Below, piece after piece: positions 1-64,000 of a stretch of DNA of 64,000 bases. A program made the position numbers and the translations under genes. The first letter of the stretch is position 1. Each line of letters begins with the position of its first letter. The notes below the pieces were generated by a model. It had not been told where the DNA came from. It saw nothing but the letters and a program-made list of their open reading frames with translations, and searched no databases. The DNA comes from Podarcis cretensis (Eukaryota): the NCBI GenBank assembly GCA_951804945.1, contig OX638153.1, forward strand, positions 38,440,001 to 38,504,000. The letters run 5' to 3'.

Positions 1-1704
1 GCACAGGTCCACCATGACTCTGACCTATGGTGTCATCTCAAATGAATTGAAATAGCATCTGTTTGAAAAGAGTGTCAAGCTTTGTCCAAATTCCAGGAAA
101 GAGGTCGCCAGCAAGATGCTACTTTGATATGGAAAGTGATTGAGCTCCATGGTGTATGTGTGTAGATGCTTAAGAGACAAAAATAAATGAATACATTTAA
201 CATGCTTGTTACAATCGCAATACATTTTACAGGATTGTGATATTTCATTGTCATTTGACTACTGAATTTCTAGTTCAGTCAATCCTTGTTGTTATTTCCC
301 CCCAAAATGTCCTGAAACACCCTAAAATGGATTGCTTTGGCCCGGCCACACAGTGATGGTAGATTTCGCAAATGCTGCCCATTTGATAGTGCGGACTGCT
401 CACCCACATGAATAATCACATCTTATCTGCTGAGTAAGTGTCATGAGGATGTGCCTTAAATAATTTCCCAAGAATCTAAGATGATACAAGAATGGAAAGA
501 GAACTGATTGTAGAAAATCAAAACCCTGACTGTTGCAGATTTCACATCCTAAAAATGCATAGGAACACTACAGATTCTGAGACAATGCAGAAGGCACATA
601 AATTTTAAAGCTCCATAACAGATTACATACCCAGTAATTGTAGATACTTCTTATTTTCCACGTGTTTTCATACAGCTATGTCAGCAAAGAAATTGGTCTA
701 TAAGGATGAATATGAAATATTTTAGCAGCTTCCCTCGCACTTCTGGTCACCAAAATGTAAGAAATTAAAATCACTGATGTTTTGCCAGCTTTTATGTCAC
801 CCATATATATACTGCCTGTGATGGTCACACTTCACTCTGCCCCATGGTAGGATTGATCCTGCAGTGCAGTCAGCATGACTGACTAACAGTTTCTTCCACA
901 GGGGTTCCTTGATAGCAAAATCATTTTATTGTGAATTGTGACAGCTGACAGCACTTCCAAAATTCAGTGTGCCCAGTATTCCAAAAAAGTTGGCAACCCC
1001 TATCATAGGTAATGAGTGTTTTCATACTAAAGTGCAAACTAATAAGTGATGTCCGTTCTATAACCTGTGATTCTGTGTAATTTGTCATTGGATTTTACCT
1101 CTCAAATTGTAGATCAGTCACTAACACCAGATCCAGTCTTGGCCTTGCTTTTGAGAGAAAGCAATACAAATCCCAGATTGGGAATATGGTGGCAAGAATG
1201 TCAATAGCTAATCACTGGAAATCTTGCTCACCTTCCTCAGTTGATTACTGGGTTGGTAGAGCCTGGGATATAGGTATCTCTGAGCAACTCACGTATCAAA
1301 ACTAACTACAGGGGAATCTAAATCAGATCACTTTGATGCAACTTGGTCTAAATTTTTGATTTATGTCAATACAAGAGACAGAACATGGTCCAATTAAGAT
1401 TGTGGAGAGGATATGTTTCAGAACATTAGGATATAAAGTGATCCATCAGTGTCTTGGATTGTGATGATAAAATATGCACCACATAATTTAATGTAGGGTA
1501 TGGCCTTCCCTTTTCTTCCCCTCCTTCTTATCCATTCTAATTTTCCTCCCCACCTTTTTTATCAGTATGTTTTATGTTGTTTGTATATTGTCTTTATTTT
1601 AATATTTTAATTTTTTATTTTAAAACAAAGGTATATATGCTTGTGTGTGTCTATAGATACAAACTGGAGCCACAGGGCTGAGGAAGAGCTATTTGACAGT
1701 GAAA

Positions 1705-1848
1705 TGGGCTCCCTTGCAAGGTGGACTCTCCTCCATTGGAGATTTTTAAACACAGGGAGGGCTGGCCATCTGTCAGGGATTATTTAGCTGTGATTCCTGC
1801 ACTGCAGTGGGTTGAACTAGGTGACCCTTGGGAATCCTATGATTCTCT
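1705..1848 (+). mobile_element. CR1 LINE 3' end fragment
   Basis: GGACTCTCCTCCATTGGAGATTTTTAAAC...GATTCCTGCACTGCAGTGGGTTGAACTAGGTGACCCTTGGG...CTATGATTCT, the typical CR1 3' UTR ending in an ATTCTATG-like tail. Confidence 0.7.
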
Positions 1849-2339
1849 ATATAAAGCCCGCCTCAACACCATTTTTATTATTCACATGGCTGCTGTTTGT
1901 TCTGCATGTGGGAGGAAAGAGAGAGAGATTCTTGCAAATACTGGTAGAAAAGCAGCCTTGCTTTGCACAAGGTTTCCTCTGCTCTTTTACTTTTCTCGTT
2001 TGCATTTGTTCCCAGCTTTGATCCCTCCCCTCTTTTCCCTGCTACAGCTTAAGCCGATCCATGTAGAAATCCAGATATGCTTACAAGGCAAAATGTGTGT
2101 GCAGAAACTGTGAGGCACACAGATCAAAAGGTAGGAGAGGTGGTGTCTTTTCCACCCCCTTTTTCTGCTGTGTATGCCAAGTATGCTGTACATTCTCTTT
2201 CTCTGCTTAGCTCAATGAAAACATTGGGGATATATTACATTGCTCTGAGCCCTCCAGGGCAGTGTGGCCTGTTTCTCTTATTTAGATAGATACAGATATC
2301 TGAGAGGTCATTGTTTTGCATGTATACTAAATATATATA

Positions 2340-2554
2340 CAGTGGTACCTTGGGTTACATACGCTTCAGGTTACAGACTCTGCTAACCCAGAAATAGTAC
2401 CTCGGGTTAAGAACTTTGCTTCAGGATGAGAACAGAAATCGTGCGGCAGCAGCAGGAGGCCCCATTAACTAAAGTGGTGCTTCAGGTTAAGAACAGTTTC
2501 AGGTTAAGAACGGACCTCCGGAACGAATTAAGTACTTAACCCGAGGTACCACTG
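2340..2554. mobile_element. Tc1/mariner (Tigger-like) MITE
   Basis: TIRs CAGTGGTACCTTGGGTTA / TAACCCGAGGTACCACTG flanked by TA; near-identical copy in opposite orientation at 32278-32503. Confidence 0.9.
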
Positions 2555-2934
2555 TATATATATTATCCTTACATTGCCGAGAAGAAGAGGCCTGAGTTCT
2601 GCCTGCTTTGGTTTGCGAAAGGGCAAGTCCATGTATAAGTCCTCAAGAATAGATTACTGTGATGCGCTCTCACAGTCCAAATACAAACCACAGAAAGAGA
2701 AAGTTTATTTCACTGATTTTATTTCTTCCTTTCCAAGGTCTTGTCATAAAGTGGGATGCCAGCTTCCTTTAAAAAAGGTATAAAAAGGTGGAACCTTCCT
2801 AAGTGCTTCACAGCTGTTCCCTTGTATGTATTATGTATTTTATTTACCTCCCACCTTTCCTCGGAGGAGCGCAAGTGATGCCTGAAAGAGAAAAACAGGC
2901 ACTTTTTGTTGGGGGGTGGGTGGGGATGGTGCAT

Positions 2935-3245
2935 TTCCACCCGCATCATCCAGCCCGGACACTGAGGTCCAGCGGAGAGGGCCTTCTGGCAGTTCCCTCC
3001 CTGCAAGAAGTGAGGTTACAGGGAACCAGGCAGAGGGCCTTCTTGGTAGTGGCGCCCGCCCTGTGGAACGCCCTCCCATCAGATGTCAAGGAAATAAACA
3101 ACTACCTGACTTTTAGAAGACATCTGAAGGCAGCCCTGTTTTTAGTGTTTGACCTTTTATTATGTTTTTATGTGTGCTGGAAGCCGCCCAGATTGTCTGG
3201 GGAAACCTAGTCAGATGGACGGGATATAAATAACAACTTTATTCC
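2935..3245 (+). mobile_element. L2-clade LINE 3' end
   Basis: Encodes the ORF2 C-terminus (RTLRSSGEGLLAVP...RAFLVVAPALWNALP...TFRRHLKAALF); 3' tail GAAGCCGCCCAGA...CAGATGGACGGGATATAAATAA is shared with the element ending at about 54240. Confidence 0.85.
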
Positions 3246-3612
3246 TATTCTTTATTTTCATGCCAGGGAAAGGTCCAGTATGGTTGTAGTGAGAAATCAG
3301 TGGGCCCATCAGGAGTTTCGGTTTCCTTCAAAAGCAGCTCTCTGTATTTTGTGCGCAAGGGAGCTAGAGCTGTAGCCTCGGCGTTGCTTTTTCTGCGGCT
3401 TAGCTGGCCAAATAGCTGGCATTAAATTATGAGCTCGTAGGGAAAGGTTTTGACAGGTGCTGCAGGGCTTGTTTGGCTAGCTAGAGCATTTTGAATCAAC
3501 ATCTGACTTCTGAACTTTGGGGGCTGATTTTTTCCACCCTGCGACTTTGTGCCACTTAGCACAACCTCAGCAGAAATGGTTCCCTGCTGCCTGTGGCCAA
3601 GTGCATCTTAGG

Positions 3613-3863
3613 CATGGGTAGGCAGACAAAGGCCCGGGGGCCGGATCTGACCCAATCGCCTTCTCAATCTGGCTCGCAGACGGTCCGGGAATCAGCATGT
3701 TTTTACATGAGTAGAATGTGTGCTTTTATTTAAAATGCATCTCTGGGTAATTTGTGGGGCATAGGAATTCGTTCATTTTTGTCTTTCAAAATATAGTCCA
3801 GCCCCCCACAAGGTCTGAGGGACAGTGGACCAGCTTCCTGCTGAAAAAGTTTGCTGACCCCTG
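3613..3863. mobile_element. hAT-type MITE
   Basis: Ends CATGGGTAGGCA...TTTGCTGACCCCTG; 8-bp TSD (A/G)TCTTAGG at 3605-3612 and 3864-3871; same family as 18421-18676 (inverted). Confidence 0.85.
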
Positions 3864-5264
3864 GTCTTAGGAGTGCGTGTCACAAGCAGGGGCCACAAGG
3901 TGGGTTTGGGGATGTGGATTAAGTGGGAGGCACTGGAGCGATGGGGTGGGTGTTGTTTATGGGTGTTTGTGAGCTGTGAGAGTAGCATGGGATGTGTAGT
4001 GGGTGCTGTATTATTTGTGTAGAGATATTTGGGTATACTGTGTCTATGGTACTGGGGTGACTGTTGTATACTGGGAGTCAGGATGTGCTTTGGCAAAAGT
4101 ATTGCATTGTATAGTTTATTACATATGTTATTTCTGTAAACTGCTCAGAGACATTAAGTAATACTAAGTGACATATAAATATATGAAATTCTAGAGGCTG
4201 CCCCCCCCCCCCGCTCGCTCCACTCACCAACCCCAACTACTTGCCAACCCCCTTCCTCCATAACTGTTCCTTCTCTCTTTATACCTCAGTGAGTGTTTAT
4301 CATGCTTTTAAGCATTTTATTGGTTGGTATTGATTTTATAGAAGTCACTTTGGGAGCCCTGTTAGCTGAAGACCAGGATACAAATGTCCAAAATAAAAAA
4401 AAGAGGATCTGTGTGTTATTTTTAATACTGCAAATGGCATACAAATCATAAAAGTACAGTGACAAAATAACAGGACAACAGTGTGCACAGCAATGCGCTC
4501 ATGCCGTTTTCACTAATATTCATTTTTACAGACATTTCCCCCAAATATATGCATTTGTACATATTTTCTGGTTGGAGAACTGCATTGCAAAATCAGGAGA
4601 AGGGTGAATTTTGGAAACTAGGTAGGTTTGCATCAAAAGGCGAACTGAACCAAATTTCTTCGTGTTGCTGGAACACGCCACATGATTTCTGTGTTCTGTA
4701 TGGTAATAAACGCAATATCGCAATATCAATACTGGATTCAGGAACTTCTTTCTGAACTGCAATATTTCATCAGACATCCCTTTATGGAGGCCCTTGAATC
4801 TAAACTATTGATTGTGCAATTAAAGCTCCAAATCCTCACCTTTGTGCTTCTGCTGCAGGGGTATCACGTTTCCTAAGTGCTCAGAGCACAATGTTTATGC
4901 CTGATAAAACATAATACCTCCTCTCTTAAGGACTCAATAGCACCAAGCGATTGTTAGACCGGAATGTGGCTGGACAGGAGAAATGAGCACATCAGCTTTT
5001 TGCTTTTTTTTTGGTGGGCAACAGAATTCATGTTCCCAGACCTAAACATTCTGTGAATGTCTCCTGTTTTCCCCATGTTAGTTCATTTGATGCAGTACAC
5101 AGCTGGAGTGTTAAGAGGCAGCTCTGAACATTACAATTACTTGGTGCGTTTAACACCAGTATTTTCCCCACAGACAATAAAAATACTTAACCTAAGACAT
5201 TCACCTTGAAATCCATCTTAACCCAGCAAAAAAGATGTGGTGTAGGTTATGTTTTTTTAAGTTG

Positions 5265-5395
5265 CTCTAGGTTTTTAAGCTAACGTTGGATGGCCACCAG
5301 TCATGTATGGTTTAGTTGAGGTTCCTTCACAGCAGGGGGTTGGCCTCGGTCACCCTTGGGATCCCTCCCAACTCTACATATTTATGATTCTATGA
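5265..5395 (+). mobile_element. CR1 LINE 3' end fragment
   Basis: AGGTTTTTAAGC...CAGCAGGGGGTTGGCC...CCCTTGGGATCCCTCCCAACTCTAC...ATGATTCTATGA. Confidence 0.7.
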
Positions 5396-5664
5396 CTAGG
5401 GGTTAGTCTGGTTGTGCTCTCAGGATTCCCCTCCATTCCTGTGATCTTGTAGCTGCTGCAAGAGTGGATTCTGCAGAAAAAGAGTCCGTGAAAAGTGGTC
5501 GAACCAGTCTGTCTGTGACGTTAATAGCTATAGCCAAGTCTGTGAAGTATCAGATGTTGTTATGTTATGCTTGGGCTAAACTGTTCCACAGAAAATAGCT
5601 GGAAATCTTTCTAGGAGGTGAGCTTAGGCAGGAAGGTATTCTTCCCTCTCTCACCTGGCTGGAG

Positions 5665-5683
5665 GTGTGTGTGTGTGTGTGTG
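5665..5683. repeat. (TG)n microsatellite
   Basis: Visible GT dinucleotide run. Confidence 0.9.
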
Positions 5684-6599
5684 CATGCTAAACAAAACCA
5701 TATCACAGAAACACTACAATCACTACCAACCTTCATACTATAGAAACTAAACCCAAGGCACTTGCAAGCTCCCATAAAAAAAATCACTGCTCAGAGACTG
5801 GAGGTGTGCTTGAAAATGTATTGACTCTGTCTAAAATTGATCAGAAATGTAACACCAATTGGCATCTGCTAGAAGGATAGATATTTTTAATTGGCTGGAT
5901 ATGTAATTTTTCCTAAATATGAATTTAATTATTATAGGTGTGTTTTTCTCTCTGCTGTTTTAAGCTGCTTTCAACAGATGTTGGGAAGACAGCATTTAAT
6001 TTTTGTTTAAAAAATGTAAATAAGTCAACTGAAGCAAAAGTATACTATGTGAGGGTACAAATATATAGGCTCAGCTCCATAAAGGATTTCACAGCCCAAT
6101 GGCTTCTGCAAATGACTAGGAGATGTCTGGTTTTCCATCGGGTTGCAGCCCTTGAGGTTTATGGCAAGCCATGCTGCGGAGAGACCCTCCTGCAACCTTA
6201 GTAGTGTGAATGGAACCACTAGGCCTGGTAGGGCTGCTAGGAGGTCCCATGGGCATGGCCAAATTGTTCGGTTCTCTCCCCATCCTCCTTCCTTGCAAAG
6301 CTAGTGTGGACACTCAAGTGCTAACAACTTGAAAAGTTGCCACGCTTAACTAAACTGCCAAGGCAACTTTAGGTTCAGTTTGGTCTTCCTTTTGGTCCCT
6401 GCTGTCATAGGTGTTTCTTGGGGCAGGAGAAGACAATAGAACAAAATTCCAAGAACTATAAGAAGAACAAATCCTATGCCGCTCCATTAAAAAGATGATC
6501 ACCACATAGCTGGCCAGAAATCACACTTCAGTGCAATCTAAATTAATGACTGGAGCAAACAGAGACGCCTTAAGTCTGGTGCCTGCAAGCTGATGATGA

Positions 6600-7030
6600 T
6601 GGTGATTAACATTCATACACTGCCTGTCATCCGAAGATCACAGGGCGGTTTTCAGCATTAAAATACAAAATGGAAAAACACAAAATGCGTATCATAATAA
6701 GAACAGCCCCCAAAAAACCTCCTCCCACAAACACATTTAAAAGGCCATAGATTATTTAGCAGCCAAGGGTCTGGTTATAGAATAATGATGGCATCACACA
6801 TGCTTCCCAGGGGGAGAGCATTCCACAAATGGGGAGCCATTCCTGAAAGAGCAGGTTCTCAGGTTGCCACTCACCTCACTTCCCTCGCAGGAGGCTCACG
6901 GAGAAGAGACTCTGATGATGGTCATGTGGGGACAGGCAATCCTTGAGGTACTGGGGTCCTGAGGTGCAGAAGGCTTTAAAGCTCAAAAACAGTACTTTGA
7001 CATGAGTTTGGAAATGGAGTGCCAATGCAG
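6600..7030 (-). mobile_element. Old L2-like LINE 3' fragment
   Basis: Reverse complement resembles an L2 ORF2 C-terminus and 3' UTR (GGGGAGAGCATTCCACAAATGGGGAGCCA = reverse of a 'APHLWNALP'-like segment); degraded. Confidence 0.6.
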
Positions 7031-8169
7031 TCAAGCCAATGCAGACTTGGCACAATGGACTCTGGAAATCCCCTTGAGATTCAGCTGGTCATCCATTATT
7101 GGGGTTTGGGCTCAAGGTACTCGTGCTTTGATCCTTTGGGATACTGGCAAACCAGTAAATAAAGGTAAAACAGCCGGTTAGCAGTTTAATCTTGGTAATA
7201 GACACAGAAGATCATACAAAGCTCTTAACAACTTGGGTCCAGGATGCTGTAAGGACCACTTTAGCCCTTATGTCCTGGCTTGACCACTGAGTCATGTTAC
7301 AGAGGTCTGGCTGGCCTCCATTGAGAGTTGCACATTTTGTGTCAGAAGCCCTGAGCTCTTCCAGCAAAGTTTCAGTATGTTAAATTTCAGCCATCTCCTT
7401 AGACCTTTTTATGTAGACAGGCCTATGCAACCTTTTTGATCAGTCATTTTAATCATTTTATGTTTTTATGATGGTTTTATACCACCATGTTCTATTGTCT
7501 AAATTGGCAACATATACTCTATAAATAAAAATTCAAAGTGTTTATTGAATAGGAGCGAGGGCAACACATGAAATCTATTTAGGAACCACTATCCTCCAGT
7601 AAGCCTTTAATTGAATTGCTGTTGGTCTAACTGCATTCAGTTCAGGTTTCGATGCAGCAGGGAGGAGACTACTCATAAAATTCTGTTTTTTTACTACTGG
7701 CTTCCATGCTGTTGTGCTGTCTAAATGATTATTGCTTTGCAATAAAGCTGCCTCCACAGTCTGCAGGCAGTATTTTCATAATATAGCCAGGATAAATGCT
7801 CATAACCACGCTCAATTATTTACAGAAGAGCTTAATTAAAACAAGTGTAGATTTAAATAAAGCAGCAAGCAAAGTTCAATGATGTGTAAGAGAGATGTTG
7901 CAGTGTTAATGCTTTCCTCTCACCATAAATGTAATTTGGTTGTCCGGGTGTAATGTGAACAAGATGCCCTGGTCATTCCAGACACAGAACTTGAATTTAA
8001 CCCATAAGGTCTCACTCCCAATGTCTATTTTATACAACCCACTTTTAAAGCTATCGTCTGTCCGCTTAACCCTCTTACATCATTTGTTTTGACATCAATC
8101 TGCCTTTGAGTTAAATTGGAGCACCTTTTAAACTCCCAGATAGCAATAAAGATACAATTTATTTCAGCG

Positions 8170-11100
8170 TGACTCTGTGTTTAACATAATAAATTTATTG
8201 GAAATCACAGTCGGAAAACACTGCTAAACACACGTTACTAGGTACACTGGCCTCCACAGTGTTGTTGACATGATTATTTTTTAACAAAACTGCTACTGAG
8301 ATTCATTAGAGCAGTTTTGTGTTGAGCAACTGTGAGTCTCAAGCACTTTAGGGTTGAGTATTTATTTATTTAGAGACAAACCAACCAGCTGGGAAAAGAT
8401 ACAACCTTCCAATGAGGCATCCTTCATTAGAAATCTCTGGAGGAGAAAACCAAAGAGAAAACCAAAAATGCCTAGGTAAAATATGGAAGGTGTTTAATAA
8501 ACCCCAGTGGATTAATAAGAAATAATACAAATAAAACATGAGTGCTAACAAGTTTGATCTTTGAGAGTATTAACTCCTGTGTCAAGATAAAGACAACTTG
8601 GAGAAGAATGAGCCTCCTAAGGTTAAGCTTAGCCTGCGATCCAATGGATGCCTGCAATGTTTTATAATGTTGGGGTTTTTTTAATTAAAGAAATGAAATA
8701 CAGTTTTTTACAAAAAGAACACAATTTTGGTCAGTTGCTGGAGATAGGTAGTGCCTTTCCTATTCAATTTTAATAGGGGTAAATAGGATCCTTTCTTTTT
8801 GCAAGTTAAACAGAAATTTTCTTTTTTTTTTAAGGGTGGGGATATGAAACATCACAGTGCAACTGGCCTCAATTGTTGAGGATTTCATGGTGCATGAAAT
8901 GGTTCAGGGTTTTTTGTTTTTAAATTGAAAACAGTGACTTAAAAAGCCACCCCAACTTGGGCAGATAAATCAGTCATGTTTCTGTATTTGCCACTTTTTT
9001 CTAATGTGTATGTGGGGGGGAGGGAGAGATCACATGAGCCATCCTTACTATATAAACAAGGGTTGCTTGAATACTGAACAAACTCCTAGAACCCCATGGA
9101 TTTTACACATCTTTTGACGAGACACCTAATGCATCTGCTGGAATTTGTAAAGTTTGGGTATGAGCACTCTTAATGGTGATCTAAATGGAAGAAGACCGGG
9201 ATTAGCAAAGGCTCTGCAATTGTAATATAGAAGTTGGCACAACACAGCAATTCCTTGTGGACAAAGAGATTTTGCTGTGTACACAGAGCTGCCTTGCACG
9301 CAATAGTTTCCTGGTTTACTGCACAAATGGGCACAAGGCCAGTGCACTGGTGGATCTTCTATCTGTGCATGGGAACTTGTGCTTCTTCCTTGTGAAATCT
9401 AAGCTCCCCCTTCCCACTGCAACCCCTGAAAAGCCACTCCAGAAACTGGAGAAACCCTCTAGAATAGCCACCAACCCAGTTTTGAAGCTGCTGTAGGTAT
9501 AAGACATCAGCCAAGCATTGGTTCACTTGTGACAGTGCTTCCCTATATCATGGGGCTTTTTGAATCCTTGATTCTACTTTCCAGTGCCTAACAAATTCAA
9601 ACCCCTCTTTCCAACACCAATGTCTCAGCCACACATTGAGGCTTTCAATCTCCTACACAGCAATAGAAATATCACTTCCAGAACCACACAACTTGCATTT
9701 CCCAATGATCATTTAGCATAAAGCAATAGGTTAACTAATTTGGGGTTGGAGAAGGTGGGCTCAGACATTTTATGAAATTAAGCAAAGCAAATGGCGGCAT
9801 GGTCCAAGGATCTGCAGTGGAAAAGAGAAAGGAATTATAGATAGTACAACATAATCCTGCATAACCAAATCTGGGCAGAGTGAAGATGCTCTCGTAGAAC
9901 TGGGATAATGAACAGCAAGCTCCTTTATGGGAGCTGAAATTTGATGTCACTACTTGATGTATGCTAGTAGAAATAATCAAACTAATATATTGGTTGTTAA
10001 ATTAAGCAATGGATATAGTTCAGTGTTTAATAGTTTATTCCCCCAAACATTTAAAGGAATTAAAGCAATCTATGTTACTATATTTGACACCATACACTAA
10101 AGAATATAAAAAAACTTTATTCAATCTAATCCAGTATGTGATCGTAAATTGCACTACTAAAAACATGTCAAAAGCACAGTAACCAAGGAAATGCTTTTTG
10201 CTACTGAATTTAAAATATAATCCCACATTCTTCACAGTACATTTGTAGTGATAAAACAATAATTTCAGCAATTTTACCATAGAACAAAATTTTAGACCAA
10301 CCAATCTGTACTTTTAGGTTTTGTAAGAGATAGTTTAAAAACCAGCAGGTATCAAAGAGCTGGTATATATAAAGTAAAGATCACCTAGAAGGCTTCTTAC
10401 AACAGGAATTTCTGCAAGAAATGTTTTATAGTGCTGAAAACTCATAGAAAGCCAACATTCTGCAGGATACTGCTGAATATATAAATATATAGATATCAAA
10501 AGTCAAATTGACTTACAGTGGGGGTTTTTAGTATTTACAACAAGAAACTAAAGTATTCTGTTATGCTTTAGGTTTTTCCACATATACCAATGCTGGAATA
10601 CTAGCTGGTCATTATTACCTTTTAAAATATTACATTTTTATATTTAAAGTAAAGCTTGCTATGGAAATAATAATATTTCTTTAGCATACGTTATTACAAT
10701 CAAACAAAGACTTTTTTCCCATTTGCATCACTTCTGGTCAACAACTATTTACCAGTACTTTAAAAAGATGTGTTTATTACCTTTTCCATGCATTAGATAT
10801 TTGAATTAGAACATAATTTGAGAATTTAAGAGACACTCAATGGTTCTTTAATCCTGCCAAAGCAAATACCACTTGTAAACCCAGAATGACTGTCATTTGT
10901 TACTTCGCGATGATGTGACTTGTACAGAACCCAATATTTAAACACTGATACACTAATTTCTACTGTTAAGAAAAAGTGCATTTTAAATATCTCCCTTATC
11001 AACCTCAATCCTGCCATGTACTAGGAAATCCATCTCATTGACTGGAATGGGACTTGTGCACACATGTCTAGATTGGAACCTATGCTCCAATCCAAAGAAT

Positions 11101-12179
11101 TTACTTATAGGTGCCACCAAAATCAAGGACACTTTGAAAATAGATTTCAAAAGAGATGCAGTTAAGGTGAGTGCCAGATAAGTCTTAAAAAAATAAAAAT
11201 AGAAAATAGAAAACTGACTTCAGTAAAGCAGGATTGACTTGTGTAAGCAATAGTCTTTTAACATTCACAACTGAACATTTATACTTCCTTCTAAACACAG
11301 CTATGTGTTACCAGTGCTTATTTTTGAACCCTTGCTTCTTGATAATGACTCCACAATTTGGTTGTGCTTCCACAGCATACTGGCACTAAGCAACAGTCTA
11401 ATATTGAAACTAGTCACATATAGATTGTAATTCAGTTTTTCAGTTTTACTGGTGGCAGACAGGAGTTAATTATATATAATGCTACTTGCTTTACAATGAA
11501 AGAGCCAAAAGACAGCAATCTGTTGAATATTTTTAAAAAATAAAAAAGCAATTTGCTGGTGTTCCAAGTTATCAGACCCAGACAGGTTTTTCTATATTTA
11601 ATGAAACTTCTAACAATCTGGGCTGTTATGATGGACTATGTGAACTAGCAAGAAAATGTGTTGAGTTCTGCTATCACTAATTTGAGGCTTATTCTTTAGC
11701 TTCCTCTATGAATATGGGAACCCTTATTAACTGACATTCCAGAGTTCTACTTGGCAATAATAAACTATGCATATTTTTAGAAGTTTCTTATATTGGCCCA
11801 TTTAGCAAAGTAATGTGCATTTACTGCAATAAGCATACAAAATATAATTCAATACAGTCTGCACATAATTTATTAACTTCACAACTGTTTGGCTTCTGTT
11901 TTGAAAGAAGGCAACATTTGCCCATAGGAAAATGATTCAGATGTCTTCCGCCACAAAGTAAACACGTCAGTGAAAACAAATCACATTCTTAGGATCAACA
12001 ACTAAGGAGGATTTGCCCTGCCATAATAAGGTATTTTTTTATTCTAGGGGGTGGGGTGGGGACCACAAAAAACAGCAACATATCCTCCAGTTTCAGCTCC
12101 TTTAGCCAAATAATAGGTATTGGTACATTGCTGCTGAATATAGCAGATGAGATTGTAAAAGTCTGACATCCACAGTCAT
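8170..12179 (-). other. MARCHF5: MARCHF5 3' UTR (about 4 kb, end approximate)
   Basis: AT-rich, apparently TE-free stretch continuing from the stop codon; minus-strand AATAAA hexamers at 8194-8199 and 8158-8163, with further ones at about 10034, 10773 and 11869. Confidence 0.55.
8194..8199 (-). terminator. Candidate MARCHF5 polyadenylation signal (AATAAA)
   Basis: TTTATT on the plus strand at the distal end of the TE-free UTR block; second hexamer at 8158-8163. Confidence 0.45.
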
Positions 12180-12296
12180 TTATGCACCTTCTTGCTCAGG
12201 ATAGTTTAAAATTTTCCGATGAGCTTGTCGCAAATATTGCTGCTGTTTGAAATAGACCTTGAAAGCTCCTTTTATAGCAACAAAAGCAATTCCGCC
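12180..12296 (-). CDS. MARCHF5: MARCHF5 coding exon 6 (GGIAFVAIKGAFKVYFKQQQYLRQAHRKILNYPEQEGA*)
   Basis: TTTTAG acceptor, 117 nt, TAA stop; matches the MARCHF5 C-terminus. Confidence 0.96.
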   Translation of the reverse strand, partial: GGIAFVAIKGAFKVYFKQQQYLRQAHRKILNYPEQEGA

Positions 12297-13107
12297 CTAA
12301 AATAAAAGGGAACAATTATTCAAAACTGACAGAACACGTTTAACACCTAATATATATATTTTTAATGGTTACATACACACACAGGATTGTCAAGCCCCGT
12401 TTCCTTTGAAGTTCGGCTAATTAGAGCAATTCTGTACTAAAACCCGAAGCATACATTTCCCTGTCACAATGGGGGTAATCTAATGTTTCTATGCTGAGTT
12501 TGCACATTCTTTTGAAAGTTTTCATTCACTTAAATGGGGAGGGGAGGGTTATGGTTTGTTCTGGGGCTAAATCTCAACCTTCTCACACACACCCTGGGCC
12601 ATTTTGACAGGTGGGTGGGGCCACTGACACAAAAGAGAAGAAGAGGTCATTTAATCCTTCACAACTCATGCCCAGTCCTCCAGTCCATGGTTCACAGGAT
12701 TGTGTGAATGCAATCCTAGAGCAGGGGGGGGGGCACCTCCAGCATGTCCCAATCTGTCTCCCAAGGCTGTTTCCTAAAAAAAACAACCCACCCACCTGCT
12801 CCATCTATATGTGACATCATGTGCAGTTAAGGATGCTTTCCAAAGGAACAACCAGAAAGTATCCTTGGACCCCCAGCACCACCACTAACCCCCAGACCCT
12901 ATGCAATAGGACCTACTGAAACTCCAAAGTGCCATATCAATGCTATCTGCATATTTTAACTGATATTACGTAACAGTAAATGTAACAAAACACACCAAGC
13001 GTGTTATTTGACAGAAGTACGACAAAGGTGAAAATATGCAGAGAGAAGCCAAATCTCCTACACGTCTGCCAATCTAGTTCTATAAAGGAAACTTTACACA
13101 GTCTTAC

Positions 13108-13274
13108 CAAAATTGTTCGCTGAAGATTAGAGTTAACACTGCTGAACATCAACTTGCCAACTATTGTAGCAATAGTGGGAAAGACAAGAGCTCCACAGAG
13201 AATACGAGTAGCAGAGACGTGATCTGCCAGAGGGTTGGCCTCAGCTGGAATACGAGGAACAGGACATCCAATCC
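13108..13274 (-). CDS. MARCHF5: MARCHF5 coding exon 5 (GIGCPVPRIPAEANPLADHVSATRILCGALVFPTIATIVGKLMFSSVNSNLQRTIL)
   Basis: AG acceptor, GTAAG donor, 167 nt, phase-compatible with exons 4 and 6. Confidence 0.96.
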
Positions 13275-13703
13275 CTAAAGAAAAATGCCATTGCTAACCA
13301 AGAATTAGAGTGCACTAATCCCAGATTTGTATTACAAATTTAACCTCTCCATTCCAATTAGCTCTTTGATTTAATGGTTTTGAGTACTCCTAGCCAGAAA
13401 ACTTATGTACTGCAACACATTCTAATAAAATTATTTATGGAATTTACTTCTAGTTTCACAGATTAGAAAGTGGTGCTCACAATTACACAGTTTTTAGTCT
13501 TTATACTGCAATACCTTCTTGCAAGCTGCATTTGGGAGATGGAACTCATCTAACCAAATATTGTGCTGGACAATGTCTTTTTACTTAGCACCAAGGAGAG
13601 AAAAAGAGAAGTGCTATATTTTGGATACTAAAATCTATCTTACCATCCCTCCTCTCAGAAACAGCCAAGCCTAGATATTCTACTCAAATTTTGGTAGCAT
13701 TAC

Positions 13704-13887
13704 CTGGAAATATGCTGTTCAGAATCTGTAGTTTGTTAGAATATTTTCGCCACAATCTAAGCACATAGTCTTCCCAGCGAATCATCTTTCCCAGTATAAG
13801 CATAACTGGGATGGTGGGAAGTCCAATTAAAAGGAATAAAGGATCAGCTCTTTCCATAACATCGAGGCCTTCTTTATGACCCACAAC
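13704..13887 (-). CDS. MARCHF5: MARCHF5 coding exon 4 (VVGHKEGLDVMERADPLFLLIGLPTIPVMLILGKMIRWEDYVLRLWRKYSNKLQILNSIFP)
   Basis: CAG acceptor, GTAAT donor, 184 nt; TM2 region. Confidence 0.97.
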
Positions 13888-14904
13888 CTGATGAATAAAA
13901 AAACACATTATTACATTAAGCACAGCACCATTCTAAATAGAGGTAATGTGGCTACTTTACAATGGCTTGACTTCAGGAGCTACAATTAAAGAACAACCTA
14001 ATTTGAACCACCATCCAGAGAACCTACATGCCACTGCCCTGTACACTTATAGTAGTGCTATTAGCTTCTCTTGCACACTGAGATCAGAGTGCCAGACCTT
14101 CTGGGCTGCTGAGCAACTCATACGATTAGGCAACTGTTTGTCTCTCTTAGGCTAGATATCCATTTAGAACCCACTGCACCATCAAGTCAAATAATCCTGT
14201 TTCTGAGTATACGTAATTACTGCATATGAGTTTGGCAGAACAGGAAACAATCTTGTAACTGAAACCTGACAAACCATTTTAAAAAGATATAGATACATAT
14301 CTGAAATGGACTAGATCTGAAACAAGGAAGTATTTTTAAGCAGCTGTTTTCGGTATTAATTCCGCTATATATGTCCAAAAGCATCTTGATATGAGTCATG
14401 AGGAGTGTTGCAGTCAAGAAAGAGCGCTACTCCACAAAAACTTCAAAATAAATGTTTGATATATATATGCTACTCAAAAATGATGTTCCTAGAACTATGT
14501 ATCAAGAACAGAACCCATGAGTAAAGCTAACTTTTTAAAATGTCCGATATTTTTCAATCCACAGTTGTGCTGATAAATAACCACAATCTATAAATAATTG
14601 AAAACTTATGACAGCAGTAATACATTGAGCACATCTGTGCAGTTGTCAAAAGCCTGCTTCAAGTACTATATATAAAGTGAACAGATGGATGGTGAAGGTA
14701 CTGCAAGTGACTCCATATCTATACTCAAAGGCAGGAGCGCATCAAAAATGAGTCCTGGCTTGTGTCTTTCCTCCAACTATTCCTCTAGACAGAAAAGATG
14801 AAAAATTGGGAAGAGGCTGAGAACAAACTTGTTCACTGAAACTATATAGGAAGTCTATATCCAGGCTGAGGGCTTGTTCTGAGCATTCTCCCTTTGCTCT
14901 CAAC

Positions 14905-15055
14905 TAGGTATTTATTTCATTTGTTTCCCAGCTTTCCTGGGAACAGAATACAGAACAGAACAGAATACAGAAGCATTTTATCATCACAACAGGGGGAAGG
15001 CTAGCCCAAGCAAGAATAACTGGCCCAAGGTCATCCAGTAAGCTTTATGGTGAAA
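14905..15055 (-). mobile_element. Degraded MIR/CORE-like tRNA-SINE
   Basis: ACTGGCCCAAGGTCATCCAGTAAGCTTTATGG core, similar to the SINE at 45646-45917. Confidence 0.5.
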
Positions 15056-15644
15056 CAGTGACTGCTTCCTTCCCCTGACCCCCCCCCCCAAATGGGAAAG
15101 GTGAGCAATAAGCAGTGAGAGAATCATGGTGAGCATGAGAAAAGCAAGAGAAAAATCTCAGATCGTAGGTAGAAGCAACAGCAATTATCAAGGAATCTGT
15201 TTCTCATCCAGATGCCCGCAGTGACTCCCATATAGTTTAGCAGAGCTTGTTAATGAATAGAAAAGCATGAATACATGTGGGCATATGCAGAGAAATACAG
15301 ACACAGGCAGAAATGGACAGATGTGAGGCTTTGCAGGATATTTATGATGGAATATATTCAAACAGATGCTTGTGTAGAGGGAGGAGCTGAATACAGCTGT
15401 GCCTGTTAGATGGGATTTGTCAATCTGTAAGCACAGAGTTACATGAAATAGGAAGGCGGGTAAGGAAAAACCACCACATGGGTAAGGAAAGAAGAATATG
15501 GAGTCACGCTCTTGTAAACTGTGTTTTCCAATCCTCTCACGGAATTTTCTTCCTTACAAAAAAACCAAACAAACTTCTTCAGCAACTGTCTAGAAGTTTG
15601 CAGCTTGATTAAGATAATGTAACATTTAGAAAGTGCATCTGAAC

Positions 15645-15775
15645 CTGCATCACTGTTACTGCTCCGTAAGTGACAGCTGTCCAGTAGATAGAGCCCACCA
15701 TTATTCCAGCTGCAGCAAATGGACAGGCTTTTGAGATAAGGCGATCTGCCAGGTCCAAGACATAAACAACTGGAC
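15645..15775 (-). CDS. MARCHF5: MARCHF5 coding exon 3 (GPVVYVLDLADRLISKACPFAAAGIMVGSIYWTAVTYGAVTVMQ)
   Basis: TAG acceptor, GT donor, 131 nt; TM1. Confidence 0.97.
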
Positions 15776-16473
15776 CTATAACATAAAGGAGAAATAAAGT
15801 TTTGTAGCAGAGATGATGAATCAAAAGAGTATATAGCATGGCACTACCTCTATTAACTCTATCACTGTCTTTTATGATTGGATGCTATGAGCTGCTCTGA
15901 GAATCTCAGTGCAGGATAATAATAGAACAAAAATCAACCCTGAATGTTACACTGTCCCTTGCATCACTGTACATCACCTTGAGACAATTGTGCATAAGGC
16001 AAATGATGATATCTTCCTTATTACATAAGAATGTAATGTCACCACCCTCTACAGTTTGCATTGCTTATAGGCAGATGGGAGTTCGCACCCAGCCCCGCAC
16101 ATCTCCTTCAAGCCCCCACTGAGGCTTGAAAGGCCTCATGAGGATGTTTACAAAGTGTGGTTTTAAATCCCTGTGGTCCACTTTTAAATCCCGACAATTG
16201 GGGTTTCAAAGTGAAGCACCCCTTGACAGCAATATGGCATAAGGTGACTGACAGGTGGGCAGCATGTGGGTGGAAGGAGCTGTGAGGGTTAGGGGTGAGG
16301 TGTGAAAGATGCAGAGTTGCCAAGGGAGGGTGAGGGTGAGGGGGTTGGCAAGCTGAGCAAGCAGGGATGGAGCCCCTGGTTAATATTAGTAATAATGATG
16401 GTAATATAATAATATTCCAGTTGTGTGCTCCTCGCAACCCACTCTTCATGGAAGTTTCACATGCGCATCTTAC

Positions 16474-16676
16474 CTAGTTTTGGAAATACTATTAAGTATT
16501 CTGCATTGCACTGAGGACAGGCAACACGAGCTGTACTGTTCCCTCTCTGTTTTTCATCCACCCAGCGCTGTAGACAAGTTTGGTGAACCCATTTCGTAGA
16601 GCCTCTACACCTGCATGGTCTCACCCACTCTGCTGTTCTGTCATCCTCATCAGTTGCAAAACACACCCAACAACTC
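16474..16676 (-). CDS. MARCHF5: MARCHF5 coding exon 2, RING-CH domain (SCWVCFATDEDDRTAEWVRPCRCRGSTKWVHQTCLQRWVDEKQRGNSTARVACPQCNAEYLIVFPKL)
   Basis: C4HC3 RING-CH pattern; TTTCAG acceptor, GTAAG donor, 203 nt. Confidence 0.98.
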
Positions 16677-17453
16677 CTGAAAGTTAAGCACAAGTGACAC
16701 ATCAGAAAGTTTTAGCTGTCAAGATCGTAAGAATAAAATCTCCCCAACCATTTTATTGCTAACTTGTTTACCTAGAAAGGGCATTTCCTAAATGCAGTGC
16801 TACTAACTCAAATTCATCAATACCATATTCTAATAGCTAGATTTTAAAAAAATAAACGTGTGTGCTTAATCCTAATGCCATTTCTTAAAATCATATTTTG
16901 CATCATTCGTGTCTGAAGTAATTGAGGTCCATTTGCAATTTTCTGATTTATTCATAATGTATTCCAACAAATGAACAAATTATTCTACATATAATATTGA
17001 TATTTTGGTCTTTTCTGAATAGGGAATGTTTACATCCTGGCAACATGTACAAATAAAGAAAAATGTGACTGTAAAATTAAGGAAGGAAATACACTTAATT
17101 CTCTTGTAGATTGATTATTTTATTTTTAGTTATAAATGTGTTTGACAGTAATCTAGCGAAGGGAAAATTGCCCTCTTGCAATTGATCTTTCCCCTCCTGT
17201 TCAGATAACGGAGTGATTGCATTATAAATATATCTAAGTCTGTAGAGCCCTTTGCTTTCCACAATCAATCATAATCACAGCACCATACAGAAAATGCACA
17301 GCAAAAGAGACATACATTTCCTTTTCCAATATGGAGAGAGAAAAAAATCCATTATTCTTATCATGTCAAATCTACATAACTATGGCACTGCAACTAAGCA
17401 GAATTCTACCTTCATTCACTTCATTTCTTTCTTACTTCCGTCAAGAATATTGT

Positions 17454-17491
17454 TACTGGGCAGTATATAATATACTGGGCAGTATATAATA
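17454..17491. repeat. 19-bp perfect tandem duplication (TACTGGGCAGTATATAATA x2)
   Basis: Read directly from the sequence. Confidence 0.85.
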
Positions 17492-18420
17492 ATAAATACA
17501 GCAAATAAATAAATACAAAAATTTCTAAGAACTACAACTTTTAAATGTTATTCGGGAAGAGTAGAATGATCTAGAGTTCAGAATAGGGTAGTAAGTAAAT
17601 TCACAAAGAAACTGTACAGTTAATTACAACTTTCCCACATTTGCACAGGAAACATTTCTGGCTGATTGTGTTCAAAAAATCCTGCACAGAAATGAATAAA
17701 TGCTTATTTATGTAAACTATTTTAATCCATTCCATATTTATAATCACATGATAGGACAGAAAATAATCATATTTCTTATTTCCAAAATGCTTATCCTGCC
17801 TTTCAATGGCTAATTTGCATTCTCAGGGCATCTGAGAAACGCAAACACAAAAAACCCATCCTCATCCAGGAAAGATACACAAATAGTTGTATCAGGAGCA
17901 AAAACAACAGTAGACAATTTACTGGGAAGATAATCAAAATTGAATCTTAAATTGAAGGCAGGGTGGACTGATCAAATCTTTCATCTTGGAATTCATCTAT
18001 TTTCTGAAGCAGCATGCATACCAGTTGGGTGCTATAACAATTAAACACATTTTTCTGCAAACAAATACATTTCCAATGAACTTCAGACTTCTGCTTGTGG
18101 TATAAGGCCTTTACTTCTTCAGCTCAAACTACACCATAGAAAATAGGTCTGTAATCCTACTTACTGTTCTAAACCACTTTGGTGCCTGCCACCAGGCTCA
18201 GAATAATGGAGGCAAACCAACAAGATCTGATGGGGCACCCCTGCACAAGCATTATTTACCATTGTTATAAACCGTTTGGCACAGGATTTCCAGAGTTTAT
18301 TCAAATAAAGATTTAAATATTTTAAAGTAAGCAGCACCAGCTGATGCGGCTTTTAGGAATTTTATAAATTCATGAATAAGGACACAAGGAACTTAATTAC
18401 TACCACCCTGCCCTCAATAG

Positions 18421-18676
18421 CATGGGCCAGCAGACTTTTTCAGCCGTGGGCCAGTTCACCGTCCCTCAGACCATGTGGTGGATGGACTGGACTATATTTT
18501 GAAAAAAAATAATGAATGAATTCCTATGCCCCACAAATAACCCAGAGATGCATTTTAAATAAAAGGACACATTCTACTCATGTAAAAACACGATGATTCC
18601 TGGACCGTCTGCAGGCCGGATTTAGAAGGCGATTGGGCTGGATCCAGCCCCCGGGGCCTTAGTTTGCCTATCCATG
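18421..18676. mobile_element. hAT-type MITE
   Basis: Perfect 8-bp TSD CTCAATAG (18413-18420 and 18677-18684); reverse-orientation copy of 3613-3863. Confidence 0.9.
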
Positions 18677-20209
18677 CTCAATAGCTTCAGACTTGGCAAT
18701 CAACAAATTATCTTGGGAAAGTCCCCTAACAAAAATTAGAATACACCATAGAAAGAGTATATGTTATCTTATATACCCAATCTTAGCTATATCATTACCA
18801 CCTTTATTTCACTACAGCTCTGTCCACTATTTTGTGTGTGTGTGTGTCTTTTGTATTCACGTCTAACCAACGGTATTCCCTGTTTACTTTCAACTTTCCA
18901 TTATTTAAGCAACACTCTCCCCCCAAAAAGAAATGATGAGACAGTGCTAAGATGTTGGAACTACACGGCAACAGAAAAGCATTTATCCAAGCTTTAAAAA
19001 AATGCATACAGGAAATAAATTGAACAATTCAATCTTTCTTTTCACTATTACAGAAGAAGTGGAATTTCTACACACAGACACACACACACATCAAAAAGCA
19101 AAACAGAAATAAAGTCGCAAATGCAGAAACTACTAAACATCCTCACTGAAATTTGAGGAGTCTTTCGAACCAAAAATAACACCAGACTGGTATATTAACT
19201 CTTTCACCTAGAAGACACATACATGGCATATTTCATAGCTTGCTCAAGTTACAATGTATGATGGCTACCTCTGAACTGTTAATGAGTGCAAAACTGGGCC
19301 ACACAGATAAAGTTGTGACATGCCTTGGGGCAACCTGACACCCCAAGAGGTCTAAAGTTCATTTGGATGACAGGAAAAAATGACTTTACAATCTTGCAAA
19401 ATAACACCCTTGAATTAGTTATTAAAGGCTATACTTTGAAGTATTAAAACATGTTTAATACTAGGTTATATGCTTGAAATATATATCATTAAGACTATCA
19501 AATTCATTTTGATACAGCAATGGATCAATGTCACATACATTTTTTAAACAAGAAGTTTCATCCAATTTATTGCTCAACAGCTATATTTTAAACAATGGAT
19601 GGCCCACAAAAAGAATCACATGATATCCTTTATATTCTTAAGCCTTTAGCAAGTTATGAATAATGAATAGTAAATCCCTTGTTTTCTGTCATCAGCTTTA
19701 TCTTGCTATTGACAGTAGCTACAGCAGAAAGAGCTAAATAAAACCACTGACACAAGGATCTCAGTTCTTGCCAGATTTTCCATTTTCTTGTATTGAATAA
19801 AACATTACCCTGGTCTTAGTACAGAATCAGGTCGCTACTCAGACTGCAACCTAAAATAGAAACAGCTAGCTAGGTCAAACAAAACATAGTTTCTGAAAAC
19901 TCAACATTACTATATAAAACCAAATGAATTAGCAATAGTATACTTTCCCCAACTCTTTTCTACTTTAAGCATTTCGGAACAGACTTATTATTTCAGTCTT
20001 GAAAATAAATATCTCTTTATTCTAGCTACTATTAGCATTCAGCTTCACTGGAGATCCACAAGTTCTAACATCATGAAAGAGGATCTTTGCATCCTGGATT
20101 TCAAGTTTCCCAAAAATGACACTGCTGTTAATTTTGAGCAGCACGTCTAGCTTAGCATCCTGTTCTCACAGTGGCCATCCTGCTGGCTACAGGATGTCCC
20201 CTCTTTTAA

Positions 20210-20950
20210 AGTCAAATGTGATCGTGTTGGACTTCCTTGGCAATTGTCCACTTACATATATGTCAAAGTTACTCATTATTACAGCACTTTCTTCTTTTGG
20301 ATGCTTCCTTGATTTCATTCTCCATCTCACTATCATCTTCACATTTTGATCAGTGGCAAGATAGTAAGCCCACTTTTGGGGCCAAGTATAATCAACCACA
20401 GCAGCTGCCTGGAGGATTCTGCCCCTTTGGGGATTTCTAGCTTGGGGACTCTATGCCCGGTGTACAGTGATGCCACCTCCATGATGTCCTTCCTGTAGAG
20501 TTTATATCCAGAAATAACCATGTCCCACTGGTTTCTCTCCGTTCCACCAGGTTTCCATAATGCCCACTATATCAATACTGTCCTCTAAGACCAAACACTC
20601 CAGTTTGCCCATCTTGGCTCAGAGGTGTCTAGTAGCACTAGCACATAAACACACAAATATAGCCGCTCTCCCTCCAAGTATCTTTTGGCATGTGTGTTTT
20701 ATGCTACAACATTTAGTAAGTCAGAAATGTCAGCCATGTGCCCCCTGCCCTCTTAATGCTTAGTTCTACACCTCCCCTATTTAAATCAATTTTCTTTCTT
20801 CATCTGGTGGGGAAGGGAACACTTCTTCTGAACCAGACCTTGTTTTGTTCCTGTCAGCTTTCCCCCCACAATCAGTTTAAAAGCCGCTCTGCCACCTTTT
20901 GATTTTAAATGCCAACCGTCAGGTTCCGTGCCAGTAAAAGTAGAATGTAT
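20210..20950 (-). mobile_element. CR1 LINE fragment (ORF1 end / ORF2 AP-endonuclease start), disrupted
   Basis: Minus strand encodes ...KMGKLECLVLEDSIDIVGIMETWWNG...WDMVISGYKLYRKD, the CR1 endonuclease N-terminus, with frameshifts. Confidence 0.8.
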
Positions 20951-23691
20951 TCAAGTATGTGAGGGAAGAGCCTGTTTTTCAATATAGGTGTGGCTCCATT
21001 TGCTCTGTGCCAGACAGCTGGCTGTTACTTTGTGTCTTAAGTTCAATTGATAGGGATTTTGAAAAGTAAAATTTCAAGGGCCCCTAGATTACACCACTTT
21101 CCAGCTGTAGTGCACATAACAACTAATTTCAATATTTGTGACCCTGTAAGTGAGGCTCTGTGGACAAAACATCAAGAAGATAGATACTCATACCTCCCTT
21201 TTCTTAATTTCTGTATTCATCTACTGCAAAGTTTATCTTAAAAGCAATCTGGGGATTTAAAGCAGTGTGAGCAACTAAATTTTACATGGATGGTGCAGGA
21301 AGAAGAGATTCATTTAACTAGTCCTGCCAGGGGAAGCCCACACAAGGACATCTGCTAGCACAATACGGCTTCCCCCCATCTCCTCCCCCTGGTATGGAGG
21401 AACTCCTGGAACAGCACATTAGGCGGGAAGGAAAGGGCAAATTATACCATCAAGCAAACAGAATTGCTTGCTCTGATGGAGTGTTCTGCTTAGCACAACG
21501 TTGAATTCTTCCCTGAGCCTTTTCAGAAGACACATAACCATAATTGTACAATATTAACCATTCTATTGCACACAGAATGTACAGCAAAAGAATGCTCAAT
21601 CTTTTTTATACAGAATGAGTGGCATCCTACATTTCTTCTAGCATAAGGAATTTTAGCTGAGCAGTGGAACTTTCCTGCCCTCGTCTCTGCCCCATGGACC
21701 CCAGAAATGTGCTCCAAATGGTTGAGGAAATCTCCAGAACAGATTTAGAGGGTGCACAGGGAAAGAGGGGAGAAGTTCTGTTGTATAGTTAAAAGTCCTT
21801 CTACTAGAAGAACTATTTTGCTGGATACGTCATTTGCTTTTGAAAATTAATGTTCTAAACTCTCAATGTTTTCTATTTTCTGTGAGATTACAGTACTGAC
21901 CTATTTGCCTGACTTCTGCAGTTTTACACACCAAACGTCGTTTTAATTAGATACAGAACTGGTCAGTAAAGGGGAAGAACTAGAAGCATCTTAGGAAACC
22001 AAGGTAGGGTTATTACTGGACAAATTTCACAAGATATGTATGAAAATATTCTTGATTAGATTGAACTATAGTAATGAATGTTTGCCTTTAGTGGAATTAC
22101 AAAAGGTCTTACGTAAACAAAAGGTAGGTGTGTATAGGATTGCACTGTTAAGTACTTAATCTTGACACTATTTAAAGACTCTACAATGTTTCCTTATCAT
22201 ATTGCACCACTAGACTAGAATTTTATGCCTTGTCACTGCTACTTACATAACTTCACTAATCAGCCACTCTTCATCTGTGTGCACCAACCATCATGTTCAC
22301 TCATCTTGTGAGTGGAAAGAGGAAGTAGAAAGTGCCTTTTTTGCTCTTAAATAATTCTGCCACTGGGAAGCAGACCTTCCTCTTTGTGAATGTGTAGACA
22401 AATAATTCAAATACTACTGGTTGAAATACCTTATTTGTTTTGGTGATTGTGTAAATGGCTTAGGGCATTTGTTTTCTCCTTTCGTGGGTGGCAATTAATT
22501 CTAGCAACTGCAGAACTGCTACTCCCAATAATTAAATTTTATGTTTCCACATATAGAAACTACTTCTAGTAACTGCAGTTGTGCCTAAAAATCCCTTTCT
22601 TTATTGAGCACACAGATTGTTGTTTAAATTAGCATACAGAGAACAAAAAAATGCCTCCAAATTAATTTTTAAAACGAGAACTACTTTTTCTGGAAAAAGA
22701 AAATTAAAATCAACATAAGAGCATATAAGATAAAGTTAAAGTATTTATGCCTTGTACTTTAAAAGATTTATTAAGATATATATTTATAACAAAAAAAATT
22801 ATCTCCAATTTCATTTACTATCCTACAATAATATGAGAAGAATTAACATGTCCTTATGACATCAATTGCCCCTGCAGCAAACAGCACACCACCACTGAAT
22901 TTTAATGTGAGTGATCATTGCCCCCTTTTCCCCCACTGTATAATAATTTTCAAATACACAACTTCTGCCAACACTTACAGATGAATGTCTATTTAGAAGC
23001 AATTCTCCTAAAAGTCCACCAAGCTTACTCCCAGGGAAGTGCTTTAAAATTTAAGCTAATCAATACTTATTCTCTATTGAATGACAAATCTTGTTTTCTT
23101 TTAATGAAAAAACACTGTCACTCCCATTTTGGAGAGAAAAATGCTATTGTGCCTCTATACGTGCAGGTATCCATGGTACATTACAAACATGATGGAAGGG
23201 CTGCTGAATGTCTGCACTTCCACTAGGAAACAGACACAGGCAAACATCTGAACCAGGGCAAAAGTCACCAGGGGGAGAGAAGTAACCTAAGGCAGGTTTC
23301 CCCAAGCTGGTGTCCTCCAGAAGTTTAGAGGTCTACAATTTGAGCATGGCCAACAGTGAGGAGTGATACAGGTTGTAGTATAACACTTTGTATGGGGCAG
23401 GGGGGAGAACCAGCCTGGGGATCTTCTCCTCAGTTTTTCTCTATGTCACAGGAGACTATTTTCACATTAGAGAAGTCAATAAAAGATGAAGAAGGGCTGC
23501 AGAAGAGACAGATGTTAGAATTTGCTGGCAAAGCATAACTCCTGAACTTTGGTTCAGTCATCATCCACTGTATTCAATGGGGCATTCTACATCTGTGTAT
23601 AGAACTGTGACCTAAGTAGCCTTGGACAAGCCATTCTCTCTCAGCAGCAGTGATCCATCTGAACTATGGAGATACAGCTTTTGTCCACAGG

Positions 23692-23963
23692 CAGCTTTCC
23701 AGGTCATGTGACCAGCATGATTAAACCGCTGCTGGTGCAGAGAGAAACATGACGAATGCCAGAGCGCATGGAAACGCCTTTTACCTTCCCGCCACAGCAG
23801 TACCTATTTATCTACTTGCACTGGTATGCTTTCGAACTGCTAGGTTGGCAGAAGCTGGGACAGAACAATGGGAGCTAACCCCATTGCAGATTCAAATCGC
23901 TGACCTTCTGATCGGCAAGCCCAAGCGGCTCAAAGGTTTAGACCACAGTGCCACCCGCATCCC
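23692..23963 (-). mobile_element. Sauria SINE (partial, older)
   Basis: TTTACCTTCCCGCC...CCTATTTATCTACTTGCAC...TTCGAACTGCTAGGTTGGCAG...CCACAGTGCCACCCGCATCCC, homologous to 56509-56880. Confidence 0.85.
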
Positions 23964-24167
23964 TTATAAGGTTACATATATCAGGTAAATTAAGGTAGTT
24001 TGCTGCATGTAATGTAAGTTGCCTTACTAACTCCCAACATTCATTTAAAAAAGGCATTCCTACCACAAAGAGAGGCAAGGCAACAACTTTCCAAAAGAGA
24101 GTGATTCCCCTGTATTCACTAAGAAAGACTCATTTCTAAATATGATAAATGAAGATCAACTACATTG

Positions 24168-24303
24168 CAGTGCTTTTCCCCCCAGGGGGTACTCAAGGGT
24201 ACACAGTACCAGCACCTCTTTTGTTGTTGTTAAGAAGTATGGCACTTACTGTAACAACTTCATGGTAAGTACCAGCACCTATTTTTCTAGAAAAAAAGCA
24301 CTG
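24168..24303. mobile_element. Short hAT-type MITE
   Basis: TIRs CAGTGCTTTT / AAAAGCACTG with 8-bp TSD (C/G)TACATTG. Confidence 0.8.
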
Positions 24304-24696
24304 GTACATTGGCATTTGCCTCTCCAAAATTTGATTTAGCATTCTCTTTGTTTAGTTAAGTCAATGCTAATTAAAACTTCAGGAGTTTTGCACGACGGCT
24401 AACATGAACTAAAAGCAAGCAAATTCTATTTTGCTATACTATATACTATTTAGCCTAAATAGTATGAACTTAAAAGTCTTCTTTAAAAACCAGTGAAACC
24501 ATTTCCATCAAGCTCGTACAATAAAGAATTATCCTTATGCTGTATCTCTCATTTTGTGGATACAAACCAACAGCAATATCCCAAGCAACTAGTATTGTAC
24601 ACTATACAACTTCTGCCAATAGCTCATGACAGTGTTTCCTCTTGATTTGTTAATACACTTCAAACAATGTGACCAAAAAATCCACTTATCTATTAA

Positions 24697-25559
24697 GTTG
24701 GCATCTGTCTTGTCTCCAGAGCCAATAGAATGTGTATCCAGGGGTGCAGTCAAACGACTGGAGAATCACAGTGCCTGTTATGGCTGCAGAAACCAGTAAC
24801 TCATAACTGCTGACTTCTGCACTGCTTTTGCTGTGTTAGCAGCACCTAAGTGACCTCTCTGGGGCGAAAGCCTGGGCAGTGTGTCTGGAGGTCCTGGGCT
24901 GCCCAGATAATCAGACCCCCCTCTTGGCCTCACTGATGTGGTCGAAAGGAAAACAGAGCAATACATTTGGCATCAGCTTGGATGCCGGAGTTGCTGGAAG
25001 GATGCATACAAGACGCCATCTAACTGTCTTAGGGACTCCACTCTGGATTTGTGTAGGGTTGGCTCCTTGGCCTTTTCATCTTTCAAAGACGTCCCACAAG
25101 GCAGTGGGTACAGATTTTTCCTCAGGGTTTACTCCCAAAGCCTTTCTTATGGATGAGTATAGCTGCAAGGCAATGGAGGTTTTGATCAGGTTTTCCTTTT
25201 CCTTAATGGCCTACCTCACCAGGTTGATGAGCCATCTGCCCCTCACCTCCCACTACAGCATGTGCAGAAACCACCTTCTTGACTGTTGGATCCACTATTT
25301 GTCTTATCCACTCAAACCACTAACACCTGTCTTGATGTGCAGGGGAAGTCCTTAACACACTGAGGGTTTGAGACCCATTGGCTACCCTCAGCTGTTTTAG
25401 CCAGCCAGCTGAAGCCATTTCCTGAGGTGTGGCCACTGCTGCATGCTGACAGCTTCTAAGAGCCACAGGTGAGAGCTGACTGAGTGCAGGATGGGAACCA
25501 AAGGTGGACAAACCACCCCAGACAGCATGATGTGTCCCCCACCAGAGGTACTACCCCTC
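24697..25559 (-). mobile_element. Non-autonomous RTE-clade retroelement (5'UTR plus RTE-type 3' tail, no RT)
   Basis: Minus-strand 3' end ...ATTGGCTCTGGAGACAAGACAGATGCCAAC resembles RTE 3' tails; G-rich 5' end; homologous second copy at 29925-30340. Confidence 0.7.
25384..25559 (-). ncRNA. Candidate HDV-like self-cleaving ribozyme (probably decayed) at the 5' end of the RTE-derived element
   Basis: Manual fold: P2 CUCACCUGU/ACAGCUGAG (8/9 bp), P3 GGC/GCC, L3 UCUUAG plus inserted hairpin, P1' ACACCUC pairing with GGGGUG or GGGGU, P1.1 CU/AG, J1.1/4 GAAA, P4 UGGC/GCUG, then G-C-UAA with the catalytic-C candidate at 25400. Confidence 0.6.
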
Positions 25560-26928
25560 GTCCAACAGCCCATATCAACACCCAGTATCAATCCCTTATA
25601 TCCAGTAACTACAATACAGGCAACACATGATTTGTGTGGGAGTTGCATTCTGGGTCATCACATGCGACGGCGGAGCATGCATATGCCTGCTTCGCTCCTG
25701 TCCCCTTTCCAGCCACTTCCAGGTTGCTGCAGTGCCCTATCATGGTCGTGCATCAGTTGGACACACATAAATTCATTGTTGCCTATATTATTGGAATGCA
25801 ATTAAATGAGACTGTGGTTCCTCAGTTGACTAATGTAACCATTTTGCCTTACTCAAGTCAATAGGGCTGTTCTCAAAGATATGGGAATTTACCTTCTGTT
25901 ACTAAGTGAAAAAAGCACAGGCTAAGTCTGGGTTATTTCCATTATCATGCCACCTACCACAACAGAAAAGCAATATACTTTATATAGAATTACTAACAGG
26001 ACCCGTCTCTTACATGTTATTACTGTAGATAAAAGGTAAGCCAACAAAAACTGTGGAACTACAGTGATCACTGTAGCAGTACACAATATGGAATGAAAAG
26101 ATAGTACAGCAACCCATAGTCATATAGCTGGATCTCAACTCTACAAGAATCCTTTGAAAAGTTGTCCCAACCCTCCACATACTAGGCTTCTAACTTAATC
26201 TTTATTCTCTGCTTCTCCCCTGCAACCACAAAGCCAGAACAGTAGCACTCCTGTCCTTCTGGGCCACAGAATTCAAACTCTTTTGGAATGAAGGCCTGGG
26301 GACTCTGAAGTAGTCAGTGCTGAAGGATAGTGACAAAGACATAGAAAAGGTTATTCAGACATGCAATGGTAGTTAGTATGAGCACAAAGTTGCTCCATGT
26401 GGTGGAAACATCCATGATCACAACTCATTGTTTTATATGCAAGATCTGTAAGCTACTAAAATAGGGGTTGTGGGTGTTGACATAGATGTTTTTAACAGCA
26501 CTGTAGGGGCTACTAATTTTACGATTACTGCAAGGTGAACTTAGCGACAGTTTGTACTGGAAGACATTTGACAGCAAACGGTGCGTGTGTGTGTTACGTG
26601 GGCCCAAGGCCTCATTAACCCTCAGAATGCTCATGGTGGGGGCAGAGCAGCAACTCTCCAATCCCCCCCCCCCAAAAAAATGACACAAACAGCCCTGCGT
26701 TTCTTTTTGAGCCCTCGTTGCCACATCCGCTCAGGCCTTGGGCAAGCAGCCCCCCTCAAATTCCCCCCGTGACTTTCTGCACGCATATAGGCCGTGGCGG
26801 CCCAGGATGGTGCGGTGCCTCCACGCGTGCTTTCCCTTCGACCCGGTTCCTGCTCCAAAATCACCCCCTCAAGGCGCACCTGGAAACGGGCCCGCCTGAC
26901 CTCCCGCAGCTCCGCTTCTTTCCCGTAC

Positions 26929-26972
26929 CTGTCCATGGTCTGCGGTATCAGCAAGCCCGTCTGCTCCGACAT
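26929..26972 (-). CDS. MARCHF5: MARCHF5 coding exon 1 (MSEQTGLLIPQTMDR)
   Basis: ATG at 26972, CAG|GTACGG donor, 44 nt (phase 2) joining exon 2 in frame; total CDS 846 nt. Confidence 0.92.
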
Positions 26973-27328
26973 CCTCTCCGGGTGCGGGGAGCCCGGGGGC
27001 TCGGCTACGACAGGCGCCAGGAGCCGGTCGGGGGAAGCAAGGCCCAGAGCCTGCCGCCAAGGAGGAGGAGCAGGAAGCGGCAGGAGGCTCACCTTCCGAG
27101 CGGCGACAGGCCCCTTTGACTAGACGGCGACCTAGGCCGGTAAAGGGGGGGGGGGGGCAAGGAGAGCGAGAGGCACAACAGATCCGCAGCTTCGGAGCGG
27201 GCGAGGGGGCGGGGAGGAGCGAGGGCAACTGCGCACGCGCGGGGCCCTCTTACCTCACAGAGGAACCGCCGCTGCGCCTGGTTCCCTTCTCGCCCACTCC
27301 GAGCTGAGATACCGCAGAGCGCGCCCAA

Positions 27329-27349
27329 GGCACCATGGGAGATGTAGTT
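27329..27349 (-). promoter_or_regulatory. ZNF143/THAP11 (SBS) motif ACTACATCTCCCATGGTGCC
   Basis: Matches ACTACAnnTCCCAnnnTGC, a motif known to be enriched at bidirectional promoters. Confidence 0.8.
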
Positions 27350-27389
27350 CCCGCTCTTCGCCGGCCCTGAGGGGGGGATTTAAATTCCC

Positions 27390-27592
27390 CTTTCCCTCCC
27401 CCTCCCAACCCCCTCGCCCCTGCCGCCTTCTTCTCCTTCTTCTAACGGCGCGTTCGCTCGCGACAGTTGCTCGTTGCCCTGCTCCTCCTCGCCCGCCGCT
27501 GCCGCCGCTGCGTGAGAGCGCGGGCCGGCCGGGGCTGGGGTTTTGCCTTCGGCTGGGGGAGCGGCGAGATGGCTACGCTCGCTGAGGGAAAG
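27390..27592 (+). other. CPEB3: Probable CPEB3 exon 1 (5' leader; start approximate)
   Basis: GC-rich leader just downstream of the promoter motif, ending in an AAG|GTCAGC donor; orientation and position fit the conserved head-to-head CPEB3/MARCHF5 arrangement. Confidence 0.6.
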
Positions 27593-28019
27593 GTCAGCAC
27601 ACACCTCGACGCTGTCAATTCTTGCTCCTTGCTCCCCACCCTCCCTTCCTTCCTTGGGGAGGAGGAAACAGAGAGAGATGGGCGAGTGTTTCCACAACTC
27701 TCATTTCCCCCGCTCCCTGTGCGGAGACGGTCGTGGGGTGAGGTGGGGTGGGGAGAGGTATTTTTCGGTTACATCATCACATTGAAGCTCCTTCGGCCCC
27801 CTTTGCCTTGCCTTCCCCACTGGTACAGGTGCGCCTCCTTTGTCCCAGGGCATGCAGCGGGGGGGGGGGGGCAACTCTCTCCCACCCACCCCTCGTCACA
27901 GACGTCCTTTTGGGGCAAAGGGGTGGCTGGGCTGTAACTCCTTGACTGACGGTGCTCGCTTAAAGAACTTCATGTACAGTATACTTGTTTGTTACCTTGA
28001 CCTAAGCCTTTCCTCCAGG

Positions 28020-28160
28020 AGGCTTTTCCTTCCTGATCCCTGCCCCACACTTTCATTCTCCCAACTCCCCTATGAGGTAGGTTAGGCTGAGAGGGGGGTG
28101 ACTGACCCATGGTCACCAAGTGAGTTTCCCAGCTGAGGGGTTTCAGCCCAACTCGTCACT
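28020..28160 (-). mobile_element. Degraded MIR/CORE-like SINE
   Basis: CCCTATGAGGTAGGTTAGGCTGAGAG...GTGACTGACCCATGGTCACCAAGTGAGTTTC. Confidence 0.55.
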
Positions 28161-29271
28161 GTACTAGCCAGAACCACTATAGAGAATGGCTACTTTTCTT
28201 GCCAAAAGATGACACAATTGCCGCCGCCACCACCCTGCCACAAAAAAGGTCACCTGCCTCAACAATAGGAAATATGCAAATACGCTTTGAGTATGTGTTG
28301 CGAGTTGGTTAATAATATGCTTTTCATGAGTTTTGTGGCTTCTCCCAATCTTTTTTTATTGGGGAGGCTGTGACTGTAATGGAAACCAACATTTTATTAT
28401 GGCTGTGTTTCTCAACCTCAATTTCTGAGTCAACAGAAGTACCATTCAGGAGACTTTTCTCCTGGGAAGAGGGTGCTGGAGCTTGGAGGCATTTTTGTAA
28501 AAGATGATTGTTTGTGTACCAGTATTCATGTTGAGTAAAGGGGACAAACACCCAGGCTGTAAATTTATGTGAAAATGTTACAAATTTGAAGTAGGGTGTA
28601 ACTAAGTAACCTAAACAATTGGGGCCTACTTTCTATAATGTTCTGTAAAGTAGCCAAAGGAATGCTACCACTTTTTGACCTATTATCTTTTTCAATATTT
28701 TGATTAAATGTGCAGACTAGCATATAGACAGTGATAACCAAGTACATAGATATGATATAGAAATAAGTAGTAACATGCTTCTCTTAGGGGGATTTAGTGA
28801 AAAGGGAGTACATGCATCACTGTGGCCAGTCAGGTTAGTTAAGGCTGCAACCGCTGAACCAGCTGAAGCTGGTGAAAACATTCCTGGCACCTAATGTCAC
28901 TTGGAGACTTTGTAACTAGCTCTTCAAGAAGAGTGTGACCCCATCCAGATTAAAATCTAAACATTCTAATTACTAGATTTTCCAAATCATGATATTTAAG
29001 AAAAACCTGGATTATTTTTTTACTTTGTTAGCCCTCATCCATTCCAGTCCTGTAATCAGACGGGAACCTGCTGAGGTGTTTCCACGCTGGAATTAGAAGG
29101 TGAAAAAGTGGTAGAGCTATCCACATATTGATAACATTGCTGCTCACACAACTGGATCACAACACCATAATTTCAGACTCAGCAAAACACTTCTGTGCAA
29201 AAATTGTCTTTTTGCTTCAAAATTGGTGCACTCTACAAATGTGAAAACTTAAAATTAGTCAGTTCCTAATA

Positions 29272-29536
29272 GCTCCTGTTGCTTGGTCCCTGCTCCTGCC
29301 ACCCTAGCAGTTCAAAAGCACGTAAAAGTGCAAGTAGATAAATAGATACCGCTCCGGCGGGAAGGTAAATGGCATTTCCGTGCGCTGCTCTGGTTCGCCA
29401 GAAGCGGCTTAGTCATGCTGGCTACATGACCCGGAAGCTGTATGCCGGCTCCCTCAGCCAATAAAGCAAGATGAGCGCCGCAACCCCAGAGTCGTCCGTG
29501 ACTGGACCTAACAGTTAGGGGTCCCTTTACCTTTAA
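29272..29536 (+). mobile_element. Sauria SINE (5'-truncated)
   Basis: CCTAGCAGTTCAAAAGCAC...GTGCAAGTAGATAAATAG...GGGAAGGTAAA...ACCCCAGAGTC...CCTTTACCTTT tail. Confidence 0.85.
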
Positions 29537-29924
29537 TGTTTCTGTTTGGTTAATTTTATGAAAGAATTAAACTCCCTTACTTCTCCCTGAAAATTTATCT
29601 CCTATCAATTTTAATTTGTATATAGTAATTGATACTGGTTTTGCAATTGTTAAACATGGCAGAACTACAAAGTGGGATACAATAATTTGTATAACAATTT
29701 AGCTATTGGGGTTTGTAACAATTCTTAGTTATTTCTGTCTGCAGATTGGAGTTGCTTTGGGACTCATGCTAGTGGTATAGTACTACAGAATGCTAGAATT
29801 ATAACCTTCTGGTACGTTGTTTTGCTCCATTTAAAGCTGCTTGTTAGTGTTCATTTGTTTTCCTATTAACTGATAGTTTTGTATACTTTGAATATTAGCA
29901 TTTAGCTTGCAGCATTGAGAATGA

Positions 29925-30340
29925 GTTGGTGGTGGTGGTGGCGGCGGCACCTGTCTGTCTTGAGAGACAATAAAGTGTGCTTCACGGGGTGAAATCAAAC
30001 TGCTGCATAAACAGCACCAAAGTGACCTCCTCGTGGCACAAGCCTGGGCTGCTGAGATGACAAGACCCCTCTCTCAGCCTTGTTGATGTGGTCCAAAGGA
30101 AAGTAGAGTGATACATTTGGCACAAGCTTAGCTGCAGGAGTTGTTGTAAGGAGGCGTAGAAAGCACCATCTTACCATCTTAGGGACTGCACTCCAGGTTT
30201 GTGTAGGGTTAACTCCTTGGCCTTTTCATCTTCCAAAGGTGTCCCACAAGGCAGTGGGTACAGATTTTTCCTCAGAGTTTACTCCCAAACTACCCCCAAC
30301 GGAGCATGATGTGTCCCCCAGTAGAGGTACCACCCCTCCC
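29925..30340 (-). mobile_element. Second copy of the RTE-derived element, internally deleted
   Basis: Collinear with 24697-25139 and 25509-25559; (CCA)n-like tail; lacks the ribozyme core. Confidence 0.8.
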
Positions 30341-32277
30341 CTAATCCCCTCACACCCCAGAAGTTGTCCTCTTATACCAGGTTCAGACCATTTATATTTT
30401 CCCTTCCCCATCCTTTTTTATGCAGCTACCAGGGATTGATCCTGGAACCTTCTGAATACAGATTCAATCCCAGTGGTATCTCCAGAGAGTGCTGGGTATG
30501 TTCTGAGCCTGGAACCCTGGACAGCTGCTGCCAGTCAGTGTTGAAAATAAATGGTATACCTTTTGCTATAGTGATCAAGCAACAAAAAAGTTAGCCAGGG
30601 TGGATCCTGTCTGTTATTCCCTTGTCCTTTTTGTCCACTGTTCCAGGACTTGGAAGATAATTATGAAAAGACATAGTGGACCTCCTTTAATCTGAAAAAG
30701 AGAAGGCATGCGAACAAGAGTTATTTCATTGCTGCTGACTTTCTTGGATGTTCTGTTCAGTGCAAAAATGGTGCTGTGGTTGGGGCAATTAATGCTTTCT
30801 TGTCTTAGGGTCTTGGCTTAAGCTTGCCTTTGAGACAACCCCATCTTGGGGCGGGGATGGAGACAAAGGCTGATTTCTGTTCACTTCTGCATAGTGGAGG
30901 CTGACCCACTGGGGCAATTGGGGCACTACCCTACCAACCCAAGTCTGCCCTTACTCAACCCCTATATAGCCATCTTCTTACTTACAACCAGTCAAGGGTG
31001 GCTCAGTCTGCCATTCACTTTGGTTCCTCCTACTGTTGGTCTTCTTGCATTCCACCCTACCAGTCACGTTGGGCACCAGCCACCACTGCTCCTGCAGGCA
31101 GGGGAGAGGGGTGGATTAAAGGACCTAGGGGAGGAGTGGGCAGAAGCAGCTGCTACTATGTCTCTTGTTTGATCCCTACACATAAAAATAAACACCTGTT
31201 TTTCAGGTTACAGTCTGGCTCCCTATTATTATTTTAGTTCCAAAATAATATAATACAGAATGGTTTACAAATGAAGCAAGACTGGCATGGTTAGGCATGC
31301 CCTCTCCAGGAAAGGGGACATGTGGTATAGTAACCAAACTTGGTAAAAGGCATTTCTAGTCAACTGGCATGATCTGATAATTCAGAAGCAGCATGAAGGA
31401 ATACCCTCTCACTGTGATTCTGAATTTTCTGAAAGAGTGCAGCTGCATCCATGACAGGTTGTATTTGTAATCCTAGATCCTACAGTTATTTCATCTTATC
31501 TGAATTAAGTTTGTTCATTGGCATCCAGCTTCTCACAGTTTCCAGGCACTAATTCAGGCTTTCCACTGCCTTCCTCAGATCAGAGGCAGATGGAAGATGA
31601 TAGTTTGTATGGGAGAAAGGACCGATTGTACTTTCTGGAATTGACATCTGAATAAACAATTGGTGGCTGAAATCTAACATAGCCAAATCCAAACTTGTTT
31701 AAAAGCCCTGTATCTTATTAACAGTACAATATACATAATGCTACTTAAGCATAGTAATCTTTGGTATATGTCTTTCCAAGGTACTACTGTGAGGTAAAAT
31801 GCTCATTGGTTGGTAATTGGGAAAACATGCAATTCTGTACATTTAACTTGGCTTATTAAAGTCACGCCATTCTATTATTATTCATAACACAGGAAGAGAG
31901 ATAATTAAAGTGATTTATGATGATGCTGTACTTTGGTTAGTCAGACTAATCTGACAACCTTTGGGACTGTGGGGTTGGGAAGTAGGTATCTAAAGCACAG
32001 TAAAGGAATTCTGATACATGTGATGTGTTGAAAAACAAGGATTTCCATTTCTGCCACTTTTGTTGAAGGAATATATGTTACCCAAATTTATCCCTGCTCA
32101 AAAGCTATATGTGAATCCAAGGCATTTGACTAGGATATGCTTTACGAATGAAGGGCATTATAATAACTTAAACAGTAAGAATATTTTGAGGAAACCGATA
32201 TGAAACCTGCTTCCCATTAATAAGATGAAAATAAAACTTTGTGTCAATTGCCTTCCCCTTTTCAGCAGTGCAGTATA

Positions 32278-32503
32278 CAGTGGTACCTCGGGTTAAGTAC
32301 TTAATTCGTTCCGGAGGTCCATTCTTAACTTGAAACTGTTCTTAACCTGAAGCACCACTTTAGCTAATGGGGCCTCCTGCTGCTGCCGCACCGCTGGAGC
32401 ACGATTTCTGTTCTCATCCTGAAGCAAAGTTCTTAACCCAAGGTACTATTTCTGGGTTAGTGGAGTCTGTAACCTGAAGCGTATGTAACCCGAGGTACCA
32501 CTG
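32278..32503. mobile_element. Tc1/mariner (Tigger-like) MITE
   Basis: TA-CAGTGGTACCTCGGGTTA ... TAACCCGAGGTACCACTG-TA; inverted relative to 2340-2554. Confidence 0.9.
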
Positions 32504-32899
32504 TACACACCTGAAGATGCTTAGGTGGAAGATGAGCATAACAGTTGTTTGCTGTGATTGTGTGTATGTATGTACATAATACACACACACACACACAAAC
32601 AAACAAACACCCCTGAACATGGGGGGTTTGTCTTTGCTTGTAATCTTCTTAGTGTTGTATGATGTGCACTGTTGGAGAAAGAACGGGATTTGATCTATTA
32701 TGGCAACCAGGTGTTTTTGTGTTGTACCTTTTAAAATTGAAAAATACCCAATAATTAGCTAGTATTACAGTTGCTTACTTTGGATCACTATTACTCTGTT
32801 GGATCTTAATTTAGATGCGGCTCAAATCTCTCTCTAAAAAAATTATAAATAACATCTTGACCCATATCTAAATTAAAATCAGAGTGACCCGTGCCTAAT

Positions 32900-35326
32900 A
32901 AAATGCTTGGCTCCAAAGGTACCTGTTAAACCAGTTTTGCCTCCTGAAGAGTGATCGAGAGGCTTTCAGCCATGAGAGAGCTGTAAGCTCTTTCAGTTTT
33001 ACGAACGTGCCTCGGTGCTTTGAGCACTCTTCTCCCAGCTTGCCTCTGTTCAAGGAAAGACTTCAATCCCCACAATTCCGCGGTTGCACATGCGTCTTCT
33101 GCTTACAGTTGTCAAAGTGCTCTTGCCAGAGCAATTTCTATTTGTCATATACCAAACCCGAAAGAAGGAAATAGACACACTGTCCCTTCCTTTTATTGAT
33201 CTTTAAATACAGAATACTCAAAAGGTAACTGTTATCGGCGGCTAAGCGGGTTACTGCATGCAAACGAAGTATTATGGGAGTATTTGATTTTCATGTACAG
33301 TAGTTAGACGGGCACAAATACACGGGGGGAAAGGGGGTGGAGGAAGCAGGAGGCGCCGCATACCAGCCCAATGCTAGGTATTTAGCTGCCAATTTTTTCC
33401 GAGTAATACCCAATTTGCCTCTCTTCAGTTTGCCTGCGTTCACGTAATGGTTAGGTATTGACCTTGACAGAGGGGTAGATCTGTAGTGAAAGCTTACGTA
33501 TAAGAAGCGATGGGGGAAATAATGCTAGCTAGTGTCTCAATATGAAGTTGATAAAAAATACCTTAAAATTGTTGTAGCACAGCTTATCTGCTATATTGGA
33601 AGCAATAGTTTTACTGTTACTATTGGCTATTGTTTAAATGATTTCCTAAACTGGCCGTTAAAACACAGGAGGAGAGCAATATATCTGATTTTCCCTCTTT
33701 GTATGAAATGTATTATTTTTTCTTCCTTTACTGTTGTGGTCTTTGATCGGAGCGCAGCTAATGGAAAACTACTCAAAGCCTTTTATATTATGGCTTGCTG
33801 CAGTGCTGCTTTAAAGGTTTCCCTGCACCCCCTACAGCAGCAGCAAAGCTGCGTGCTACAGATGCGCTCCTTTTTGCTCCTTTTCGGATTAGGAATTTAG
33901 CTTAATACTCTCTCTATGCACTCCCTGCAAGGCATTATTTTTAGATTGTGTGCACAGATCAGCAATAAAATAAAATAAAAATACTGCTTGAATATATTTC
34001 TTCTATGCCCATTAAAAATGTTGCTGTTTTCACTTGATTACCTGTTATGAAGAGGGATTTTAAATTCAGGAATGTTTTGAATTTAGTGGTTATGAGAGAG
34101 GAAGTTACTACCTTCATATTTCTTCACACCCTTCTCAAAGCAACCCCTATTTAAGTATTGGTTATTTTGCTGATGCAGTTAAATAGCGTGGAGAGATACA
34201 TTCGATTTTGAAGGTTGCAACATTATTTGAGAAAAGTATATTGTTAAAACAAGCCTGTTTAATTTTTGAATTTGTTCAGCGTCTTTTCCAGACGGCCGTC
34301 TTTTGTTTGGCCTATTTAACTATTTGCTGTTCCTCTGATAGCGTTCTCATAGGTGCAGAAGTAGGGAATGCTCTTTAGTAACAATAGATAGAAGACAAAA
34401 TGGTCATTATTACTATCTGGTGATTTATATTGGCAATATGAATTAATTAGTGTTTTATGCCTGTGTGTGGAAAAATCTGCAGCAGGAGGATGCCTACAAG
34501 GAAGTGTTAACGCGTCTGAATACTTTCCCCAGTTTATGCGGGATTGAAGGCTTCAGTATTTTTTGCTCAAAGCAATTTAGTTATTGGATTATTAAATGCC
34601 ATATTTTACATGGGAGACAAAAGGACTATTAAAACAAACAAAACTGTATCCCCTAGTTACGTGTAAGATGCCTCCCACCCCTTCAGTAGCTTAAAAAAAA
34701 AACCGTTTGGCTTAGTTCTTTTCGTTTATTCAGGGCTTTAAAATCGTGGATCCTGAACTGTTTTTAATTATTTGGTTGAACCAGTTTGTTGATTAAGCGA
34801 AATGGGTATGCGGCTCCTTTAAAAAGTCTATTCATAGGAAAGGGGGTGGGGGAGAGTAAAGGCTGCTGTCTTTTTAACCTTGCTGAAGGACGCAGCAGTA
34901 TTTATTGACGTATGCAAATAACAAGGAAGGAGGAGGGTGCACGGAAAAACAGGAACCAGAATCAGTTTCTCATTGCAGGGCGAGAGCTCTGAGTTCCGGT
35001 GTATGAGAAAGAGACGTGGCGAAATTGCTGTATATCTCTGCCCTATAAGCATACCTTTCCTTTACACTGAAGGGAACCAAGACATCAAAAAGGGTGAAAC
35101 ATCTTCAAATGTATTTTTAGAAGCGACGTGGAGCGATTACACTGATTCAAACTGTTACTCCTAAAGGGGTGGGGGTAGGGATTACGTATTAGTCGTGCCT
35201 TGCAACTTGCGGCAGCGTTACGCTCGCAGTGGCATTCTTGCAAGCAGCAGAGGCGAAGGCTAAAGCAGCCATATGAATGTTAACAGTCTGTCTTCTGGAT
35301 TTTTTTCCTCCTTCCTCTCGTTTCAG
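32900..35326 (+). promoter_or_regulatory. TE-free, CpG-retaining block upstream of the CPEB3 coding exon (possible alternative promoter / extended 5' leader)
   Basis: No recognisable repeats, more CpGs than flanking introns, several ACGT-core bZIP-like sites, candidate donor AAG|GTAACT at 33224/33225. Confidence 0.5.
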
Positions 35327-35337
35327 CTGCGCAAACC

Positions 35338-36222
35338 ATGCAGGATGATTTACTGATGGACAAAAGCAAAGCCCAGCCCCAGCAGCAGCGGCAGCAGCAG
35401 CAGCAAGATCCAAACGCAGCAGAAGCCCCTTCTACGCCCATCACGTCAGAGACACCCAAACAGGAGGACAGCAGCCCAGTGACTAGCATCGGCTCAGCAG
35501 CTCCTGCCCAAAATAGCAAGGAAAAGATGCAGATGGAGTCCCCCATCTTGCCAGGCTTAAGTTTCCACCAGCCTCAGCAGGAACCTACAGCCGGCACCTC
35601 CTTGTCTCCCTCCTTCGGAAGCACCTGGTCTACTGGGACCACAAATGCAGTGGATGATAGCTTTTTCCAAGGGATTACCCCTGTCAATGGGACAATGCTT
35701 TTCCAGAATTTCCCTCACCATGTAAATCCAGTTTTTGGTGGCACTTTCTCCCCCCAGATTGGCCTAGCTCAGACTCAGCACCACCAACAGCAGCAGCAGC
35801 AAGCCCAGCAGCAGCAAAGGAGATCGCCAGTCAGCCCCAATCAGGCATCTTTTGCCCAGAGAAATGCTGCTTATAGCCATCAGCCCATCATGACCAGCAA
35901 ACCTTCCTCCTCCTCAGCTTCCACCTCTTCTCCTTCCAGCTGGAATAACCACCAAAATGCTGCCTGGAGTACACCTTCCAATCCTTGGGGCGGGCTGCAA
36001 GCTGGCAGGGACCCTCGAAGGGCAGTAGGTGTGGGTGTTGGTGTAGGAGTGGGAGTTGGAGTGCCATCCCCACTTAATCCCATTTCACCTCTTAAGAAGC
36101 CCTTCTCTAGCAATGTCATTGCCCCACCAAAGTTTCCACGGGCTGCTCCCCTAACCCCAAAATCCTGGATGGAAGACAACGCCTTCAGGACTGACAATGG
36201 TAACAATCTGTTGCCTTTTCAG
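35338..36222 (+). CDS. CPEB3: CPEB3 first coding exon (exon starts 35327; Q/S/P-rich prion-like N-terminal region, 295 codons)
   Basis: MQDDLLMDKSKAQPQ...SFGSTWSTGTTNAVDDSFFQGITPVNGTMLFQNFPHHVNPVFGGTFSPQIGLAQTQHHQQ...RRAVGVGVG...KSWMEDNAFRTDNGNNLLPFQ; TTTCAG acceptor 11 nt before the ATG; CAG|GTAATG donor. Confidence 0.98.
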
Positions 36223-37497
36223 GTAATGTCTTTTATTTGAGTAAAGAAGGGGAAGTGATATTTCAGTATTTGTCTCATAATATAATTCTATGTTACATCA
36301 AACACCGCTTTTGTCATTCTAGCACATGCCTGACTTCATTAGCTATTTTCACTGAAATAATTCAAGCTATATAGTAGCTGAGGGCACTCACATATGTTAA
36401 AAATCTCAAGTGAAAATTATAGTCAGGTTGTGATTCAATATTCTTTGTTTCCCTTTAATTTTGACTTTAAGGATCAGAAATATTTGCTTCTCGGTGCTCC
36501 TTTTCTTCCCACCCTTCTTCCTAGGATGTATCATGTTCCAGTATTTTAATTGGTACAGTATTATTTATTTTTTTTAAATCTGAAATATAGGAACATTAAT
36601 GGATCCATTAATGTAGTTGGCTTCAAATTTGAAATTAAATGGCTGACTAAAACCGAGAACAGTTTAGGAATCTCGTTAATTACCTTCTGCATATTAAAGG
36701 GCCAAACCCTTTCTGCTTTAAAGGGCTTTACTTTATTAGTCCTGAGAAATGAGGTTCAGCAGGATTGGGTTTGCAAAATCAGGCAGATGAATGCAAATAA
36801 AATGCTGAAATTGCTGAAGTGTAATCATGATAATGTGTTTAGGGTGTGGGTTTGAAGGAGTTTTGGATGTGTGTTGACTTGAGTATCATTTGCTTTCAAT
36901 AAGGAAATTTCTAATGGCAACATGCAAGATTAAGAAATACAGGGAACGTATTTGTGTGAATGAATTTCTTAAACTTCAGTTTTATGCCTTATCAGAGGAA
37001 AGATACAATAGGACATGACCTTCACAACCATATTGCAATGGAGCCTATTTACTAGCTACATAAGCCCTGAAATATTTAAAGCAGCAGTGTCCTTCATTGG
37101 TTTTGTTATCTAAGATGTCAGGGCGGATCAATTGCAACAACTGAAACTGGGGAAAATAGAAGCTCTGAAATTTTAATGTAGAATGGAACTTGTCTTGGTG
37201 TTAAATGCCGCCTCAACTGAATAATTGGCACATGCACTTTACCTTGTATCCTGTATCAGATTATGAAGATAGAAGCTTTTTTGTTTTATGTTGGTTGCCC
37301 CAAGTTGTTGCCTCTAAATGCATAAATTGGACTCTTAAAGGGCAGTGAAATCACTTTGTTTTCTGGTTTCAAAGGAACACTCTTTTAAAGTTACATTTTC
37401 CAATTCAGGCAATAAATTACAATAAACAGTTACTGTTGGGATTGATTTTAAAATCCAGTATATTCAGTAGTGCAGAATAAAATCTTTTACGAATACC

Positions 37498-38243
37498 TGC
37501 TTACCTAGAGCTTTGAGGAAGCAGCGCTTTGCTGCATGGCAGTGGCAAGGTTCTGGGCCATCTTTCCTGCATGGCCATTGGGGGATGCCAGAGCCTCCAC
37601 TTCTGGCTGCATGGTTTGGCATGAAGAGTCCTTTCCAATGGGCCAGTCAGAGAGTGCTAGGTTGTGTCAGCAGCCTATCTTTAACCTGCTGATATCCTAT
37701 AAATTGTGGCTGTATCTGGGGCCCCAGTTCTTCTGGGGGTTTCCCACCTTCTCACCCTGTGTATGTGTGGACATGCTCAAATGTGATCAGGCAAGCCAGT
37801 GTGAAGACCTTGCTATGGAACACTTAGTTCTCAGAGCCATGAATTAATTTTTCTTGTAGACAAATTGGCCGGTCCACCTCATAGCAAGTGTCACAACTTT
37901 TTGCAGATGGCACTGGGTTGAATCTTTAGCCTATTGTGTACCCCCTAAAAGGGTATGGGATGGGGTGTTTCTTCCCAGGAGCCTACACGCGGGGCCAATA
38001 GGCCATAGCACCTTTCTGAGTGGTGGCCCTGGTGGGTCGTCCAACTTGATATATGTCAAGGGGTGACTCTCATCCCAGGGATGACCCATCCCATTGATCA
38101 ACCAGTAGGCAGGTTGATTAATTCTGGATTCATACCCAATGCCTTTGCCTATGTCTATTTACATCTGTAATCAATAAAAAGTTGGGGTCTATTTCAATCC
38201 AATACCATCCTGTATATTTTTTTTTACCGTTTGTTTGGCTCCA
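37498..38243 (+). mobile_element. Possible solo LTR
   Basis: GC-richer insert with TATA-like CCTATAAAT (about 37696), AATAAA (38173) followed by a T-rich tract, and tentative TG...CA ends with a TACC 4-bp duplication. Confidence 0.35.
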
Positions 38244-41204
38244 TACCGTGCTGCACACCTCCTGCTCTTGAGCATGCAATGCTGCTTGCCTCCTTCCATT
38301 CAAATAAGAGGACTGGTTTCAGATTTCATTGTGTGGCTTAATTCTGTTAAAGGGAGAGTTGCTTAGTTCCTACTGGTTCTTCTGTGTGAAAGGAGCTGCA
38401 GGGTTCTTGCCAGTTGATATCTTAAAAGTCAAAGAGGTGGACAGACAGACTTCTCTTGAGACATTTATGTCTGCTAATTGTAGTCTATTATTGCATTCCA
38501 TGAAGTAAGTGTAAAGTATAATTAGATGCTTCTGTGGTGCCTAATGACAAATATGGTAACCTATATATTGCTATATAGGTTACTACATTGACTTTCTGAA
38601 ATATAGGTGTTAGACTGACATGCATGACAAGTCACTTTTCCATTAAAACAATGAAGACAAGCTAACATATAGCATTTTCCTTCTAAATAATGAGTGACAT
38701 CCAGTTGTGGCTGCCATGGAATGGACTTCCACTGGTGCAACAGTATTTCCCCTTCCTTTCTTCTTACTTATTACCCCCCCCCTGCCCCCCATTCTCCAGG
38801 AGTCCTTCAGAGCAGATTTGGGGAGAAAGTAGATAAGAGGGAAGTCCATTCATTAGATGTTGCCCAATGTTTGCAGTACTCACACTCTAAACATTGACAT
38901 ATCTTGTGTTTATGTCAAGAGTAAAAGAAAATAAAAGTAATTTATAAAGCACATTTGATTTTGACTCAAAATAGATACATTGTACAGGCAATATTAATTT
39001 AACCTATTGGTTCTAAAATATGATCAAAACCTTCCTTTTCTTTAAATATCCTATTAAAGTAAAAGCCAACATAAGAATTTATTATTTTTTTTGTAAAAAG
39101 AAATGTGATTTTTCAACCAAGAAATGGCTTACGTTGATGAGGGATGGATTTATGACATGAGAATATTCTCTGAGGGGGGAGCCTAGTACTCATTCCATGG
39201 TTCATTTAGTAGGTATGTTAATAGTACGGACTTAACTTGTTTCATAGTTTGTGCTTCTGGAAGTTGGAGGTGGTGTGGCTTAATTTCCAACAGAATTCTT
39301 AGCATTGTCATCAAATGACAGTTCCAGATTTATTGGGGAGTATGCATTGATAGTTCCATTGCGTTCAGACTGGGCTATTATAAGTCAGACTTGTTCGGGG
39401 TTGCTTTTGAAAATGGTTCAGAAATTTCAACTTTACGAAACACAGCTGCCCAGTTGCTTGACAGGATCAGGCATTTGGAACACATAACACCTGTACTGTA
39501 CTATATAATACTGCCTGCCAATTCATTTCAAGGCCTGTGCTGGGTTTTATTTTGAAATACTGCTGCTTTGTTTTTGCAATTCTAATTAAATAGCTTTCAT
39601 CATTATGGTTGTTTTGAGCCATATTTGTATTAAGTTATTGTAAGCCATGTTGTGAAGGCTTTTTTTAAAGAGCAGCATATAAACTAACTCAGAATAAAGC
39701 TAATTTAAGTTTATAGTATGACTATGCCATCCATACACCTGGGAGCTTTACTAAATACTAAGAACACCAAATGGCACGATTATTATTTTAAAAATATGTT
39801 GCCAAGTATTTTCCCATAAAAAACAATTGGGCAAATTTGTCACACCTTTTGCTATTTGGTGTTGTTTGAAATGTTTTCATTTTGTAGCTTTAACTTGGCA
39901 TGTTTACTTTAAATGATGTTGCAACTAGATAAGGTGGCAGTTCTAAAATTACATATACATTGCAAAAACTCTTTAGCTGCCTAAATTTAAATATTACATT
40001 TAACTTACCCTGTATGAACTATGAAAACATAAAGATGCTTGTTAATACCTAGGTGAGGGTGATGATCTTAAAGGAAGACTTTGTTTTTCATCATCATCAA
40101 TACATGCTTTGCAAATGGTCTCAAGAAGAATTTAAAGAATGTGGGGTGACGTACTGAAAAATTGTGATTATTCAGTCATATTCAGAATTTGTTATCTTTC
40201 TATGAGAATCCCACAATCTGCATGTGGCAGATTTCAGTCTTCAAGGCACACAGATGAAAGGCAAATAAGGGGTCCTTGCTGGAAAAAGGTTTTGAATCCT
40301 GCCTTTTTTGTATGATGTCCTATTTAGAATTGGTGCTTCAGAATATACAAAATATTATTTGATAGTGTCAGCTGCAAGCACTGAGAAGGAACCTCATTTC
40401 TCTACCTTTCCCAAATAATTTGTTTGTAGTAGCTGACTGCTTCTCTAAATGAAAGTCAAGCTGCTGTTCCCAATTATTACCTTATTTAGATGTTGCAGTA
40501 TTGACATAATTAAGTATCCCTTTTGGCTCAAATATTATGTATTAGAGGGCAACATTTCTTGTAATGCTTCTGCTCTTGAGTTATTGCCAGGATATCCAGA
40601 GCCTTAGATTTTTTAGATAAATCTTATAGTTGGAGATCATTTAAAATATGTGTGGCTACTTTAGTGTCATTTTCATTACTTCTGCATATATCTTTGAAAA
40701 ATATGCAGTAAGTTTCTAAACGTTTGAATGCCCATCATGCCTCTTGGATTAGGCCTATAGGGGAATAGTTCTGAAATCCTGAGTATACACAACAGAGTAT
40801 GGCACAACAGATGTGAGCTGGACCTAACTTTCAGTAATGTTGACTACAGACTCTTAATGCTAAGAGTGTATATTTAAGAATTTAAAAATATTTTGTATTA
40901 TGATTTATGTACTTTGAGGAATTAATGCTGTGCAGCTCTATCCTAGACGATGTTAGTATTATGCCATATGTTGCTCTAAAAATACCTTGCTTATCAAACA
41001 AAAAAGAGAGCAAGCAAACACAATATCTTGGCTACCATTTGCTACTGAGCAGCTTGGTTCAGCAGGAACTCTACACATGTCCTGGCACTAAAACTATTTT
41101 GCTTTCACACTGTGCGTGTAATATATTCTAACCTTTTAAAAAAAAACCTGGCTAGTGTTTGAAAGTAATAAGAGAGCTATCAGTTGTTTTAAGGTGAATA
41201 AATT

Positions 41205-41370
41205 CAGTATAGTGTGGAACAGTGGACTTAGATCCAGATTCAAATTGCTGCTCAGCTGCAAAGCTTACTAGCTGAGCTTGGGCAGTCATTGTCTCTTAAC
41301 CTAACCTACCCCACAGGTAATAAAGTGAGAACATCACGTGTGTTGCCCTGAGCTCCTAGATGAGAGGAAT
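41205..41370 (+). mobile_element. Degraded MIR/CORE-like SINE
   Basis: CAGATTCAAATTGCTGCTCAGCTGCAAAGCTTACTAGCTGAGCTTGGGCAGTCATTGTCTCTTAACCTAACCTACCCCACAGG. Confidence 0.55.
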
Positions 41371-42131
41371 CAAAATGTACAGCCAGGTCTATCATTTTGG
41401 CTTTAAAACAGTCCTTGAAAACCTATTTATTCCAATTTGCTTTTATTTTGGGGGAAAACAATCTGAGATCTTGGGCTGCTTTTCTGATTTATTGCTGTTG
41501 GTTTAAAATTCTGTTTTTACTAATGGTTTAATTAGTTGTATCAGCTATAGGGCTGGACTCTGTGTTGGTTTTAACTGCTGAAATCATTGTATTTTATGAG
41601 AGCTGTATATTTTAATGTAAACTGCCTTGGGGGGCTTTTTTCCTGAAAGGTGACCTAGGAATAGTTAACAAAAATATTAATAAAAATAAATGTGATAATT
41701 ATATTATTGTTACTTGTTACAGATACAAAGCAATATTCTGGGTTCCTTCAAGCTACAGTTGATTATTACTTATTAGGAAAAGGTAGTTAAATGTTTAGGA
41801 TGATGGCTTTAACACTCCTTATACAATAGTTCTGTTGCTTCTTGATAATATAGTAGCAGATGCTGTTGAAGTAGTCATCGTATGGAAAAATGATGGATGG
41901 GTAGGTTAGAGTGCTGGTTGAATAATTTTTCATGTTGCTTAAACTCAAACATAAAATTAATTCCATGCTAATTTCCACAGTTCATTTGTTGTTGAGACTA
42001 GAATATTAATTGATGCAGCAGTTTTTAAAATGACTAAAACTGATGATTTAATAAGTACATTTAAATATAAAAATAAAGAATTGGATGCAGCTTTTAGAGA
42101 ACACTACTTGTTTTGAGAGAGGTTTTAAATA

Positions 42132-42282
42132 CAGGCAGTGACCATTTTGCACGTGTTTTATTGGCACACAACCTCTGATGCACACCCTGTTTTTGACCCT
42201 AGAACAGGGCGGGCTTATTTGCACTCCGCCAGTTCATGTGATAACCCAGCATGCAATCCCTGCACAAATGAGGAGTTGCCTG
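42132..42282. mobile_element. Short Tc1/mariner-type MITE
   Basis: Imperfect TIRs TA-CAGGCAGT..ATTTTGCA / TGCACAAAT..AGTTGCCTG-TA. Confidence 0.6.
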
Positions 42283-44000
42283 TAATATTAATATGACCCT
42301 TGGTACAGATGTGTATCTTAAAATGCTATGTCATAATAATAAGCCCTGTTCTAATGTCAAAGGCTAGTAATGTGGCTTGTGCATTAGTTCTAAAGCCAGA
42401 AATAAATTGGTTATCATACCATACAATACTGTATTGTATCCAATCCCAGTTTGAACAATATGTGCCAGCTGACTTCCAGTTAAGATGGTGATCTGAGGAG
42501 CAGTGATTCCACAAACTCCAGACCTAATTTTTAGCCAAAGATATCCTGCAGTGGAATTGTTTCTTCTCTTTTCCCGTAGCTTATAATTTTTATTTTGTCC
42601 TTTTGCTGTACATAATCAACTTCACTTGGAGTAATTTATTGTATGTGGGGTTGTTTCCTTTGTGCTTGTGGCTATGCTGTGAAAGGAGCCTAAGAAACTG
42701 GTGGACTCACAGCACATGCTGAGGAACACACCTGAAGTTGAGCCTTTAGTTGCTTCAAGTTTCACTGAAGAGATTATGGATCTTTAAAAAATTATCTGAA
42801 TGAATGTGACATCTATCAAATCTTCAATTCTGATGCTGCACACTTCAGCACATCAGATTCAATAACATATGGTCACCACTGGGTATTGCCTTTCAGATGT
42901 GCAAGGCCGGGAAGATGAGACTGTATTCCCCCTTTATATCCTTAGAGTGGATAATTTAGCTTTACATGCTAAATAGTTGGACTTGGTGGGTAGGTCTCAT
43001 AGTAACAAATTAAGAATTATGGGGGTGAGGGAGAGATTGGTACAGGGGAACCCTATGTTTTTGTGGCAACCCTGCTAACAGTTACTGGATTTCTTGAATT
43101 GTTCTATCTTACGGTAGATAGAATGTGCAAAGCACATCCCAGCCCCCAGCCCCCCCCCCAGGAAGAGAATATGTCAATATTTTAAGATATCTAATCAAAT
43201 AGGATTTGTTGTGGAGTGCATGTGAGAAGTGGGTGATGAAGTGGGGGCCAAATGTGGATGAGATAGTTTGTTTCTGGATTATGTGAAGGAGGTTTTTGAG
43301 GCCTGGCAGACTTGTTCCAGTGTGAAGTACATGGCCCAGGAGTGTGACATTACCTTCTTTATTATATTTCCTGCTATTTTCTGTATGTGCATCAATGGGC
43401 AAGTCAAAATTTCTATGAACCAGCAGTGCTGAAGGACTTTCTGCTTATGCTTGATATTCCACTGGAAAATCCTGTACTGTACAGGAATAAGTTTCTGTGC
43501 AGGCCTGGCCTTTAGTTGCTGTCCAGCTGCCTTATTCTACCCAGGTTGATTACATCAGCTGTCTTCTGCTGAGAAACACTGTAGACCTGGTTCCTGCAAA
43601 CTTAACTATAGCCTAGGTTTAAACAGTTCCTGAAGTTGTCTGTGACTATGGGCTTCCTCATTTTGAACACAGGCATTGCATGGACGATAATTCTGTTTGT
43701 TAGATTTAAGTTTGTTTTGGATCACCATGTTGTCTCCCTCTTTTTCTTTAGTGTGAAATAACACATTCTGGCAATCCCCATTGATCTTCTGGTTTCCCCT
43801 TCCTTCTCCTTCATATACACAGCAACACATTTGCTTTATTTTAGTTATATTATACTGTTTTGTTTTACCCTGTGTTACTTTATAACATAGGAGAGAGGAG
43901 TTGATGGGCTTTTACTTAGCACACCGTGTAGCTCTTTGACAATCCTGCTATCCCTGTTAATAAACAGGCTCTTGGAAAAGAATCATTTATTGGTTGTGAA

Positions 44001-44065
44001 GGGCCATACCTCAATGGTATAGCATTTGCCTTGCATGTGGAAGGTCCCAAGTTTAGTCTCCATCA
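44001..44065 (+). mobile_element. tRNA-derived SINE head (Squam3-like), degraded
   Basis: GGGCCATACCTCAATGGTATAGCATTTGCCTTGCATGTGGAAGGTCCCAAGTTTAGTCTCC: decayed A and B boxes; not a functional tRNA. Confidence 0.6.
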
Positions 44066-44198
44066 TTAAGGAGGTCTGCTATGCATGATGCTAGAATTGG
44101 TTCTTTAGCATTGCAGCACCTACCTTTTGGAACTCCCTCCTATTATATATCAGACAAGTGCATTGTCCAGTGTCCTTCTAAGCCTTTGTGTGGTGAGT

Positions 44199-44437
44199 AG
44201 AGCCAGTGTGGTGTAATGGTTAAGAGCAGTAGACTCGTAATCTGGTGAACCGGGTTTGCTTCCCCGCTCCTCCACATGCAGCTGCTGGGTGACCTTGGGC
44301 TAGTCACACTTCTTTGAAGTCTCTCAGCCTCACTCACCTCACAGAGTGTTTGTTGTGGGGGAGGAAGGGAAAGGAGAATGTTAGCTGCTTTGAGACTCCT
44401 TCGGGTAGTGATAAAGCGGGATATCAAATCCAAACTC
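44199..44437 (+). mobile_element. tRNA-derived SINE (Squam2-like), full length
   Basis: A box TGGTGTAATGG, B-box-like GGTTTGCTTCC, CORE-like body, end GGGATATCAAATCCAAACTC. Confidence 0.85.
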
Positions 44438-45645
44438 GTTTTAAGTGGACACTTGTATTCCTGTTAGTATCTGTTGGATTTGAACTGATTTGGATATGTG
44501 TTGTAGCTTTACATTGTTTTTATATTTATATAATTATTCCAAAGTTGTTTTATACTGGTGCTCAGCAGTGACTTGTGAGGATGTCACATGCCCTCCCTTT
44601 TTTGTTTCTTTTCATGGGAAACTGTACTTATGTTACCTAGGTTCTTCCATGAGAAGCATGCTCTTGGGTATGTTTGCATAAAAATTGGGGACAGAATGGT
44701 TCTTTGGGGAAAAATGGGCTGAAGAGGGACTGTCTAGCTTAGACTGGCTGGTGAGCCAAGATCACAAATCCCCGGGCATGATTGCCCCAGTGTAACACTC
44801 AAGACCTACAACTTATTCCTTCAGGGCATTGCTAGGCAAAACCAAATTAGATGCAACTGAGCTGAGGGGACAGAGGGACAGAGACCTGGAATATCCCATG
44901 CTTGAAAGGAAATGGAAAGTTGTATAAGGTTGTGCTCCATGGGCCAACCAAAACTTGTTTTATAGGCATGTTGGATTTACCACTGCCTTTTCCATAAGCA
45001 TATACGTCACCTGTAAATGTGTGTTGGCACTGTGGAATATAATAGGCAACACTGAAAAACACAGTCTTGTCCTGTCCTGTGATGGTGCTATTTTGGTCAC
45101 AGGTTATCATTCTTTTTAATCTGCTCTTGGGAAAACCTCTAAAATTTTCAGGTGCTGGTCTCATATTCAATTATATCCCAGCACTGTAGAATCTGACCAG
45201 GGGCAATGAAATTGGGTTCTATGTCCCCTTTTGGTGGCCAAAAGTATTCTAAGGAATTCACCATAGCCACAATCATTCAGGGATCACAAGACTTGTCAAC
45301 TCTTGCCTAGCTTGAAAAAGTGACCTTTGGCAGTAGTAACAGATACACAAGCACACATACATTTGGTCTTCATATATAGTACTATTTGAATCAGGTAGGT
45401 TCATCAGCCTTTCTGGACCAGTGGACACATTTTTAATTTTGAGAGGGTGCTGTGGATGCCAGTCACAAAATAGCTGCCATGGAAGTGTAGCATAACAATA
45501 AATTAGACAGCACAGTCCTGGCAAAGCTTTTCCCATAACTATATTCCATACTCAAGCCATGACTGTACTGTCTAATTCATATATGAAGACCAAATGTCTG
45601 AGTGCCTGTGCACCTGCTCCTACCTGCCCAAGGCCACTTTGGTTA

Positions 45646-45917
45646 AAGAAGAAGAAGAAGAGGAGGAGTTTGGATTTGATATCCCGCCTTTCACTCCCTT
45701 TAAGGAGTCTCAAAGCGGCTAACATTCTCCTTTCCCTTCCTCCCCCACAACAGACACTCTGTGAGGTGAGTGGGGCTGAGAGACTTCAAAGAAGTGTGAC
45801 TGGCCCAAGGTCACCCAGCAGCTGCATGTGGAGGAGCGGAGATGCAAACCCGGTTCCCCAGATTCTACCGCTCTACCCGGTTCTACCGCTCTTAACCACT
45901 ACACCACACTGGCTCTC
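45646..45917 (-). mobile_element. tRNA-derived SINE (Squam2-like), full length, inverted relative to 44199-44437
   Basis: Reverse complement of the 44199 copy with a (TTC)n tail and a small internal duplication around TTCTACCGCTCT. Confidence 0.88.
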
Positions 45918-47701
45918 TAGAACCAAAGGCACTAGAACCTGGTTTTTCTCCAATACCAACCCCTAAACCAAAGCCTAGACTGCCCCATTAATCACGGAGA
46001 CGTACTTCTGTGTAGACAGTTCACTGCACACTGAATTGTTACTAAGTGCCTGGTCTTTAGCTCCTGTGCAGCATGAGACATCCTAATATTCTTTGCAAAG
46101 TTTTCATATTTGCCTTGGGGGGGAGTTATTTAACATCCATCTACACTTATTTGTGTAGTATTATTTGCAGAAAATAACTTCTAGGGACCTCCTGATCTGA
46201 AATGCATCAACGGCAGGAAAGTTTCATCCTGGTTGCTAGTGAAAAAGGAAGGAGGGCAAGCTACAGAGATTCTAAGGACTAGAAAGTAAGACAGAAGCAG
46301 GAAAAATGCACTAAAGAGTAGGATAAAACAGAAGCTCTTTAGGACCCCGGGGATTCCTGATGCCTGATGTCCAAACAATTATCAATCCCAGCTGTGACTT
46401 ATTTGATTGGCAAAAACAATGACAGATGGAAGCAGGCAGCCTAGGTCATTTCACAGAAGTCACTTAGAAAGGTAGTTGCATATTTTTCTTCATAACTTCC
46501 TTTCTAGGAGGGCTAGATATTTACTTCTCTTTAAAAAAAGAAAGAAAAGGGGGGGGGGAAGTAAAACTCCGCTGTGCCCTCCACTGGGGCACTAATGATG
46601 GCCTTCACAAATAAGAGTGTAACCCTATGACATGGTATAAGTAGCATTTCAGCTGGAGACTTATACCAGCTTGCCTCTTTTCTCCCCCGTTTTATAATTG
46701 TATGACAGTATATTTATGATTTTGCTTGGTTTGATTGTTGCTACTGTTTCATCTTGTGTTCATTTGTATTTTTACAAAATGAATACTAAAAAACCTATGC
46801 ATTTAAAGAAGTGTGCAAGCTGTCATTGCTGGGAGAACAGCAGCAGAAATACTGAAGGGTGCTATTATAAGTTTGGTTTGTGATCCTCTGTTCTGTTTGG
46901 ACAGAATTTCTGAAGTATATTTGGTGGGTAAAAAGTGCTTTACACTTCTCATCTTCTATTAGCTGATGAGATAGGTCAAGCTTCAGAAATGGTGACATGC
47001 CCAAGGCAACTGAGATTTGCAGCTGAGCGAAGACTTGAGCATGGGTCCTCCATAGGTCACTTGGCACTTGTCCACTTCACTGCAGGGTTAATTAAACTGG
47101 AAAATGAGTTTTTATATTGTTTGTGCCATTTGTGCCTATTGCACCAAAATTCAGTGTCACATTCTAGTGTGGGTAGGCCAGGGTTCTCTTACAATTTTGT
47201 TACAATAAAATATTTATTGTTCACATTTTCCTTTGCTCAAAGATTGTAGGTTGCTGTGTAATTCATTTACTTCTATTTAGCTGAAAATTGTCATAAAATT
47301 AAAAATATTATATACAGTTTTATAGTTCAGGTGATTTTAAATTGCTCCTTTGCAAACTCTTTTTTTCTGGTTCCATGTTAAAATAAGGAATATCTGAAGC
47401 AGCTTTCAAATGTTTTTCAGAAGTCAAAATGCGTTTTAAAATTATATTGTGATGTGTGGAATTTCATCTAGACTCTTGCAAGTGCAAAAACAGCCAAAGG
47501 TAATATCTGAATACCAAAATCTGCATTGGATCTCTTCCATGCCCAGAGGAACAGTCACCTTCTTCTGTTTACCACTGAAACAAAATAAAGATCTATTGCA
47601 GCACAAAAGCTTCAGAAGCCATGCAGAAGATGAGCAATTGCTTATTCCTGGATCTGTTGATCAAAAACCTCATCTTTATGAAAGGCATGTGTGATAAGGA
47701 A

Positions 47702-47731
47702 ATATATATATATAGAGAGAGAGAGAGAGAG
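47702..47731. repeat. (AT)n(AG)n compound microsatellite
   Basis: Read directly. Confidence 0.9.
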
Positions 47732-48087
47732 GGTGAGTTTTTCTCTTGTCACCTAAAAGTGTTTCAGTCACTGATTGGTTACTGACTTACAAGTAACAGA
47801 ATGCAGTAGAATCTGGTTTGAGACCCTTCCTTTAAACACACTTCCTCATATTCCTAGAGGTGTATACCTTTCCTATAGGAGTCTCTAACTTGATCAAGTA
47901 GGATAAGCTACATCTGGGCATGTTGTTGACTTAAATGGGGAAATGGACATTGAAGATGAGGTTAAATCCATGTTTATGGAGCATAGTGTTCCTTTATGTA
48001 CTGCATCCTCCAGATAGTGCAAAGTAGATGGACTAAGTCACATTACTTTGTAAAGAGTAGTTTGTATCATAAATGAAAACATTATAG

Positions 48088-48226
48088 GTCGGAGTAACCA
48101 ATGCAGTGTCCTCCAAATGTTGGTTGTTTACAGTTCCAATCATCCTTGATCATTGACCATGCTGGCTGGTGCTGATGGAAGAGGGGAATCCAACAACATC
48201 TAGAAGGCACCATGTTGACTGTACCT
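48088..48226. mobile_element. Degraded palindromic hAT-type MITE
   Basis: GTGTCCTCCAAATGTTGG...CCAACAACATCTAGAAGGCAC internal inverted symmetry; related fragments at about 23290-23420 and 60170-60290. Confidence 0.55.
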
Positions 48227-51200
48227 AGGCTAGTTATTTAAACTGATCATACAGTGATAAAACTGAAGCTTTCAAAATGTGCTCTTTGAACCTAGTGCAA
48301 TTTCTTGGGTGTGTGTGGGAAAGCATTATGGTTAACTGACATTGCAGATGTTCTGGTTGTAGTTATTTAAAAGCTTAAATCATACTGTTTCAGGATACAG
48401 ACTTGTGTGTACTTGTAAAACGTTAGCAGATATACTGAGAGTAGATATATGTTTGAATTCAACACTTTTTAAAATTGTAGGTTATAACAATAATAGGAAT
48501 AACCAGAAAAATATGTATTATTTTTCACTGCTTATGTTGATAAACTCTTATGTCCCTGTAGCTTTTGGGATTTCTCTTCTGGAATATTTCCTGTAGTTTA
48601 TTGGCTTGTAGGAGTTTTGGATGTTGCTACTAAAATAAGAATAGAATAAATTAACATTATGTTGAATCAGAAGGGTTAGAGGTCTTAAGATGTTCTGCTG
48701 CTTTGCCATCATAATAAAATATAAGTAAAATGTACAGCAAAGGTTTGCCCTGGTGTATGCTTTTGAATGGGGAAACTTCTCATAAGTAAAAACTTCTGAT
48801 TACTTCAGGATGATCCAAAATTTACTTCACTGGGACTGCATTTGAAGACTGATTCACCTGAATAAAACTTCAAATTCTTAACCCTGTTAGTTTTAGGACT
48901 ACAATATCCTCATTATATTGTTGGTTGTCCTGTGGCATTGGAGGTGATTTCAGCTATGTTCTACATCTAGTTGTCACGAAAGACCTCATGCAACTGAGCT
49001 GCTACAGAAGAAAGTGGCTTCTTTGCTCACAACTTCATCATTACATGATGACACTTCCTTTTGTAGCTCTGGCTTGAACTGTGATTTTTCTTTAAATTGC
49101 TTAAACACAATGAGAAGATGGATGCTCACATAATGAGTATTTTCCCACCATGAAAGAAACTAAAAGCAGGCACAAAGCCCTAAATTTTCCAGGAGTTCTT
49201 ACCTCCTCAGGCTATCCTTAGAGCTCTTCACCTGCTACAATATGGGATGATATTGGAATACTAAGTGGGTGGGTTTCAAAGAGGTTCCAGAGTGTGCATG
49301 AAATAACAATAATGTTCACATTATTAGGCCCCAGGTCAAAGTTATTAAGATGTGATGGGAGCAGATCCATAACTGTATAGGGAAAGGTTAGTGTGTTTGA
49401 TTGTAAGAGCAAAATGGGCATGTGAATGTTAAATAGAACACCCCATATTCCACCCCCCCCCCATGCGTACTCTGTTGGCTGTACTCTGAAACCAAAAGTG
49501 AGACCAGCTGAGAGAAAGAGCTTGGGGAGGACAACAGAGAGTTCAATGGCTGGCAGTGGTAGGTATTTGCAGTTTTCACCTGTATGCCACCTTTGCTCTT
49601 TAAATTGCTCCCAACTCCTGCTTTCTACATATATTGTTAAAACTTTGCCCATGAAGCCTACTTAACATTGAGTCTTCTGAGAATTGAGAATCAACAGAAC
49701 AATTATGAATGAGTTGGAAAATAAATGTTTGTTGGGAGACAGCCATGAATATTCATAATTTGAGGACAACATATTGTTGAGCTTGCATAATTAAAGTCTG
49801 TAAAATATCGATATGAGGTCACCCAGACAGGCTGTGAATGATTACTTGAAGCCTCATCAGGGTCAGTCTACAATATTTTAAGCTCATACCAATGGCTTTG
49901 TGGTGGCCAAAACCTATTTGGCTTGTAATTCATGTTCTTGTTAATCACCACCACCACCCTGCTTATTTTTATTCATTTTAAGACATTGTGGCGGCATATT
50001 TTGGCAAAGGGCCACTCACGTGACTCATTAATGTGCTGCTGCATCCCAGAAACTTGCTACATTGGCTTGGATTGTGACCTAGTTGTATGATTTGTGACGT
50101 GTGCCTAAACTGTTGTAGTAGCATTTCTTTGCTAACAGAATGGGTCACAGCTTCGCCAGCATTAAAGATCTGTTATTTTTAAGCCAAGCTATTTTATAGT
50201 CCAGGAATCTACAGATTCAAATAACATTTATCCTTCCTTGTCTTTTGAGCTTTTTAAACTGATGGCCAACTTTGGTATGACTTGTTCTTAAATTTTTGAA
50301 TATAGATGTAAATTTTACCAGTTTTAGTCAATAGAAGTAGTCATTGGCTTTTAAAAATAGATTCATGAAGCAGAATGTGTGAGCAGATTTTTATCTGAAG
50401 CTTGGTGCTAAACAAAATTTAACTGTAACCTAAATGCCACAAGTTCTCAGTCGATCGTAAAAATGTCTGCAGATAATTTGCTGGAGTGCAGTCATAAAAG
50501 TAAGAATAATGACTTCCACTTTCTCCTTTGACAAAAAAGGAAAGTACTCTGTAATATCTTTTTAATCTCCTGCAGAAATAAGTGGTGTTCATTTTTGAAC
50601 TGCTGGGTTAGGTGAGCTAGGTTAACTGTAGGTTTCTGTGTGGTGGTATACCTCTTAATCATGGAATGGAAAAGCATAGGTTTTTCAAAATTGTTCAGCA
50701 AGCATATTATGAAACTGTATTTGAAATATTGTAAACATTAAGTAGAATGAAGTGCTTGAAAGATCAGTTACAAAAACCTGCAAGCCACGGCTCCTACAGA
50801 AAGTAAGAGGACCAAGGAATGTGTGTATAATCAAAGTCACTTTGCTCCTAGGCTCTAACCAGTCCTCCTGATTCCTAGGCCTCTGACAACACTGTCCTCT
50901 TCCTGTTTCTGAGCTCTGTGGAAGGGGAAGCCCACTGTTGAGATAAGCATTATTAAAGTTTGCTAATGGTGGAAATTTCACCCCCTCTCTTCTTTCTAAG
51001 TTGCCAGGTGAATTAAACATTGAAATTGACTGCTAGGCTAGGTCATACACATCACAGATACACTAATAGAGCTTGAAGAATAAATGGCTTGGGGATCAAA
51101 GAAACAGACTGACAAAAGAAAACATTTATTTACAATGTATAACTTACTTCCACAAATTGGGTTATACTGAGCTGTACAGATTGAAATCTCAAGTTGCTAG

Positions 51201-52146
51201 ATCATGATGAGGATTTATCTTTTACTTCCAGTCCCTTAAAATATCACTGTCACCAACAGGAGGTTGGAGAAATAGTCAAATGTTCCTGTGCATTCTCATA
51301 TGAATGTGTGAAGTCTTCCTTGCCCTTGGGTTGCTGCTGAGAGCTATTTTTTCTCATTTGATTATGGGGCAAAAGTTTCCAATTCCTGAAAACTTCCTCT
51401 GGGCTAAAACAATTATAACACAGAAGGGTTTTTGTTGCTCTTTTTCTTACTGTGTACAGCAACATAATAATGAAGTGTAGTCACATAGCAGAAAATCTTC
51501 CTGCATTTGCTGGATTACTTTTTAAAAGCAATTAAAAAAAATGATTCTACGGAAAATTACAAATAATCAGGTAAAATTCTGTATTTCACTCACTCATCGG
51601 TGAAGAAAGAAAGACAAGGAATAAATGTTAATTTTCTCCTTATCTGACTCCAAGATTTTATACAATGGCTATACTGAAGACATTATTCTTTTAGACCTTG
51701 TTGAAGAAACTTTGGGGCTTGTGTGTCCTTCGTCCATGGGTGGGCAGAAAGTAGATCAGATGTAGTAGTAGGTATCTAGGCCATTTCCAATACATCTCCA
51801 AGTGTTTCAGAGCCCAAGTGTAGCAGCAACAAAACAACCTTTTGTTAAAATAACATTTAACACCTAACTTAGGCTTCTGAAATGAATATATCTTGGTGTA
51901 GCCAAGAGTGAACTTTTGTGTTGGAGGATTGTGTGCTCAGTTCACTTCTGCTACTGGTAGATCTTGGGTTATAGCAAAAGACAAAGTAAGTCTGACAAGC
52001 CTGAAATCTGCTCACCCCTGCCCTAGTCACCTTAGCATGATGGGCTTTTTGTGGCTCAGTGTAGATGCATTTTCTCTTTTTTTTTTAGTACACTACATTT
52101 TCAGGAGTTTCAGGAATATATGTGTCCTCAGGAAGCACATCCTGGG

Positions 52147-52205
52147 GTGTGTTTGTGTGTGTTTTGTGTGTTTTGTGTGTTTTGTGTGTGTGTGTGTGTG
52201 TGTGT
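52147..52205. repeat. (TG)n / (TTTTGTGTG)n microsatellite
   Basis: Read directly. Confidence 0.9.
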
Positions 52206-52344
52206 CAGCAAAGGATCTATCCCTACTGTCTTGCTTCCACCTACTTATGTTTCTAATAATGTCTCCAGTCAAGTAGTCATTGGAATGCTAGTAGCATAGG
52301 TAGTTAGAAATTGGGAATCTTCCCATTGCTATCCTAAGTGAGGT

Positions 52345-52700
52345 CTCTCTCTTTTTTGTATATAATTTTTATTAATTTTCCAATAAAAACAAATTTATAA
52401 CACAATTAAACATTAGGAATTCATCACACGTCTTTTTTCTTTTAGACTTCCATCAGCATGTCTGATAATTTTCCGTAATTATTACATATCTTCACATTTC
52501 TTCATTTATATTGGACTATGTATATCTTATCTTACCATGTTATTTAAACAATATTTCTACCAAACCTTCTTACAGAGCTTCTTGGAAACTTACAAACGTT
52601 ATATCATTATCACAAATCCTAAGGAGGTCTCTTGAAACTAACTTGCCATTCAGTTGCGTTAAACTAACTCCAGAGCATAGACAATACAAACCACAAATTA
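52345..52700 (-). mobile_element. Probable L1 3' end fragment
   Basis: T-rich start and TTTATT (minus-strand polyA signal and A-tail), with an AT-rich body like squamate L1 3' UTRs. Confidence 0.4.
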
Positions 52701-53083
52701 GTTAAAATAACAGTAAGAATGTTTCCTCAGATACCTTCAGGGTGAATTTTATTTTATTACAAAGCAATTAGGCAAATTCATGGAGGACACTGTTAACCAC
52801 AATACTGTAGTTCAGTGCAGATGCACTATGCCTCAAAGTACTGGATGCTGATGGAAACAGAGGAGGAACATAACTTTCTTGCCTTGTTTCCAAGTACCCA
52901 GGCATCTGGTAGACTATATACAGAATATTAGATTTAGATTACTGTACTTTAGTCTGATTGTGCAAGACAATTTGTACATTCTTAGAATGATGTTTGATTG
53001 TTGAATATACTATTCCCTCCCCCCGCCACTTAATCTTCAAAAAGCCCAGTGTTGCTTGGGCCCCATAGAACATTTGTATTTAA

Positions 53084-54208
53084 GTTGCAGATAAAATCGC
53101 TCAGATTCGGGAAGAAGTAGACTCCACCATGGGAGCAGGGCCGGGGTGGGAGAGTGCTAGAGACCTGTCTAGTCAAGTTGCATGGGATCAATTCCAATCT
53201 GTTACCTCTGAGGATGTGGACAGGCTGCTTGGACGAGTGAAGCCAACCACCTGTCTCCTGGATCCTTGCCCATCCGGGCTTATAAAAGCTAACCGGGAAG
53301 GACTGGGCGATGGGCTTCGTGGGGTGGTGAATGCTTCCCTCCGTGAGGGAGCCTTCCCAGACCTGCTGAAAGAGGCGGTTATTAAACCGCTTCTTAAAAA
53401 ACCATCTTTAGATGCGGCCACGATGGCCAACTATCGCCCAGTCTCAAATCTTCCATTCTTGGGCAAGGTGATTGAGCGAGTGGTTGCTGAACAACTCTAG
53501 GCACGCCTGGAAGAAGCGGACCATTTGGATCCCTTCCAGTCGGGATTCAGGCCTCATCATGGGACTGAAACTGCCTTGGTCGCACTGGTTGATGATCTCC
53601 GGCGGGCTAGGGACAAAGGTGAGAGCTGTTTTCTAGTTCTGATGGATCTCTCAGCAGCGTTTGATACCATCGACCATAACATCCTTCTGGACCGTCTTGA
53701 GGAGCTGGGAGCTGGGGGCACTGTCATACAGTGGTTCCGCTCCTTCCTCCTGGGCCGTGTTCAGAAAGTGGTGGGGGGGGATGAGTGTTCAGACCCCTGG
53801 GCTCTCACTTGTGGAGTGCCTTAGGGTTCTGTCCTCTCTCCCATGCTTTTCAATATTTACATGCAGCCGCTGGGAGAGATCATCAGGAGGTTTGGGCTGG
53901 GTGTTCATCAGTATGCGGATGATACCCAGCTCTACCTCTCTTTTAAATCAGAACCAGTGAAGGCGGTGAAGGTCCTGTGTGAGTGTCTGGAGGCGGTTGG
54001 ATGATGGATGGCGGCTAACAGATTGAGGTTGAATCCTGACAAGACAGAAGTACTGTTTTGGGGGGACAGGAGGCGGGCAGGTGTAGAGGATTCCCTGGTC
54101 CTGTTCAGGGAAGTTTTTAACGTGTGATATTTTAGTGTATTTTTGGTTTCTATGGAAGCCGCCCAGAGTGGCTGGGGAGGCCCAGCCAGATGGGCGGGGT
54201 ATAAATAA

Positions 54209-54238
<30 letters not shown>
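53084..54238 (+). mobile_element. L2-clade LINE, 5'-truncated, RT pseudogene with internal deletion
   Basis: KKPSLD...[65 protein letters not shown] motifs with premature stops (53498, 53822, about 54002); jumps at about 54100 to the 3' UTR; (ATT)n tail. Confidence 0.92.
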
Positions 54239-54239
<1 letters not shown>

Positions 54240-56508
54240 GCCAGGTTGACAATGACTAGGGGATGATCAGAAGGAACAGAGTAGCTGTTGGCAGATGGCT
54301 CCAACACAGAGTTGACAGTTCCAGTGGGCTGCCCATCTGGCAGCAAGTGACACATAGAGTACTTCTCCTGCCAGGAAATCATGGGAAATCATGCCTCTCC
54401 ATTTTGTGCCAGATAATGACTTTCTGAGCATAATTTCTTGCATGAGGAAACGCCCACCAAAACCTTCCAGTCTTCATTGGAGCCCTCTGCCCGTTGCCAC
54501 ATCTTCCCCCTTCCCCCAAGTGAATGTTTTGTTCTGGGTGTGTGTGTAGTGAAGATAATCGCTGATGGTGTGTTGATGTGGAAGCATAATAGAGACAGGA
54601 ATCTGTTTGAAATGAGCTATGCCTGCCTTTTATCTGCTTGTAACAGGCCAAACATGGGTGTTAGTAAAGTTGAGCACTCTGGCACTGCATGTTTGTCCTG
54701 TTCTGGTGTTTATTATTATCCAGGGATTTAAGGAAATCAAGATGGTTGGGTCACTTATCTTCCATTTTTAAAGAGACTCCTGACGATTAATGTTATTATT
54801 GGATGTTACATTTCTTTGTGAAGTTCTGGAAGTGTTAGTAGGCAGGAAAGCAGTACAATATGAATAAAGCCATTACCTTGAATGAGAAATTTCTGAAGAT
54901 ATAAGTATTGTTTAAAATTATTTAAACTTTATCCCTTGTATATTCATGTATTTTATCCCTTGAAAAGCAACTAAAAGGATAATATCCTTGAGGAAAGGTG
55001 TTGGGTATGACTCTGTAATAGTATCCATTCCTCTGCCTACCCTTCAATTGCTCTATCCAACATCCCATTCTGGGATAATAATGAACTTGGGTGGTGAGTA
55101 CTGAAAGAAATTGAGCTAGAATGGGGCTTTCAGAAACAAGGGGAACATATCAGCAAGTTCAGGGAAATCTCAAAGCCCAGTAAAATGGGAGTAATAAATC
55201 TGAAACAACCTGGATTGAGCCTGTACAGTAGCTAAACAATGAGAAGGAAAAGAATGGAATGGTCTGTTGGAGGCAGGTATGGCTAGCTGATGGAACTCTG
55301 AACTGGAGCACTCCAGTTAGAAGGTAAAGATACAGCGCAACTTATAATTGAAGGTCCTACTTGTAGGGTCCTACTTGTGGACATAAAAGTGACCTACTTC
55401 ATAGGTGTCAGCAAATCGCTGAGAATTTATGTAAAGCAGTTTGAGTACAATGGTTAATATTGTTCTTCAGTGTGAAGATTGTGTACAAATTCCCATTAAA
55501 CTGTGAATCTCTTTTGGTGATGCTGGAACAGACACACATAATAAGCTTATCTTACTTGAATGTTAGGAAGTAATGGAATCACCCCACATTACCCTTCTGA
55601 TCATTATGATAACTGTTAATTAATGCACTTGCAGAAGAGAGAAAACGTGCCATATTCTTATTGAAAAAACTTAGAATATTTTGCAAGCAAATTTTCTGAG
55701 GCACTGAAATTACTGGACCTTCCTCTCCCTCTGTGTAAAGTCCTTGTGTGCACAGGTGTACTGTCTCTGGATCACGCATGTGAACACGGCCCACTTTTAG
55801 TTCTGCTGCCCACTCATGGGTTTTCTCTCTCCAGACTTGTAATGCAGTCAATTGTCACATTTTGGCTGTGCCAGGGACACTTTATCTGAGACTACATATT
55901 TTGCTGCTCCACTCAGTCAAGAGAGCTAGGTTACTACCAGCTTGAACACACTTGGAAGTCAATTAAAGTAGCTCTGTGTTTAGGGTTATTGTGAGAATTA
56001 GGTTGTCATCTAATATTTTTTTTCTTACAGGTTGGTCTGGGTATATATGGGCTACACCTCCCAAATTTCTTTCTGGTAAAAACAAAATTTAAAATATCAG
56101 TATAGAAGCTTCCATAGGAAAGAGACAGTATTTGTTGTCATCAGCTTAATTTTAAACGGTCTTCAAAAAAAGAGTATGAAAAGGCTCTTGGATACGGATT
56201 AATAATTGATTCTTTGTGCAATGCTTGCTAACACTAAAATAAAAAATAAAAAATCAGCTGAAGCTGGCAAGGATTTTAGAGAGGCCACTGTGTGCTGCTT
56301 AGTCTTCTGCTGTGCTTCACTGCTTTTATCTGTTCTCAAGTTGTTTGCACAATCTTGCTGTGCCCAAGGGTTTTGTGTCAGAATAATTGCCTTATTTTTG
56401 CAAGCAGGCAATGCGAAGCTTCTTTGGTTGCAAATGGGTAAAATTTTCAGGGAACACTCTTTCTGAGTGAGGCTGATTTCCTCCTCGCCCTGGCTACCCT
56501 ATCTCTTA

Positions 56509-56880
56509 AAGGTAAAGGTAAAGGTAAAGGTACCCCTGCCCGTACGGGCCAGTCTTGACAGACTCTGGGGTTGTGCGCCCATCTCACTCAAGAGGCCGGG
56601 GGCCAGCGCTGTCCGGAGACACTTCCGGGGCACGTGGCCCAGCGTGACAAAGCTGCATCTGGTGAGCCAGCGCAGCACACGGAAACGCCGTTTACCTTCC
56701 CACCAGTAAGTGGTCCCTATTTATCTACTTGCACCCGGGGGTGCTTTCGAACTGCTAGGTTGGCAGGCGCTGGGACCGAGCAGCGGGAGTGCACCCCGCC
56801 GCGGGGATTCGAACCGCCGACCTTTCGATCGGCAAGCCCTAGGCGCTGAGGCTTTTACCCACAGCGCCACCCGCGTCCCT
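56509..56880 (-). mobile_element. Sauria SINE, full length, young
   Basis: Minus strand begins GGGACGCGGGTGGCGCTGTGGG, B box GGTTCGAATCC, (ACCTTT)n tail, CpGs intact, 14-bp TSD TACCCTATCTCTTA (56495-56508 and 56881-56894). Confidence 0.95.
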
Positions 56881-57824
56881 TACCCTATCTCTTAGTTTTG
56901 CATATTAAGATACCAGAAAATGTAAAAATCCACCTTGTACTGATACATTATTTACCTTCTAGCAAGCTTAATGTGAACAGCAATGGGATTAAAACAAAAT
57001 TAAGGGAATTTTAGCTTTGAATCTCAAGAACTACAATGTTCCAGTCACAGAACAGACCCTTTCTATCTACTCCTGCCTTCTGCAGCCTACTTTGCCCCAC
57101 CCCAAGCTGTGCTTGAGTGTCAGAGAGGCATCTGGAATAGGATTTTTATTTATTTGCACATTTGATGAGGCTTGGGGGGAGGAACAACAGGCAAGGCACG
57201 TCAGCAGAAATCCAAGAGCTTGCATAAACTCATATGATCATAGAATTTGCTTTATTCTAGATCTAGGGTGTATAAAATAGATGTATTTATTTATTTAGTG
57301 CAAATTATGCTTCACATAATTTGGATGCCAATTTCTTAATCTCTCTAAATAAACTGAAATAATTACAGTACACCTTGTTAGTTCTTGGTCTTTGTGGCTT
57401 AATGTCTTTATTTCTCAATCTGTGGGGGAAATGGAAGGGATATGTGGAAATCGTTGTCTTAGATGTGGATTTGGTTCCTTCCAGATAATGTTGCAATAGA
57501 AGAGGAACATTCATTATAGTTTTATTCCAGCATTGATTCTGACATTCTGAGACCTTTCTGGTTACTCACTTCAATAAGCTGTCAAGTTAAAACTGTATCC
57601 TTTTTTGCAACATTCACACTTGCCATGATCAGTTGCATTTATAGAAAAGAGGATCTTTCTCTTTACATGTTATGCACTCAAAATGTTCTGAAGGGCTTAC
57701 CATATTGAGCTTTGCATATTTTGCTAATTTTACAATAAATTTGTGGTGAGTGGGAAAAGTGTTAAGTGTTTGCATTATTTAGTGATGACATTGTAACGGT
57801 CCTCTTATTTTTTGTTTTTTTCCT

Positions 57825-57996
57825 NNNNNNNNNNNNNNNNNNNNNNNNNNNNNNNNNNNNNNNNNNNNNNNNNNNNNNNNNNNNNNNNNNNNNNNNNNNN
57901 NNNNNNNNNNNNNNNNNNNNNNNNNNNNNNNNNNNNNNNNNNNNNNNNNNNNNNNNNNNNNNNNNNNNNNNNNNNNNNNNNNNNNNNNNNNNNNNN
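57825..57996. other. Assembly gap (172 N)
   Basis: Run of N. Confidence 1.
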
Positions 57997-60900
57997 TTCA
58001 TATGTTCATACTCACTTTAAAAGAAAACAGCTTTTTTGCTGCAATAACATTTATGTTATACTTTTTGCTAGTAACAAATTGTTAATATGTTTTATGCTAC
58101 TCTTTGGCTTAAAAATCTCAGTTAGCTAATTAAGCATATAGTGTGGTTAATGATGCAACTGGATGCTAAATAATCATGATTTCTTTAGAGGACTTTTTTT
58201 CTTTTACAAAAAGATCTTAGGCTTTCAACTTCTAATTTTTAAATCAGTGAAACCTACAAAATTGATAATCCAGTTATTCTGTTATGAAATGGGTTGCTAA
58301 TATTTTCAAGTGGTTGTTTAAATATCTATCCATAATTATCATGTTTCCAATGTGGATACAAATCTCAAATGGTTTGGAATTAGGGGAAAGAACGATTACA
58401 TTTTCAAAAAATCACTTCTTTGGTTGAGATAATGAAATATTGATATCTCTTCAGCTGAGAAGACCAGGCTGTTCTTTCAGCTCCAGTGATAAAGATTAAA
58501 CTACTCCTAGCACTCATCATAAACTATGTGAGTGAGTGGTTTGGGCAGCTTTTAGTTTAATAATTCATACTAATGTCTACTTCAACATCAGTCTCGCCAG
58601 TGTTTAGCTAAATGTGCCATATAGCTTTTAGGAATTACTTAACAGAGAGCAATGGATTTTGTTGAAAAAAATATTTTCACAGATATTTAGTGCACAAATT
58701 TTGAGCAATATCTAATTGCTTATCAAACTTTGGAGATCAAGCAGTTAGTCTTGAGCATGGATGTCTGGGATCTAGACTGATCTTGTATTCAACTGTCCAG
58801 ATGGAGCAGAAAATGAATTTGCATTCATTCCAAGCTCCATGGGACACCTAGGATATATTGGAGGTCAAAATCATCAATTTAGGTTGGTTGTAGGAAGGCT
58901 GAAGACTGGGCAAGTGAATATGGGAACTGGTACTCAGAACAGTGAAGCCTTTTAATTCCAGTGAAGTTCAGAATGCGAGCCTCAAGTAAAGAACCTGTTA
59001 AAAGGATTCACTGCTTTGGAATTACTTGTTCAGCTGAAGTGAACTATTCCTGCAATGCCATTTTGACCAAATGTTTTATTTACACTTGTTTCCCACAATA
59101 TTTGCTGTTTCACTTCACAATGATATGCCATGAATTTCTCCCTAAACCTAGTAATTTTACTTGCAAAATATCATAGAACTGAATTAATAGAATTGAATGC
59201 ATAAACTTGTTTGAAAACATTTACTGTATTTCTGTGATTTCACATAACTCAAGTATAGTTTTAGGACATGCCAACATAATGGCATTAAACAATATTGTGC
59301 CAATGCAGTGTGTATCTGTGGCTAGGATGTGGTGGTATTTGCTAATCAGTGGGCTCTAAAGTCACAAGGAGCACACTCTATGTTATTTGTTGAGCTACAA
59401 TGTGGTAGCTCAACTACCTGCTTTGTCAGGTGGTATATAATACCATCCAAAGAAGGCAACTGACCAATTATCTGGCCTCAGGAAGTGCTCATCTACAGTG
59501 CCTTCACCTTGCCAGAATTCAGACTGGTTCTTTTTCTTCCTCCAGCCCACCACTGAGTCCAGGCTTGTATGTCCTTTTCTGATTCAGATAGCTTTAGTGC
59601 CCCTTGATATTTACTAACTAACCTAATTAAAAACATGGCTGTGGGGAAATGGCAGCCTGAGTCAGCAGACTAGTTAGACTGTGTGCAAGCTTCCATGACA
59701 TTATTTGGGAATCCAAGTTTAAGTTCTTGTGTTTGAATGCCACCCCCCCCCCATCTTTGACTGATAGGTTTGGAAGGCCAAGTTTGAGGAACTTTCAGCT
59801 GCATTTGTTGGCCTCAGATTGGATAATTATGATGCTGGAAAGATGTAGCTTTAACCTTCTCTTTGTTTTCTTACAAACCAGCCACCCAAATGGCACCACA
59901 TGGGCCTATTTTCTTTCTATTCAACATTATGTGCTTTCTGTATGTTTCTAAAAACAATTGGCTAGCTTTCTTCTTTTTTTGAGGGAATAACTGGGGGGTG
60001 GGGGTGGTTTCTTACAGAAGAAAACTACATATACTTGAGCTTAATGGGAACTTAGACCTTTACAGCACACCTGTGCCTCTGAAATGCTCCCCCACAAAAA
60101 AAAACATTCCTGCACATAGACAGCAAGTGTGCCAAGAAAAAGACCCCTGGAAATGGTTTCCCGTGGACACAGACATACATATGAAAGATTTGAGTATTGT
60201 ACTCAACCTCCTATCAGCCCCAACCAGCATGACCAGTGGTGATGGGTGTTGCAGTCCAGCAACATATAGAAGACCACAGGTTTCCCATTCCTGCTTTTGT
60301 CTCTGGTGCAGTATGGGCTAGGTGCTGCTGTGTTATAACAAACTTCATAACAAACAGCTCTCCTGCGTATCTTGTAAAGGCAGTACTAGAAAAAGTAACA
60401 TCAGAATTAACCTAAATACTCAGTCTGAAGTTGCAGTACACTTATTTGTCCTTGAATAAAACCATGTGACCTGTCTCTGCAGGGGTAACATGAGATGTAT
60501 TCTATGTCTCAAGGACTGATTTACTTTGCATATATGTGTGCCAGATGCTTGAGGCAGCTTTTAATGGGCTGTTATGATGTCAAACTCAGTAGATATTTGT
60601 ACATACAGTGTTCCAGTACTCCCTATTTGGCATAAAAATGCAAATGCATGTTTGAAGAAACATGGAAAGTTGATAAAAACCTGTGCATATACATTCTAGT
60701 CTCCATCCTTTTCTAAAGGGGTGTCTTTTAGCTTGGGAGTCTTTCACAGAAAGGCAAGAAGAAGTGCAGTGTAGGCTTGTGAATTGGAGGACTAGTTTTG
60801 GTAGAAAGGTGGGATAAATATAATTTGAATAATAAAGCTGGCTTTAGTATTGGCCTACCAACTGGACCTTAAACAAGTATCTGAGGTGTTTTGGAATTTT

Positions 60901-61935
60901 CATAGCAAATGTATCAAACTATGATGAAATAAGAGGCATTTGGGGAAAGTCTGTAGCAGTCTGTGCAGTAAAAATATGCTGGTCTCTTTCTGCTAAAATA
61001 AACTATTGTGTTTGAAAATAGACGATATGAATGTGTGCTAGCCAGCTCAGTTGTCCTTCTGCCAGATAAATGAATCTTGGAAGGTCTGCTTCATAGCCAT
61101 TAAGTCTTTTCAGATAAAATGTCAGCTTGCCACTGGGCACTGTGAAAAGCTCTCAACACCTATTCTTTTATGAAGTGTCCTCCTGACTTGACTTCTGGTT
61201 CTATTCTTTATACAATTGTGCCTGAGTATAGCACTGATCTTGCTGAGCCTGTTGCCTTCTCTGGAACACAATTCCCACTAGTCAAGTTTACATACTGAGA
61301 CAGAATCTTTGCTGCAACTTATGTTAAATGAATTGCCCATGTCACTTAACTGTTGTGTTAAAGACCTAGAAGTCATAAGAAGCAGCTTTGTATGATAACA
61401 TATATCACCATATAGAAGCTTTTATTCTTCTTGAACTAAAGGTATTCTCCAGCTGCTTGGCAAACCTAATTCAAGCACCATATGTGTCTTAATAATCCCA
61501 AAGGCCAGAGAAGAGCAATTAAGGTCTTATCATAAGCTGACCAGTTATGACATAGGTAGTTTAGACAGTAACAATTCAGTATTTACTATTGTTTTAACAT
61601 AATAATTATAAGTATAATTATTTATTAGAAAATACTTGATCATTATCGTTGGCTACCTGCTGATGGAAGCATGTGGACCACTGGTTCCATATCTGAATCT
61701 GCATTTGTGAAGTGGGGTGGGGGAACTGAGTATCATGTCCTTGATGTGTATGCTTTGTTACTTAGTCCAGTGGGCACATTATAAATTCCCCTTTGCTCTG
61801 AACAGATGCAAATGTCTACCAGCCATCACTATTGTTAAACTGTAGCAGATAGGTTTTCTAATGAACTGTAGTCGTAAAATGTATGTTTTTTAAAAAGTCT
61901 GGTGATGTTTATTTTCATTTTCGCTGAGTCATGTA

Positions 61936-62394
61936 CCGCGTTTGTCGCTCCATAAGATGCACCCCCCCAAAAAAAAGTATGGGGAAATGTGTGTGTGTGT
62001 CTTATGGAGCGAATGCAGGTGGGAGGCTCTTGCTGGAGCCGTGCGCTCTTTAAAGAGCTGCGCCTAGCATATGTGCGGATCTTGTGGGCTTGCTCTGCTG
62101 GCTTCTCAGCGAAGCAGGAGGAGGGACGGAAGGGGCTCCATGTAAGGGCTCCCTTTCATCCCTCATCCCGCTTTACTGGGAAGCCAGCAGAAGAAGAGGC
62201 ACTGCGCAGCTATCACTCTTGCTCTGCTGGCTTCAGCGAGAGCTGCGCAGCAGGAGAAGGGACGGAAGGGTTTAAAGCAAGAAAAGCAAGAGCCACTTAC
62301 ATGCTCTGCGCAGAATATATTTTTTCTTGCTTCTCCCCTCTAAAAACTAGGTGCATCTTATAGTCAGGTGCATCTTATGGAGCGAAAAATACGG
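61936..62394. mobile_element. Tc1/mariner-type MITE
   Basis: TIRs CCGCGTTTGTCGCTCCATAAGATGCACC / GGTGCATCTTATGGAGCGAAAAATACGG flanked by TA; internal direct repeat GCTCTGCTGGCTTC...GGGACGGAAGGG. Confidence 0.88.
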
Positions 62395-62992
62395 TAGTTG
62401 TTTTGCTCAGCAATATTGACACTGCTGGTGATTCTTGTTTATTGTAGTTCTCTGCATTATTGAGAACCAGGCAGCTGAAGGGCATCGTGATAAAGATAAT
62501 GTTAAGGGAATGAAATTCAGTATTCCTGTAGGAATGCACGAGTTCTCTAACCCAAATCCAGTCAGCTGAGGTCACGTGGCTGGAATTACACAGTTGGCTG
62601 CTAACTCTTTTTGGCTCAGTACCGCTGGGACTGCCTGCTAAAAAGCAAAAACTAAAGAGGGCATTGTGTGCTGCAACATAATGTTTACATAAAGTGTGTT
62701 TGAAGTCTCTCTGTTTAGAATATTTCATTTATGAAGAAGAATGACCTCTTAGAACTTTAAAATATTTTGGTTTTTTTTTCAGGTACTGTGAGCCAAATAC
62801 AAGTTCTGAGGCAGTCAAAGTTGTTTTACCTTCCCTATCTATGGGGAATCTGAAGTCCAATATAATATTGTACACCTTTTAAAACCAGTTTGCATACCTT
62901 ATTTAAGCCATTAAAAAGTTTTCTATTTAAATATACTGTAAATATACTTAAATTCCACATAGATTCCTTTAAAATATAAGTAGTAATATTTA

Positions 62993-63111
62993 GTTACAGA
63001 TAGGTAGCCGTGTTGGTCTGCCATAGTCAAAACAAAATAAAAAAATTCCTTCCAGTAGCACCTTAACTTAGTTGGTCTTTAAGGTGCTACTGGAAGGATT
63101 TTTTTTATTTT
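62993..63111. mobile_element. Penelope-like element terminal remnant with inverted segment
   Basis: GTTACAGATAGGTAGCCGTGTTGGTCTGCCATAGTCAAAACAAAAT...CCTTCCAGTAGCACCTTA resembles the lizard Penelope terminal repeat; 35-bp inverted repeat; 13-bp TSD GTAGTAATATTTA (62980-62992 and 63112-63124). Confidence 0.7.
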
Positions 63112-64000
63112 GTAGTAATATTTAAATTATAATATATATAGAAATATTACTGGTCAACATAGCAATTTATTTTCCAAAATCTTGAGTTTTTCAAGGCTGC
63201 ACCCTTCATGCTGATGGCAGAAGTTTAGAACTATCTTGTTGATAAAATTTCAGATGCAGTACTTCTGCCATAGATTTATTCAGAATATATATTTTTAATC
63301 TGGAAGGCAATGTATGTGTAACTCATTCGTGCTAATATCTAAACAACATTTTTTAGGAGTAGGTGGACGGATAGATGTTGTTATTTTATTTTCGAAGAAT
63401 TTGCAGTCTTTCAATCTGCTTTCTCTCATGTTGTTAAGCACAACAGCTATTTTCCTACCATTGTACACCGGCATGAATTATTTCTTCCTCCTGTGCTTTG
63501 AGCTGCTTGAAGCCTTCAAGTAAAGTAGAAGTGGGATTTGACCCATCTTACCATTATTGCTTATGTTCTCTTAAAGTTAAACATAATGAGAAACTTGATG
63601 CACATGAAATTGTTCACTCTTACCTTAGTGCCTCTGGAGTGGAGAACTATGGTCCGACTTACAGTGCTAATACTGCAGTTTCTCTTGAGCCATGCTTATA
63701 CTGAATCATAGTTTTCGCCATAGGAAGTTTTGCTATCTGAACAACACCTTTGTCAAAGAAAAAATAGAATATGTGCTCTATAGTAGAGGACATCAGCTAA
63801 TACAGATACTATAATCATTTTCAAAAATCCAATTTTGTTCCCTAGTAGTTCTTGAAATAAACCTAATGATTTAAGTAGGGCTACTGAGAATAATAAAATG
63901 TTCAAATCTTAAACTGGCAAAAAAGAGTTCTGGTCTCTACTGAATACAAATGGCTGCTTATAACTCGGCACTTCGTTTTGGCATTTTTCTAATGGATCTT

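What the first reader, a model, noticed from the sequence alone, without database searches (positions are those of the whole stretch)
25384..25559. HDV-like ribozyme fold in an RTE-derived element, sense to MARCHF5 pre-mRNA and about 2 kb from the CPEB3 promoter
Seen (minus strand, 5'->3'): G-rich P1 strand (GGGGUAGU at 25557-25550, or GGGGUG at 25519-25514); P2 CUCACCUGU (25473-25465); P3 GGC; L3 UCUUAG followed by an inserted GCUGU..GCAGU hairpin; P3' GCC (25433-25431); P1' ACACCUC (25430-25424); AG-GAAA; P4 UGGC-UUCAGCUG-GCUG; G-C(25400)-UAAA; P2' ACAGCUGAG. P2 pairs 8/9 and extends to 11/12. The nested double-pseudoknot order, the U..G pair in L3, a Watson-Crick P1.1 (C-G, U-A) and the GGCUAA catalytic strand parallel the HDV ribozymes. 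The hairpin inserted at the 3' side of L3 is unusual. Established: HDV-like ribozymes process the 5' ends of RTE, R2 and L1Tc-type retrotransposons, and mammals carry one in CPEB3 intron 2. Inference: a mobile HDV-like ribozyme family is present in lizard genomes. This copy is non-orthologous to the mammalian one but landed at the same locus, and could cut nascent MARCHF5 intron 1. The G-U pairs in P1 and P4 look like C-to-T decay (CpG-type in P4), so it may be slow or dead.
Basis: partly seen in the sequence, partly recalled or inferred. Interest (0 to 1): 0.8.

Follow-up and report, generated by a model that had tools for sequence, protein, structure and literature searches.

The report
Decayed HDV-like ribozyme relic, retroposon 5' end
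The stretch is the first 176 bases of an old copy of a very abundant, non-coding lizard jumping element whose start can be drawn as a hepatitis-delta-type self-cutting RNA. This copy is mutated and probably inactive, and its position beside CPEB3 is a coincidence.

Summary
On their own they are weak evidence. Rfam finds nothing HDV-like, and the fold is no more stable than shuffles.

Context changes the picture. 24703-25559 (minus strand) is one copy of an ORF-less retroposon laid by about 10-13 thousand contigs per run. A canonical-core descriptor with P1 anchored there occurs in 2 of 100,000 composition-matched shuffles. The family's majority letters repair the P2 mismatch and give L3 the HDV-like UCCUAG.

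Best reading (about 0.55): a relic of a 5'-terminal HDV-like processing ribozyme of an RTE-type non-autonomous element, with an unprecedented 22-nt hairpin in L3.

This copy carries defects and stronger competing helices, so it is probably dead.

I could not test covariation or RTE/BovB ancestry because no paralogs could be fetched.

The scan has already noted HDV-like folds at BovB and related 5' ends elsewhere in this genome. The CPEB3 link is chance. The position in MARCHF5 intron 1, sense strand, is confirmed.

The parts
24703..25559 (-). Copy A of an abundant ORF-less non-LTR-type retroposon. Its 5' end is G25559 and its 3' end is near 24703.
   Evidence: Self-BLAST against copy B. About 10-13 thousand contigs per run lie on 24702-25572, and depth falls to single-copy level outside it. 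There are no Pfam domains in any ORF. The (CCR)n tail of copy B fixes the orientation.
25384..25559 (-). Proposed HDV-like fold, made of the first 176 nt of the element.
25553..25559 (-). P1 5' strand GAGGGGU in my register. It starts at the element's first base and pairs 6/7 with P1'.
   Evidence: One search lists the pairs.
25474..25552 (-). J1/2, 79 nt. It contains a stable hairpin (about 25526-25475) and the G-rich runs that compete with P1 and P2.
25465..25473 (-). P2 5' strand CUCACCUGU.
25462..25464 (-). P3 5' strand GGC.
25434..25461 (-). L3, 28 nt. It reads UCUUAG (family majority UCCUAG), then AA, then a hairpin at 25453-25435, then G.
   Evidence: One search gives 25459 A>G and 25439 C>T on the + strand. 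One search gives the hairpin -6.2 kcal/mol.
25431..25433 (-). P3 3' strand GCC.
25424..25430 (-). P1 3' strand ACACCUC.
25422..25423 (-). P1.1 3' strand AG, which pairs with C25460 and U25459.
25402..25417 (-). Weak P4: UGGC/GCUG, 4 bp of which 2 are G-U.
25396..25401 (-). J4/2, GCUAAA, with candidate catalytic C25400.
25387..25395 (-). P2 3' strand ACAGCUGAG. The family majority has G at 25391 (minus strand), which repairs the mismatch, and C at 25395, which loses the terminal pair.
29946..30338 (-). Copy B of the same element. It keeps the first 51 nt and the 3' part, lacks the equivalent of 25140-25508 (the whole ribozyme core), and ends in a (GCC/ACC)n tail.
   Evidence: The joint contig, table 5c, is copy B itself at single-copy depth.
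26929..26972 (-). MARCHF5 exon 1 coding part (MSEQTGLLIPQTMD-R), with donor GT at 26928-26927.
16474..16676 (-). MARCHF5 exon 2 (SCWVCFATDEDD...FPKLG), with an AG acceptor before 16676.

Best explanation
25384-25559 (minus strand) is the 5'-terminal module of one old, fixed copy of a very abundant, ORF-less, LINE-dependent retroposon of about 860 bp.

In the family's source copies this module most likely worked as an HDV-like self-cleaving ribozyme, or descends from one. An element read through from an upstream promoter would fold P1 from its own first base. C25400 in J4/2 would act as general acid and cut just 5' of G25559. That leaves an RNA that starts exactly at the element's first nucleotide and is then copied into new sites by the partner LINE's machinery. 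This is the mechanism established for RTE, R2 and L1Tc/NARTc.

The module has a long, structured J1/2 and an unusual 22-nt hairpin on the 3' side of L3.

This particular copy has drifted. It has a G.A mismatch in P1, a C.C mismatch in P2 and a C-to-U change in L3, and alternative helices are stronger than P1 and P2. It is most likely an inactive relic with no effect on MARCHF5.

Shown here: the repeat nature, the 5'-terminal position, the pairings and the statistics. Inferred: ribozyme function, the RTE/BovB partner and inactivity.
For: - The motif starts at the shared 5' boundary of the family. The copy A/B alignment ends at 25559/30338. A paralog contig ends its match at 25558 with 91 nt of unlike flank beyond it, and depth drops about 50-fold past 25572.
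- Orientation is set by the simple-repeat tail at the other end of copy B.
- P1 GAGGGGU begins at nt 1 and pairs 6/7.
- The canonical core occurs in 163 of 100,000 dinucleotide shuffles of the first 220 nt. Core plus P1 at nt 1 occurs in 2 of 100,000. In the window, the other seven core-only hits are AT- or G-U-rich.
- The core is defined as contiguous P2-P3, L3 starting U-N-Y-N-N-G, contiguous P3'-P1', P1.1 from L3 positions 2-3, and GC-N-AA before P2'.
- The near-universal family letters make P2 eight contiguous Watson-Crick pairs and make L3 UCCUAG (HDV has UCCUCG). So the family fold is no worse than this copy's. That is the opposite of what a private chance pattern would show.
- UGGCUAA matches the antigenomic HDV J4/2 strand (from my own knowledge).
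[quoted passage not shown] RTE ribozymes have structured J1/2 domains (PMC4908430). R2 J1/2 loops reach 216-498 nt and P4 is dispensable (PMC3774820). Non-Watson-Crick P1.1 pairs are tolerated (PMC13635239). L1Tc and its non-autonomous NARTc share a 5' ribozyme (PMC3383444).
- Unchecked leads from this scan: HDV-like folds at BovB 5' ends in the same genome.
Against: - No Rfam HDV-type match appears even at E<=10 on 196 nt.
- The MFE is no better than shuffles, z = +0.44.
- Window-wide, loose descriptors hit as often in shuffles.
- L3 is 28 nt, against about 7-8 nt in every HDV-like ribozyme I know of.
- The first P1 pair is G-C, not the usual G.U, and P1 has an internal mismatch.
- In the family majority the second P1.1 pair becomes C.A.
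- P4 is feeble.
- Some descriptor limits (L3<=35, P2>=8/9) were set after seeing the candidate.
- There is no covariation test, because only two copies were available and copy B lacks the core.
- RTE/BovB ancestry was not verified.
- This copy's private changes are mixed: two weaken proposed pairs and two create them.
Confidence: 0.55

Rival explanations
1. Chance resemblance. The 5' region is rich in G runs and CACC-type runs that can be drawn in many ways. The HDV-like drawing is one of these and the family never had a ribozyme.
For: - The relaxed descriptor gives 21 real hits against 18 in shuffles. The canonical-letter descriptor hits at least once in 19% of shuffled windows.
- The anchored relaxed descriptor still appears in 0.75% of local shuffles.
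- There is no Rfam hit, and MFE z = +0.44.
- Three different G-rich strands can pair with the same P1'. Competing helices beat P1 and P2.
- A 28-nt L3 is outside the known range.
- The RNArobo paper warns that loose HDV descriptors give many matches (PMC4870747).
Against: - Core plus P1 at nt 1 appears in 2 of 100,000 composition-matched shuffles.
- The position at a retroposon 5' terminus is exactly where such ribozymes are known to sit.
- The family-majority letters improve P2 and L3 rather than degrade them.
- The L3 and J4/2 letters match HDV.
Confidence: 0.33
2. This copy is still an active ribozyme that cuts nascent MARCHF5 intron 1 and so influences MARCHF5 or CPEB3 expression.
For: It is in sense orientation in intron 1. 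All the core elements can be drawn, and P1.1 is Watson-Crick in this copy.
Against: - P1 and P2 each carry a mismatch, and L3 has C-to-U relative to the family.
- Forcing P1+P3 costs 7 kcal/mol relative to the MFE, and forcing P2+P3+P4 costs 11. The hairpin 2-7/11-16 and the helix 17-23/87-93 are stronger than P1 and P2.
- No pile of RNA ends was seen, but the runs laid were contigs and cannot show ends.
- The copy is one of thousands, so nothing suggests it was selected at this locus.
Confidence: 0.07
3. The 5' end is a degenerate tRNA-derived SINE head with a Pol III promoter, not a ribozyme.
For: There is a weak tRNA-Sec model match on 25562-25478, minus strand (12.4 bits, E = 7.5). GGUUCCCAUCC at 25499-25489 resembles a B box.
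Against: - The E-value is meaningless at that level, and ARAGORN finds no tRNA.
- The family-majority letters at 25496 and 25491 make the B-box-like string less B-box-like.
Confidence: 0.05

Closest known systems
[quoted passage not shown] 2011, cited through PMC5786205 and PMC4908430)
   Same: Both sit at the exact 5' terminus of a non-LTR element, with P1 starting at the first base. Both have the nested double-pseudoknot order, a long structured J1/2, and a C in J4/2 followed by NAA.
   Different: L3 carries a 22-nt hairpin insertion. There is no Rfam match to RF01788 or any other HDV-type model. The host element is ORF-less, and its RTE ancestry was not verified here. No activity data exist.
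L1Tc / NARTc pair of Trypanosoma cruzi (PMC3383444)
   Same: A non-autonomous element carries the same 5'-terminal HDV-like module as an autonomous LINE.
   Different: It belongs to a different clade. There the module is 77 nt and is also a promoter. Here the autonomous partner was not seen.
R2 ribozymes (PMC3774820)
   Same: They tolerate very long J1/2 loops, weak or absent P4, and 1-2 mismatches in P1 or P2. Few nucleotides are conserved.
   Different: R2 is site-specific in 28S rDNA, and its L3 keeps the normal length.
Mammalian CPEB3 ribozyme (Rfam RF00622)
   Same: It has the same fold class and is intronic and sense to its host gene.
   Different: It lies in CPEB3 intron 2, is single-copy and conserved, and is about 68 nt with a 7-nt L3. 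The lizard motif is a repeat copy in MARCHF5 intron 1 and is not orthologous. Nothing in the window matches RF00622.

Membership tests
HDV-like self-cleaving ribozyme | Nested double-pseudoknot order P1-P2-P3-L3-P3'-P1'-P1.1-P4-J4/2-P2', with P2/P3 and P3'/P1' contiguous | tested here: met
   all elements are present in the right order and contiguity.
HDV-like self-cleaving ribozyme | P1 of 6-7 bp starting at the cleavage site, usually G1.U | tested here: inconclusive
   GAGGGGU/ACACCUC pairs 6/7 with an internal G.A mismatch, and the first pair is G-C, not G.U. Two other G-rich strands also fit P1'.
HDV-like self-cleaving ribozyme | 3-bp P3 closing a short L3 (about 7-8 nt) with U...G and a C for P1.1 | tested here: not met
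   P3 is GGC/GCC, and the first six L3 letters are UCUUAG (family UCCUAG). But L3 is 28 nt with an internal hairpin.
HDV-like self-cleaving ribozyme | P1.1 of two pairs between L3 and the nucleotides after P1' | tested here: met
   This copy has C25460-G25422 and U25459-A25423. The family majority gives C.A at the second pair. Non-Watson-Crick second pairs are tolerated (PMC13635239).
HDV-like self-cleaving ribozyme | Catalytic C in J4/2 followed by NAA before P2' | tested here: met
   GGC(25400)UAAA lies directly before P2'. This is a sequence match only.
HDV-like self-cleaving ribozyme | Covariation supporting P1, P2, P3 and P1.1 | not tested
   Only two copies were available and copy B lacks the core. 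No paralogs could be fetched.
HDV-like self-cleaving ribozyme | Match to a curated covariance model (RF00094, RF00622, RF01787, RF01788, RF02682) | tested here: not met
   No HDV-type match at gathering score or at E<=10. The long J1/2 and L3 would depress any score.
HDV-like self-cleaving ribozyme | Mg2+-dependent, C-dependent self-cleavage | not testable with these tools
   Needs in vitro transcription and cleavage.
Retrotransposon 5'-processing ribozyme | Cleavage site coincides with the element's first nucleotide | tested here: met
   The family boundary is at 25559, which is the first base of P1.
Non-autonomous RTE/BovB derivative | 5' and/or 3' ends homologous to an RTE-clade LINE | not testable with these tools
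There is no BovB/RTE sequence in the window and none could be fetched.
Non-autonomous RTE/BovB derivative | No ORF, a simple-repeat 3' tail, and dispersed high copy number | tested here: met
   No Pfam domain in any ORF. Copy B has a (GCC/ACC)n tail. Thousands of contigs were laid.
CPEB3 ribozyme | Orthologous, single-copy element in CPEB3 intron 2 | tested here: not met
   It lies in MARCHF5 intron 1, is a repeat copy, and gives no RF00622 hit.

The most novel reading that the evidence does not exclude
The source copies of this lizard retroposon family carry an active HDV-like ribozyme whose L3 holds an inserted hairpin. That would be a change to the catalytic core architecture not described for any HDV-like ribozyme. 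Thousands of sense-oriented intronic copies would then make squamate genomes a natural library of such variants, some of which might still nick host pre-mRNAs.
Probability: 0.2. Interest if true: 0.6.

Novelty: new member of a known kind. Interest (0 to 1): 0.3.

Why it matters
If the family module is a real ribozyme, it extends 5'-end processing by HDV-like ribozymes to an abundant squamate non-autonomous retroposon. It would also show that L3 can accept a hairpin, which bears on how tolerant the delta fold is and on how descriptors and covariance models miss such variants.

This individual copy matters little. It is a decayed relic, one of thousands, and its proximity to CPEB3 says nothing about the origin of the mammalian CPEB3 ribozyme.

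Tried and rejected
- **Private insertion idea.** I first read 25140-25508 as a private insertion that would split P1 from the core, because copy B lacks it. I rejected this. Paralog contigs span 25340-25559 without a break, and the only listed joint of that kind is copy B itself at single-copy depth. Copy B is a deletion derivative with CAAA microhomology at the joint.
- **Fetching paralogs.** None of these worked:
  - Protein word search with the 63-aa ORF over the core: blank.
  - An 18-mer pattern in viral and metagenome contigs: only chance matches, no similarity beyond 18-20 nt.
  - A 22-mer pattern in bacterial and archaeal genome contigs: none.
  - Sensitive BLAST and nhmmer inside the window: only copy B.
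- **Coding origin.** I wondered about a LINE ORF2 C-terminus. No ORF has a Pfam hit, so I dropped it.
- **tRNA-like head.** Only an E = 7.5 Rfam match and no ARAGORN call.
- **BovB 3'-tail resemblance.** A stretch at 24745-24765 (+) recalled the BovB 3' tail. It is from memory only, is in the wrong orientation, and I did not use it.
- **Papers.** Ruminski 2011 and Webb & Luptak 2011 are not held.
- **Steps I left out on purpose.** I did not build or fold a consensus or majority-corrected sequence. I only described the effect of the five listed majority letters.

Full report
**Observation**

- P2 (25473-25465) pairs 8/9 with 25395-25387. It reaches 11/12 if two G-U pairs are counted.
- P3 GGC/GCC is contiguous with P2 on one side, and its 3' strand is contiguous with P1' ACACCUC (25430-25424).
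- The two bases after P1' pair with L3 positions 2-3.
- GGCUAA, with C25400, sits just before P2'.
- P4 is four pairs, two of them G-U.

**Is it more than chance when taken alone? No.**
- Rfam finds no family at gathering score in the whole window. It finds no HDV-type model even at E<=10 on 1.4 kb or on 196 nt.
- The 176-nt RNA folds no better than its shuffles: -63.5 against -65.4 kcal/mol, z = +0.44.
It gives 21 hits on the two strands of the window, against a mean of 18 (range 9-37) in dinucleotide shuffles.
- A version tuned to the candidate's own quality gives 2 hits against 0.43.
- Adding canonical letters gives 2 hits against 0.21, and 19% of shuffled windows have at least one. The letters are L3 = U-N-Y-N-N-G and GC-N-AA in J4/2.
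- Over the 700-odd windows of this genome, such drawings would turn up by the hundred.

**What the DNA is**
- Self-comparison shows a second copy at about 29946-30338. It matches 24893-25139 and 25509-25559 at 83-85% identity but lacks 25140-25508.
- Contigs of four public runs, from four coded organisms, were laid at >=80% likeness. They show that 24702-25572 is a very abundant dispersed repeat. About 10-13 thousand contigs were laid per DNA run, and depth falls to single-copy level on both sides.
- Paralog contigs run unbroken across 25340-25559. The one listed contig that joins 25139 to 25524 carries exactly copy B's letters at single-copy depth. So copy B is a private deletion derivative, with CAAA microhomology at the joint, and not the family norm.
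- No ORF in the element has a Pfam match.
- On the minus strand, copy B ends in a (GCC/ACC)n run directly after the shared terminal sequence. No tail follows the other end. I therefore read the element as a minus-strand, LINE-dependent, ORF-less retroposon of about 860 bp, with its 5' end at G25559.
- Unique-flank contigs of organisms B and C run into both ends of the element, so the insertion is shared by close relatives.

**Why this changes the reading**

The motif is the element's first 176 nt. This is GAGGGGU at 25559-25553. A ribozyme that defines the RNA 5' end would leave exactly that arrangement in its daughter copies.

In 100,000 dinucleotide shuffles of the first 220 nt, the canonical core appears 163 times. 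Core plus a P1 starting at nt 1 appears twice. The looser anchored descriptor appears in 0.75% of shuffles. The other seven core-only hits in the real window are AT-rich or G-U-rich.

**Family-majority letters**

One search lists the positions where nearly all family members differ from this copy. Five fall in the motif (+ strand letters):

| Position | Change | Effect on the fold |
|---|---|---|
| 25391 | G>C | Turns the P2 C.C mismatch into C-G, giving eight contiguous Watson-Crick pairs |
| 25395 | T>G | Removes the terminal P2 pair |
| 25459 | A>G | Makes L3 UCCUAG (HDV: UCCUCG); the second P1.1 pair becomes C.A |
| 25439 | C>T | Turns a G-U pair into an A-U pair in the L3 hairpin |
| 25496 | A>G | Lies in J1/2 |

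So the family's fold is at least as good as this copy's. A private chance pattern picked out in one copy should look worse in the family. The signal is modest, since two private changes weaken pairs and two create them. The list is also truncated: 232 differences were not shown.

**Mechanism proposed**

This is the mechanism established for RTE, R2 and L1Tc/NARTc elements.
- RTE ribozymes have structured J1/2 domains that activate the core (PMC4908430).
- R2 ribozymes tolerate J1/2 loops of 216-498 nt, mismatches in P1 and P2, and no P4 (PMC3774820).
- Non-Watson-Crick P1.1 pairs are compatible with fast cleavage (PMC13635239).
- L1Tc and its non-autonomous NARTc share one 5' ribozyme (PMC3383444).

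A read-through transcript would fold, and the J4/2 cytosine would cut 5' of G1. The trimmed RNA would then be reverse-transcribed by the partner LINE.

The 22-nt hairpin on the 3' side of L3 has no precedent that I know of. It is the main structural objection.

**This copy**

It has a G.A mismatch in P1, a C.C mismatch in P2 and a C-to-U change in L3. Enforcing P1+P3 gives -56.4 kcal/mol and enforcing P2+P3+P4 gives -52.6, against an MFE of -63.5. A local hairpin (nt 2-7 with 11-16, -6.1) outcompetes P1 (-5.3). The helix nt 17-23 with 87-93 (-9.6) outcompetes P2 (-7.2). I rate it as probably inactive.

**Locus claims**
- MARCHF5 exon 2 (SCWVCFATDEDD...) is at 16676-16474 on the minus strand, with an AG acceptor before it.
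- Exon 1 (MSEQTGLLIPQTMD, plus a split Arg codon) is at 26972-26929, with donor GT at 26928.
- I checked the exons one at a time and did not join them.
- The motif is therefore sense in intron 1, 1.37 kb below the donor and about 2 kb from the CPEB3 side of the GC-rich island at 26-28 kb.
- These facts are right, but the inference from them is not. There are thousands of copies and two in this window, so one near CPEB3 is expected by chance. The mammalian ribozyme lies in CPEB3 intron 2, and nothing in the window matches RF00622.

**What I could not do**
- No paralogs could be fetched, so there is no covariation test.
- No BovB or RTE sequence was available, so 'RTE-derived' is unverified.
- All runs laid were contigs, which cannot show RNA ends.

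**Earlier notes of this scan**

These are unchecked. Three follow-up reports say that the first 127-128 nt of intact BovB copies in this genome very probably form an HDV-like ribozyme starting at the first base. Four first-reader notes describe the same enlarged-L3 fold at 5' ends of a non-autonomous RTE-type element. So the scan has found this kind of thing before on other DNA of this genome. I treat the notes as leads, not as support.

In the paper library I found no report linking HDV-like ribozymes with Anolis. BovB and ribozymes appear together only as a general remark in PMC5786205.

**Verdict**

| Reading | Probability |
|---|---|
| Family-level HDV-like 5' module, with this copy a dead relic | about 0.55 |
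| Chance | about 0.33 |
| This copy still active on MARCHF5 | about 0.07 |
| tRNA-like SINE head | about 0.05 |

It is a new member of a known kind, and interest is modest.

Noticed in passing
window 29946-30338 (-): Second copy of the same retroposon. It has a 369-bp internal deletion with CAAA microhomology at the joint, which removes the whole proposed ribozyme core but keeps the first 51 nt. It ends in a (GCC/ACC)n tail.
   Followed up: yes
window 26000-28000: GC-rich island (GC 0.57) between MARCHF5 exon 1 (minus strand, ATG at 26972) and the CPEB3 5' region (plus strand). It looks like a shared head-to-head promoter.
   Followed up: partly
window 50020-50196 (+): The only other hit of the canonical-letter HDV descriptor in the window. 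P3 is ATT/AAT and the helices are AT-rich, so it is most likely chance.
   Followed up: no
window 25478-25562 (-): Weak tRNA-Sec covariance-model match (12.4 bits, E = 7.5) over the element's first 80 nt. ARAGORN calls no tRNA.
   Followed up: partly
window ~44300-44450 (+) and ~45650-45800 (-): Two near-identical translated stretches (...SQSVCCGGGRERRMLAALRLL...) on opposite strands about 1.3 kb apart. They look like an inverted pair of another repeat.
   Followed up: no
window 57825-57996: Run of 172 N (assembly gap or masked). Left untouched.
   Followed up: no
window 35338-36240 (+): A 300-aa ORF, the longest in the window. It is probably the first large CPEB3 coding exon (compare scan note s1-836714). 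I did not check it.
   Followed up: no
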